NCBI GenBank assembly: GCA_958296285.1
Contig: OY282459.1
Coordinates: forward strand, 1,282,762 to 1,346,761
Origin: an uncultured Alphaproteobacteria bacterium
GTDB taxonomy: Bacteria > Pseudomonadota > Alphaproteobacteria > JAPOUT01 > G958296285
Length of the DNA: 64,000 nucleotides
Direction: 5' to 3'
Every line of letters begins with the position of its first letter. The first letter of the stretch is position 1. The notes below the pieces were generated by a model. It saw nothing but the letters and a program-made list of their open reading frames with translations. It did no database searches and was not told the origin of the DNA. A program made the translations under genes and the position numbers. Below are positions 1-64,000 of the stretch, in pieces.

Positions 1-1
1 C

Positions 2-1564
2 CCCTTTGAGCATGGCGAAGTCTTCGTGACCGATGACGGCGCGGAAACCGATCTGGATCTCGGACATTATGAGCGCTTCACAGGAGTCGCCGCGAAACAA
101 AGCGACAATACGACCACAGGACGAATCTATGAAGAAATTCTTGCCCGTGAGCGCGAAGGAAAGTATCGGGGCGCGACTGTCCAAGTCATTCCGCATGTGA
201 CGAACGCCATACGCGATTTCATCACGGCGGAAATAGAGGATGTGGATTTCGTCCTTTGCGAGATCGGCGGCACAGTCGGCGATATTGAGAGCCTCCCCTT
301 CTTAGAGGCGATTCGTCAAATGCGCCATGAAATGGGCTCGGAGAAAACATTGTTCATCCATCTGACGCTGATTCCGCATTTAGAGGCGGTCGGCGAGATG
401 AAAACGAAGCCTACTCAACATTCAGTCGCGAATCTTCGGGCGATCGGCATTCAGCCTGACATCATCATTTGCCGCAGCGCGCGCCCTCTCCCGCCGGAGG
501 AGCGCCGCAAAATCGCACTTTTTTGCAGCGTGGCTAAAGAGTCCGTCATTGAAGGGCAGGATGTCCCTTCTATTTACCAAGTGCCGCTCTTCTATCACAA
601 GAACGGGCTGGACGATGCCGTTCTTGCGGCGCTCGGAATGCATGACGCGCCCAAGCCCGATCTCAAGAAATGGCGCAAGATCGGCAAACGATTGGAGAAG
701 CCCGAAGGCGGCGTCAATATCGCCATTGTCGGCAAATATGTCGGAGTGCGCGACGCCTATAAATCTTTGGAGGAGGCGCTGATCCATGGAGGCATGTCGC
801 AGAGAGTCGCCGTCAATCTCAAATGGCTGGAGGCCGAAAGGCTGGAGGAAAAAAACGGCATCCACCATCTAGAAGGCGTTCACGCTGTCCTCGTGCCGGG
901 AGGTTTTGGGAAGCGCGGGACGGAGGGCATGATTAGCGCTGCCCATTTCGCCCGCACGCGCCGCATTCCGTATCTCGGAATCTGCTTCGGAATGCAGATG
1001 GCAGTCATAGAGATTGGGCGCAATCTCCTCTCAATGAAAAACGCGATCTCGACAGAGTTTGATAAAATGCCTAATAACGAGGAGCCTTTGATTGGTGAGT
1101 CGTCTGAATGGGAGCAGCCTGCCCTTCTTCCAGGGGTGGAAAAGCCACTTTCAAAAAGCCATGGCGCTCTAGTGGGCTTGGCAACGGGATGGGAAAAAGA
1201 GGGTGAGTTTATAACAAGAACTACGAAAAGTCTTCGCGGAGGCACAATGCGCTTGGGAGACCAAGAAACGATCTTGATAAAAAGAAGCTTGATAGCCCAA
1301 ATCTACAACATAAACCGCATTTATGAACGACATCGCCACAGATACGAGGTCAATAAACGTTACATGCCTGCTTTTCACAAAGAAGGCGTTGTGATGTCTG
1401 GGCAGTCTCTTGATCGTCGTTTTCCCGAAGTCATAGAGATTCCCGATCACCCATGGTATATCGGCGTGCAATATCATCCTGAATTGAAATCGCGCCCTTT
1501 TGAACCCCATCCGCTGTTTAAGGCGTTTGTCGGGGCGGCGCTTGAGCAGAGTCGTCTGGTATAG
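2..1564 (+). CDS. pyrG: CTP synthase, 5' end cut by window edge
   Basis: Frame is open from nt 2 (PFEHGEVFVTDDGAETDLDLGHYERF). GATase motifs LGICFGMQ and RHRHRYEVN are present. The ORF-track start at 26 is internal. Confidence 0.95.
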   Translation, partial: PFEHGEVFVTDDGAETDLDLGHYERFTGVAAKQSDNTTTGRIYEEILAREREGKYRGATVQVIPHVTNAIRDFITAEIEDVDFVLCEIGGTVGDIESLPFLEAIRQMRHEMGSEKTLFIHLTLIPHLEAVGEMKTKPTQHSVANLRAIGIQPDIIICRSARPLPPEERRKIALFCSVAKESVIEGQDVPSIYQVPLFYHKNGLDDAVLAALGMHDAPKPDLKKWRKIGKRLEKPEGGVNIAIVGKYVGVRDAYKSLEEALIHGGMSQRVAVNLKWLEAERLEEKNGIHHLEGVHAVLVPGGFGKRGTEGMISAAHFARTRRIPYLGICFGMQMAVIEIGRNLLSMKNAISTEFDKMPNNEEPLIGESSEWEQPALLPGVEKPLSKSHGALVGLATGWEKEGEFITRTTKSLRGGTMRLGDQETILIKRSLIAQIYNINRIYERHRHRYEVNKRYMPAFHKEGVVMSGQSLDRRFPEVIEIPDHPWYIGVQYHPELKSRPFEPHPLFKAFVGAALEQSRLV

Positions 1565-1574
1565 TGGGCGCGTT

Positions 1575-2408
1575 ATGAAGCCTCTGTCGGAAATCGCCGT
1601 TGCCGAGACCGTCAAGATCGGAAACGATCTGCCGCTCCGAATCATCGCAGGACCGTGCGCCTTGGAAAGCCGCGACCACGCGATGGAAATGGCGTCCGCC
1701 CTCAAAGAAATCGCCGAAAAAGTCGGCATCGGACTCATCTATAAAACCTCCTTTGACAAAGCGAACCGCACCAGCATGACAGGCAAGCGCGGAATCGGCT
1801 TGAAAGACGCCATCCCAATCTTCGCCGAAATCCGCGAGACATATCTGCCCGTCCTGACCGATGTCCATCTGCCGGAGCAATGCGCGCCTGTCGCCGAGGC
1901 GGTGGACGTCCTCCAAATCCCCGCTTTTCTCTGCCGACAGACCGATCTCCTTCTCGCCGCCGCGAAAACAGGCAAGCCGATCAATGTCAAAAAAGGACAG
2001 TTCCTCGCCCCATGGGATATGGAGCATGTCGCGCGTAAAATCCTCAGCGCCGGAAACGATCGGATCATGCTGACCGAGCGCGGCGTCTCTTTCGGATATA
2101 ACAGGCTCGTCTGCGACATGCGCTCCCTTGTCATTTTGCGCGAGACGGGCTGCCCGGTCGTCTTTGACGCGACTCACTCTGTCCAAGAGCCGGGCGGAAA
2201 GGGAAGCGCTTCGGGCGGAGAGCGCCGCATGGCGCCTGTCTTGGCGCGCGCGGCGGTCGCGGTCGGCGTGGCGGCTGTTTTTATGGAGACGCATCAGGAT
2301 CCGGACAACGCCCCATCGGACGGGCCGAATATGATCCGCCTCGCCGATATGGAAGCGCTCTTGCGACAGATCAAGGAATTTGACGCCATCGCCAAGAGGA
2401 AGTCGTGA
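1575..2408 (+). CDS. kdsA: 2-dehydro-3-deoxyphosphooctonate aldolase (KDO-8-P synthase)
   Basis: [40 protein letters not shown] and the [13 protein letters not shown] motif. Start trimmed to the ATG at 1575, 11 nt after the pyrG stop. Confidence 0.9.
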
Positions 2409-3694
2409 AGATCGCCGAAATCAGAGTTTTGGAGATTTTGGACAGCCGAGGGCGTCCGGCGCTGGAGGTTGTCGCGCATTTGGAGGGGAATGGGCGGTCG
2501 GTCAGCGCGCGCGCGGCTGTGCCGTCCGGCGCTTCCACAGGACGGCATGAGGCGCTGGAACTCCGGGACGGCGACAAAAAGCGCTATCACGGCGGCGGAC
2601 TCCTCAAAGCATGCGCATCAGTGGAGGGCGAGATCGCCGAGGCGCTCGCCAAAATCAATCCGCTTGATCAGCGCCGCATTGACGAGACGATGATCCAGCT
2701 GGACGGAACGCCAAATAAGAGTCGCTTGGGCGCGAACGCGATTCTCGGCGTCTCTCTCGCTTTGGCGAAGGCGGCGGCGAAAAGCGCCGAAAAGCCCCTT
2801 TTCTGTCATCTCGCCGGCGATGGCGTCTCCCTCCTATTGCCGCGCCCGATGATGAACGTCCTCAATGGCGGCGCTCATGCCGACAATGCTCTGGATATTC
2901 AAGAATTTATGATTGTCCCCGCCGGCGCGTCTTCATTTCGCGAGGCGTGCCGCATCGGGGCGGAAGTTTTTCACGCCCTCAAAGATCGCTTGAGAAAGGC
3001 GGGGCATAGCGTCAATGTCGGCGATGAGGGGGGCTTCGCGCCCGATCTCCGATCTTCGCGCGAGGCGCTGGATTTTTTGATGGAGGCGATAAGCGCGGCA
3101 GGCTATCGCGCGGGAAAACAGGTTTTTCTCGCTCTTGATGTCGCCGCGAGCGAGATTCTTACGCCCGAAACGCGCTATCATCTTAAAGGGGAAGACGCAA
3201 TCTTAACTGCCGAAGAGATGACCGATACTCTCGCCAGCCTTGTCCAAGATTACCCGATCCTCTCCATTGAGGACGGACTCGCCGAAGATGATTGGGCGGG
3301 ATGGCGGCATATGACCGCCGCTTTGGGCGAAAAAACGATGCTGGTCGGCGACGACCTCTTCGCGACAAATATGGCGCGCCTCAAGCGCGGCATAAAAGAA
3401 CAATGCGCGACAGCGATTCTGATAAAACCCAATCAGATCGGAACCTTAACCGAGACTTTGGATGTCGTGTCTCATGCGCGAAATTGCGGCTTCGCTTGCG
3501 TGATCTCGCACCGATCGGGCGATACGGAGGATACGACCATCGCCGATCTGGCTGTCGCTCTCGGCACAGGCTGGATCAAGACCGGAGGACTCTCGCGCTC
3601 GGAGCGGACGGCGAAATATAATCGTCTGATGCGGATAGAGAAGATGCTCGGCAATGACGCCCGCTATGCCGGACTTGAGGGAATCCCAAGATGA
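2405..3694 (+). CDS. eno: enolase
   Basis: [54 protein letters not shown] start overlaps the kdsA stop by 4 nt. Confidence 0.95.
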
Positions 3695-4590
3695 GTCTCG
3701 CGGCAGAAAGAGAACCTCTGAGAAAGCCCGCATGGATTCGCGCGCCCATTCCTTCAGGCAAAATCTACCATCAGACGCGCGCGCTGATGCGGGAACTCAA
3801 TCTGGCGACTGTCTGCGAGGAGGCGGCTTGCCCGAATATCGGGACATGCTGGAAAAGCGGACATGCGACAATCATGATTCTCGGAGAAATCTGCACCCGC
3901 GCCTGCGCCTTCTGCAATGTTCAGACCGGGAAGCCTCACGCGCCGGATCCGTTGGAGCCTCAGCGCGTGGCGGCGGCGCTGCGGCGTCTGCGTCTGCGGC
4001 ATCTTGTTATCACGTCTGTGGATCGGGATGATCTCGCCGATGGAGGCGCGGCGCATTGGGCGAAGGTTATCGGCGCGGCGCGGGCGGAATCGCCATCCAC
4101 GGTCATTGAGGCGCTGACCCCCGATTTTCGCAATAAGGGCGATGCGATAGAGCTCGTTCTGAAAACGCGTCCTGATGTTTTCAACCACAATTTGGAGACT
4201 GTGCCGCGTCTTTATGCGCGCATTCGTCCGGGGGCGCGATATTTTCATTCTCTGCGGCTTCTGCAGAGGGCGAAGGAGGCGAATCCGCGGCTTTTCACGA
4301 AGTCGGGGATCATGGTCGGTTTGGGCGAAGCCAAAGAGGAAGTCCTGCAACTGATGGACGATTTGCGCTCGGCGTCCGTGGATTTTCTGACGATCGGGCA
4401 GTATTTGCGTCCGACAAAAAATCACGCGCCTGTGGAGCGTTATGTTTCGCCTGACGAGTTCGCCTCTTACGCGACAATCGCTCGCGCGAAGGGCTTTTTG
4501 ATGGTCTCGTCCAGCCCTCTGACGCGCTCTTCCTATCACGCGGCCGAGGATTTCGCGGCTCTGAAGAAGAGGCGCGATGCCCAAGATTGA
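3691..4590 (+). CDS. lipA: lipoyl synthase
   Basis: Two Cys clusters: [13 protein letters not shown] and the radical-SAM [10 protein letters not shown]. Confidence 0.95.
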
Positions 4591-5026
4591 CGTCCGCCGC
4601 CGCGTTCCGCGTCCCGCCAAGAAGATTTTCGCGCTGGTCGCCGATATTGAATCCTACCCCGAATTTCTGCCGGGCTGCGCGCGGGCGAGGCTTTTTGATC
4701 GCAAGGAGAAGAATCCGCGCGCCGAGCTTGTTTTCGCGTCCAAACGGCTGATGCTGATTGGCTTGCCGGGCGAGATCGCTTTCACGAGCGCCGTCTCGCT
4801 GAACCCCGAAGCGCTGACGATAGAAGCGCGGCAGATAGAAGGACTCTTTGAGAGTCTCACCTGCATCTGGCGATTCAAGCGGATTTCCAAAACCTCCTGC
4901 GATGTGAATTGCGCGCTGCGCTTCGCCTTCCGCGAAACATGGCTGCATCTCGCCGTGACGCCTCTGTTGAAAATCGCGATCTGGCAGACCATCGCCGCTT
5001 TTGAGGCGCGCGCGCTGAAGGACTAA
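4577..5026 (+). CDS. SRPBCC-fold protein (RatA / COQ10-like cyclase-dehydrase family)
   Basis: 149 aa with [14 protein letters not shown], typical of the polyketide-cyclase/RatA family. This family commonly follows lipA in alphaproteobacteria. Confidence 0.7.
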
Positions 5027-5523
5027 CGGGCTTTATCCAAAATCTTATGCAGAAGCGCGAAACCGGCGATGACGGTTTCGGCGCGAACCTCGGCGCGTCC
5101 TTTGTTTGGAAAGCGGCAGAGTTCATTCAAGGTCAGGCTTTTCGCGGCGGCGGCGATATGCACCAAACCCGGCGGATGGGTCTCGCTTCCCCCGGGGCCT
5201 GCCACGCCTGTCACGGCAAGGGCGACATCCACCCCTGCCGCGCGCAGCGCGCCCTCCGCCATGGCGCGCGCGACTTCCTCGCTCACCGCGCCATGCTCTT
5301 GAAGCAGGTTTTTTGGGACGCTGAGAAATTTCATCTTCGCTCTGTTGGAATAGGTGGAGAAGCCGCAGTCAAAAACGCGGGAGGATCCGGGAATATCGGT
5401 CAGAGCCGCGCTGATAAGACCGCCCGTGCAGGATTCGGCTGTCGCGAGTCTCAGACCCGCCTCCTCCATGCGTTTGAGAATCTCGCGCGCTTGTCCTTCG
5501 GTTTCTCGCGGCAGAGCGATCAT
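5023..5523 (-). CDS. CinA-family C-terminal domain protein (nicotinamide-nucleotide amidohydrolase PncC-like)
   Basis: TAESCTGGLISAALTDIPGSSRVFDCGFSTYSNRAK and VTGVAGPGG motifs. Confidence 0.8.
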   Translation of the reverse strand: MIALPRETEGQAREILKRMEEAGLRLATAESCTGGLISAALTDIPGSSRVFDCGFSTYSNRAKMKFLSVPKNLLQEHGAVSEEVARAMAEGALRAAGVDVALAVTGVAGPGGSETHPPGLVHIAAAAKSLTLNELCRFPNKGRAEVRAETVIAGFALLHKILDKAR

Positions 5524-6260
5524 GGCAGAGGCTGGGAAGCCCGCGCGATCGCGATGAAAGACGCCGCGCGCAAACTCGCCCCTCCGACAAGCGCCCCTTC
5601 CACATGCGGCAGCGACAAAATCGCTTCGGCATTGTTCGGCGAAACCGATCCGCCATAGAGAAGGTGCGCCTCTCCATGCCCTTTCTTGCGCAGAGAATCC
5701 TTGATTTCCTCATGCATCGCCGAAATCTCCCGCCCATTGGGGGTGCGTCCTGTGCCGATCGCCCAAACAGGCTCATAGGCGACCGCCGCGCCATGACGAT
5801 AAGCCCTGTCGGCAAGAGACAGCAACTGCCTTTGAACAACGGCGGAAGCCTCGCCCCTTTCGCGCTCTTTTTCTGTTTCGCCAACGCAGAAGATTGGCAT
5901 AAGCCCTGCCCTCTCCGCCGCCAGAGCTTTTCTGCCAATGACGGCGTCATCTTCGCCCGCGGCGCGCCGCTCCGAATGTCCGACAATGACAGCCTTCGCG
6001 CCGAGATCGGCGAGCATCTCGGCGCTCACAGAACCGGTATAAGCCCCCGAAACTTCCGCATGACAATCCTGCCCCCCCAGAGTCAAGGGCGATTCGGCGA
6101 TCTCGGCGAAGGAGGCGAGAAGAGTCGCCGGCGGGCATAGGAGAATGTCGCAAGAGATCTCCTCGCCATGCGCCCGCAAAAAGCGCATGATCTCCTCCAG
6201 CTCGGCGCGACTCTCGCGCAGCCCGTTCATCTTCCAATTTCCGGCGATGAGCTGTCGCAT
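5520..6260 (-). CDS. tpiA: triosephosphate isomerase
   Basis: MRQLIAGNWKMNG, VIVGHSERR, AYEPVWAIGTG. Confidence 0.95.
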   Translation of the reverse strand: MRQLIAGNWKMNGLRESRAELEEIMRFLRAHGEEISCDILLCPPATLLASFAEIAESPLTLGGQDCHAEVSGAYTGSVSAEMLADLGAKAVIVGHSERRAAGEDDAVIGRKALAAERAGLMPIFCVGETEKERERGEASAVVQRQLLSLADRAYRHGAAVAYEPVWAIGTGRTPNGREISAMHEEIKDSLRKKGHGEAHLLYGGSVSPNNAEAILSLPHVEGALVGGASLRAASFIAIARASQPLP

Positions 6261-6338
6261 CAGCCAGCCTGCCCCGCTTGTCTGAACCCCTCAGAGAAGC
6301 CTATCATGCGGGCGGGACTATCGCATAGGGGTCTTGTC

Positions 6339-8231
6339 ATGCTGGATCGCCTCAGACGCGCCACCGCCCATTGGATGGCGCGCATTCTGATCGGATTGTT
6401 GGCGCTGAGTTTCGCCTTTTGGGGAGTCGGCGATCTTGTCGCGCCGTCTCGTGATCCGGCAATCGCCGAGGTCGGGGACGCCGTCATTCCGCAGACTGTC
6501 TTCCAGCGCTCGCTAAACATCCTCCGCGAAAATCTGCGACAGCAGGGGCGCGCCCTCGCTTTTGACGAAATCCGCCAACTCGGACTGGATCGGCAGGTTC
6601 TGAACCTGCTGACTCGTCAAGAAGCGCTGTCGCTCGGGGCGGCGGCGCTGGGTCTGGACATTTCAGACAGGCGAATCGCCGAGGAAATCCGCGATGATCC
6701 CGCCTTCCAAGGACCTTTCGGCGGATTTGATCGGCAGACCTTCCGCGTGATTCTCGCCGAAGCGGGCTTGAGCGAGCAGCGATTCGCCGAAGAGCGCCGC
6801 AAAGTGCATCTGCGCCGCCAACTCGCCGCGACTGTCCTCGCCTCGCCCCCCGCCTCCGATATTCTCGCCCGCGCGCTCATCAAGCACAGTTTGGAAAAGA
6901 GGATTTTGGAATATGCCCTCCTCCCGATCTCTCTCGCGCCGAAGCCAAAGAGCCCAAATGACGAAACGCTCAAAAAATTCCTAACCCGCGAGCCTTCTCT
7001 CTTCATTCGCCCTGAGCGGCGCGACATTCTTTTGTTGGAGCTGAAGCCGGAGCATTTTTTCTCGTCTCTCGCCGTCTCCGAAGACGAAATCCGCGCCGAT
7101 TACGACGAGCGGCGCATGAGTTTCCGAACCCCTGAAAAGCGCGAAGTAGAGCAAATCATCTTCGCCTCGCGCGATGAAGCCGATGCCGCCCATGCCCGCC
7201 TCAAGAAGGGCGTCTCTTTCGCCGCGATCGCCGGCGAGAAGGGTTTGTCGGAGGAAGATCGGAATCTGGGGCTTCTCTCTGAGCGGGAGTTTTTGTCGCC
7301 CTCTTTGGCGGAAGCGGCTTTCGCTCTCAAAAAGGGCGAAGTGAGCGCTGTCGTGGAGGGGCCTTTGGGGCCGGTTCTGCTGCGAGTTGCCAAAATCGCG
7401 CGAGGCGAGGAGCGAAGCCTCGCTTCCGTCCGCGATCGCGTCAGGAGAGACATTCTGCGCCGCAAATCCGCCGGCGAGATGGAGACCATGCGAAATATCG
7501 TGGAAGACGCGCTGGCAGGGGGCGCGTCTTTGCGCGAAGCGGCGTCTGATCATTCGCTGCCGATCTCGGAACTGAAGGGCGTCTCCGCCGATGGAACAAG
7601 CGCGAAAGGCGCGAAACTGCCCGAGAGGGAGGGGCTGCTTGCCGCCGCCTTCGCCGCCGCGGAACATGAAGAGAGCGCCGCGCGAGAAATGGAAGAGGGC
7701 GGATATTTTTGGCTGGAAGTGGAAAAAATCCATCCCTCGCGCATTCCGTCTTTTGACGAGATTAGGGACGAAGCGCGGAAAATCTGGCGGAAGGAAACGC
7801 GGCGTCTCGCTCTCATTCGGCTCGCGGCGGATCTTGCCGAGCGCGGAAATGGGGGCGAAGATTTGCGCGATCTTCTCAAGAAATATGACCGCGCGCCGTT
7901 GAAGACGCCCGAAATTGGTCGTTTTTTCCGAAGCGATGTTTTTTCGGCGGAGCTTGTGGAGGCGGCTTTCGCAAGACCCGAAGGTCGTTTTGTCGCCGGC
8001 TCTGCCGAGATCGGCGACAGCGTGGTTCTTGTTCGGACGGCGAAGATCGTCAAGCCCTCCCCTTCCCGCGAAGAGGAGAGCGCTTTTAGAGACGCGCTTG
8101 GCGCGCGCTTGGCGAATGAGTTTTTGGAGCAATATGTCGTTTTTCTTTTGGAGCGTTATGGCGTTGTCGTTCACGGCGATGTTTTGGAGAGCGCGGTTCT
8201 GTCTGGCGGCGGCGGCTTGCTCGCGCCATGA
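6339..8231 (+). CDS. ppiD: periplasmic chaperone / peptidyl-prolyl isomerase PpiD-like (SurA N-terminal domain family)
   Basis: MLDRLRRATAHWMARILIGLLALSFAFWGV N-terminal anchor, about 630 aa, located upstream of trpE. Start trimmed from 6168 to avoid overlap with tpiA. Confidence 0.75.
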   Translation: MLDRLRRATAHWMARILIGLLALSFAFWGVGDLVAPSRDPAIAEVGDAVIPQTVFQRSLNILRENLRQQGRALAFDEIRQLGLDRQVLNLLTRQEALSLGAAALGLDISDRRIAEEIRDDPAFQGPFGGFDRQTFRVILAEAGLSEQRFAEERRKVHLRRQLAATVLASPPASDILARALIKHSLEKRILEYALLPISLAPKPKSPNDETLKKFLTREPSLFIRPERRDILLLELKPEHFFSSLAVSEDEIRADYDERRMSFRTPEKREVEQIIFASRDEADAAHARLKKGVSFAAIAGEKGLSEEDRNLGLLSEREFLSPSLAEAAFALKKGEVSAVVEGPLGPVLLRVAKIARGEERSLASVRDRVRRDILRRKSAGEMETMRNIVEDALAGGASLREAASDHSLPISELKGVSADGTSAKGAKLPEREGLLAAAFAAAEHEESAAREMEEGGYFWLEVEKIHPSRIPSFDEIRDEARKIWRKETRRLALIRLAADLAERGNGGEDLRDLLKKYDRAPLKTPEIGRFFRSDVFSAELVEAAFARPEGRFVAGSAEIGDSVVLVRTAKIVKPSPSREEESAFRDALGARLANEFLEQYVVFLLERYGVVVHGDVLESAVLSGGGGLLAP

Positions 8232-9772
8232 GCGCCCCTTTCCCTGACGCCTCCGCTTTCCGCGACATTCACAATGCAGGCAAGACGCAGATCGTTCGGC
8301 TGACGCTGCCTGCCGATTTGGAAACGCCTGTCGCCGCGATGATCAAATTGGCGGCGGGGAAGCGCGGCGCGTTCCTTTTTGAATCGGTGGAGGGCGGAGA
8401 GGCTCGCGGACGCTATTCCGTCATCGGCTTCGCGCCGGACGCCATTTGGCGATCTTACGGCGCGAGATGCGAGATCAATCGGCAGGCGGCGCGAGACCCT
8501 GACGCTTTTGAGATTTTGAAAGAGCCGCCTTTGGACGCGCTTCGCCGTTTCATCGCGGAGTCGCGTTTTGATCTGCCTGACGGTTTGCCGTCTTTGTCGG
8601 CGGGTTTGTTCGGCTATATGGGCTACGACATGGCGCGTCATGCCGAGCGTTTCGGGTCTCCGCCGCCTGACGCGATTGGCATTCCGGACAGCGTTTTCGC
8701 GCGTCCGTCTCGTCTTGTGGTTTTTGATTCGGTCAGCGACACGATGATTTGCATTGTTCGCTCGTCTCCGCGCCGGGGGCGCTCGGCTGACGAGGCTTAT
8801 GACGAAGCCTGTCGCGCTTTGCGCGAGATGCGGACGGCTTTGCAGAGGCCTCTGATGCCGAAGGAGCGCGGCGAGGATAGCCAGAGCGATGAAGGCGATG
8901 AAAGCGGCGGGGGCGGCGCGTCTTCGTCTGTTTCCATGCCGGTGCCGCGGTCCAACATGCAGCGCGCGCTTTATTTGGAGAAGGTTCGGCGCGTTAAGGA
9001 GTATATTTTCGCTGGCGACATTTTTCAGGCTGTTTTGAGTCAGCGTTTTTCGGCGTCTTTTTCGCTTTCGCCCATGACGCTGTATCGGTCTTTGCGGCGG
9101 ATAAATCCGTCTCCTTATCTTTATTATTTGGATTTTGGGGATTTTTCGGTTGTTGGCTCAAGTCCTGAGATTTTGGTTCGGCTGCGCGAGGGCGTGGTGA
9201 CGATTCGTCCGATTGCCGGGACTCGTCCGCGCGGGGGGTCGGCGGCGGATGATCTTCGCATTGGCGAGGAGTTGTTGTCGGATCCGAAGGAGCGCGCCGA
9301 GCATTTGATGTTGTTGGATTTGGGTCGGAATGATGTTGGGAGGGTATCGGAGATTGGTTCTGTTCGCGTGACGGAGCGTTTCGCGCTGCAGCGGACGTCT
9401 CATCTCATTCACATTGTTTCCAATGTTGAGGGTGTTTTGCGGCGCGGTTTGGAGGCTTTGGACGCTTTGATGGCGGGTTTTCCTGCTGGGACGGTTTCGG
9501 GCGCGCCGAAGATTCGGGCGATGGAGATTATTGATGAGTTGGAGGATGAGAAGCGGAGTTTATATGCGGGGGCGGTGGGGTATTTTTCGGCGAATGGGGA
9601 TATGGACAGTTGCATTGCCTTGCGGACGGCGTTGGTTAAGGATGGGGTGATGTATGTTCAGGCGGGGGGTGGGATTGTGGCGGATTCGGAGCCTGCTTAT
9701 GAGTATCGGGAGTCTGTGAAGAAGGCGGAGGTTTTGTTTCGGGCTGCTGAGGCTGTTGGAGGCTCCCGTTGA
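8228..9772 (+). CDS. trpE: anthranilate synthase component I
   Basis: LFESVEGGE, GDIFQAVLSQRF, PYLYYLDFGDF, GTVSGAPKIRAMEIIDELE. Start overlaps the ppiD stop. The last 4 codons and the stop lie inside the repeat element. Confidence 0.95.
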   Translation: MSAPFPDASAFRDIHNAGKTQIVRLTLPADLETPVAAMIKLAAGKRGAFLFESVEGGEARGRYSVIGFAPDAIWRSYGARCEINRQAARDPDAFEILKEPPLDALRRFIAESRFDLPDGLPSLSAGLFGYMGYDMARHAERFGSPPPDAIGIPDSVFARPSRLVVFDSVSDTMICIVRSSPRRGRSADEAYDEACRALREMRTALQRPLMPKERGEDSQSDEGDESGGGGASSSVSMPVPRSNMQRALYLEKVRRVKEYIFAGDIFQAVLSQRFSASFSLSPMTLYRSLRRINPSPYLYYLDFGDFSVVGSSPEILVRLREGVVTIRPIAGTRPRGGSAADDLRIGEELLSDPKERAEHLMLLDLGRNDVGRVSEIGSVRVTERFALQRTSHLIHIVSNVEGVLRRGLEALDALMAGFPAGTVSGAPKIRAMEIIDELEDEKRSLYAGAVGYFSANGDMDSCIALRTALVKDGVMYVQAGGGIVADSEPAYEYRESVKKAEVLFRAAEAVGGSR

Positions 9773-10066
9773 GGGGGGTTTGGGGGGGCGGCGAGCCGCC
9801 GCGGGCATCTTTTTCATAGAGAGGCATTTTGGCTTTACCCCAGGGGAACTAATGCATAGAAGCTTGAGGTGAAGGGGGGGTTGGGGGGCTTGCCCCCCAA
9901 GAAAAACCAAGCGGGCGCAAGCCCGCTACGGGCGGCGGGCTTCTCGCGCACTTGCGCTACGCGCTGCGTGCGCTTCGTTGCGCCACGCCCGCCGACCTTT
10001 TCGGGGGGGATTCCCCCCGACCCCCCCTTTCTCAAGGGGGGCTAGCCCCCCTTGACCCCCCTCAAG
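9758..10066. repeat. Mosaic G/C-tract palindromic intergenic element, copy A (modules Y, Z-prime, X)
   Basis: Y 9758-9879 matches the reverse complement of 17449-17562. X 9998-10066 matches 17395-17454 in direct orientation and contains a perfect G6-CTAG-C6 palindrome at 10036-10051. Z-prime 9909-9994 holds nested hairpins (agcgggc-gcaa-gcccgct; ggcgggc...gcccgcc). Confidence 0.9.
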
Positions 10067-10084
10067 AGGTGCTATAGTCGCCCC

Positions 10085-10672
10085 ATGATCCTCCTCATAG
10101 ACAACTACGACTCCTTCACATACAACCTCGTCCATTTCCTCGGCGAACTGGGCGCCAAAACCAACGTCCAACGAAACAACGCCACATCAGCATCAAAAGC
10201 CCTCGCCAAAAAACCCCAAGCCATCATCATCTCCCCAGGACCCAAAACCCCAAACGAAGCAGGAATATCCCTAAATCTCATAAAAACCGCCGCCAAACAC
10301 AATATCCCAACCCTCGGCGTCTGCCTCGGACACCAAACCATCGGACAAGCCTTCGGCGCGAAAATCACCCGCGCCATCCCCACCCACGGCAAAATCAGCG
10401 CCATCAACCACAACAGCAAAGGAGTCTTCCAAAAACTCCCCTCACCCCTCCAAGCCACCCGATACCACTCCCTCATCATAGAAGAAAATACGCTGCCCCA
10501 ATGCCTCGCCATCACCGCGAGAACATCAGACGGAACAATCATGGGAATCCAACATAAAACCCTCAACGCCCACGGAGTCCAATTCCACCCCGAAAGCATT
10601 GAAACCGAACACGGACACAAAATCCTCCAAAACTTCCTCAAACTCGCAGGAATAAAAGGAATAAAAAAATGA
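10085..10672 (+). CDS. trpG: anthranilate synthase component II (glutamine amidotransferase, TrpG/PabA)
   Basis: MILLIDNYDSFTYNLVHFLGELG, GVCLGHQ, GVQFHPES. Start trimmed to the ATG at 10085. Confidence 0.9.
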   Translation: MILLIDNYDSFTYNLVHFLGELGAKTNVQRNNATSASKALAKKPQAIIISPGPKTPNEAGISLNLIKTAAKHNIPTLGVCLGHQTIGQAFGAKITRAIPTHGKISAINHNSKGVFQKLPSPLQATRYHSLIIEENTLPQCLAITARTSDGTIMGIQHKTLNAHGVQFHPESIETEHGHKILQNFLKLAGIKGIKK

Positions 10673-11694
10673 GCGAAAACCTCAAAAAAACCCTCGCGCT
10701 TATCGCGTCAGGCGAAAAACTCGCGCCCGCCCAAGCCGAAACCGCCTTCCAACATCTCATGTCCGGCGAAGCCAAAGACGCCGAAATCGGCGCGCTCCTC
10801 ATGGGACTCCATATGCGCGGCGAAACAACAGACGAAATCGCCGCCGCCGCCAAAATCATGCGCGCCGCCGCCACGCCCGTCCAAGCCCCGAAAAACGCCA
10901 TAGACCTCTGCGGAACAGGCGGCGATATGAAAGGAAGCCTCAATATCTCCACCGCCGCGTCTTTTATAGTCGCCGCCTGCGGCGTCCCGGTGGCGAAGCA
11001 CGGAAACCGCGCGCTCTCGTCTCAGTCAGGCGCGGCGGACGTCCTTTTGGCGCTCGGCGCTGAAACCGCCCTCCCGCCCCAGACCATCGCCCAATGCATC
11101 AAGGAAACGGGCATCGGCTTCCTCTTCGCGCCCTCGCACCACCCCGCCGCGAGACATGTCGCGCCGGCGCGCGCGGCGCTCGGCATCAGGACAATCTTCA
11201 ACCTCCTCGGACCTCTCTGCAATCCCGCCTTCGTCAAACGGCAACTGATCGGAGTCTTCGCGCCCGAATGGCTGACGCCCCTCGCCGAAGTGCTGCGCGA
11301 TTTGGGAAGCGAGCGCGTTTGGATCGTTCATGGCTCGGACGGGATGGACGAAATCACCCTTTCCGGCGAAACCCGCGCCGCCGAACTCAAAAACGGCAAA
11401 GTCCGCCCCTTCACGATCACGCCCGAAGAAGCAGGACTTCCTCGCGCTCCATCGGAGAGTCTCAAAGGCGGGACGCCTCAACAGAACGCGGCGGCTCTGC
11501 GGAGACTGTTGGACAGCGAAAGCGAAAACGGGGCTTATAGAGACGCTGCCGTTCTGAACGCGGCGGCGGCGCTCGTCATCGCGGAGAAGGCAGGAGATTT
11601 GCGCGAAGGCGCGGCGCAAGCCTCCGAATCTCTTTCCAGCGGACGCGCCGCCGACACCTTTCACGCCTTTCGCAATTTCACGAAGAAGCCATGA
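10669..11694 (+). CDS. trpD: anthranilate phosphoribosyltransferase
   Basis: DLCGTGGDMKGSLNISTAASFIVAACGVPVAKHGNRALSS. Confidence 0.95.
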   Translation: MSENLKKTLALIASGEKLAPAQAETAFQHLMSGEAKDAEIGALLMGLHMRGETTDEIAAAAKIMRAAATPVQAPKNAIDLCGTGGDMKGSLNISTAASFIVAACGVPVAKHGNRALSSQSGAADVLLALGAETALPPQTIAQCIKETGIGFLFAPSHHPAARHVAPARAALGIRTIFNLLGPLCNPAFVKRQLIGVFAPEWLTPLAEVLRDLGSERVWIVHGSDGMDEITLSGETRAAELKNGKVRPFTITPEEAGLPRAPSESLKGGTPQQNAAALRRLLDSESENGAYRDAAVLNAAAALVIAEKAGDLREGAAQASESLSSGRAADTFHAFRNFTKKP

Positions 11695-12503
11695 GGCATA
11701 TCCTCCAAACAATCCAAACCCGCAAGCGCGAGGAACTCGCCCGCGCGCGAAAAGACGCCCCCCCATCCGCGTTGGAAGCGCGGACAGGCGAAGCTCCCGC
11801 AATCCGTCTTTTCCGTGAATCTTTGGAAAAGAGGCGCGAGACAAGCCCCGCGATCATCGCCGAGATTAAAAAGGCGAGTCCTTCCAAGGGCGTCATCCGC
11901 GAGGATTTTGACCCCGCCGCTCTCGCGGAAAATTTGGAGAAAGGGGGCGCGGCGTGTTTGTCGGTGCTGACGGATAAGGATTTTTTTCAAGGCGCGGCGG
12001 AGCATCTTGGAGAGGCGAAAGAGGCGACCGCGCTCCCAATCTTGCGCAAAGATTTTCTGATAGACCCCTATCAGGCGCTAGAGAGCCGCGCTTGGGGCGC
12101 GGACGCCGTGTTGTTGATTATGGCTCTGCTGGAGCGCCAGCAAGCCGCCGAGATCGCCGCCGCCGCGAAGGAATGGGAGATGGACGTCCTCGCCGAAGCG
12201 CATGACGAGAAAGAGTTGGAAGAGGCGCTGCGCTTAGAACCCGACATGATCGGCATCAACAATCGGAATCTCAAAACTTTTGAAACCTCGCTGGATGTGT
12301 CTTTGCGTCTTGCGCGAGAGATTCCGCGAGACGCGCTCGCCATCGCCGAGAGCGGCATTGAGAGCCATGACGACATTTTGCGTCTTCAAGAGGCGGGGAT
12401 CCATTGCTTCCTCATCGGCGAAACTTTGATGCGCGCCGATGATCCGGCGCGGAAGATTCGGGAGTTGTTAGGAGAAGAGGATGAAGAAGACAAGCCATCT
12501 TGA
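11691..12503 (+). CDS. trpC: indole-3-glycerol-phosphate synthase
   Basis: IIAEIKKASPSKGVIREDF, LRKDFLIDPYQ, INNRNLKTFE. Confidence 0.95.
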   Translation: MRHILQTIQTRKREELARARKDAPPSALEARTGEAPAIRLFRESLEKRRETSPAIIAEIKKASPSKGVIREDFDPAALAENLEKGGAACLSVLTDKDFFQGAAEHLGEAKEATALPILRKDFLIDPYQALESRAWGADAVLLIMALLERQQAAEIAAAAKEWEMDVLAEAHDEKELEEALRLEPDMIGINNRNLKTFETSLDVSLRLAREIPRDALAIAESGIESHDDILRLQEAGIHCFLIGETLMRADDPARKIRELLGEEDEEDKPS

Positions 12504-12960
12504 CGAGCGCGGGCGGGTCTCTATGGCGGATGTCTCGGCGAAGAAGACGACCGAGCGCCGCGCCGAAGCCGAAGCCGTCATCATTATGCGCCCCGAAACG
12601 CTGCGCGCTCTTTTAGAAGGCGAAGGCAAGAAAGGCGACGCCTTCGCCGCCGCGAGAATCGGCGGCATCATGGCGGCGAAAAAAACCGCCGATCTCATTC
12701 CGCTCTGCCATCCCCTGCCGCTTGATCATATCGCTCTCCGCTTTGAGACAGACGAGAAAAAAGGACGAATCCGCATCGCCGCCGCCGTCAAAACGACAGC
12801 CCGAACAGGCGCGGAGATGGAAGCGCTGACCGCCGCCGCCATCGCCTCCCTGACGCTCTACGACATGGCGAAAAGCGAGGAGAAAGGGATACGGATAGAA
12901 AGTCTGCGTCTTCTTTCCAAAAGCGGCGGCAAATCCAAAGATTTTAACGCCGATGGATAA
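12481..12960 (+). CDS. moaC: cyclic pyranopterin monophosphate synthase
   Basis: MADVSAKKTTERRA and TADLIPLCHPLPLDHI. Confidence 0.9.
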   Translation: MKKTSHLDERGRVSMADVSAKKTTERRAEAEAVIIMRPETLRALLEGEGKKGDAFAAARIGGIMAAKKTADLIPLCHPLPLDHIALRFETDEKKGRIRIAAAVKTTARTGAEMEALTAAAIASLTLYDMAKSEEKGIRIESLRLLSKSGGKSKDFNADG

Positions 12961-14161
12961 TCTCATCTCTGTGGAAGAGGCTCTGCGCCTGATGGAGGCG
13001 GCGGCGCGTCCTCTGCCTAAAACATCCGCGCCATTAAGCGAGGCGGTCGGGCGCGTTTTGGCGAAAGAGATCAAGGCGCGTCTGACGCATCCGCCCTTCG
13101 CCGTCTCGGCGATGGACGGCTTCGCGCTCCATGCCGAAGATGCGCGGACTATCCCGGCGCGTCTGAACCTCATCGGAGAGTCGGCGGCGGGGAAGCCTTA
13201 TCAAGGCGAGGTCTCTCGCGGCGAAGCGGTAAAAATCCAAACAGGCGCGAGCATCCCCTCCCCTCTTGACGCCATCGCGCCCAAAGAGATAACGAAAACC
13301 GAAGGCGAGCATGTCAAGATTCTGAAACCTGTTCTGATCAAGCGGTTCATTCGAGAGGCGGGGCAGGATTTTTCTCGCCGGGAGGTTCTTCTTCCGAAAG
13401 GGCATCTGTTGGACGCGGCGGCGATCGGTCTGGCGGCGGCGGGCGGACATGACGCGCTTATCGTTCCGAGAAAGCCGCGCGTTTCGGTTTTGGCGTCAGG
13501 GAGCGAGCTTGTCGCGGCAGGCGTCTCGCCCAAGCGCGGGCAGATCGTCTCGTCCAACTCTTACGTTTTGACGGCGCTCTTGAATCAGATGAACGCGGAA
13601 GTTGAAGATTTAGGGATTGCGTCCGATTCTCTCGCCGATTTGGAAAGCGCGCTCGCCAAAAGCGCCGCGCCCGATCTTCTGATCACTATAGGGGGCGTTT
13701 CGGTCGGCGAGCATGACCTCATTCTGCCCGCTCTTCGCAAGCGGGGTTTTGAGACAATTCTGCATGGCGTGGCAATGCGTCCGGGAAAACCTTTTCTTTT
13801 CGGACGTTTGGGCAAGGCTTTTGTCATGGGTCTTCCCGGGAATCCTGTCTCGGCGCTTGTCTGCGCGCATCTTTTCATAAGACCTTTCCTGCGCGCGCTC
13901 GGCGGACATGACGCGCCCTATCAAGACAAAAGCGAATCCGCGATCCTTGACAAAAGCATCCCCGCCAATGGCGCGAGGCAGTCTTATCTGCGGGGACGTT
14001 TAAGAAAAGACGGAGACGCGCTTCACGTCCTCCCCTTCGCGCGACAAGACAGCGCGCTCCTTCGGGATATGGCTTATGCAGACGCGCTCATTTCGCGCCC
14101 TCCGTCAAGCCCGTCGGCCGAAGCGGGCGATGAAACTCGGATCTTGCGCCTCGCTTTCTAG
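12953..14161 (+). CDS. moeA: molybdopterin molybdenumtransferase
   Basis: PPFAVSAMDGFAL, SGSELV, ITIGGVSVGEHD, LPGNPVSALV. Confidence 0.9.
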   Translation: MDNLISVEEALRLMEAAARPLPKTSAPLSEAVGRVLAKEIKARLTHPPFAVSAMDGFALHAEDARTIPARLNLIGESAAGKPYQGEVSRGEAVKIQTGASIPSPLDAIAPKEITKTEGEHVKILKPVLIKRFIREAGQDFSRREVLLPKGHLLDAAAIGLAAAGGHDALIVPRKPRVSVLASGSELVAAGVSPKRGQIVSSNSYVLTALLNQMNAEVEDLGIASDSLADLESALAKSAAPDLLITIGGVSVGEHDLILPALRKRGFETILHGVAMRPGKPFLFGRLGKAFVMGLPGNPVSALVCAHLFIRPFLRALGGHDAPYQDKSESAILDKSIPANGARQSYLRGRLRKDGDALHVLPFARQDSALLRDMAYADALISRPPSSPSAEAGDETRILRLAF

Positions 14162-14607
14162 AGCAGCCCCGCCTCCGTCAAAGCCGCGCGCAGCTCTTCG
14201 GGCATATCGTCCGACAAGCCCGCTCTTTCCAAATCGGGGGGCGCGTCTTTCGCTTCCAAATAGCGCCAGCCCTGAAAAGCGCGGCGCGGGAAGGGCTTCG
14301 TCAGAACGAGTTCCAAATCCAAATCCAAAAGACAGCGCTTCACGCCGTCTCGCCCCTTATGCGGACGAATATCCAGAATCCTCTGCCGCGCCGCGATGAC
14401 GCCCCGAAAAACCCAATAAAGAGAGCCGTTCCGCGGCGAGCCGCTCGCCAAAATCTCTTCGCGCCGCTTCGGCGTCATGCGCGTGATGTGGAAGAGTTCG
14501 GGCGACTGCCCTCTCGCTTTTTGAGAGGCGATCTCGTCTCGCTGCCATCGCGCGAGTTCGGCGGGCGACCCCACGCCCACGCACAATTTGACCAAATGCA
14601 GCGTCAT
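14158..14607 (-). CDS. DUF1489 family protein
   Basis: MTLHLVKLCVGVGSPAELARWQ N-terminus typical of DUF1489. Start trimmed from 14667 to the ATG at 14607, which removes the overlap with mgtE. Confidence 0.6.
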   Translation of the reverse strand: MTLHLVKLCVGVGSPAELARWQRDEIASQKARGQSPELFHITRMTPKRREEILASGSPRNGSLYWVFRGVIAARQRILDIRPHKGRDGVKRCLLDLDLELVLTKPFPRRAFQGWRYLEAKDAPPDLERAGLSDDMPEELRAALTEAGLL

Positions 14608-14614
14608 AAAGACC

Positions 14615-15985
14615 TCACAGCAGAAAATACGCCGCCAAGCCCAAAAAGGCGAAAAAGCCGACAACATCCGTGACTGTCGTCAAAAACACGCCGGACGAAA
14701 TGGCGGGATCGGCGCCGATTTTCTCTAATGCCAGAGGGATCAGAATTCCAGCGAGCGCGGCGGTCAGCATATTGACAATCACGGCGGCGAAAAGAACCAT
14801 CCCAAGCGCGAAATTCTTAAACCACGCGCCTCCAATCACCCCCAAAATCACGGCAAGCGATACGCCATTCAGAACTCCCACGCCGATCTCGCGCATGATG
14901 ATCCTGCGCTGATTCGCCGCGACAAGCTCGCGAGTCGCCAGCGCGCGCACGGCGACGGTGAGAGTCTGAATGCCCGCCACGCCTCCCATGGACGCCACGA
15001 TCGGCATCAGAACCGCCAGCGCCACCATTCCGGCGATCGCGTCCTCAAAAAGCGCGATGACGACAGACGCCAAAATCGCCGTCATCAGATTGACGAAGAG
15101 CCATAAAAAGCGTCTGCGCGCCGATTCCAGCACCGTGCCGGAGAGTCTGTCGCGTCCGACTCCGCCGAGCCTCTTGATGTCTTCGCTCGCTTCTTCGGTG
15201 ATGACTTCCACGATGTCGTCCGCCGTGATCATGCCCATCAGCATGCCGTTCTGATCCACGACGGGCGCGCTGACCAGATTATATCGGCGGAAGGCTTCGG
15301 CGACATCTTCGCGGTCTTTATGGGCTTCTATCTTGAGAGGCTCGCCCTGCATCAGGCTGTTCAGAGACTCTTCGCGCTTGGCGCGGACGAGGCGGCTCGT
15401 CAAGACGCTTCCGATGAGTCTCCATGTCGGGCTGACGATATAGATTTCGTAGAAATCCTTCGGGAGTTCGGCGCTTTGGCGCAGATGGTCTATGACGCGT
15501 CCTACGCTCCAGAAGGCGGGGACGGCGACCAGATCGCGCTGCATGAGGCGTCCTGCGCTGTCTATCGGGTAATCCAGTCCGCGCTCAATATCGGAGCGCG
15601 CGCGGAGGGGAACGCGATCTAGGATATTTCTTCGGCGGGTTTCGTCCAGCCCTTCCACGAGGGCGAGCGCGTCATCGGAGGCGATTGTGGCGAGGGCGGG
15701 CGCGAGTTTTTCGGGGGCGAGGAGCGGGAGGATATCGGCGAGGACGCCTTCTTCCAGTTCCGAGAGGATTTCGGGCTTGAGTTCGTCATTGAGGAGGGTG
15801 ATGAGTTTGTGTCGTTCTTCGGGTTTGAGGAGTTCTAGGATTTCGGCGGCGTCTGCGGCGTGGAGTTCGTGGATTTGGTTTTGGAGTTTCGCGCGATGTT
15901 CCGCGGTGATGGCTTCGCGCGTTTCTTGGAGGATATTTGGGACGGGCGTTTCGGTGGGTTCCGTGGTGTGGGGGGGATTAGACAT
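14615..15985 (-). CDS. mgtE: magnesium transporter MgtE
   Basis: N-domain, two CBS-like segments and a C-terminal TM domain (GGVAGIQTLTVAVRALA, DPAISSGVFLTTVTDVVGFF). Confidence 0.9.
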   Translation of the reverse strand: MSNPPHTTEPTETPVPNILQETREAITAEHRAKLQNQIHELHAADAAEILELLKPEERHKLITLLNDELKPEILSELEEGVLADILPLLAPEKLAPALATIASDDALALVEGLDETRRRNILDRVPLRARSDIERGLDYPIDSAGRLMQRDLVAVPAFWSVGRVIDHLRQSAELPKDFYEIYIVSPTWRLIGSVLTSRLVRAKREESLNSLMQGEPLKIEAHKDREDVAEAFRRYNLVSAPVVDQNGMLMGMITADDIVEVITEEASEDIKRLGGVGRDRLSGTVLESARRRFLWLFVNLMTAILASVVIALFEDAIAGMVALAVLMPIVASMGGVAGIQTLTVAVRALATRELVAANQRRIIMREIGVGVLNGVSLAVILGVIGGAWFKNFALGMVLFAAVIVNMLTAALAGILIPLALEKIGADPAISSGVFLTTVTDVVGFFAFLGLAAYFLL

Positions 15986-16033
15986 ACGCCGCGCCTTTTT
16001 TGCTTTTTTGTCTGTGGCGTATATTTAGCCTAT

Positions 16034-16076
16034 GGGGGCTGATTTATAAAAGCCCCCGACTCTTTTGGATCGGGGG
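16034..16076 (-). terminator. Three-arm alternative hairpin (terminator-like) between the DUF1640-like stop and the mgtE start
   Basis: Minus-sense RNA reads cccccga-N10-tcggggg followed by cuuuuau. The same G-tract can instead pair as gggggcu-N10-agccccc. Confidence 0.35.
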
Positions 16077-16096
16077 CGAGTTTGTGAGATTTTGTT

Positions 16097-16426
16097 CTAG
16101 GATGCTAATTTGAGAAGGATTGCGCCTGTCAGAGTGAAATTCGCTATCATGAAGGTGATGGTGACTCCGAACATCCATTTTAGCAGGCGCATGTCGGCTT
16201 GGACTTCTCCGAAGCGTTTTTCCATGTCTATTCTGAGTTCTCCGATCTGCGCGTTCATATCGGCGCGGAGTTCTCCGACCCGTTCTTCCACGTTCCGAAG
16301 CCGTTCTTCTATGTTCCGAAGCCGTTGCTCATCGCGGTTGGCTTCCAGCGCTTCTATAGCGGCGGTGGCTTTGTGATCGCTGACTTTCGCTTCTTTGAGG
16401 GCATCATAGACTGCGACGAGGCTCAT
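16097..16426 (-). CDS. coiled-coil membrane-anchored protein (DUF1640-like)
   Basis: 109 aa with heptad-like repeats (RLRNIEERLRNVEERVGELRADMNAQIGELRIDMEKRFGEVQADMR), then LKWMFGVTITFMIANFTLTGAILL as a C-terminal TM. GC lower than neighbours. Confidence 0.5.
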   Translation of the reverse strand: MSLVAVYDALKEAKVSDHKATAAIEALEANRDEQRLRNIEERLRNVEERVGELRADMNAQIGELRIDMEKRFGEVQADMRLLKWMFGVTITFMIANFTLTGAILLKLAS

Positions 16427-16496
16427 GGTTTATCTCCTTATGGTTGTGTTTTTGTAGCATTTTTGGTTCTTCTGCCGCAATCTTTAGAAGAAAGAA

Positions 16497-16657
16497 AAGG
16501 GGGGTGTGGGGGGTCGGAGACCCCCCGCGAAAAAGGGGGGATCGGGGGGATTCCCCCCCGAAAAGCGCGTGGGTGGGGTGGGGAAAAGAGCATTTGCGAG
16601 CGAAGCGTAAGCGTAGCGAGCAAATGCGACCCCACCCACGCGCCCCCTGCTCGCAGG
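16497..16657. repeat. Mosaic palindromic element, copy B (G/C-tract hairpins plus Z hairpin)
   Basis: 16543-16657 matches the reverse complement of 17289-17410. Z hairpin 16565-16643 has outer arms gcgcgtgggtgggg / ccccacccacgcgc and inner arms gcatttgc / gcaaatgc. Confidence 0.9.
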
Positions 16658-16672
16658 AGCTACTGATTCAGA

Positions 16673-17131
16673 TCAAAGATCGCCAAGCCTGCGCCGAAAC
16701 ACTTCATCAAACTTTTCTAATCTCTCCTTGAACCAAGCATATTGCGCGCATCTGTGGTTCATATTTTCCCAATCAGCTTCCTCTTCCCAGCTTTGGGTAA
16801 TAGATGGGAATCCCCATTGCAGTGGTGGAGGTGTGCCAATTTCCCTCTCAATGGCTTCTTTATCTGCATGCAGTTGGTTAAAACATTCCTTAGCGTAAAG
16901 CATGTCGGTGTCGGGGACAGGAAAACTTTTGCCATAGATAGAAAACCTAACAGCTACCTTGCGCGGCGGCGTCTTATAAAAACACGCCCATATGCGAAAG
17001 CCTGCTCTCCCCATAGAGAATCCTAGAGTGCTGCCAGACGACCGACAACGCCCGCGCCCAATATGTGAGTCAGACGCTCTGAGGCACTTAAGCAAACCTT
17101 GCCAATAGAGGCGGTGTTCTTCTTTAGACAT
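16673..17131 (-). CDS. hypothetical protein, DUF4268-like
   Basis: 152 aa, about 49% GC in a counted 100-nt window. Pattern LYWQGLL ... VRFSIYG ... FNQLHADKEAIEREIG..LQW ... W..FKERLEKF resembles DUF4268 from memory. No search was possible. Confidence 0.45.
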   Translation of the reverse strand: MSKEEHRLYWQGLLKCLRASDSHIGRGRCRSSGSTLGFSMGRAGFRIWACFYKTPPRKVAVRFSIYGKSFPVPDTDMLYAKECFNQLHADKEAIEREIGTPPPLQWGFPSITQSWEEEADWENMNHRCAQYAWFKERLEKFDEVFRRRLGDL

Positions 17132-17149
17132 TTGTCATTTCCGCAAAAA

Positions 17150-17236
17150 TGGTGCGGTCGAGAAGACTCGAACTTCCACGGGGTTGCCCCCACAGCGCCC
17201 TCAACGCTGCGCGTCTACCTATTCCGCCACGACCGC
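17150..17236 (-). tRNA. tRNA-Leu (anticodon GAG), CCA encoded
   Basis: Reverse complement GCGGTCGTGGCGGAATAGGTAGACGCGCAGCGTTGAGGGCGCTGTGGGGGCAACCCCGTGGAAGTTCGAGTCTTCTCGACCGCACCA. 7-bp acceptor stem, anticodon loop TTGAGGG, long variable arm, GTTCGAGTC T-loop. Confidence 0.9.
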
Positions 17237-17288
17237 ATCCAAAACACAATTAGCAGAAATTAACCAACCCCTCAACCTCGCTAGAAAT

Positions 17289-17562
17289 CTTGCGAACAGG
17301 GGGCGCGTGGGTGGGGTCGCATTTGCTCGCTCGCTACGCCACGAGTGGCTTCTCTTCGCTCGCAAATGCTTTTTTCCCCACCCCACCCACGCGCTTTCGG
17401 GGGGATTCCCCCGAACCCCCTTTCTCAAGGGGGGCTAGCCCCCCTTGACCCCCCTTCACCTCAAGCTTCTATGAATTAGTTCCCCCTGGGGCAAACCCAA
17501 AATGCCTCTCTATGAAAAAAATGCCCGCGGCGGCTCGCCGCCCCCCCTTAACGGGAGCCTCC
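17289..17562. repeat. Mosaic palindromic element, copy C (modules Z, X, Y in inverted order)
   Basis: Z 17303-17394, X 17395-17454 (G6-CTAG-C6 at 17429-17444), Y 17449-17562. Y overlaps the last 4 codons and the stop of cysH. Confidence 0.9.
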
Positions 17563-18312
17563 ATGAATCCCGCACTCCTCCTTCTCTAAACCACCCCATC
17601 TACCATCACGATACGAACCCCCCGAACCAACAGAAGCCGTGCAAGGAACACACCCTATAGACAAATACCCACGCTTCACCAACGGATGAACAACCAAACT
17701 ATGCCGCTCAACATAAGAACCAAGAGCCTCCTGATCCCAATCCACAAGAGGATTAATGGAAAACCGCGCCACGCTCCCCGCCATCTCCCGAAACTCTATC
17801 GCCTCCAAAATCGCCCGACTCGCCGTCTGAAAACGCTTCCGACCCGTGATCACCGCCTCAAATCCCCCCAACGCCCGCCGCAACGGCAAAACCTTCCGAA
17901 AATGACAGCAAGCGTCAGGATCCTCGCTCCAAAGAGAACCATCCGAATCCAACCGCGCCCGATCCACAGGATCAGGACCAATGGAACGCAAATCCGTCAA
18001 ACCCAGCCGATCCTGCAATAAATCACGATAGCGAAGAGTCTCCGGAAACAACTTCCCCGTATTCAGAAAAATCACGGGAACAGACGGATCAATCTCCGAA
18101 ACCATATGCAGCAAAACCACCGACTCCGAACCAAAAGACGAAACCACCGCAATCCTGCCCGGAAAAACCTCCTTGATCATCGCCTCAAGAAGAGGCTTGC
18201 CGGACAGCGCATATTCACGCCGCAACATCTCAAGACGCGCCGCCGCCTCGGCAGGAACCTCCCCCGAAGCGCGAGGCATCGGAATCTCGGCGCGATTCTC
18301 TAAACCAGCCAT
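17548..18312 (-). CDS. cysH: phosphoadenosine-phosphosulfate (PAPS/APS) reductase
   Basis: SFGSESVVLLHMV, DPDACCHFRKVLPL, C-terminal EKEECGIH motif. Confidence 0.9.
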   Translation of the reverse strand: MAGLENRAEIPMPRASGEVPAEAAARLEMLRREYALSGKPLLEAMIKEVFPGRIAVVSSFGSESVVLLHMVSEIDPSVPVIFLNTGKLFPETLRYRDLLQDRLGLTDLRSIGPDPVDRARLDSDGSLWSEDPDACCHFRKVLPLRRALGGFEAVITGRKRFQTASRAILEAIEFREMAGSVARFSINPLVDWDQEALGSYVERHSLVVHPLVKRGYLSIGCVPCTASVGSGGSYRDGRWGGLEKEECGIHGGSR

Positions 18313-18845
18313 TTTTGATCCTCCATCATCGCGCGGCTTTTCTCACGGACAGCGCTCGGCGCTAATCCCTGATCGCGCCACCGATCCCGCGCCGCCGACA
18401 GCGCCAACAAACGATCGCGCCATTCCGCCCCATAATGGCGAGAGAGATCATCACGAAGCATCCGCGCCGCCGAAGGCGATCTGCCTCCGGTGGAAACGGC
18501 GAAAAGCAAATCCCCTCGCCGCAAAATGGACGGAACATGAAAATCGCACAAAGCCGGAATGTCTTCTGTGTTGACAAGAGCGCCGACAGCGCGCGCGCGA
18601 GCCGCGAGCGGACGGGCTTCCTCTTCCGAAAATCCCGCGATGAACAGAATCGCGCCGCGCATCTCCTCATCTTTCGGAAGACGCCGCCGAATCGGAAAAC
18701 TCATCAGAGCCTCACCGCGCGGCGCGTAGATTTCCGCCTCCATCTTTGCCGCTCCGATGAGCCGACAGCGTTTTAACAGCGGCTCGCCCTCGCCAATGAG
18801 GAGAATCTTTTTCCGATTCGGGTTAAGGACGATCGGCAGCATCAT
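18300..18845 (-). CDS. precorrin-2 dehydrogenase / sirohydrochlorin ferrochelatase-like (siroheme synthase N-terminal domain)
   Basis: KILLIGEGEPLLKR Rossmann-like start and LVNTEDIPALCDFHVPSILRRGDLLFAVSTGGRSPSAARMLRDDL, matching the CysG-N/SirC signature. Overlaps the cysH start. Confidence 0.7.
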   Translation of the reverse strand: MMLPIVLNPNRKKILLIGEGEPLLKRCRLIGAAKMEAEIYAPRGEALMSFPIRRRLPKDEEMRGAILFIAGFSEEEARPLAARARAVGALVNTEDIPALCDFHVPSILRRGDLLFAVSTGGRSPSAARMLRDDLSRHYGAEWRDRLLALSAARDRWRDQGLAPSAVREKSRAMMEDQKWLV

Positions 18846-18916
18846 GCCTATAATATCGGACTTGCGCGGACGAAAAGCAAGCGCCCCCCTGCCTCCCCTG
18901 CCCTATAGACAATGCG

Positions 18917-19531
18917 ATGATCCGTTGGCAAATCTCATCCGATCCCGTCTCTTATGGAGAATCTGTCGGCGCGATGGAAAGCCATGTCGGCGAAATGATC
19001 GCCGGGCGCGAGGGCGAGAAAATCTGGCTTCTTCAGCATCCGCCCCTCTACACGATCGGCGCGAGAACTCAATCTTCCGACATCCTCCATAAAAAATTCC
19101 CGATCCACAAAACGAGTCGCGGCGGTCTCGCCACCTATCACGGGCCTGGGCAGAGGGTCGTCTATCTGATGCTCAATCTCAAAGAAAGAGGCTTGAAAGC
19201 GCGCCCCTTCGTCCAAAAATTGGAGGACTGGCTGATCCTCGCCCTCGCCCGCCTCGGCGCGAAGGGAGAGCGCCGACATGACCGCATCGGAATATGGATC
19301 GCCGACAAAAGCCGCGAAGACAAAATCGCCGCCATCGGCATCCGCGTCAGACGCGGAATCAGTTTTCACGGCGTCAGCGTCAATGTGAATCCCGATCTCT
19401 CCCATTATGACGGCATCGTGCCTTGCGGAATAGCGCGGCATGGCGTCACGAGCCTCCACGCGCTCGGAATCCCCGCCTCCATGCGGGAGGTGGATCAAGC
19501 GCTCCAAGATTCCTTCGCGGACATCTTTTAG
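18917..19531 (+). CDS. lipB: lipoyl(octanoyl) transferase
   Basis: IWLLQHPPLYTIG, RGGLATYHGPGQ, KIAAIGIRVRRGISFHG. Confidence 0.9.
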   Translation: MIRWQISSDPVSYGESVGAMESHVGEMIAGREGEKIWLLQHPPLYTIGARTQSSDILHKKFPIHKTSRGGLATYHGPGQRVVYLMLNLKERGLKARPFVQKLEDWLILALARLGAKGERRHDRIGIWIADKSREDKIAAIGIRVRRGISFHGVSVNVNPDLSHYDGIVPCGIARHGVTSLHALGIPASMREVDQALQDSFADIF

Positions 19532-21522
19532 CCGAAGCGCAGAATCGGATCGTCCAGCGCGAGACTCTGTCCCTCCTCGCAGAAAATCTCTTTGACGACA
19601 GCGTCTTGCTCAGCGAAGAGGATGTTCTCCATCTTCATCGCCTCCACGACCGCGAGAGGCTGTCCCGCCTCCACGCGATCCCCCGCTTTGACATGAAGTT
19701 TCACGAGCTGCCCCGGCATCGGACAGAGAAGCCTGTCGGTCTTTTCCGAAGCCTCTCTCTTCGGCAGACGCGCTTCAAGCGCCGCCTGAAGCGGCGACAT
19801 CACCCGAAAGACGAACCGCGCCCCGCCATAGGACAGAATCCAAGATTGATCGCTGCGGCGAATCTGCATCAGAATCGTTCTGCCGTCCAGCTGACCGTGG
19901 AAAAGCCGCGCCCCAAACCGCCAATCGCTCTGAATCTTTCGCGTCAACCGTCCCGCGCCGTAGACGCTCGCGCCGTACGCCAAGCCCCCTTCCCTCTCCG
20001 AGACGGCGAATTCCTCGCGCGTCTCGCCTTCCATGACGGCAAGATGTTTCGGCATTCTCGCCCGCAATGGCAGCGCCGCCTCCTGACGCGCGCGCTTGAT
20101 GTTCTGCCATTCGGCGAAAAGCGCGACAGCGCGAGAATCTCTTCGCAAAACTTCCTCCTCCGTCTCGGCTTTAAAACCCTGCGGATATTCTTCTTCTATG
20201 AAAGATGTGGAGAGATCGCCCGCCGCGAAGCGCTTATGCGCGAAAATCGCCGACAGAAACAGACGATTATTCGGAAAGCCTTCCAACTCCAACCTCTCCA
20301 GCGCGGAGAGGATGGTTTTTCGCGCCGATTCCCTGTCCTCGCCCCAAGAGCAGAGTTTCATGATCATCGGATCGTAATAGACGCTGATCGCGTCTCCCTC
20401 TTCCACGCCGCTGTCTATGCGGACGGTCTGGCTCTCGTCAGGCGGACGGCAGCGCGAGAGCGTTCCGGTCTGAGGCAGAAAGCCGCGCTCAGGGTCTTCG
20501 GCGCAGAGCCGCGCCTCAAAAGCCCAGCCGGTGAAGCGGACGTCATTCTGCGTCAGACGCAGAGGCTCATCGGCGGCGATCCGAATCATCTCCTCCGCCA
20601 AATCCAATCCGGTGATGAGTTCGGATACGGGATGCTCCACTTGAAGCCGCGTATTCATCTCAAGGAAGTAAAAGACCTTATCCCGCCCGACCACGAACTC
20701 CACCGTCCCGGCGCTGTCATAGCCGACCGCCTTCGCCAACAGCAGCGCCTCTCTGCCCATCGCCTCGCGCATCGTCTTATTGAGCAGAGGGCTCGGCGCT
20801 TCCTCTATGATCTTTTGGTTGCGCCGCTGAATGGAACATTCGCGCTCGCCAAGATGAACGGCAGCGCCGCGCTTGTCGCAGAGAATCTGAATCTCAATAT
20901 GGCGGGGGTTCTCAATATATTTCTCCACGAAGACGCGCCCGTCTCCAAAAGACGCCTCCGCCTCGCGCCTCGCGGAAGCGGCAGCCTCAACGAGATTGTC
21001 GCCTTGACGCGCGATTCTCATGCCCTTGCCGCCGCCGCCCGCCGCCGCCTTGATCATCACCGGATAGCCTATCGTTTCGGCGATGGCGCCGATCTCGTCC
21101 GCGCTTGTCAGAGCGTCTTGATGGCCCGGGATCGTGGAGACGCCCGCCTTTTTCGCAAGAATCTTGGATTCAATTTTGTCGCCCATTCGCGCGATGGCTT
21201 CGGCGTTCGGTCCGATGAAAGCGATGCCTTCCCTCTCGCAATCTCTTGCGAAATCGGCGTTTTCGGAAAGGAAGCCATAGCCCGGATGAAGCGCTTCCGC
21301 GCCTGTCTGACGCGCCGCCTCCAAGATTTTCTCCCCGCGCAAATAGGATTCCGCCGCCGCCGCGCCCCCGATGAAAACCGCTTCATCCGCCATCGCGACA
21401 TGAAGCGCGCGGGAATCGGCGTCAGAATAAACGGCGACAGTCTTGACGCCCATCCGCCGCGCCGTCTTGATGACGCGGCAGGCGATCTCTCCTCGGTTGG
21501 CGATCAAAATCTTCTTAAACAC
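19528..21522 (-). CDS. pccA: propionyl-CoA (acyl-CoA) carboxylase alpha subunit: biotin carboxylase plus BCCP domain
   Basis: MFKKILIANRGEIACRVIKTARRMG, ATP-grasp motifs, C-terminal AVVEAMKMEN biotinylation site. Confidence 0.85.
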   Translation of the reverse strand: MFKKILIANRGEIACRVIKTARRMGVKTVAVYSDADSRALHVAMADEAVFIGGAAAAESYLRGEKILEAARQTGAEALHPGYGFLSENADFARDCEREGIAFIGPNAEAIARMGDKIESKILAKKAGVSTIPGHQDALTSADEIGAIAETIGYPVMIKAAAGGGGKGMRIARQGDNLVEAAASARREAEASFGDGRVFVEKYIENPRHIEIQILCDKRGAAVHLGERECSIQRRNQKIIEEAPSPLLNKTMREAMGREALLLAKAVGYDSAGTVEFVVGRDKVFYFLEMNTRLQVEHPVSELITGLDLAEEMIRIAADEPLRLTQNDVRFTGWAFEARLCAEDPERGFLPQTGTLSRCRPPDESQTVRIDSGVEEGDAISVYYDPMIMKLCSWGEDRESARKTILSALERLELEGFPNNRLFLSAIFAHKRFAAGDLSTSFIEEEYPQGFKAETEEEVLRRDSRAVALFAEWQNIKRARQEAALPLRARMPKHLAVMEGETREEFAVSEREGGLAYGASVYGAGRLTRKIQSDWRFGARLFHGQLDGRTILMQIRRSDQSWILSYGGARFVFRVMSPLQAALEARLPKREASEKTDRLLCPMPGQLVKLHVKAGDRVEAGQPLAVVEAMKMENILFAEQDAVVKEIFCEEGQSLALDDPILRFG

Positions 21523-21533
21523 CGCGCCCTCTC

Positions 21534-23072
21534 CTAGAGAGGGATATTGTCGTGCTTTTTCTTCGGGTTTGTCATCTGTTTCGCTTTCAGCATCGCCAAG
21601 CCGCGAATGACGCGGCGGCGCGTCTCTTTCGGGGCGATGATGTCGTCAATATAGCCCCGCTCCGCCGCGACAAAAGGGTTTAAGAATCGCGCCTCATAAG
21701 CCTCGGCGCGTTTGGCGATTTTGTCGGGATTGCCGATCTCGTCTCTGTGGAGAATCTCCGCCGCGCCCTTCGCCCCCATGACGGCGATCTCGGCGCTCGG
21801 CCAGGCATAGTTCAGATCGCCCCTGATATGTTTGGACGCCATGACGTCATAGGCTCCGCCATAGGCTTTGCGCGTGATGAAGGTGATTTTCGGCGCTGTC
21901 GCCTCGGCATAGGCGAAGAGGAGCTTCGCGCCGTGCTTGATGATGCCGCCTTCCTCCTGAGCCTGCCCGGGCAGAAAGCCCGGCACATCCACGAGGGTGA
22001 GAATCGGAATGTCAAAACAATCGCAGAAGCGGACGAACCGCGCGGCTTTGCGACTGGCGTCCGAATCCAAAACGCCGGCGAGAATGAGAGGCTGATTCGC
22101 CACAATGCCGACAGTCGCGCCGTCCATCCGCGCGAAGCCAATGACGATGTTTTTAGCGAAATCCCGCTGAATCTCAAAAAAATCCTCCTCATCCACAAGA
22201 GCGAGAATCGCGCGCTTGATGTCATAGGGCGTGTTCGGATTGGCGGGGACGAGTTTCTCCAGAGCCGGCGCGTCTCTATTCGGATCGTCATGGCTTTCGC
22301 GGCGGGGCGGCTTCTCGCGGTTGGAGGCGGGGAGGAAATCAAGAAGGCGGCGGATCTCTTGAAGCGCTTCGGCGTCATTGTCGTAAGCGCCGTCAGCGAC
22401 GCCGGATTTCTTCATATGGACGCTCGCGCCTCCGAGCTGTTCGGCGGATATGTCCTCATTCATCACGGTCTTGACGACATTGGGGCCGGTCACGAACATC
22501 GTGGACGTCCCGCGCGCCATGAAAATAAAATCCGTCATGGCGGGGGAATAGACATCGCCGCCGGCGCAGGGGCCCATAATGACCGAAATCTGCGGAATCA
22601 CTCCGGACGCCAAAACGTTCCGCAAGAAGACCTCGCCATAACCGCCAAGCGCCTCCACGCCCTCCTGAATGCGCGCGCCGCCGGCGTCAAAAAGCCCGAC
22701 AATCGGCGCGCCGACCCGAAGCGCCATGTCCTGAACTTTCGTGATCTTCGCCGCGTGAGTCCGCGAGAGCGATCCGCCAAAGACCGTGAAATCCTTGGCG
22801 AAAAGATAGACGGGTCTGCCATTGACCGTTCCCCATCCGGTGATGACGCCGTCCCCTGGGATCGCCGTCCCTTCCATGTCAAACTCATGGCTTTGATGCT
22901 CCACGAACATGTCAAACTCCTCAAAACTTCCGTCATCCAAGAGGAGCGCGACTCTTTCGCGCGCCGAGAGTTTGCCCTTCGCGCGCTGCGCCTTGAGACG
23001 CTTCTCGCCGCCGCCTGCCAGCGCCGCCGCGCGGCGCTTTTTCAATTCATCCCGAATCGCCTTATCTTTCAT
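21534..23072 (-). CDS. pccB: propionyl-CoA carboxylase beta subunit (carboxyltransferase)
   Basis: LSARERVALLLDDGSFEEFDMF, GGARIQEG, about 510 aa. Start trimmed to the ATG at 23072. Confidence 0.85.
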   Translation of the reverse strand: MKDKAIRDELKKRRAAALAGGGEKRLKAQRAKGKLSARERVALLLDDGSFEEFDMFVEHQSHEFDMEGTAIPGDGVITGWGTVNGRPVYLFAKDFTVFGGSLSRTHAAKITKVQDMALRVGAPIVGLFDAGGARIQEGVEALGGYGEVFLRNVLASGVIPQISVIMGPCAGGDVYSPAMTDFIFMARGTSTMFVTGPNVVKTVMNEDISAEQLGGASVHMKKSGVADGAYDNDAEALQEIRRLLDFLPASNREKPPRRESHDDPNRDAPALEKLVPANPNTPYDIKRAILALVDEEDFFEIQRDFAKNIVIGFARMDGATVGIVANQPLILAGVLDSDASRKAARFVRFCDCFDIPILTLVDVPGFLPGQAQEEGGIIKHGAKLLFAYAEATAPKITFITRKAYGGAYDVMASKHIRGDLNYAWPSAEIAVMGAKGAAEILHRDEIGNPDKIAKRAEAYEARFLNPFVAAERGYIDDIIAPKETRRRVIRGLAMLKAKQMTNPKKKHDNIPL

Positions 23073-24042
23073 CGCTTCGCCCTCGCTTGAATAAAGCGGC
23101 GCTGTTTTCCCACAAAGCGCCTTTGAGGTCAAAATCCAAAATCCGCCAGCTCTCTTCCATATGGGGCGGCAGAGGCGCGCGGGCGGTCAGAATCTTGCCC
23201 GAAGGCAGACGCAAAGACATCTCCCGCGCATGAAGATGAAGTCCGCGACCCAATCCTTTCGCGGCGCTCTCTTTTCCATATTTTTTGTCGCCGACAATCG
23301 GCGTTCCGATCTCTGAGAGATGGATGCGAAGCTGATGCTTTCGTCCCGTATGGGTCATCAGGGCGAGCCATGCGAAGCGCTGTCCGGCTTTCCGCGCTAA
23401 AACGTAGTCCGTCCGCGCGCGCTTTTCGTCTCCGCCTTCTTTTTCGGACGCGATCGGCGAGACAAGACGCCCGCGCGTCTCTTTGGGCGCGGAGATCGTC
23501 AAAGCCCAGTAAATTTTCCGAACCTCCCGCTTTCTAAAACGTTCGGCGAGATGCGCCGCCGCCGCCGCCCTCCGCGCGAGAATGAGAACGCCGCTCGCCT
23601 CCTTATCCAACCTATGGACGAGTTTCGGACGCTCCGCCGCGTCAAAGCGGAGGGCGTCCAGCAATCCGTCCAGATGGCGCGAGACGCGACTCCCTCCCTG
23701 CGCCGCCAATCCGGCAGGCTTGTTGATGACGATGACGTCGTGATCGCGGTGAAGAATCCGCGCCCTCAGATCGGCGCTCTCTCGGCGCGAGGGCGGCGGC
23801 AGCAGAGCGGATCGCCGCGCCGCGCCCTCCTTGAGACGTTTGGGCAGACGAAGACGCTCGCCCTTTCTCAAGCGCTGTCCGGCGCGCGCCTTCGCGTCTT
23901 CCACCCGTATCGCGCCCCGCCGCAGAAGATTCTCCAAACGCGAATGCGGCACGCTCGGCAGATGCCTCTTGAACCAGCGATCCAGCCTGATGCCGTCATC
24001 CTCGGCGGCGATTGTTTTTTCCAAGAGAGGGCTGTCGGTCAT
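23062..24042 (-). CDS. RluA-family 23S rRNA pseudouridine synthase (RluC/RluD-like, with S4 domain)
   Basis: IRLDRWFKRHLP S4-like N-terminus and HRLDKEASGVLILAR catalytic motif. The ATG at 24042 overlaps the rarA stop (ATGA). Confidence 0.85.
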   Translation of the reverse strand: MTDSPLLEKTIAAEDDGIRLDRWFKRHLPSVPHSRLENLLRRGAIRVEDAKARAGQRLRKGERLRLPKRLKEGAARRSALLPPPSRRESADLRARILHRDHDVIVINKPAGLAAQGGSRVSRHLDGLLDALRFDAAERPKLVHRLDKEASGVLILARRAAAAAHLAERFRKREVRKIYWALTISAPKETRGRLVSPIASEKEGGDEKRARTDYVLARKAGQRFAWLALMTHTGRKHQLRIHLSEIGTPIVGDKKYGKESAAKGLGRGLHLHAREMSLRLPSGKILTARAPLPPHMEESWRILDFDLKGALWENSAALFKRGRSDER

Positions 24043-25337
24043 TCTGTCTTTCTTTTCTGCCGCAATTTGTCCCACCATGCGAGTCTCTTCTTGATTTCGC
24101 GCTCAAAGCCCAGATCGGTCGGCGCGTAGATTTTCTGCCGCGCGATTGTGTCGGGAAAATAATTCTGCCCGGCGAATCTGTCAGGCTGATCGTGATCGTA
24201 GCGGTAGTTTTCGCCATAGCCCAGAGTTTTCATCAGACGGGTCGGGGCGTTGAGCGCGTGTTTCGGCGGCGGGAGCGATCCGGATTCCTTCGCCAGCGCC
24301 TTCGCCTCTTTGGACGCCCGATAGACCGCGTTGGATTTCGGCGCGGACGCCAAATAAAGAACCGCCTGCGCCAGAGCGAGCTCGCCCTCCGGCGAGCCAA
24401 GCGCTTCATAGGCGCGGCGCGCGGCTTCGGCTTGATGGAGAGATTCGGGATCGGCGAGACCGATATCCTCCACCGCCATGCGTATCAGCCGCCGCGCGAT
24501 GTAAAGAGGATCTTCGCCGCCGGCGAGCATTCTCTCCAGCCAATAGAGCGCGGCATCGGCATCGCTCCCGCGCACCGATTTATGCAGAACGCTGATCAAA
24601 TTATAATGCTCCTCGCCCGCTCTGTCGTAAAGAGGGGCGCGTTTCTGCAAGACATCGCCCAAAGTTTCGGGGGTCAGAGGCGGCGCGTCTTTGTTTTTTT
24701 CGCTTCGCGCGAAAATCTCTTCCGCCATATTGAGAAGGAAGCGTCCGTCTCCGTCCGCCATGCCGATGAGCGCGCGGCGCGTCTCTTCGTCAAGCGGCAG
24801 GGTTTCGCCTGTGATCTCTTCGGCGCGTTTGAGAATCTCTTCCAGCGCTTCCGAATCCAGCCTGTTCAAGACAAAAACGCGGCAGCGCGAGAGCAGCGCC
24901 GCCCCAAGCGTGAAAGAGGGATTCTCTGTCGTCGCCCCCGCCAAGACAATCTCGCCGGTCTCCGCCCAAGGAAGGAAACTGTCCTGCTGCGTCCGCGTCA
25001 GGCGATGGATTTCGTCAATGAAGAGAAGGGTTTCTATGCCGTTTTGTCTTCTGGCGAGGGCTTCGTCATGGATTTTTCGGAACTCGGCGAGTCCGGCGGA
25101 TGTCGCCGAAGCCTGCGCGAAAACATAGCCCGACAGCGAAGAGAGAATGCGGACGATTGTCGTCTTGCCCGATCCCGGAGGCCCCCACAAAATGAAGGAG
25201 ACGAGTTTCTCTCGCGCCGCCATTCGCGCGATCGGCGCGTCCTCATTCAGGAGATGCGGCTGTCCGAAAATCTCGGAGAGGTTCCGCGGACGCAGCCGCT
25301 CGGCGAGCGGCGAAGCGCGCCTTGCATCCCGCTTCAT
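24039..25337 (-). CDS. rarA: replication-associated recombination protein A (AAA+ ATPase)
   Basis: ILWGPPGSGKTT Walker A, LFIDEIHR Walker B, GATTENPSF, LHKSVRGSDADAALYW. Confidence 0.9.
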   Translation of the reverse strand: MKRDARRASPLAERLRPRNLSEIFGQPHLLNEDAPIARMAAREKLVSFILWGPPGSGKTTIVRILSSLSGYVFAQASATSAGLAEFRKIHDEALARRQNGIETLLFIDEIHRLTRTQQDSFLPWAETGEIVLAGATTENPSFTLGAALLSRCRVFVLNRLDSEALEEILKRAEEITGETLPLDEETRRALIGMADGDGRFLLNMAEEIFARSEKNKDAPPLTPETLGDVLQKRAPLYDRAGEEHYNLISVLHKSVRGSDADAALYWLERMLAGGEDPLYIARRLIRMAVEDIGLADPESLHQAEAARRAYEALGSPEGELALAQAVLYLASAPKSNAVYRASKEAKALAKESGSLPPPKHALNAPTRLMKTLGYGENYRYDHDQPDRFAGQNYFPDTIARQKIYAPTDLGFEREIKKRLAWWDKLRQKRKTE

Positions 25338-26785
25338 CTGACCGCGACAACAACGCGCCGTCCGCCGCGCTCTAATACCAGACGGCGCGGCGGATTGGCG
25401 CTCTGAAATATCGCCGCCAGCGCCGCGACATCGGCGACAGCCGTCCCTCCCGCCTCGCGAATAATATCCCGCGCCGTGATGAGCCGCGCGGCGGGCGATC
25501 CCGTCTTGACGGAAAGAACGACCACGCCCGCCGCCCCATAATCCATATTCAACGCGCCGGCCAAGGCCGGAGACAAATTCGCCACTGTCACGCCGTTCAA
25601 AATATGCGCGCCGGACAATGCCCGCTCATCTTTAGGCACAGTCTCAGGCAGCGCCGCGACCCGAACCTCGGCGCGGCGCGCGCGCGCCTCCCGCGCATAT
25701 TCTATTTCTACGACAGAATCCTCCCGCGAGGTCTCTATCCTATATTTGAGAGCGAAGAGATCGGGCGCGTCATGGAGGCCGAATTTCCGCACGACATCCC
25801 CGACTTGCAGTCCGGCGAGACTGGCGGGGCTGTCCGGATAGATTTTCGTGATCAGAACGCCGGACGGGCTTTCTAGCGCCATCGCCTCGGCAATATCCGC
25901 CGTGACGCTTTGGAAATCCGCGCCGATCCAAAGACGGCGAAGCGGCTCGCCCTTCTCGGCAGCCTCCACGACTCGGCGCACGAGATTCGCCGGGATCGCG
26001 AAGCCAATGCCGACCGATCCGCCCGTTTGCGAGTAAATCGCCGTGTTGATGCCCGCCAGCCTGCCGTCCAACGTCACCAGCGCGCCGCCCGAATTCCCAA
26101 CATTGATCGCCGCGTCCGTCTGCAGAAAAAATCCGATATTGGATATGCCAGGACGCGCCCGCGCGGGCGCGGAAATAATCCCATTCGTCACCGTCTGTCC
26201 AAGACCAAAAGGATTCCCAATGGCGAGAACAATATCCCCGGTCTCCAGCGCGTCAGAATCGCCAAAAGGCAGAACCGACAAGCTCCTGCCCGCCGCCTTC
26301 GCGCCGTTCCCTTTCCCGCTCTGAAAATCAATTTTTAGAACCGCCAAATCGCTCCCCTCATCGGAAAGAATGAGATCCGCCCGAAACTCGCGGCGATCAT
26401 TTAAAGCGACAGTCAGCGCCTCGCTGTCGCGGACGACATGGTAATTCGTCACGACAATGCCGTCCTCGCCCAAAACAACGCCCGATCCCAGCGCGCGCTC
26501 AATGCGATCGCGGGGAATGCCGAAACCGCGCGGAAGCCCGCGAAAAAAATGCTCAAAAAAAGGATTGCGCCAAAGCGGCGTCCTCCGCCTGACGACACGG
26601 CGCGCATAGACGGTCACGACAGACGGCGCCGATTTCTTGACCGTCTCCGCGAAAGAAAACGCCAAAGACTCAGAAGAAGGACGAGACGTCCGCGCGAGAT
26701 GATTCTCCACAGCCCAAAACGCCGCGACTGCCGTCAAAAACGCGACGCCCAAAAGCCCCCCAAAGAAGAAAGGTTTCACCTTCAA
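25334..26785 (-). CDS. degP: Do/DegP/HtrA-family periplasmic serine endoprotease with two PDZ domains
   Basis: Signal/anchor, [33 protein letters not shown] catalytic Ser motif. Confidence 0.9.
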
Positions 26786-27201
26786 TCCGCGGACTCGTCT
26801 CTTTTAGGCGGCGGCGGTCCGGAATCTTGTCCGCGCGCCTTTTCGTCCCGCTCCACGAATTCCATAATGGCGCGCGGCGCGTCATCGCCTCGGCGGAAGC
26901 CCGCTTTAACAATCCGCGTATAGCCGCCGTCCCGCTCGGCATAGCGCGGCGCAAGCACCGCGAAAAGTTTCCGAACCCCCTTCTCCTCGCGCAGACGCGC
27001 CGCCGCGAGCCTCCGCCGCGACAATCCCCCGCGCTTCGCCAAACTCACCAACTTCTCCACAAAAGGACGCAAAGCCTTCGCTTTCGGCAGAGTCGTGACG
27101 ATCTGCTCATGCTTGATCAGCGCCGCCGCCATATTGGCGAACATCGCGCGTCTATGGCTGGAGCGCCGCCCCAATTTCGCCACCGATTTCCTATGACGCA
27201 T
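26782..27201 (-). CDS. rplQ: 50S ribosomal protein L17
   Basis: [37 protein letters not shown]. Its stop overlaps the degP start. Confidence 0.95.
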
Positions 27202-27223
27202 CGCGCGACCTCAACAAAATCCG

Positions 27224-28240
27224 TCAATATTGAGACTGGTAGCGTTTCGCCAGCATCTCAATATTCTCAGGCGGCCAATCCGGAACCTCCATCCCCAGAC
27301 TCAAACCCATATTGGCGAGAACCTCTTTGATCTCGTTCAAGGATTTGCGTCCGAAATTAGGGGTGTTCAGCATCTCCATCTCGGTCTTTTGGACAAGTTC
27401 GCCGATATAGTAAATGTTGTCGTTCTTCAGACAATTCGCCGAGCGGACGGAAAGTTCCAGATCCTCCACTTTGCGAACGAGATTCGGATTGATGCCCGGC
27501 ACAGGCTGCGGCTTCTCCTCCACGGCGACCTCTTCCTCCTCAAAGGAGACGAAAGCCTGCGCTTGATCCTGCAAAATCCGCGCCGCCAGAGAAACCGCCT
27601 CTTCAGGCTGAATCGCGCCATTGGTCTCAACGTCCATCGTCAATTTGTCGTAGTCCAAGACCTGTCCGGATCGGGTGTTCTCCACCTTATAGGAGACAGT
27701 GCGGACAGGGCTGAAAAGCGCATCCACCGGAATAAGACCAATCGGCGCGACCTCCATGCTGTCGGGACGCGCCGGGACATAGCCCTTGCCGGTCTCCACC
27801 GTGAACTCTATGCGAATGGAAGAGCCTTTCTCCACAGTGCAGAGAATCTGATCAGGGTTCAGAATCGTGACATGCGCGCCCGTCTCAATATCGTCTCCGG
27901 TGACGGCGCACGGCCCCTCTTTTTCCAGCGTCATGCGGACGGGACCTTCGCTCTCAATTTTGAGGGTTAAACTTTTCACGTTCAAGATAATCTCGGTGAT
28001 GTCTTCGCGGACGCCGTCTATGGACGAGAATTCATGCAGCACGCCGTCTATCTTGACCGACGTGATCGCCGCGCCTCTGAGCGAGGAGAGCAAGATTCGC
28101 CGCATCGCGTTGCCGAGCGTATAGCCGAAGCCTCTCTCCAGAGGCTCAGCGACAACGCGCGCCGCGCGCGCCGGATCCGCGCCCGGCATGATTTCCAGCC
28201 TTGTCGGCTTTTTCAAAGCCTGCCAGTTCTTATTGAGCAC
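27224..28240 (-). CDS. rpoA: DNA-directed RNA polymerase alpha subunit
   Basis: [22 protein letters not shown] and the C-terminal domain [12 protein letters not shown]. Confidence 0.95.
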
Positions 28241-28261
28241 TGCCCCACTCCTCTCCTGCGT

Positions 28262-28663
28262 TTAGCCGCGGCGCTTCTTGCGCGGACGGCATCCATTATG
28301 CGGGATCGGCGTTACGTCGCGAATGGCGGTGATCGTGAAGCCGACCGCCTGCAGCGCGCGGAGCGCCGATTCGCGTCCCGATCCCGGACCTTGGACATGA
28401 ACTTCCAGCGTTTTCATGCCATGCTCCATCGCTTTTCTGCCTGCGTTCTGCGCGGCGAGCTGCGCGGCATAAGGCGTGGATTTGCGAGACCCCTTAAAGC
28501 CGTTCTGCCCCGCCGAAGACCACGCGATCGCGTTGCCCTGCAAATCAGCGATTGTGATCAGCGTGTTGTTGAAGGTGGCATTGACATGGGCGATGCCCGT
28601 CAGAATGTTCTTGCGATCTTTGCGCTTGATCCGAGTCGCGTCTTTGGCTTCTGTTTCGCTCAT
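28262..28663 (-). CDS. rpsK: 30S ribosomal protein S11
   Basis: [18 protein letters not shown] and [12 protein letters not shown]. Trimmed from the 244-aa ORF to the ATG at 28663 (133 aa). Confidence 0.95.
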
Positions 28664-28668
28664 AGGGG

Positions 28669-29040
28669 CTAGGCCTTCTTCTTGCCGGCGATGGGTCTCG
28701 CCTTTCCTTTGCGGGTTCTGGCATTGGTGTGGGTGCGCTGTCCTCGGACCGGCAGCCCGCGCCGATGCCGCAAGCCGCGATAGGTTCCCAAATCCATCAT
28801 CCGCTTGACATTCATGCCGACATCGCGCCGCAAATCGCCCTCCACGACATAATCGGCGTCTATGATCTCCCGAATGCGGATGACCTCGGCGTCTCCCAAT
28901 TTGGCGACTTTCTCCTGTTGGGAGATTCCGGCTTTGTCGCAAATTTCTCGCGCCTTCACCGGCCCAATGCCGTAAATATAGGTCAGCGACGCCCAAATCT
29001 GCTTGTCCGAAGGGATATTAACGCCCGCTATGCGCGCCAT
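28669..29040 (-). CDS. rpsM: 30S ribosomal protein S13
   Basis: [26 protein letters not shown]. Confidence 0.95.
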
Positions 29041-29103
29041 AGGCCTGCAAGTCTCCGTTGGTGATGACTGTTCGGTGGGGGTTTCGCGGAGGAAGCGCGG
29101 GCA

Positions 29104-29706
29104 TTATACGGACTGCGCCTCGTCCGTCAAGAGCGCGCGGCTTCGCAAAATGCTCTCTATCGCGGCGGAGACCTCGGCGATGCTCGCCATGCCGTCCAGT
29201 TTCTCCAAGAGTCCTTTCTTCTGATAATAGGAGACGAGCGGCCGCGTTTGCCTTTTATAGACTTCCAGGCGATGGCGGAAGACCTCCTCGGCGTCATCGG
29301 CGCGGACAGAGCCGCCGGCTTGACTCGCCCGCTCTGTGATCCTTTGGAAAAGCGCGTCCAAATCGCACTCAACCATGATGACGGCGTCAATCCGCCTTGT
29401 CGGATTCTTGCCTTTGAGGCGAGCCTCCAGCATCTCCGCCTGGCCGATCGTGCGGGGGAAGCCGTCCAAAATGACGCCCCCGGCGCAGTCGGGATCGTCC
29501 AAACGCTCGGCGATGAGATCGGTCACGACTTCATCGGGCAGAATGGCTCCGCGATTCATCAGCGCGCGCAGTTTCTCATCCAGCCTGTCGCCGGCGCTGC
29601 GGAGCATGTCGCCTGTCGCCAAATGCGCCAGACCATAACGCCGCGCGAAATGGGCGGCTTGCGTCCCTTTGCCGGCGCCGGGCGCGCCCAGAAAAACCAA
29701 ATTCAT
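29104..29706 (-). CDS. adk: adenylate kinase (short type, no zinc lid)
   Basis: MNLVFLGAPGAGKGTQA and GFPRTIGQAE. Confidence 0.95.
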   Translation of the reverse strand: MNLVFLGAPGAGKGTQAAHFARRYGLAHLATGDMLRSAGDRLDEKLRALMNRGAILPDEVVTDLIAERLDDPDCAGGVILDGFPRTIGQAEMLEARLKGKNPTRRIDAVIMVECDLDALFQRITERASQAGGSVRADDAEEVFRHRLEVYKRQTRPLVSYYQKKGLLEKLDGMASIAEVSAAIESILRSRALLTDEAQSV

Positions 29707-31031
29707 CGCCGACCTCCGCGCAATCGGGATTTCTTGATCAGACCCTCATATTGATGCGCCAAGAGATGACTCTGCACTTGGGCGATCGTATCCATTGTGA
29801 CGCTGACGACAATCAGAAGCGAGGTGCCTCCGAAATAAAACGGCACGCGATATTGCGAGATCAGAAACTCCGGCAGCAGGCAGACGATCGTGATATAGGC
29901 GGCGCCGACCGCCGTCAGGCGCGTCAGGACGTAATCTATATATTCGGCGGTGTTGCGCCCGGGGCGCACGCCGGGGATAAAACCCCCATATTTTCTGAGA
30001 TTGTCCGCCGTCTCGGTCGGATTCAGCACGATGGAGGTGTAGAAGAAGCAGAAAAAGATGATGCCGACCGCATAAAGAGTCATATAGAGAGGCTGGCCGG
30101 GACCGACATAGGCGGTCAGCGTGTTGAGCCAGCCGGGACCCGCCCCCGCCGTAAAACCCGCCGCCGTGAACGGAAACAGCAGAATCGCCGAGGCGAAAAT
30201 CGGCGGAATCACGCCCGCCGTGTTCAATTTCAGAGGAAGATGCGCCGCCTCTCCGCCGAAGATTCGGCGTCCGACCTGCCTCTTCGGATATTGAATCATC
30301 AGACGGCGCTGCGCCCGCTCCATATAGACGATGAAACCGATGACCGCCACGACCATCCCCAGCAGGAAAATCAGCAGAAGCGTGGAGAGCGCGCCCTGCC
30401 GTCCGAGCTCCAGCGTCCCGACCAGCGCCGACGGGAGCTCGGCGACAATCCCGGCGAAGATGATAAGAGAAATCCCGTTTCCGACCCCGCGCTGCGTGAC
30501 TTGCTCGCCGATCCACATCAGGAAGATCGTGCCTCCGATCAGCGTGATCACAGTGGAGATGCGGAAAAAGAACCCCGGCGCGATGACCACGCCCAAATTC
30601 TCCAGCAAGATGGAGATGCCATAAGCCTGCATTCCGGCGATCAGCACCGTGCCGTAGCGCGTATATTGATTGATCTGCTTTCGTCCCTGCTCGCCCTCTT
30701 TCTTCAGCTGCTCCAAATGGGGCGAGGCTGCCGTCAAAAGCTGAACGATGATGGACGCCGTGATATAGGGAATCACATTGAGCGCGAAAATCGCCATGCG
30801 TCCGATCGCGCCGCCGGCGAACATGTTGAACATGCCGACAATCCCCGATTGATTCTGCTCAAAGACGCGGGCGAGCTCGCCGGGATCAATCCCAGGCACA
30901 GGAATATACGTCCCCAGACGATAAACGATCAGCGCGCCCAGCGTGAACCATATGCGCTTTTTTAACTCTGTCGCTTTGGCGAAGGAGGCGAAATTCAGAT
31001 TCGCGGCGAGTTGCTCGGCGGCGGAAGCCAT
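29703..31031 (-). CDS. secY: preprotein translocase subunit SecY
   Basis: MASAAEQLAANLNF ... LGTYIPVPGI ... GTSLLIVVSV. Start trimmed to the ATG at 31031. The upstream Arg-rich 69 aa of the ORF is an out-of-frame read of the L15 tail. Confidence 0.95.
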   Translation of the reverse strand: MASAAEQLAANLNFASFAKATELKKRIWFTLGALIVYRLGTYIPVPGIDPGELARVFEQNQSGIVGMFNMFAGGAIGRMAIFALNVIPYITASIIVQLLTAASPHLEQLKKEGEQGRKQINQYTRYGTVLIAGMQAYGISILLENLGVVIAPGFFFRISTVITLIGGTIFLMWIGEQVTQRGVGNGISLIIFAGIVAELPSALVGTLELGRQGALSTLLLIFLLGMVVAVIGFIVYMERAQRRLMIQYPKRQVGRRIFGGEAAHLPLKLNTAGVIPPIFASAILLFPFTAAGFTAGAGPGWLNTLTAYVGPGQPLYMTLYAVGIIFFCFFYTSIVLNPTETADNLRKYGGFIPGVRPGRNTAEYIDYVLTRLTAVGAAYITIVCLLPEFLISQYRVPFYFGGTSLLIVVSVTMDTIAQVQSHLLAHQYEGLIKKSRLRGGRR

Positions 31032-31032
31032 A

Positions 31033-31623
31033 TCAGTCTTTCCCCTTCTCTTTTTTCTGCTGTTTCGGCGGCGGCGCTTTCGGCGCTTTCGCGGGCTGGA
31101 CGGCTTTGGCGGCTTTCGGCGATGGCGTCTTGGACGCGAGCGTCTTCGGCGCGCGCGTCTTTGGCGCGATAAGATGAACTTTTCCGCCCGCCGCTTCCAC
31201 CTTCTCCAGCGCTTTTTTGGAAGCGCCCGCCGCCTCAATCTTGACGGCGGCGGAGATTTCTCCCTTCGCCAAGAGCCTTATGCGCTCGCGCGGATGACGC
31301 GCCAGTCCCGCCTCTTTCAGATGCTCCGCCGTCAGTTTTTTAGAAATGTCCAGCCTTTTGGCGTCTATCGCGTCCTGAAGGCGTCCCAGATTGACAACCC
31401 GCCACAATTTGCGAAAGCGCTTATTGCCAAAACCTCTTTTCGGCAGGCGCATATGGAGAGGCGTCTGCCCGCCCTCAAACGCGCCGACCGCCGACCCCGC
31501 CCGCGACTTAAATCCCTTATGCCCGCGCCCCGATGTCTTGCCGCGACCGGATCCGATCCCGCGCCCTATGCGCCGCCGCGATTGTTTCGCGCCTTTGGGA
31601 TCGCGCAATTGGTTGAGTTTCAC
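31033..31623 (-). CDS. rplO: 50S ribosomal protein L15 with about 40-aa Lys/Pro/Ala-rich C-terminal tail
   Basis: [37 protein letters not shown]. Tail KTRAPKTLASKTPSPKAAKAVQPAKAPKAPPPKQQKKEKGKD. Confidence 0.95.
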   Translation of the reverse strand: MKLNQLRDPKGAKQSRRRIGRGIGSGRGKTSGRGHKGFKSRAGSAVGAFEGGQTPLHMRLPKRGFGNKRFRKLWRVVNLGRLQDAIDAKRLDISKKLTAEHLKEAGLARHPRERIRLLAKGEISAAVKIEAAGASKKALEKVEAAGGKVHLIAPKTRAPKTLASKTPSPKAAKAVQPAKAPKAPPPKQQKKEKGKD

Positions 31624-31922
31624 TTGGCGTCCCCTTCCACGATTCTGACCATATGAGCGACTTTGCGAATCTGTCCGCGCATTTCGGGGCAGTCGGCGAC
31701 CGCGCGGCGCTTTCCGATTCTGCCCAAGCCCAGCGCGCGGAGCGTTCTGCGCTGCGTTTGAGGACGCCGTATCGCGCTGGCATATTGCTCCACGACAAGA
31801 TGCGTCTTTTTTTCAGGCGGCTTTGTCTTGCTCGCGGGTTTTTTCACGGGCTTTTTCGCGGCGGGCTTTTTCACGACCGCTTTTTTCTTCGCGGCGGGCG
31901 TTTTTTTCTTCTCGGCGCTCAT
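31620..31922 (-). CDS. rpmD: 50S ribosomal protein L30 with about 40-aa Lys-rich N-terminal extension
   Basis: Core [34 protein letters not shown], preceded by [39 protein letters not shown]. Confidence 0.9.
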
Positions 31923-32140
31923 TTCTTCGCCTCTTTTGTCTTTTTCGCGGCTTTAGCCTTCGCATCCTTTTTGGCGGAGGCTGTCGCTTTTTTCACGGAT
32001 TTTTCCCTGCCCTTCTTCTCCGCCCCTTTTTTGGCGTCCTTCTTCTTGGCGTCTTTCTTTTTGGCGGAGGCGGGCGCGGCTTTCTTCCCCTGCGTCTTAG
32101 AGGCTTGCGTCTTAGAGGCGGGCGTCTCAGACTCAGGCGT
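31803..32140 (-). repeat. Continuous Lys/Ala-rich low-complexity coding tract across the rpsE-rpmD junction
   Basis: The S5 C-terminal tail and the L30 N-terminal extension abut each other. Contains 15-bp tandem duplications (for example 32091-32120). Confidence 0.8.
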
Positions 32141-32674
32141 CTGCTTTCCGCGCTTCATCCGAGGGCGTCCGACCAAAACATCGCTGACCTTCATGCCTCG
32201 CCGCGCCGCGACCATGCGCGGACTCGCCTGCTTCTTCAGAGCGTCAAAGACGGCGCGCACCATATTGTTCGGATTGGAACTCCCCAAAGATTTGGCGACA
32301 ATGTCCTGCGCGCCAAGAGCGTCAAAGACGGCGCGCATCGGTCCGCCGGCGATGATGCCGGTGCCGGGAGGCGCGGCGCGCAGAAGCGCCCGACCCGCCC
32401 CCGACGACCCCAAAACGTCATGATGAAGCGTCCGACCTTCGCGCAGAGGCACGCGGATCATGGAGCGCTTGGCGACTTCGGTCGCTTTGCGAATCGCTTC
32501 CGGCACTTCCCGCGCCTTGCCTCGTCCGAAGCCGACCTTCCCCCTCTGATCGCCGGCGACCACGAGCGCCGCGAAGCCGAAGCGCCGTCCGCCTTTGACA
32601 ACCTTCGCCACGCGATTGATATGAACGAGGCGATCTACGATCTCGCCTTCCGCCGCTTCCGTTCTCTTGCTCAT
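31919..32674 (-). CDS. rpsE: 30S ribosomal protein S5 with about 73-aa Lys/Ala-rich C-terminal tail
   Basis: [27 protein letters not shown]. Start trimmed to the ATG at 32674. Tail ends [17 protein letters not shown]. Confidence 0.95.
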
Positions 32675-32690
32675 GCCGATGCCCAGCCCC

Positions 32691-33050
32691 CTAGAATTGC
32701 AGTCCGCCTTCGCGCGCCGCTTCCGCGAGCGCCCTGACGCGACCATGATACAAACAGCCGCCGCGGTCAAAGACAACCTTCTCCACGCCGATTTTCTTCG
32801 CGCGCTGGGCGAGTCTGACGCCCGTTTGTCGGGCGGCTTCGGTCGGCGCGGCTTTCGCGCCGCCCCGCGCCTCCTTGTCCAGCGAGGAGGCCGCGGCGAG
32901 CGTATGCCCTTTCTCGTCGTCTATGATCTGCGCGTGAATATGCCGTATTGACCGAAAGACCGAAAGTCTGGGTCTGCCTCTCGCGGCTTTGCGCAATTTG
33001 ATCCGCGTCCGCCGCGCGCGGCGCTCTGACGGAGACAGGACAGTCCTCAT
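32691..33050 (-). CDS. rplR: 50S ribosomal protein L18
   Basis: [20 protein letters not shown] and [26 protein letters not shown]. Confidence 0.95.
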
Positions 33051-33580
33051 TTCTTCTTCCCCTCCTTGCGGATGATATATTCGCCGGCATAAGCGACTCC
33101 CTTGCCCTTATAGGGTTCGGGCTTGCGCCATGCTCGGATTTCGGCTGCCGTCTGCCCGACCTTCTGCTTGTCAATGCCGCTGACGAGAACCGCGCCGGCG
33201 CGAGGCACCGCCAACTCCACCCCGTCAGGCGCTTTATAAACGACATCATGGCTGAAGCCCAAAGCGAGTTTGAGATCCTTCCCCTGCATCTGCGCCCGAA
33301 AACCCACCCCCGAAATGACAAGCTCGCGCGAAAATCCCTCGCTGACCCCCTTGACCATATTCGCGATGCGCGATCGGTTCGTCCCCCAAAGGGCGCGGGT
33401 TTGACGATGATCGTCTTTCGGGATGACGTGGAGGGCGCGATCCTTCTCTTCCAGACGGAGAGACGCGCCGATCGTCATGGAGAGCGCGCCTTTCGGGCCT
33501 TGGATGGCGATCTGTCCGTCTCCGATCTCGGCTTTGACGCCTTCGGGAAGCGCGATCGGCTGTTTTCCTGTCCTAGACAT
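33047..33580 (-). CDS. rplF: 50S ribosomal protein L6
   Basis: [19 protein letters not shown] and EPYKGKGV. Confidence 0.95.
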
Positions 33581-33600
33581 GACGCTGGCTCCTGTCTCCG

Positions 33601-33999
33601 CTAGAAGACGCGGCAGAGAATCTCGCCGCCGACATTATTCTTCCGCGCCGCGCCGTCCGACATCACTCCCTTCGGCGTGGAAAGAATGGAGATGCCGAGA
33701 TTGGCGTGAAAAACCGGAATGTCTCGGACGGAAGAATAGACTCGGCGTCCGGGCTTGGAGATTCGCTCTATCCGCCTGATGACCGGCGCGCCTTCATGAT
33801 ATTTGAGCTCTATGTGAATCTCGGCTTTTCCGCCGTCAAAATCGGCGCGGCTGTAGCCCTCAATATAGCCCTCCTTGACGAGGACGTCCAGCACGCGGGC
33901 GCGGAGCGCGGACGCCGGCGTCTTGACGAAAGACAGTCCGCGCATTTGCGCGTTGCGGATGCGGGTGAGCATGTCGCCCAAAGGATCGGTCATTGTCAT
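33601..33999 (-). CDS. rpsH: 30S ribosomal protein S8
   Basis: [15 protein letters not shown] and GGEILCRVF. Confidence 0.95.
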
Positions 34000-34011
34000 C
34001 GCGGCGTCCCC

Positions 34012-34317
34012 CTACCAGCTCGCTTTGATCATGCCCGGAATGAAGCCCTGAGACGCCAAAGCGCGGAGCTCTATTCGCGACATATCCACTTTGCGATAAT
34101 ATCCGCGCGGGCGTCCTGTCAGAGCGCATCGGTTGCGGATGCGGGTCGGCGAGGAATTGCGCGGCATTTTCGCCAAAACCAAAGACGCCTGAAAGCGCGC
34201 CGTCCCCGGCGTGGATCGGTCGTGAATGATTCTCTTCAGACGCGCGCGCTTCTCGGCATAGCGATCCGTCATGCGCTTGCGCTTCTTGTTTCGCTCAATC
34301 GCGCTTTTTTTCGCCAT
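34012..34317 (-). CDS. rpsN: 30S ribosomal protein S14
   Basis: [16 protein letters not shown] ... [16 protein letters not shown] ... GMIKASW. Trimmed to the ATG at 34317 (101 aa). Confidence 0.95.
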
Positions 34318-34346
34318 AGCGGTGTCCTCCTCTTCTTTCTTCTTTC

Positions 34347-34994
34347 TCAATGCGCCGCGAAGGGAAAGCGGAAGGCTTCCAACAGAGCCTGCGCTTCCTC
34401 GTCTTTCTTGGCGCTCGTGCAGACCGAGATGTCCATGCCCCAAATCTGATCGGCTTTGTCATAGTCAATCTCCGGAAAGACGATATGCTCGCCAATGCCG
34501 AAGGAATAATTGCCGTGTCCGTCAAAACTTTTGGGGCTGAGCCCCCGAAAGTCGCGGGCGCGAGGGAGCGCGATCGTGATCAGACGATCTATGAACTCAT
34601 ACATGCGATCGCGGCGCATCGTGACTTTCGCGCCGATCGGCTGTCCGGCGCGGAGTTTGAAACCCGCCTCCGACCGCCGCGCCCGCGTAATGACGGCGCG
34701 CTGTCCGGCGATCAGCGTCAGATCGTTCTGCGCGGCTTCCACTTTCTTGCGATCCTGCGTCCCCTGTCCAACGCCGATATTGACGACGACCTTCTCCAAT
34801 TTCGGCGCGGCGAGAGGATTGCCTCCGCCAAAGCGCTTCGCCAAATCCGGACGGATCGTCTGATAATAGGCGATTTTTAGACGCGGCGGCGTTCTCTTTT
34901 CCGCCCCGTCCGCCGCGCCCGCTTTGTCCGCCTTTTTGGGCTTGGCGGTCTTGACGGTCTTGACCGCCTTTTTGACTGTCTTCTTGTCAGCCAT
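34347..34994 (-). CDS. rplE: 50S ribosomal protein L5 with about 33-aa Lys-rich N-terminal extension
   Basis: Core [18 protein letters not shown] ... VVNIGVG. Extension [33 protein letters not shown]. Confidence 0.95.
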
Positions 34995-35319
34995 TGGGGA
35001 TCGCCTCGCCGGATTTTCTCGCGATTCGCGCCTTCGCGCCGTCTTCCATGATCTTAAACCCGACCTTTGTCGCTTTCTTCGTGGAAGGATCCATCAGCGC
35101 GATGTTGGAGATATGAATCCTAGACTCGCGCTCTTGAATGCCGCCCGGTCCCGTCTGCGATGGTCTTTGATGGCGCTTGACGATATGAACGCCCTGCACG
35201 AGCGCGCGATTCTCCCGCGCGAAGACGCCAATGACCTCGCCAATCTTGCCCTTGTCGCGCCCGGAAATGACGATCACGCGATCGCCTTTGCGGATTTTCA
35301 TCTTCGGTCGCGTCATCAC
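34987..35319 (-). CDS. rplX: 50S ribosomal protein L24
   Basis: [22 protein letters not shown]. Confidence 0.95.
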
Positions 35320-35684
35320 AGCACCTCCGGGGCGAGCGAGATGATTTTCATCAGACGGCGCGCGCGGAGCTCTCGCGTGACGGGCCCGAAAATGCGCGTG
35401 CCGATCGGCTCGCCCTGATTATTGACGAGAACGGCGGCGTTGCGATCAAAGCGTATCGCGGTGCCGTCAGGGCGGCGGATGCTCGCCGCCGTCCGCACGA
35501 CAACGGCGCGCAGCAATTCGCCCTTCTTGACGCGCCCGCGCGGGATCGCGTCTTTGACCGTGATGACGACCGTGTCGCCGACAGAGGCGTAGCGCCTCTT
35601 AGAGCCGCCCAAAACCTTGATGCATTCCACGAGGCGCGCCCCGGAATTGTCGGCGACTGTCATTTCGGTCTGCATTTGGATCAC
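35316..35684 (-). CDS. rplN: 50S ribosomal protein L14
   Basis: (V)[19 protein letters not shown] start at 35684 overlaps the rpsQ stop (GTGA). Confidence 0.95.
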
Positions 35685-35932
35685 TTGGCGGCGTCCTCCT
35701 GCTCGGGCGGCAGAGTTTTCCACCGCTTCAATTTGGACAAGGGGCGCGATTCCCGTATCCGAACCCTGTCGCCGATTCGGAAGCGGTTCTCTTCGTCATG
35801 GGCGTGATATTTCTTGCCGCGCCGCAGGATTTTCTTCAGAAGCGGATCTTTGAAGATTCGCACCACGCGGACGACCACAGTCTTGTCGCTCTTGTCGCCG
35901 ACAACCACGCCGCTCAAGATTCGTTTGGGCAT
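35681..35932 (-). CDS. rpsQ: 30S ribosomal protein S17
   Basis: [23 protein letters not shown]. Confidence 0.95.
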
Positions 35933-35935
35933 GGC

Positions 35936-36136
35936 TCAGCCTCCCTTCCCGACACGCTGACGGCGCTCGGTTTTCAAGCGGGCGATGTCGCGGCGGAGCG
36001 CGCGCAGCTGCGCCGTGTTCTTCAACTGCCCGGTCGCCTGCTCAAAGCGCAGATTCATCGCGTCCCGCGAGAAATTGCGGATGCGATCGCCAATCTGATC
36101 CAGCGAAAGATCTCGGACTTCCTGCGGCTTCATCAT
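35936..36136 (-). CDS. rpmC: 50S ribosomal protein L29
   Basis: MMKPQEVRDLSLDQIGDRI ... LRFEQATGQLKNTAQL. Start trimmed to 36136 (or 36133). Confidence 0.9.
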   Translation of the reverse strand: MMKPQEVRDLSLDQIGDRIRNFSRDAMNLRFEQATGQLKNTAQLRALRRDIARLKTERRQRVGKGG

Positions 36137-36144
36137 CGCTCTCC

Positions 36145-36564
36145 TTAGAGATTCTCGCTCTCGCGGCTGACATGGCGGCATGGGATCGGCAGTTTCGCCG
36201 CGCCCCGCCTCAGCGCCTCATAGGCGAGAGTTTCCGAGACGCCATCCACCTCAAACATGACGCGGCCGGGCTTCACCCGCGCCGCCCAATACTCCACCTG
36301 TCCCTTGCCCTTGCCCATGCGAACCTCTGTCGGCTTCGCCGAGACCGGGAGATCAGGGAAAATGCGAATCCAGACGCGCCCCGCCCGCTTCATATGCCGC
36401 GTGATCGCCCGCCGCGCCGCCTCAATCTGCCGAGACGTCACCCGCGCCGGGCGGGTCGCCTTGATCCCGTGCGATCCGAAATTCAGCCTCGTTCCGGTCT
36501 GCGCGCGCCCATGGATGCGCCCCTTATGCGCCTTGCGATATTTGGTCTTTTTCGGCTGCAGCAT
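36145..36564 (-). CDS. rplP: 50S ribosomal protein L16
   Basis: [19 protein letters not shown]. Confidence 0.95.
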
Positions 36565-36566
36565 GA

Positions 36567-37280
36567 TTACCCCTCCGTCGAAGCGATCCGCGAGGTGGAT
36601 CGCATATGCTCATGGGGGGCGGTGTTGCGTCTGTCCTGCGCCATCGGATCATGCTCCATGATCTCGCCGTGGAAGACCCAAACCTTAATGCCGCAGACGC
36701 CATAGGTCGTGAAGGCTTCGGCGCGGGCGTAATCCACATCGGCGCGCAGAGTATGAAGAGGGACGCGCCCTTCCAAATACCATTCCGTCCGAGCGATCTC
36801 CGCGCCGCCGAGCCTCCCTGTGCAGCTGACGCGAATGCCTTGCGCGCCCATCCGCATCGCCAGCTGAACGGCGCGCTTCATCGTGCGGCGGAAGGCGGCG
36901 CGGCGCTCCAGCTGCTGCGCGATGCCCTCGGCGATCAGACAGGCATTGGTTTCAGGCTTGCGAACCTCAACGATGTTAATCTCCACGCGCAAGCCGATCA
37001 TCTTCGTCAGCTCTTCCGCCATCTTGCCGATATCCGCGCCTTTCTTCCCAATGACCACGCCGGGACGCGCCGTGTGAATCAGAACCTTGCAGCGCCGATG
37101 CGGACGCTCTATCAGAATCCGCGAGATCGCCGCCTGCTGAAAACGCTTCTGAAGATGATCCCGAATCTTCAAATCCTGATGCAGCAGTTCCGAATAATTG
37201 CCGTCCGCGGCGAACCAGCGCGAATCCCAAGTGCGGTTGATTCCGAGACGCATGGAGATCGGATTGACTTTCTGTCCCAT
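36567..37280 (-). CDS. rpsC: 30S ribosomal protein S3
   Basis: [24 protein letters not shown]. Confidence 0.95.
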
Positions 37281-37282
37281 GG

Positions 37283-37693
37283 TCAGCCCCCCTCCGCTTT
37301 CGCTTCGGCTTCCGCTTCTCGCGCTCTTTCGCGCAAGATAATCGTGATCTGGCTGAACGGCTTCAAAATGCGCCCGACCCGTCCGCGCGCTCTAGGACGC
37401 CATCTCTTCATGACGAGGTTTTTCCCGACATGCGCCTCAGCGACAAAAAGCGCGTCTATGTCCAAATTGTGATTGTTCTCGGCATTGGCGATCGCCGAAG
37501 CCAAAACCTTGCGGACGTCTTTCGCGACCCCCTTGCGCGAGAAAGCGAGAAGGTTCATCGCCGCGCCGGCTTCCTTCCCGCGAATGCCCCGCGCGACCGC
37601 ATTGAGTTTGATCGGACTCACCCTGATGGATCGCCCGACCGCTTGGGCTTCGGTATCGGGGAGGCGTCTTGGCTTGGCGGGCTTTCCCATCAC
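37283..37693 (-). CDS. rplV: 50S ribosomal protein L22
   Basis: [18 protein letters not shown] and [24 protein letters not shown]. Confidence 0.95.
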
Positions 37694-37965
37694 TTGCGCC
37701 CTTTCTTGTCGGCGAGATGGCCGTGATAGGTTCGGGTCGGCGCGAATTCGCCGAATTTATGCCCGACCATGTCCTCCGTGATCAGCACCGGAATATGCTT
37801 CCGCCCATTGTGAATCCCGAAAGTGAGACCGACAAATTGCGGCAGGATCGTGGAGCGGCGGCTCCACATCTTGATGACGCTCTTGCGTCCGTCCTTATGG
37901 GCGGCTTCGGCTTTCTTCAGGAGATAGCCATCCACGAAGGGTCCTTTCCAAACGGATCGCGCCAT
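37690..37965 (-). CDS. rpsS: 30S ribosomal protein S19
   Basis: [18 protein letters not shown] and [12 protein letters not shown]. Confidence 0.95.
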
Positions 37966-37977
37966 GAGCTGAGCCTC

Positions 37978-52200: not shown

Positions 52201-53308
52201 CTTCTTCCTGATTCTCGCATTTGTCGGCTTCCAAAGTCGCGCGGATATAGGCTTTCCCCAAAGATTCCACATCCAGCACGTCAAAATTCTTGACGCCGCT
52301 CTCTTGGAATTTTTGAGACAATTCGGCGTCTATCTCCGCGCCGGCGGCGGCGAGAATCTCGCCCGTGTCGGAATGGACGACAGCGGACGCCAAATAGCGA
52401 TCCCGCATGGACTCCCACAGCGCGAAGAGACCCTTCTTGCCTTTCTCAGACAAAAGACGGCTGATCCGCCCGGTGATCTTCTCGCCGGCCTCCACAAGGC
52501 GCGTCCCTTCGGAATCATGGAGATCATGCGGCACGCGAAGCCCTCGCAGAGAATCCGGAGACGCCATCATGCGCCAGCCATTCGCCGCGCGCTTATAAGA
52601 CAGAGTCCCATGAAAAGCGCGCAAAATCTCCTCCTTCTCCATGCCCAGAGCGTAGAGCAGAACGGTCGCCGGAATCTTGCGCCGCCGATCCATCCGCGCA
52701 TGCAGAACGTCCTTCGCGTCAAATTCAAAATCCATCCAAGAGCCGCGATACGGAATGATCCGCGCCGCGAAAAGAAATTTTCCCGAAGAATGAGTCTTGC
52801 CCTTGTCGTGATCAAAAAAGACGCCCGGACTCCGATGCATCTGCGAAACGACAACCCGCTCCGCCCCATTAACGACAAAAGTGCCATTGTCGGTCATCAG
52901 CGGCAGATCGCCCATATAGACCGACTGCTCTTTGGAATTCTTCATCGTCTTCGCGCCCGTTTTCTCGTCAATGTCAAAGACGATGAGCCTGAGCGTCAAT
53001 TTGATCGCGGCTTCATAGGTCATGCCGCGATGGCGGCACTCTTCCACGTCATATTTCGGATCGTCAAACTGGTAGTCCAAGAAATGCAGCTCGGCGTTCC
53101 CCTGATAATTCTCTATCGGGAAAGCGCCGCCGAGCGCCGCTTGCAAGCCGATCTCCTCGCGCTTGCCCTTCTTGGGCTTCGCCAGCTGCAGAAAACCGGC
53201 GTAAGACGATTTTTGCACCTCAATGAGATTCGGCATATGCCCGGCGCGCCGACTGTCGCCGAAGAATTTGCGAAGCCTCATGCGCTGAGGCGCGGAAAGA
53301 TGAGTCAT
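49208..53308 (-). CDS. rpoB: DNA-directed RNA polymerase beta subunit
   Basis: 1366 aa with [28 protein letters not shown] (rif cluster) and [15 protein letters not shown]. Confidence 0.97.
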
Positions 53309-53333
53309 GTCAGAAGAATCCCAAAAAGCGTGA

Positions 53334-53708
53334 TCATTTCAGCTCCACGCCGGCGCCGGCGGCTTCCAGCTTTTTCTTGATCTCTTCGGCTTCGCCTTTA
53401 GGCACGTCGCTCTTGACGTCTTTCGGCGCGCCCTCCACCAAATCCTTCGCCTCCTTCAAGCCTAGACCGGTGATGGCGCGAACCTCCTTGATGACGTTGA
53501 TCTTCTTGTCGCCGACAGAGACGAGGTGAACGGTGAAACTGTCCTTCTCCTCCGCCGCCGAGCCTTCCGCGCCCGCCGCCGCCGCGACAGGCGCGGCGAC
53601 CGCCGCCGCCGAAACGCCCCATTGCTCTTCCAGCATCTTGGCGAGTTCCGCCGCCTGCAGCACTGTCAGTTTGGACAGATCTTTGGCGATTTTTTCCAGA
53701 TCAGGCAT
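53334..53708 (-). CDS. rplL: 50S ribosomal protein L7/L12
   Basis: Ala-rich hinge plus [27 protein letters not shown]. Confidence 0.95.
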
Positions 53709-53726
53709 GGTGATTCTCCTTTAGGG

Positions 53727-54257
53727 TTATTCCGATTTTCCTGCCGAAGCGGCGTAAGCCCCGAAAAGACGGGCGAGATGCGATGCAGGCGCGTTCATCT
53801 GCGCCGCCAACTTCGCGGCAGGCGCCTGCAGAATGCCGACAATCTTGGCGCGGAGCGCGTCCAAAGACGGCAGTTTGGCGAGCGCCTCAATCGCTTCCGG
53901 CGCGAGCGCCGCGCCATCCATGACGCCGCCCAAAATCCTCATGCTCTCATGCTCTTCCGCGAAAGAGATCAGCGCCTTCGGAAGAGCGGTCGCATCGCTT
54001 CCCCACGCGATGGCGGTCGGGCCTTTGAAAAGCGGCGAGAGACTGTCCTCGCAAGGCAGACCTTTTAGCGCCCGAAGCGCGAAACTGTTCTTCGTCACGC
54101 GAAAGAAACTCCCGCTCTCCGACAAATCCGCGCGCAGCTCGGTCAGCGCCGCCACATCCAGCCCGGAATAATGGGCGACGATCACCGTCTCCGCCTCCGC
54201 GAAGACTCCATGAAGAGAGCGCACGCGCTCTTCCTTATCTTGTCGCTGGAGACTCAA
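53727..54257 (-). CDS. rplJ: 50S ribosomal protein L10
   Basis: [18 protein letters not shown]. Position is between rplA and rplL. Confidence 0.9.
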
Positions 54258-54967
54258 ACTCGCGCCTCCCGCGTCAGAACGGTCGCGGCGCGCGGATCCA
54301 CTTTGATGCCGGGACCCATTGTCGCCGAGAGCGCGATCCGCTTGACATAATTGCCTTTCGCGCCGGAAGGCTTCGCCTTCATCAGCGCCTGCAGAAAGGC
54401 TTTCGCATTGGCGAGGAGCTCTTTCTCTCCGAAACTCGCCTTGCCGATCCCAGCATGGACAAGCCCCGCCTTCTCCACGCGAAACTCCACCGCGCCCTGC
54501 TTGATGCGGCGGACAGTCTGTCCGACATCCGCCGTGACCGTGCCTGTTTTCGGATTCGGCATCAAGCCGCGCGGGCCGAGAATCTTCCCCAAACGCCCGA
54601 CCAAAGGCATCATGTCCGGCGAGGCGACACAGCGATCAAAATCCACCGCGCCTTTGGAAATTTTCTCCGCCAGCTCTTCCGCGCCGATTATGTCGGCGCC
54701 GGCCTTTTTCGCCTCCTCCGCCTTGTCGCCGCGCGCGAAAACCGCGACCCGAACTTTGCGCCCCGAGCCATGCGGCAGATCGCAAACGCCGCGCACCATC
54801 TGATCGGCATGTTTGGGATCCACGCCCAAATTGACCGCCATCTCCACAGTCTCGTCAAATTTCGCCTTCGGATGCGCTTTGAGACGCGCGATCGCCTCTT
54901 CCATAGAGAGCAGCGCGTCATCCATGGCTTCGCGGGCTTTTTTCATGCGTTTGCCTTCCTTCGCCAT
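54254..54967 (-). CDS. rplA: 50S ribosomal protein L1
   Basis: [25 protein letters not shown] and [21 protein letters not shown]. Confidence 0.95.
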
Positions 54968-55419
54968 TATTGCCGCACCTCCAGCCCCATGGATCGCGCC
55001 GTGCCGGCGATGATCTTCACGGCGGCGTCTTCATCGGAAGCGCTGAGGTCTTTCATTTTCTCGCGGGCGATCTCGCGGCATTGCGCGACCGTGACTTCGC
55101 CCGCCGTCTCGCGCCCCGGAGTCTTGCCGCCCTTCTCCAACTGCGCCGCGCGCTTCAGATACCAAGAAGCGGGGGGCGTCTTGACGGCGAATTTGTAAGA
55201 TTTGTCGGCATAGATCGTGATGAGAGTCGGCAGAGGAGCGTTTTTCTCCATCGCCTTCGTGGCATCGTTGAACTTGGCGCAGAACTCGGCGATGTTGAGA
55301 CCTCTCTGACCGAGCGCAGGGCCGACAGGCGGCGCGGGATTCGCCTGCCCCGCCGGAAGCTGCAATTTCAGATAGCCCTCAATCTTTTTAGAGGTCTTTT
55401 TCGCCCGCCGTTCCGCCAT
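54967..55419 (-). CDS. rplK: 50S ribosomal protein L11
   Basis: [30 protein letters not shown]. Confidence 0.95.
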
Positions 55420-55421
55420 GA

Positions 55422-56180
55422 TCAGCCCTTCTCCACTTGATTGTATCCGAGCTCCACCGGCGTGGATCTGCCGAAAATGGAGACCGAAACTTTTAACCGC
55501 GAGCGCTCCACATCCACATCCTCCACAACGCCGTTGAAGGAGGCGAACGGCCCGTCCGAAACGCGAACCTGCTCGCCGATGGAGAAAATGACCGAAGGGC
55601 GGGGTCTGTCCACGCCCTGCCGCATCTGCCCCAAGATTCTATCCACCTCGCCCTGCGACAGAGGCTGCGGGGAATCGGCGTCCCCCAAAAAGCCCGTCAC
55701 GCGAGGCAGATTGCGTATGAAATGCTGCGTCTCTCCGTTCATCTCCATTTTTAGAAGCAGATAGCCAGGGAACAATTTGCGCTTGACCTCTTTATTTTGC
55801 CCGCGCCGCATCTCCAGCACTTCCTCCACAGGCACGAGCATTTCGTCAAAATACTCCGCCAAGCCTTGAGGAACCATGCGCTCCTTTATGGTGTCGCAGA
55901 CGCGCTGCTCAAAATTGGATTGCGTATGCACGATATACCACGCCTTCTTCTCGTCTTGATCTTCGCCGTCAGGCTTGTTGCCCGCAGGTTCGCCCGAGGG
56001 CTCGCCGCCGGCAGGCTTGCCGCCGGCAGGTTCGCCCGAGAGCTCGCCAGAGGGTTCGCCGCCGGCAGGTTCGCCGCCAGCAGGCTCGCCCGAGGGCTCG
56101 CCGCCGGCAGGCTCGCCCGAGAGCTCGCCGCCTGCGGCTTCGCTCGGCAGTTCTTTCTCAACCTTATCGCTGTCGGTCAT
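55422..56180 (-). CDS. nusG: transcription termination/antitermination factor NusG with about 75-aa repetitive N-terminal extension
   Basis: Core [17 protein letters not shown] ... FPGYLLLKM ... [24 protein letters not shown]. Start set to the ATG at 56180 ([10 protein letters not shown]). Confidence 0.9.
55980..56132 (-). repeat. In-frame tandem repeat array in the nusG 5' region (15-nt units, G-E-P-[AS]-G)
   Basis: Encodes [51 protein letters not shown]. The DNA shows nested repeats (tcgcccgagggctcgccgccggcagg twice). Confidence 0.85.
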
Positions 56181-56194
56181 GCTCTCTCTTCCCT

Positions 56195-56482
56195 TCAAGC
56201 GAAAACCCGCAGGATATAGCCCACCGCCGAAGACAGAATCTGATCCGCCAAGAAAAAAAACACCGCCGCCAAAAAAACCATGATGAAAACCATCACCGTC
56301 GTGACAACCGTCTCGCTCCGCGTGGGCCAAGTGACGCGCGCGGCTTCGGAGCGCACCTCGCGCAGAAAAATGAGCGGATTGCTCTTTTTCTTCGGCTCTT
56401 GAGGCGGCGGCGCGAGAGCCTCGCGCTCATCATGCCTCATAGAGGCGAGCCTCTTTTTCGCGGTTGATGCCATAGATTCCAT
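56195..56482 (-). CDS. secE: preprotein translocase subunit SecE
   Basis: FLREVRSEAARVTWPTRSETVVTTVMVFIMVFLAAVFFFLADQIL. Position is between tRNA-Trp and nusG. Confidence 0.9.
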   Translation of the reverse strand: MESMASTAKKRLASMRHDEREALAPPPQEPKKKSNPLIFLREVRSEAARVTWPTRSETVVTTVMVFIMVFLAAVFFFLADQILSSAVGYILRVFA

Positions 56483-56517
56483 TTCAATCGGACAATCCCA
56501 AGCGCGTTGGGCAGGGG

Positions 56518-56591
56518 CAGGAGTGGAGGGACTCGAACCCCCAACCCCCGGTTTTGGAGACCGGCGCTCTAACCAGTTGAGCTACACTCCT
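56518..56591 (-). tRNA. tRNA-Trp (anticodon CCA)
   Basis: Reverse complement AGGAGTGTAGCTCAACTGGTTAGAGCGCCGGTCTCCAAAACCGGGGGTTGGGGGTTCGAGTCCCTCCACTCCTG. Anticodon loop CTCCAAA. Its 5' end abuts the tuf stop codon. Confidence 0.9.
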
Positions 56592-57782
56592 TCAGGCAAG
56601 CACCTTGGATACCACGCCCGCGCCGATCGTCTTGCCGCCTTCGCGGATGGCGAAGCGGAGCTTCTCGTTCATCGCGATGGGCGCGATGAGTTCCACTTCC
56701 ATTTGGGCGTTGTCGCCGGGCATGATCATCTCCGTGCCTTTCGGGAGGGTGATCGTGCCTGTGACGTCGGTCGTGCGGAAGTAGAACTGCGGACGATAAT
56801 TGCTGAAGAACGGCTTATGCCGTCCGCCCTCCTCCTTATTGAGGATATAGGCTTCGGCTTTGAACTTGGTGTGCGGCGTGACTGTCCCCGGCGCCGAGAG
56901 AACTTGTCCGCGCTCCACGGCTTCGCGCTCCACGCCCCGCAGCAGCACGCCGACATTGTCTCCCGCCTCGCCCTGATCCAGAAGTTTGCGGAACATTTCC
57001 ACGCCTGTGCAGGTCGTCTTGCTCGTATCTTTAAGCCCGACAATCTCAATTTCCTCGCCGACCTTGACCACGCCCTGCTCAATGCGCCCCGTCACGACCG
57101 TCCCGCGCCCCGATATGGAGAAGACGTCTTCTATCGGCATCAGGAAGGGCTGATTTTTCGGGCGATCAGGCTGAGGAATCGTGGAATCCACGGCTTCCAT
57201 CAATTTGAAGATGGAGTCTTTGGCGTTTTCGCCATCCTTGCCTTCCAGCGCTTGGAGCGCCGAGCCTTTGATGATCGGGATGTCGTCCCCCGGGAACTCG
57301 TAATTGGAGAGAAGCTCGCGCACTTCCACTTCCACCAGTTCCAGCAATTCGGGATCGTCCACCTGATCCACTTTGTTCAGATAGACGACAAGGGCAGGCA
57401 CGCCGACCTGTCGCGCGAGGAGGATATGCTCGCGCGTCTGCGGCATCGGCCCGTCGGCGGCGGAGACCACGAGAATCCCGCCATCCATTTGCGCCGCGCC
57501 TGTGATCATGTTTTTGACATAGTCGGCATGTCCCGGGCAATCCACATGGGCATAGTGGCGTTTTTCGGTTTCGTACTCCACATGGGCGGTGGAGATGGTG
57601 ATTCCGCGCTCTTTTTCTTCCGGCGCGTTGTCTATCTCCTCATAGGCGGAGAATTCCGCGCCGCCTTTCTCAGACAGCACTTTGGTGATCGCGGCGGTGA
57701 GGGTTGTTTTGCCGTGATCCACATGGCCTATCGTTCCGATGTTGCAGTGCGGTTTATTGCGCTGGAATTTTTCTTTCGCCAT
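56592..57782 (-). CDS. tuf: elongation factor Tu
   Basis: [44 protein letters not shown]. Confidence 0.97.
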
Positions 57783-57824
57783 GATGTCTCCTCGTGGTTG
57801 GCGTTTGACGTGGTTCCTTCACGG

Positions 57825-57895
57825 AGCGGGTGAAGGGAATCGAACCCTCGTCTTCAGCTTGGAAGGCTGCGGCTCTACCATTGAGCTACACCCGC
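57825..57895 (-). tRNA. tRNA-Gly (anticodon TCC)
   Basis: Reverse complement GCGGGTGTAGCTCAATGGTAGAGCCGCAGCCTTCCAAGCTGAAGACGAGGGTTCGATTCCCTTCACCCGCT. Anticodon loop CTTCCAA. Confidence 0.85.
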
Positions 57896-57960
57896 CGTGT
57901 GAAAGCGCGCTTCCTCCTTGTTTTCCGCGTTTCTTCGCGCCATGGCTTGGGCGTCCTGTG

Positions 57961-58045
57961 TGGTGGAGGGGGTTGGATTCGAACCAACGTAGGCATAGCC
58001 AACGGGTTTACAGCCCGTCCCCTTTAACCGCTCGGGCACCCCTCC
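57961..58045 (-). tRNA. tRNA-Tyr (anticodon GTA), CCA encoded
   Basis: Reverse complement GGAGGGGTGCCCGAGCGGTTAAAGGGGACGGGCTGTAAACCCGTTGGCTATGCCTACGTTGGTTCGAATCCAACCCCCTCCACCA. Loop CTGTAAA, long variable arm. Confidence 0.9.
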
Positions 58046-58253
58046 TTTCACGCGACCGCGACAGACAAGCCTTCCGCGCGAAACGAGAGCGCCACGGATG
58101 TAAGGCAAAGTTTCTCCCGCATTTGGACTGAGTGATGCCAATGATGTGCAAAGAACCGCTCTCCGCCGCGGGTCATTCCGGGCAGATGGCGAAAAATAGA
58201 ACGATTCGGCTATGTCTTGCAAGAGTTTTTTTAACGCTCGCGGGGATTAAATT

Positions 58254-61200
58254 TCAAAATGCTCCTGCAACGCCAAAACGAATGAAACGATCCGAAGAGC
58301 CTCTGATATGCCCCGCTTCCCTATGCCAGCCCGCCGAAATCTTCATAGAAACCCCATCCGACAACGGCTTGACATAAAGCGCCTCCAAGTGAATCGCCCG
58401 CCCGGAAGGTTTTAAAGACCCCTCTGCCCTCTGATCAATGAGAGACCCGTCTCGGCGGCGGGAAACGGCGTAATCCAAGGCGAAGCCGCCCTTCTCCACC
58501 CGCAAAGGCTGACGCGCGCGCAGGGCGATCCAATCTTCCTGCGAGAAAACGCCGCGCTTGCCCAAGCCCGCCGTGAAAGCGCTCATCACGATCGGGCCTT
58601 TTAACGACAAAAGCGAAACGCCGTCAATCTTCGGCGACATGAAGCCCGCCTCGGCGCTGATAAAGAGATGCCAGCCGCGCGCGAGCGCCTTCTCATGCGA
58701 GACGCCAAAAAACCAATTTTCTCGCGCGCCGTCCGCATGGAACGCGCCATCGCTCCAGCCCCCCAAAAGCCGATCTTCCTCGCGCAAAAGTCCGGCATGA
58801 AGATTCCAGCCCTCCCAAGCGAAATGCGCCAGCAAAGCGTATGAGGCTTTTTCTTCGCGGCTCGCGTCCCGCGCGTGATCCTGCCAGAGAGGCTTGCCTG
58901 AAAAAAGACCAAGATTCATAGAATAATCGCCGCCCTCCCAAGACAGCCCCGCGCCCACGCCATCGGCGATCAAAGAAAAATGCGCCGGAGACCTCTCGCG
59001 CCAAAGAGGCGACCGCGTCTCCGCCGCCATCAGAGCGGCGGGATGCTGAATGCCGAAAACCCGCGCCCCCAAAAGACGATAAGGCTCAACGCGGCGCTTC
59101 GCGCCGAGCGGTCTCAGAAAATCCCCCATCGCGTCAGGCGCGGCAAGGCTGAAATAACGACCAAGAGACGAATAAAAGGGCGCGCTCAACGCGTCAAACC
59201 GCGCGATGATCCTGCCCCGCAAAGCGCGGGCGAGACTGTCGCCGAGAGCCGGCGGCGCGACAAAGAAACTCTCCGCCGACAAAAAGGACGCTCTTGAGCC
59301 GCCCGCCCCCGCCGCCCCGCTCATGGAAGTCGCGCCGACAGGACGAGTCGCGGCGTCTATGTCTAAAAGCCCATGCCCGTAAATGTCGCTGTCGGCATAG
59401 ATGCCGGAACTGTCCGCCGTCTGCAGCAGACGCCATGCCAATTCCGGCGCGCCCATCGTGTCGCCGAAGGCTTCCATCAGGATCGCCAAAGCGCCCGCCA
59501 CATGCGGCGCGGCGAAAGAGGTGCCTTGCACAAGAACATCCGCGCGATCCGTGCCTTTCGCCGACACGCCTTCTCCGAAAGCGGCGAGACACCACTCCTT
59601 CGCATGACCGCATTTGTGATAGTTCGGAATAAGAGCCCCTGCCGTGTAGCGGGTTCTCGCTTCATTCAGAACCCTCCGCAGGGCGACAACGGCGAGGATC
59701 AGAGGCCTGTTCCTGTCCGCGCCGAGAAGATCGGGGAAATAGAAGGGCGTGTCGGAGAAGAGTCGGGGATGATCTTCATCCCAGCCGGGCCCTATAATCA
59801 TCCCTTCAGGGTTTCGAATATCCTCTGCGATATTCCCTGCGGAATAGACATAGACCGTCCTGTCCTCTTCGGGCGTATCATTTTGGCGGAAGACCTCATA
59901 ATAGTTGATGCTCGGGTTATTGATTCTTGCCTTTATCCTCGCTATCTCGCTTTCGGTGGCGGTCTCATAGTCGGCGATCACAATTTGCGTGATACCGTCA
60001 AAGAAGAGGATAGACTGGCTGACATTGACGATCTTCACATGATTTTGGAAATAGGCGAGACCGCTGGTGCTGGCCGTTGTTCCTGAATGGAGGAGAATCT
60101 TGGCGTTGAAAGCGATTCCATGAAAATCGGTGAGGCTGCCGCCGGCATCCCCCCTCTTCGCCGCGACAACGCCGCTCACGTGATTCCCATGCAGCAAAGT
60201 GATGCCGCTGTTCATGCCCACCAAGATTTCGCAATCTGTCGCGCTCGCGACCGTGCCGGCGGCAGGGCAATTCCTCACGCGGATCAGATCGGTATAAAGA
60301 CCATCGCTCGCCTGCGCATCGGTCAGAAGCGTCCGCCCTGCAGGAAGGCGGAATTGTTGGGCTGTGATCGTCGTTTCCATGGTGACGGGATCGGTGTTCG
60401 TTTCGCCTATCGCGCAATTGGTCGTTGTCGGCGTGGTGACGTCGGCGGGATTGAGCGCCGCGCCGGTGCAATTGTCCGCCGGCAGATAATATCTGTCCAC
60501 GCCCAACACTCCCCTGTCATGGGCGACGGTGAGCCTGCCGGCATAAGCGTTCACGAGAGAGGCGTCCCAGAGATGTCCCTCCAGCACGCCGACCGTCTGC
60601 CCCGCGCCGGTGAAGCCTCGCGCATAGGCTTCGGCGGCGCCGGACGCCTCAAAGCCGGGCTGCGTGCGATATTCCTGCGTCCTCCAAAAAACCGCCGAGC
60701 GAGAGAGCGTAGGCACGGTGATGCTCCAAACCTTCTGCGTGGCGTGTTTTGTCAGCGTGAAGCCGCCTAGAGTCGTGAGATCGCCCACGGTGAAGGTTCC
60801 CGTCCCGGTGAAAAGATTGATGACCGTCCCTGAGGCGGTGCTGGAGGGAAGGCTTACGCGGAGATTCCCCTTCAACGTCACATTCGCCGCGCCGAAATCA
60901 AGAAGCGCGGTCGCGCCTGACGGAAGGACGCGAATCTGAAAGGTCAGTTCGCCGCCGTCATTTTGCAAAAAAGTCTCCAAACCCTGAATCGCGAGCCTGC
61001 TGCCCATGATCCGAAGGTTCAGATCGCCGCTGTTGGTGAAACTGTCGCCCGTGCCGCCGCCGAAATTGGCATTGGCGGTCAGAGTCATGCGGGCGTCCGC
61101 CATATTGGTGACCGTGTCGCTGCCCGCGCCGAGGTCAAAGCCGCCGATGAAAGCGCCGTGATTGTTAAAAACATCCGCCGCGCCGCTCGCCGTGATGCTG

Positions 61201-64000: not shown

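What the first reader, a model, noticed from the sequence alone, without database searches (positions are those of the whole stretch)
16497..17562. Inverted copies of the Z hairpin bracket tRNA-Leu(GAG) and a low-GC ORF, like terminal inverted repeats around cargo
16543-16657 and 17289-17410 are reverse complements of each other (about 115 bp). They flank a 630-bp segment containing only the DUF4268-like ORF (16673-17131) and tRNA-Leu(GAG) (17150-17236).

This geometry is that of a non-autonomous TIR element or of a recombination product between two element copies. A presumably essential tRNA sits inside it.
Basis: seen in the sequence. Interest (0 to 1): 0.5.

Follow-up and report, generated by a model that had tools for sequence, protein, structure and literature searches.

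The report
Palindromic repeat pair flanking native tRNA
The inverted repeats are real, but they are two copies of a dispersed REP/BIME-like palindromic intergenic repeat on either side of a tRNA-Leu gene that has always been at this spot, next to a small slot where closely related strains carry different foreign genes; it is not a transposon carrying the tRNA.

Summary
Window 16497-16658 and 17288-17462 are inverted copies: the cores are 94-95% complementary, and each contains a 79-92 nt 'Z' hairpin. They bracket only a 152-aa DUF4268-like ORF (48% GC, against 59% for the window) and tRNA-Leu(GAG).

The transposon reading fails.
- Three distant relatives have cysH directly followed by tRNA-Leu(GAG), with no repeats and no ORF. 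The tRNA is native to this position.
- I found no target-site duplication, no duplicated tRNA end, and no recombinase gene among the ORFs annotated or scanned.

The arms belong to a modular intergenic repeat family. Its modules are a terminator module that also supplies a 'GGSR-stop' gene end, REP-like G6/C6 mini-hairpins, a long hairpin and a 16-nt tail. A third cluster lies between trpE and trpG.

The one close relative available (about 98.5% nucleotide identity) has the same bracket. Both of its arms carry a different hairpin type (Y), and the ORF is a different foreign gene: a 3'-truncated GST that is 88% identical to a gene from a low-GC organism. The strain difference starts exactly at the tRNA's CCA end.

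My best reading is two resident REP/BIME-like elements that evolve in concert and flank a tRNA-adjacent slot where foreign genes turn over. Interest is moderate. It is a new member of a known kind.

The parts
16497..16658 (+). mgtE-side repeat copy (E2), read head to tail on the + strand. It contains G-rich mini-hairpins at 16508-16526 and 16544-16559, the Z hairpin at 16565-16643, and the tail CCCCCTGCTCGCAGGA at 16644-16659. On the minus (sense) strand each hairpin is followed by a short T-run.
16673..17131 (-). Strain-specific cargo ORF of 152 aa. It is a divergent DUF4268 member at 48% GC and starts 18 nt after the tRNA's CCA end. The close relative L007 has a 3'-truncated GST gene in this position instead.
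   Evidence: L007 comparison
17150..17236 (-). tRNA-Leu(GAG), native to this position. It is identical in L007 and lies directly after cysH in L008, L009 and L132. The window and L007 stop being alignable exactly after its CCA end (17150).
17237..17287 (-). Conserved tRNA leader. It contains a candidate alphaproteobacterial sigma-70-type promoter, TTGAGGG (17275-17269) and GCTAATTG (17254-17247), which is my inference. The E. coli-type promoter scan did not detect it. The two motifs are conserved in L007, while 4 spacer bases between them differ.
   Evidence: the promoter reading is inference
17288..17462 (-). cysH-side repeat copy (E1), read head to tail on the minus strand. It contains the tail at 17288-17302, the Z hairpin at 17303-17394, and mini-hairpins at 17400-17412 and 17429-17444.
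17456..17562 (-). M1 module attached to E1. It supplies the last four codons and the stop of cysH (GGAGGCTCCCGTTAA, i.e. GGSR*, 17548-17562). It also carries a terminator-like hairpin GCGGCGAGCCGCCGC followed by GGGCATTTTT (17541-17527). It is 95% complementary over 65 nt to the M1 copy after trpE.
   Evidence: (I1, I2)
9758..10065 (+). Third cluster of the same repeat family, between trpE and trpG. Its order is GGSR*, M1, a mini-hairpin, a small hairpin, a Y-type long hairpin (9930-9996), then two more mini-hairpins. It shows that the family is dispersed and modular.
16097..16426 (-). Coiled-coil membrane protein gene (ccp, 109 aa). It is part of the lineage-specific DNA inserted between the tRNA and mgtE. 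It is absent in L008 and L009. L007 has two such genes where the window has a single fused one.

Best explanation
The two arms are resident copies of a lineage-specific, modular, palindromic intergenic repeat family of the REP/BIME type. One copy (E1) lies between cysH and the tRNA. The other (E2) lies downstream of the ORF. They sit tail to tail.

What they bracket is not a mobile unit. tRNA-Leu(GAG) is the ancestral neighbour of cysH. The ORF occupies a small hypervariable slot immediately 3' of the tRNA, where closely related strains hold different horizontally acquired DNA.

Steps that are shown:
- The family is dispersed and built from modules.
- The modules are gained and lost between strains that are about 98.5% identical.
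- The tRNA is native to this site.
- The cargo differs between strains.
- In the relative, the cargo is a promoterless, 3'-truncated gene fragment from a low-GC donor that has neither the repeats nor a tRNA next to its own copy.

Steps that are inferred:
- The cargo entered by illegitimate or homology-facilitated illegitimate recombination at a fragile or recombination-prone site, not by a dedicated recombinase.
- The arms stay matched within each genome (Z/Z here, Y/Y in the relative) through gene conversion between the inverted copies, or through replacement of the whole block by homologous recombination in the conserved flanks.
- In the cell the elements act as hairpin terminators or 3'-end stabilisers. 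M1 would terminate cysH. The Z hairpin plus TTTT and the two mini-hairpins plus T-runs would terminate the tRNA-ORF unit. E1's hairpins face the opposite way and would stop antisense transcripts.
For: The family is dispersed and modular.
- G6-N(2-8)-C6 mini-hairpins occur 7 times in the window against 0.02 expected, all in three intergenic regions.
- M1 after trpE and M1 after cysH are 95% complementary over 65 nt.
- Seven long hairpins from the window and L007 align as one family with a shared core (CGAAGCG...GTAGCGAGCGAG) and tail. Their outer stems differ but remain self-complementary.

Tail-to-tail pairing is a property of the family itself.
- In L007's trpE-trpG spacer, two hairpins (Z2 and Y) abut directly at CCCCTGCTACAAGAG|CTCTTGCGAGGCAGGGG with nothing between them.

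Modules come and go between near-identical genomes.
- The M1 body (about 104 nt) is present in the window's trpE-trpG spacer and absent from L007's.
- Z2 plus its tails is present in L007 and absent from the window.

The tRNA is native.
- L008 and L009 (cysH 66% and 62% identical) have cysH - tRNA-Leu(GAG) - mgtE with plain spacers and no ORF between the tRNA and mgtE.
- L132 also has cysH followed by tRNA-Leu(GAG).

The slot is variable.
- L007 matches the window at 95-99% on both flanks.
- It diverges only across window 16533-17512.
- The break falls exactly after the tRNA's CCA, and similarity resumes at the shared tail TAGYTCCTGCGAGCAGGGGG.

The cargo is foreign.
- The window ORF is 48% GC, and its best non-self homologue is 40% identical.
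- The L007 GST is 46% GC and 88% identical over 677 nt to the GST in L131, a 48% GC contig with no tRNA and none of these repeat modules visible next to that gene.
- That match ends about 35 nt before L007's stop codon.

The arms evolve in concert.
- Within a genome the two arms are 81% (window) and 90% (L007) identical.
- The copies at the same position in the two genomes are only 63-64% identical.

Terminator-like features are present.
- The M1 hairpin followed by a T-run sits directly after the cysH stop.

There is a link to REPs.
- The mini-hairpin core equals the Pseudomonas fluorescens GI REP palindrome GGGGGCTTGCCCCC (PMC2817692, PMC3116915).

A known framework covers such sites.
- Dimorphic variable segments and homology-assisted illegitimate recombination are described in PMC2884548.
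Against: - Why both arms switched type together (Z/Z against Y/Y) is not explained by direct evidence. Only two genomes of this lineage could be retrieved.
- Both cargoes share the same two boundaries to within a few bases, the CCA end and the tail. This could instead point to a site-specific process.
- No RAYT or other enzyme that could move the repeats could be looked for, because the rest of the source genome was not retrievable. Membership of the REP family proper is therefore unproven.
- The T-runs after the hairpins are short, and the terminator role is untested.
- The E. coli-type scan found no promoter in the tRNA leader.
Confidence: 0.7

Rival explanations
1. One reading: [Z arm - tRNA-Leu - ORF - Z arm] is a non-autonomous TIR element or composite transposon that carries the tRNA and ORF as cargo and is moved by a transposase encoded elsewhere.
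For: - The geometry fits: inverted arms of about 115-165 nt surround 630 bp.
- The ORF is low in GC.
- A 10-nt direct repeat, GGGATTCCCC, lies just outside CCCGAAAA-Z...Z-TTTCGGG.
Against: - The tRNA is at its ancestral position and orientation in three outgroups that lack the arms and the ORF.
- The 10-nt 'duplication' is part of the palindromic mini-hairpin, a module that also sits next to the Y hairpin at 10003-10018.
- L007 has no equivalent direct repeat visible around its pair.
- The points where the two strains diverge do not coincide with the outer ends of the arms.
- No transposase was found within 10 kb either side or among the window ORFs scanned.
- The Z stem was not found in any related form in 185,579 species-representative genomes.
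Confidence: 0.04
2. A cassette-capture site: the hairpin plus tail acts as a recombination site, used for example by a RAYT-type or other single-strand-hairpin recombinase, or in an integron-like manner. Single genes would be inserted or exchanged precisely between the tRNA end and the tail, and the matched arms would be a footprint of that reaction.
For: - Two strains carry different single-gene cargoes with the same boundaries, the CCA end and TAGYTCCTGCGAGCAGGGGG.
- The arms match within each genome but differ between genomes.
- The hairpins keep their structure while their sequence varies.
- Modules are polymorphic between strains.
Against: - No recombinase gene lies nearby.
- The GST cargo is a 3'-truncated fragment, and its closest relative (L131) has no hairpin, tail or tRNA beside it. 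The cargo therefore did not arrive with its own recombination site.
- The arms are inverted rather than direct, unlike the products of ordinary site-specific integration.
- I saw no GTTRRRY-type core in the arm sequences (my reading).
- There is only one such locus in the 64 kb available.
Confidence: 0.1
3. An invertible segment or recombination product: the inverted arms mediate flipping of the tRNA-ORF segment, or the arrangement is the scar of an inversion between two element copies.
For: Inverted repeats of 100-230 nt spaced 0.6-0.9 kb apart are adequate substrates for RecA-dependent inversion. That is established knowledge; the geometry comes.
Against: - The tRNA has the same orientation relative to cysH in the window, L007, L008, L009 and L132.
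- The conserved leader lies upstream of the tRNA in both close genomes.
- An inverted state was never observed.
Confidence: 0.04
4. Long-range RNA processing stem: on a read-through transcript, E1 and E2 pair with each other, as the stems flanking 16S and 23S rRNA do, and the resulting duplex is cut to release the tRNA and the ORF mRNA.
For: - E1 and E2 would be complementary on one transcript, because all the genes here share one strand.
- Matched arms are kept in both genomes.
Against: - Each arm folds strongly on itself, at -35 to -44 kcal/mol, so local folding should win.
- A terminator-like M1 hairpin lies upstream of E1.
- The conserved tRNA leader, with its candidate promoter, lies inside the bracket, so E1 would not be on the tRNA's primary transcript.
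Confidence: 0.03

Closest known systems
REP sequences and BIMEs (bacterial interspersed mosaic elements) of Enterobacteria and Pseudomonas
   Same: - They are extragenic, GC-rich, imperfect palindromes combined with other short motifs into mosaic clusters, with units in alternating orientation (abstract of PMC2817692).
- They sit at the 3' ends of genes.
- The mini-hairpin core here equals the P. fluorescens GI REP palindrome GGGGGCTTGCCCCC.
   Different: - The long hairpins (79-92 nt) are much larger than a 20-40 nt REP.
- The conserved GTAG/GTGG head is not clearly present.
- The M1 module, which supplies a stop codon and a terminator, has no BIME counterpart that I know of.
- Copy number and association with a RAYT gene are unknown.
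REPINs, mobilised by RAYT transposases
   Same: - Two palindromic units sit in inverted orientation as a doublet, roughly 100 nt in hairpin-forming size (PMC3337134, PMC3116915).
- Presence and absence vary between close strains.
   Different: - A REPIN's two REPs are separated by a short spacer, not by a tRNA and a gene.
- No RAYT gene could be searched for.
- The doublet in L007's trpE-trpG spacer is made of two different hairpin types (Z2 with Y).
RIMEs (Rhizobium-specific intergenic mosaic elements). From my own knowledge (Osteras et al. 1995); not checked with the tools.
   Same: They are alphaproteobacterial intergenic mosaics built from large palindromes plus several short motifs.
   Different: No sequence similarity was found. 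A distant-mode search of 72,556 plasmids returned nothing, and Rfam gave only the tRNA plus three weak matches well below their gathering scores.
MITEs and TIR-bounded non-autonomous transposons
   Same: Inverted arms surround a short segment, and elements are present or absent between strains.
   Different: - There is no credible target-site duplication.
- The bracketed tRNA is ancestral to the site.
- The arms are themselves composite palindromes shared with stand-alone copies elsewhere.
tRNA-adjacent genomic islets and dimorphic variable segments generated by homology-facilitated illegitimate recombination
   Same: - Exactly two alternative segments occupy one site in close strains.
- The boundary lies at the 3' end of a tRNA.
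- The inserted DNA has foreign base composition (PMC2884548).
   Different: - There is no integrase and no duplicated tRNA 3' fragment.
- The slot holds a single gene or gene fragment of only 0.5-0.7 kb.
- The slot is bracketed by matched inverted repeats.
Integron gene cassettes with attC sites
   Same: A single promoterless ORF is followed by an imperfect palindrome whose sequence varies while its structure is kept.
   Different: - There is no intI, attI or Pc nearby.
- I saw no R/L core boxes in the arm sequences.
- The hairpins lie on both sides in inverted orientation.
- The cargo's nearest relative has no such site next to it.

Membership tests
REP / BIME | Short (about 20-40 nt) imperfect palindromes located outside genes | tested here: met
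   G6-N(2-8)-C6 mini-hairpins occur 7 times, against 0.02 expected. All lie in three intergenic regions.
REP / BIME | Mosaic clusters that combine palindromes in alternating orientation with other conserved motifs | tested here: met
   Clusters at 9758-10065, 16497-16658 and 17288-17562 share their modules. A tail-to-tail doublet lies in L007's trpE-trpG spacer.
REP / BIME | Conserved 5' GTAG/GTGG head next to the palindrome | tested here: inconclusive
   The mini-hairpins are preceded by GGTGAAGGGGGG, and the Z stem begins GCGCGTGGGTGGGG. This resembles, but does not match, the listed REP heads such as GTGGGAGGGGGCTTGCCCCCGAT.
REP / BIME | High copy number across the genome (often more than 100) | not testable with these tools
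   Only 64 kb of the source genome plus 20 kb of L007 could be read. The source contig (1,733,000 bp) could not be retrieved.
REPIN / RAYT system | A RAYT (Y1/HUH transposase) gene in the genome, typically flanked by its own REPs | not testable with these tools
   No transposase domain was found among the window ORFs scanned or in the L007 gene list. The rest of the genome is unavailable. A crude motif screen near the metagenomic mini-hairpins found no RAYT-like ORF.
MITE / TIR transposon | Target-site duplication directly flanking the terminal inverted repeats | tested here: not met
   The only flanking direct repeat (GGGATTCCCC, 6-10 nt depending on the boundary chosen) is part of the family's own palindromic mini-hairpin. 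The same module sits next to the Y hairpin at 10003-10018.
MITE / TIR transposon | The whole unit is present or absent as a block relative to an empty site | tested here: not met
   Outgroups lack the arms and the ORF but keep the tRNA in place. The strain-to-strain breakpoints lie at the tRNA's CCA end and inside the modules.
Integrase-mediated tRNA-linked island | Integrase gene and a direct repeat of the tRNA 3' end at the far border | tested here: not met
   The window holds no second copy of the last 13 or 24 nt of the tRNA. No integrase lies within 10 kb either side.
Integron cassette / attC | intI and attI nearby; attC with R''/L''/L'/R' boxes (GTTRRRY core) | tested here: not met
   No integrase was found. 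I saw no GTTRRRY core in the tail or hairpin flanks (reading). The arms are inverted.
DUF4268 (the cargo ORF) | Pfam PF14088 match above the gathering score | tested here: met
   32.1 bits against a cut-off of 27, E 1.3e-7, covering residues 74-148. Full-length but weak homologues exist at 35-46% identity.

The most novel reading that the evidence does not exclude
The matched inverted pair of REP-like mosaic elements is not a bystander. It would create and maintain a miniature gene-capture slot at the 3' end of a tRNA. The two palindromic arms, through hairpin or cruciform fragility or through a hairpin-specific recombinase encoded elsewhere, would promote repeated replacement of a single promoterless gene or gene fragment from unrelated donors. 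They would also be homogenised together. That would explain why two genomes about 98.5% identical carry Z/Z with DUF4268 and Y/Y with a GST fragment, sharing the same two boundaries.
Probability: 0.12. Interest if true: 0.65.

Novelty: new member of a known kind. Interest (0 to 1): 0.35.

Why it matters
This removes a tempting but wrong reading, that a presumably essential tRNA rides on a transposon. It also documents a previously undescribed REP/BIME-like mosaic repeat family in an uncultured, small-genome (about 1.7 Mb) bacterium that is probably an alphaproteobacterium.

The family has three features worth knowing.
- One module rewrites the 3' ends of two housekeeping genes, giving both the same GGSR-stop and a terminator.
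- Modules are gained and lost between genomes about 98.5% identical.
- A matched inverted pair brackets a tRNA-adjacent slot whose single-gene content has turned over by horizontal transfer.

If the pair proves to be causally involved in that turnover, it would link REP-like palindromes to the acquisition of foreign genes. For annotation, it warns that inverted repeats around a tRNA in repeat-rich genomes need a synteny check before being called mobile elements.

Tried and rejected
- **Genome-collection scan for the Z stem**. It returned six loci, and the three I read (L001-L003) are unrelated palindromes, from Stenotrophomonas, a Solirubrobacterales MAG and a Pseudomonadota MAG. The source genome is not in that collection, so no copy census was possible.
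- **Exact look-ups of window proteins** (cysH, the ORF, ccp, P0121, P0130). All failed, so the source contig is not retrievable.
- **Metagenome scan with the mini-hairpin motif**. It gave at least 120 hits, but they share only the 25-33 nt motif and none of the M1, long-hairpin or tail modules. It was useless for finding more alleles of this locus.
- **Viral-contig scans** for M1 and for the hairpin core: 0 hits each.
- **Plasmid search in distant mode**: no match.
- **Rfam**: only the tRNA was significant. The 'Clostridiales-2' hits at 23 and 19.9 bits are far below the 58.6-bit gathering score and I dismissed them.
- **RNAalifold on the seven hairpins**. It gave a poor consensus because the stems differ too much to align in register, so I did not use it as covariation evidence.
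- **The idea that the cargo arrived anchored on a donor tRNA-Leu gene.** The closest GST relative (L131) has no tRNA on its 12.8-kb locus, so this is not supported.
- **Crude screen for RAYT-like ORFs near the metagenomic motif sites**: none found.
- **Integron, integrase-island and RNA-processing-stem readings.** I considered and rejected these for the reasons given under the rival explanations.
Full report
**1. The observation**

The repeat finder reports inverted arms at 16555-16605 / 17354-17404 (51 nt, 94% complementary) and 16615-16658 / 17288-17331 (44 nt, 95%), with 629 nt between the inner arms. The two blocks are one repeat, interrupted by a 13-nt indel in a hairpin loop.

Aligning 16490-16672 against the reverse complement of 17270-17470 extends the similarity outwards through two G-rich mini-hairpins. 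The repeat then spans about 16497-16658 versus 17288-17462, at 83% mean column identity over 208 columns.

Its 15-bp outer stem is perfect: GCGCGTGGGTGGGGT / ACCCCACCCACGCGC (I4 and I5). The folding energies are -43.6 and -35.3 kcal/mol, with z-scores of -7.7 and -5.1. The stem 15-mer occurs four times in the window, all in these two hairpins, against 0.2 expected.

Between the arms lie only two features. One is tRNA-Leu(GAG) at 17150-17236 on the minus strand. The other is the 152-aa ORF at 16673-17131 on the minus strand, which matches DUF4268 at 32.1 bits against a cut-off of 27. The ORF is 48.4% GC against 59.0% for the window.

Because each arm is a palindrome, I checked that the inverted orientation is real. 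The asymmetric parts mirror each other: the mini-hairpin head and GAAAA lie outside, and the tail CCCCCTGYTCGCARGA lies inside.

**2. The arms belong to a dispersed, modular repeat family**

G6-N(2-8)-C6 mini-hairpins occur seven times in the window against 0.02 expected. All lie in three intergenic regions: trpE-trpG (9883-10051) and the two arms.

The trpE-trpG spacer (9758-10065) has the same building plan. In order, it contains:
- a roughly 105-nt module I call M1;
- a mini-hairpin;
- a small hairpin;
- a long hairpin of a different type, 'Y', with stem GGCGGCGGGC / GCCCGCCGAC;
- two more mini-hairpins.

M1 after trpE and M1 after cysH are 95% complementary over 65 nt (I1).

Seven long hairpins from the window and from the relative L007 align as one family. 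They share a core (CGAAGCG...GTAGCGAGCGAG) and a tail, while their outer stems differ and yet remain self-complementary.

No known family matches. Rfam reports only the tRNA above its gathering score, a distant-mode search of plasmids finds nothing, and viral contigs give no hits.

**3. Relatives**

The source genome is a 1,733,000-bp contig that I could not retrieve. Only one close relative is on record. It is L007, from a 1.72-Mb contig, with cysH 98% identical at the protein level. Its flanks are 95-99% identical to the window at the nucleotide level. The only strongly divergent block in the cysH-mgtE region spans window 16533-17512.

L007 has the same bracket, in this order:
- cysH;
- repeat;
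- tRNA-Leu(GAG);
- an ORF;
- inverted repeat;
- ccp;
- mgtE.

Its inverted arms are 77 nt at 97% and 68 nt at 94% complementary. However, both arms carry a Y-type hairpin instead of Z, and the ORF is a 224-aa glutathione S-transferase instead of DUF4268.

On the cysH side the two genomes are identical through M1 and the first mini-hairpin. They then differ through the linker, the hairpin stems and the tail. They are near-identical again through the 50-nt leader and identical through the tRNA to its CCA end. The break is exactly after CCA. On the mgtE side both share TAGYTCCTGCGAGCAGGGGG right after the cargo, then differ until window 16539.

**4. The ancestral state**

Three more distant relatives keep tRNA-Leu(GAG) directly downstream of cysH in the same orientation.
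- L008 (cysH 66% identical) and L009 (62%) have cysH - tRNA - mgtE. Their spacers are plain, with no repeats, no ORF and no ccp gene.
- L132 (66%) has cysH - tRNA followed by a different neighbour and a 3 x 65-nt tandem repeat.

The tRNA is therefore native to this position. The repeats, the cargo ORF and ccp are additions specific to this lineage.

**5. Other tests of mobility**

- The window has no second copy of the tRNA's last 13 or 24 nt, so there is no att-type repeat.
- No integrase or transposase appears in the L007 gene list within 10 kb either side, nor among the 17 window ORFs I scanned.
- A systematic search for direct repeats flanking any plausible pair of arm ends found only GGGATTCCCC. 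That sequence is part of the palindromic mini-hairpin itself, with its 3-nt loop in the same orientation on both sides (D3). The same module sits next to the Y hairpin in the trpE-trpG spacer.

**6. Tail-to-tail pairs and module turnover are properties of the family**

In L007's trpE-trpG spacer, two long hairpins of different types (Z2 and Y) abut tail to tail...CCCCTGCTACAAGAG|CTCTTGCGAGGCAGGGG.... Nothing lies between them.

Comparing that spacer between the two genomes shows two differences.
- The M1 body (about 104 nt) is present only in the window. It is flanked by the direct repeats GGGGGGTTTGGGGGG and GGGGGGGTTGGGGGG.
- Z2 plus two tails (about 125 nt) is present only in L007.

Modules are therefore gained or lost independently on the timescale that separates genomes about 98.5% identical.

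**7. The cargo**

The window ORF is a divergent but full-length DUF4268 protein. An exhaustive HMMER search found only nine hits. The best hit other than the ORF itself is 40% identical (E 1.3e-8) and aligns over residues 6-151.

The GST in L007 belongs to a widespread, highly conserved family. At the nucleotide level it is 88% identical over 677 nt to the GST in L131. L131 is a 48% GC contig from a sibling sample, with no tRNA on the locus and none of these repeat modules visible next to the gene. The match starts 13 nt after L007's tRNA CCA end and stops about 35 nt before L007's stop codon. L007 therefore holds a promoterless, 3'-truncated fragment with a new C-terminus.

The repeats did not arrive with this cargo. 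That pattern fits illegitimate or homology-assisted illegitimate recombination at a dimorphic site (framework in PMC2884548). It does not fit a cassette carrying its own recombination site.

**8. Concerted arms**

The two arms within a genome are 81% (window) and 90% (L007) identical. The arms at the same position in the two genomes are only 63-64% identical. By contrast, the Y hairpins at the same position in the trpE-trpG spacers of the two genomes are 82% identical.

So both arms changed type together. Two routes could produce this:
- gene conversion between inverted copies 0.6-0.9 kb apart;
- replacement of the whole block by homologous recombination in the conserved flanks.

With only two genomes I cannot choose between them. 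This remains the least explained feature.

**9. Likely function (inferred)**

M1 begins with the last four codons and the stop of the upstream gene. The 15 nt GGAGGCTCCCGTTRA (GGSR*) are identical at the ends of trpE and cysH. A terminator-like hairpin with a T-run follows immediately. In the outgroups the C-terminal tails of both proteins are different and longer.

On the sense strand, E2 presents the Z hairpin followed by TTTT, then two mini-hairpins followed by T-rich runs. That would end the tRNA-ORF transcript. E1 faces the other way and would act on antisense transcripts.

A conserved TTGAGGG-N14-GCTAATTG sits in the leader. From my own knowledge it resembles the alphaproteobacterial sigma-70 consensus. 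The E. coli-type scan did not detect it, so I treat it as an inference.

**10. Relation to known systems**

The mini-hairpin core is the same palindrome as the Pseudomonas fluorescens GI REP, GGGGGCTTGCCCCC (PMC3116915, PMC2817692). REPs form BIMEs in alternating orientation, and REPINs are inverted REP doublets (PMC2817692, PMC3337134).

The motif GGGGGG-N(3-4)-GGGGGGCTWGCCCCCC occurs in at least 120 very diverse metagenome contigs. The word GAGCGNAGCGA, which also forms the core of the long hairpins here, lies within 80 nt of 9 of 131 such sites, against about 0.7 expected.

The element therefore works like a REP/BIME-type mosaic. Membership of the RAYT-REP system proper could not be tested, because genome-wide copy number and the presence of a RAYT gene are both unknown.

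**11. Verdict**

- The TIR-transposon interpretation is not supported. The idea of 'two element copies' and the idea that the ORF is foreign cargo are both supported.
- The best explanation (confidence about 0.7) is two resident REP/BIME-like mosaic elements flanking the native tRNA-Leu(GAG) and a tRNA-adjacent slot where foreign genes turn over.
- The most novel reading not excluded (about 0.12) is that the matched palindromic pair itself drives the gene capture.
- I rate it a new member of a known kind, with interest 0.35.

Noticed in passing
window 9758-9810 and 17525-17562: The M1 repeat module gives trpE and cysH the same last 15 nt (GGAGGCTCCCGTTRA, i.e. GGSR-stop), followed by the same terminator-like hairpin GCGGCGAGCCGCCGC plus a T-run. 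In the outgroups the C-terminal tails of both proteins are different and longer. The repeat appears to have replaced the extreme 3' ends of two housekeeping genes.
   Followed up: partly
window 9773-9900 vs L007 19040-19090; L007 18925-19020: The trpE-trpG spacer differs between the two genomes by whole modules. The M1 body (about 104 nt, flanked by GGGGGGKTTGGGGGG direct repeats) is found only in the window. A Z2 hairpin plus a tail-to-tail junction (about 125 nt) is found only in L007.
   Followed up: partly
window 16097-16426; L007 12234-12751: The coiled-coil membrane protein gene next to the repeat is a single 109-aa gene in the window. L007 has a 110-aa gene plus a 61-aa gene that share a 77-nt repeat, so the window copy looks like a deletion fusion. 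The gene also contains a 21-nt tandem duplication (16280-16321). It is absent from outgroups L008 and L009.
   Followed up: partly
metagenome loci L010-L129: The motif GGGGGG-N3-4-GGGGGGCTWGCCCCCC occurs in at least 120 very diverse metagenome contigs, and the bases flanking the hairpin are often complementary to each other. Several contigs carry 2-3 copies. The word GAGCGNAGCGA lies within 80 nt at 9 of 131 sites, against about 0.7 expected. The palindromic core equals the P. fluorescens GI REP.
   Followed up: partly
window 16542-16557 and 17397-17412: The mini-hairpin next to each Z hairpin is an exact 16-nt DIRECT repeat (TCGGGGGGATTCCCCC), although its surroundings are inverted. The 3-nt loop is therefore 'flipped' in one copy relative to the arm. 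This mimics a target-site duplication.
   Followed up: yes
L131 6057-6733 vs L007 11154-11830: The GST fragment in L007 is 88% identical at the DNA level to a GST in a 48% GC contig from a sibling sample (ERZ19488966). This suggests recent transfer between co-occurring organisms.
   Followed up: partly
L132 2435-2629: In the outgroup L132, the tRNA-Leu(GAG) after cysH is followed by three tandem copies of a 65-nt unit and by a different downstream gene. The 3' flank of this tRNA is rearranged in other lineages too.
   Followed up: no
window 55422-56330 (-), repeats 55964-56144: The nusG ORF has an N-terminal extension made of ([10 protein letters not shown])n repeats, encoded by 12/15/27-nt tandem repeats. 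The NusG domain itself starts only at about residue 129.
   Followed up: no
window 58254-63992 (-): A 1912-aa ORF with a subtilase (Peptidase_S8) domain and internal repeats of about 590-600 nt. It reaches to within 8 nt of the window's right edge.
   Followed up: no
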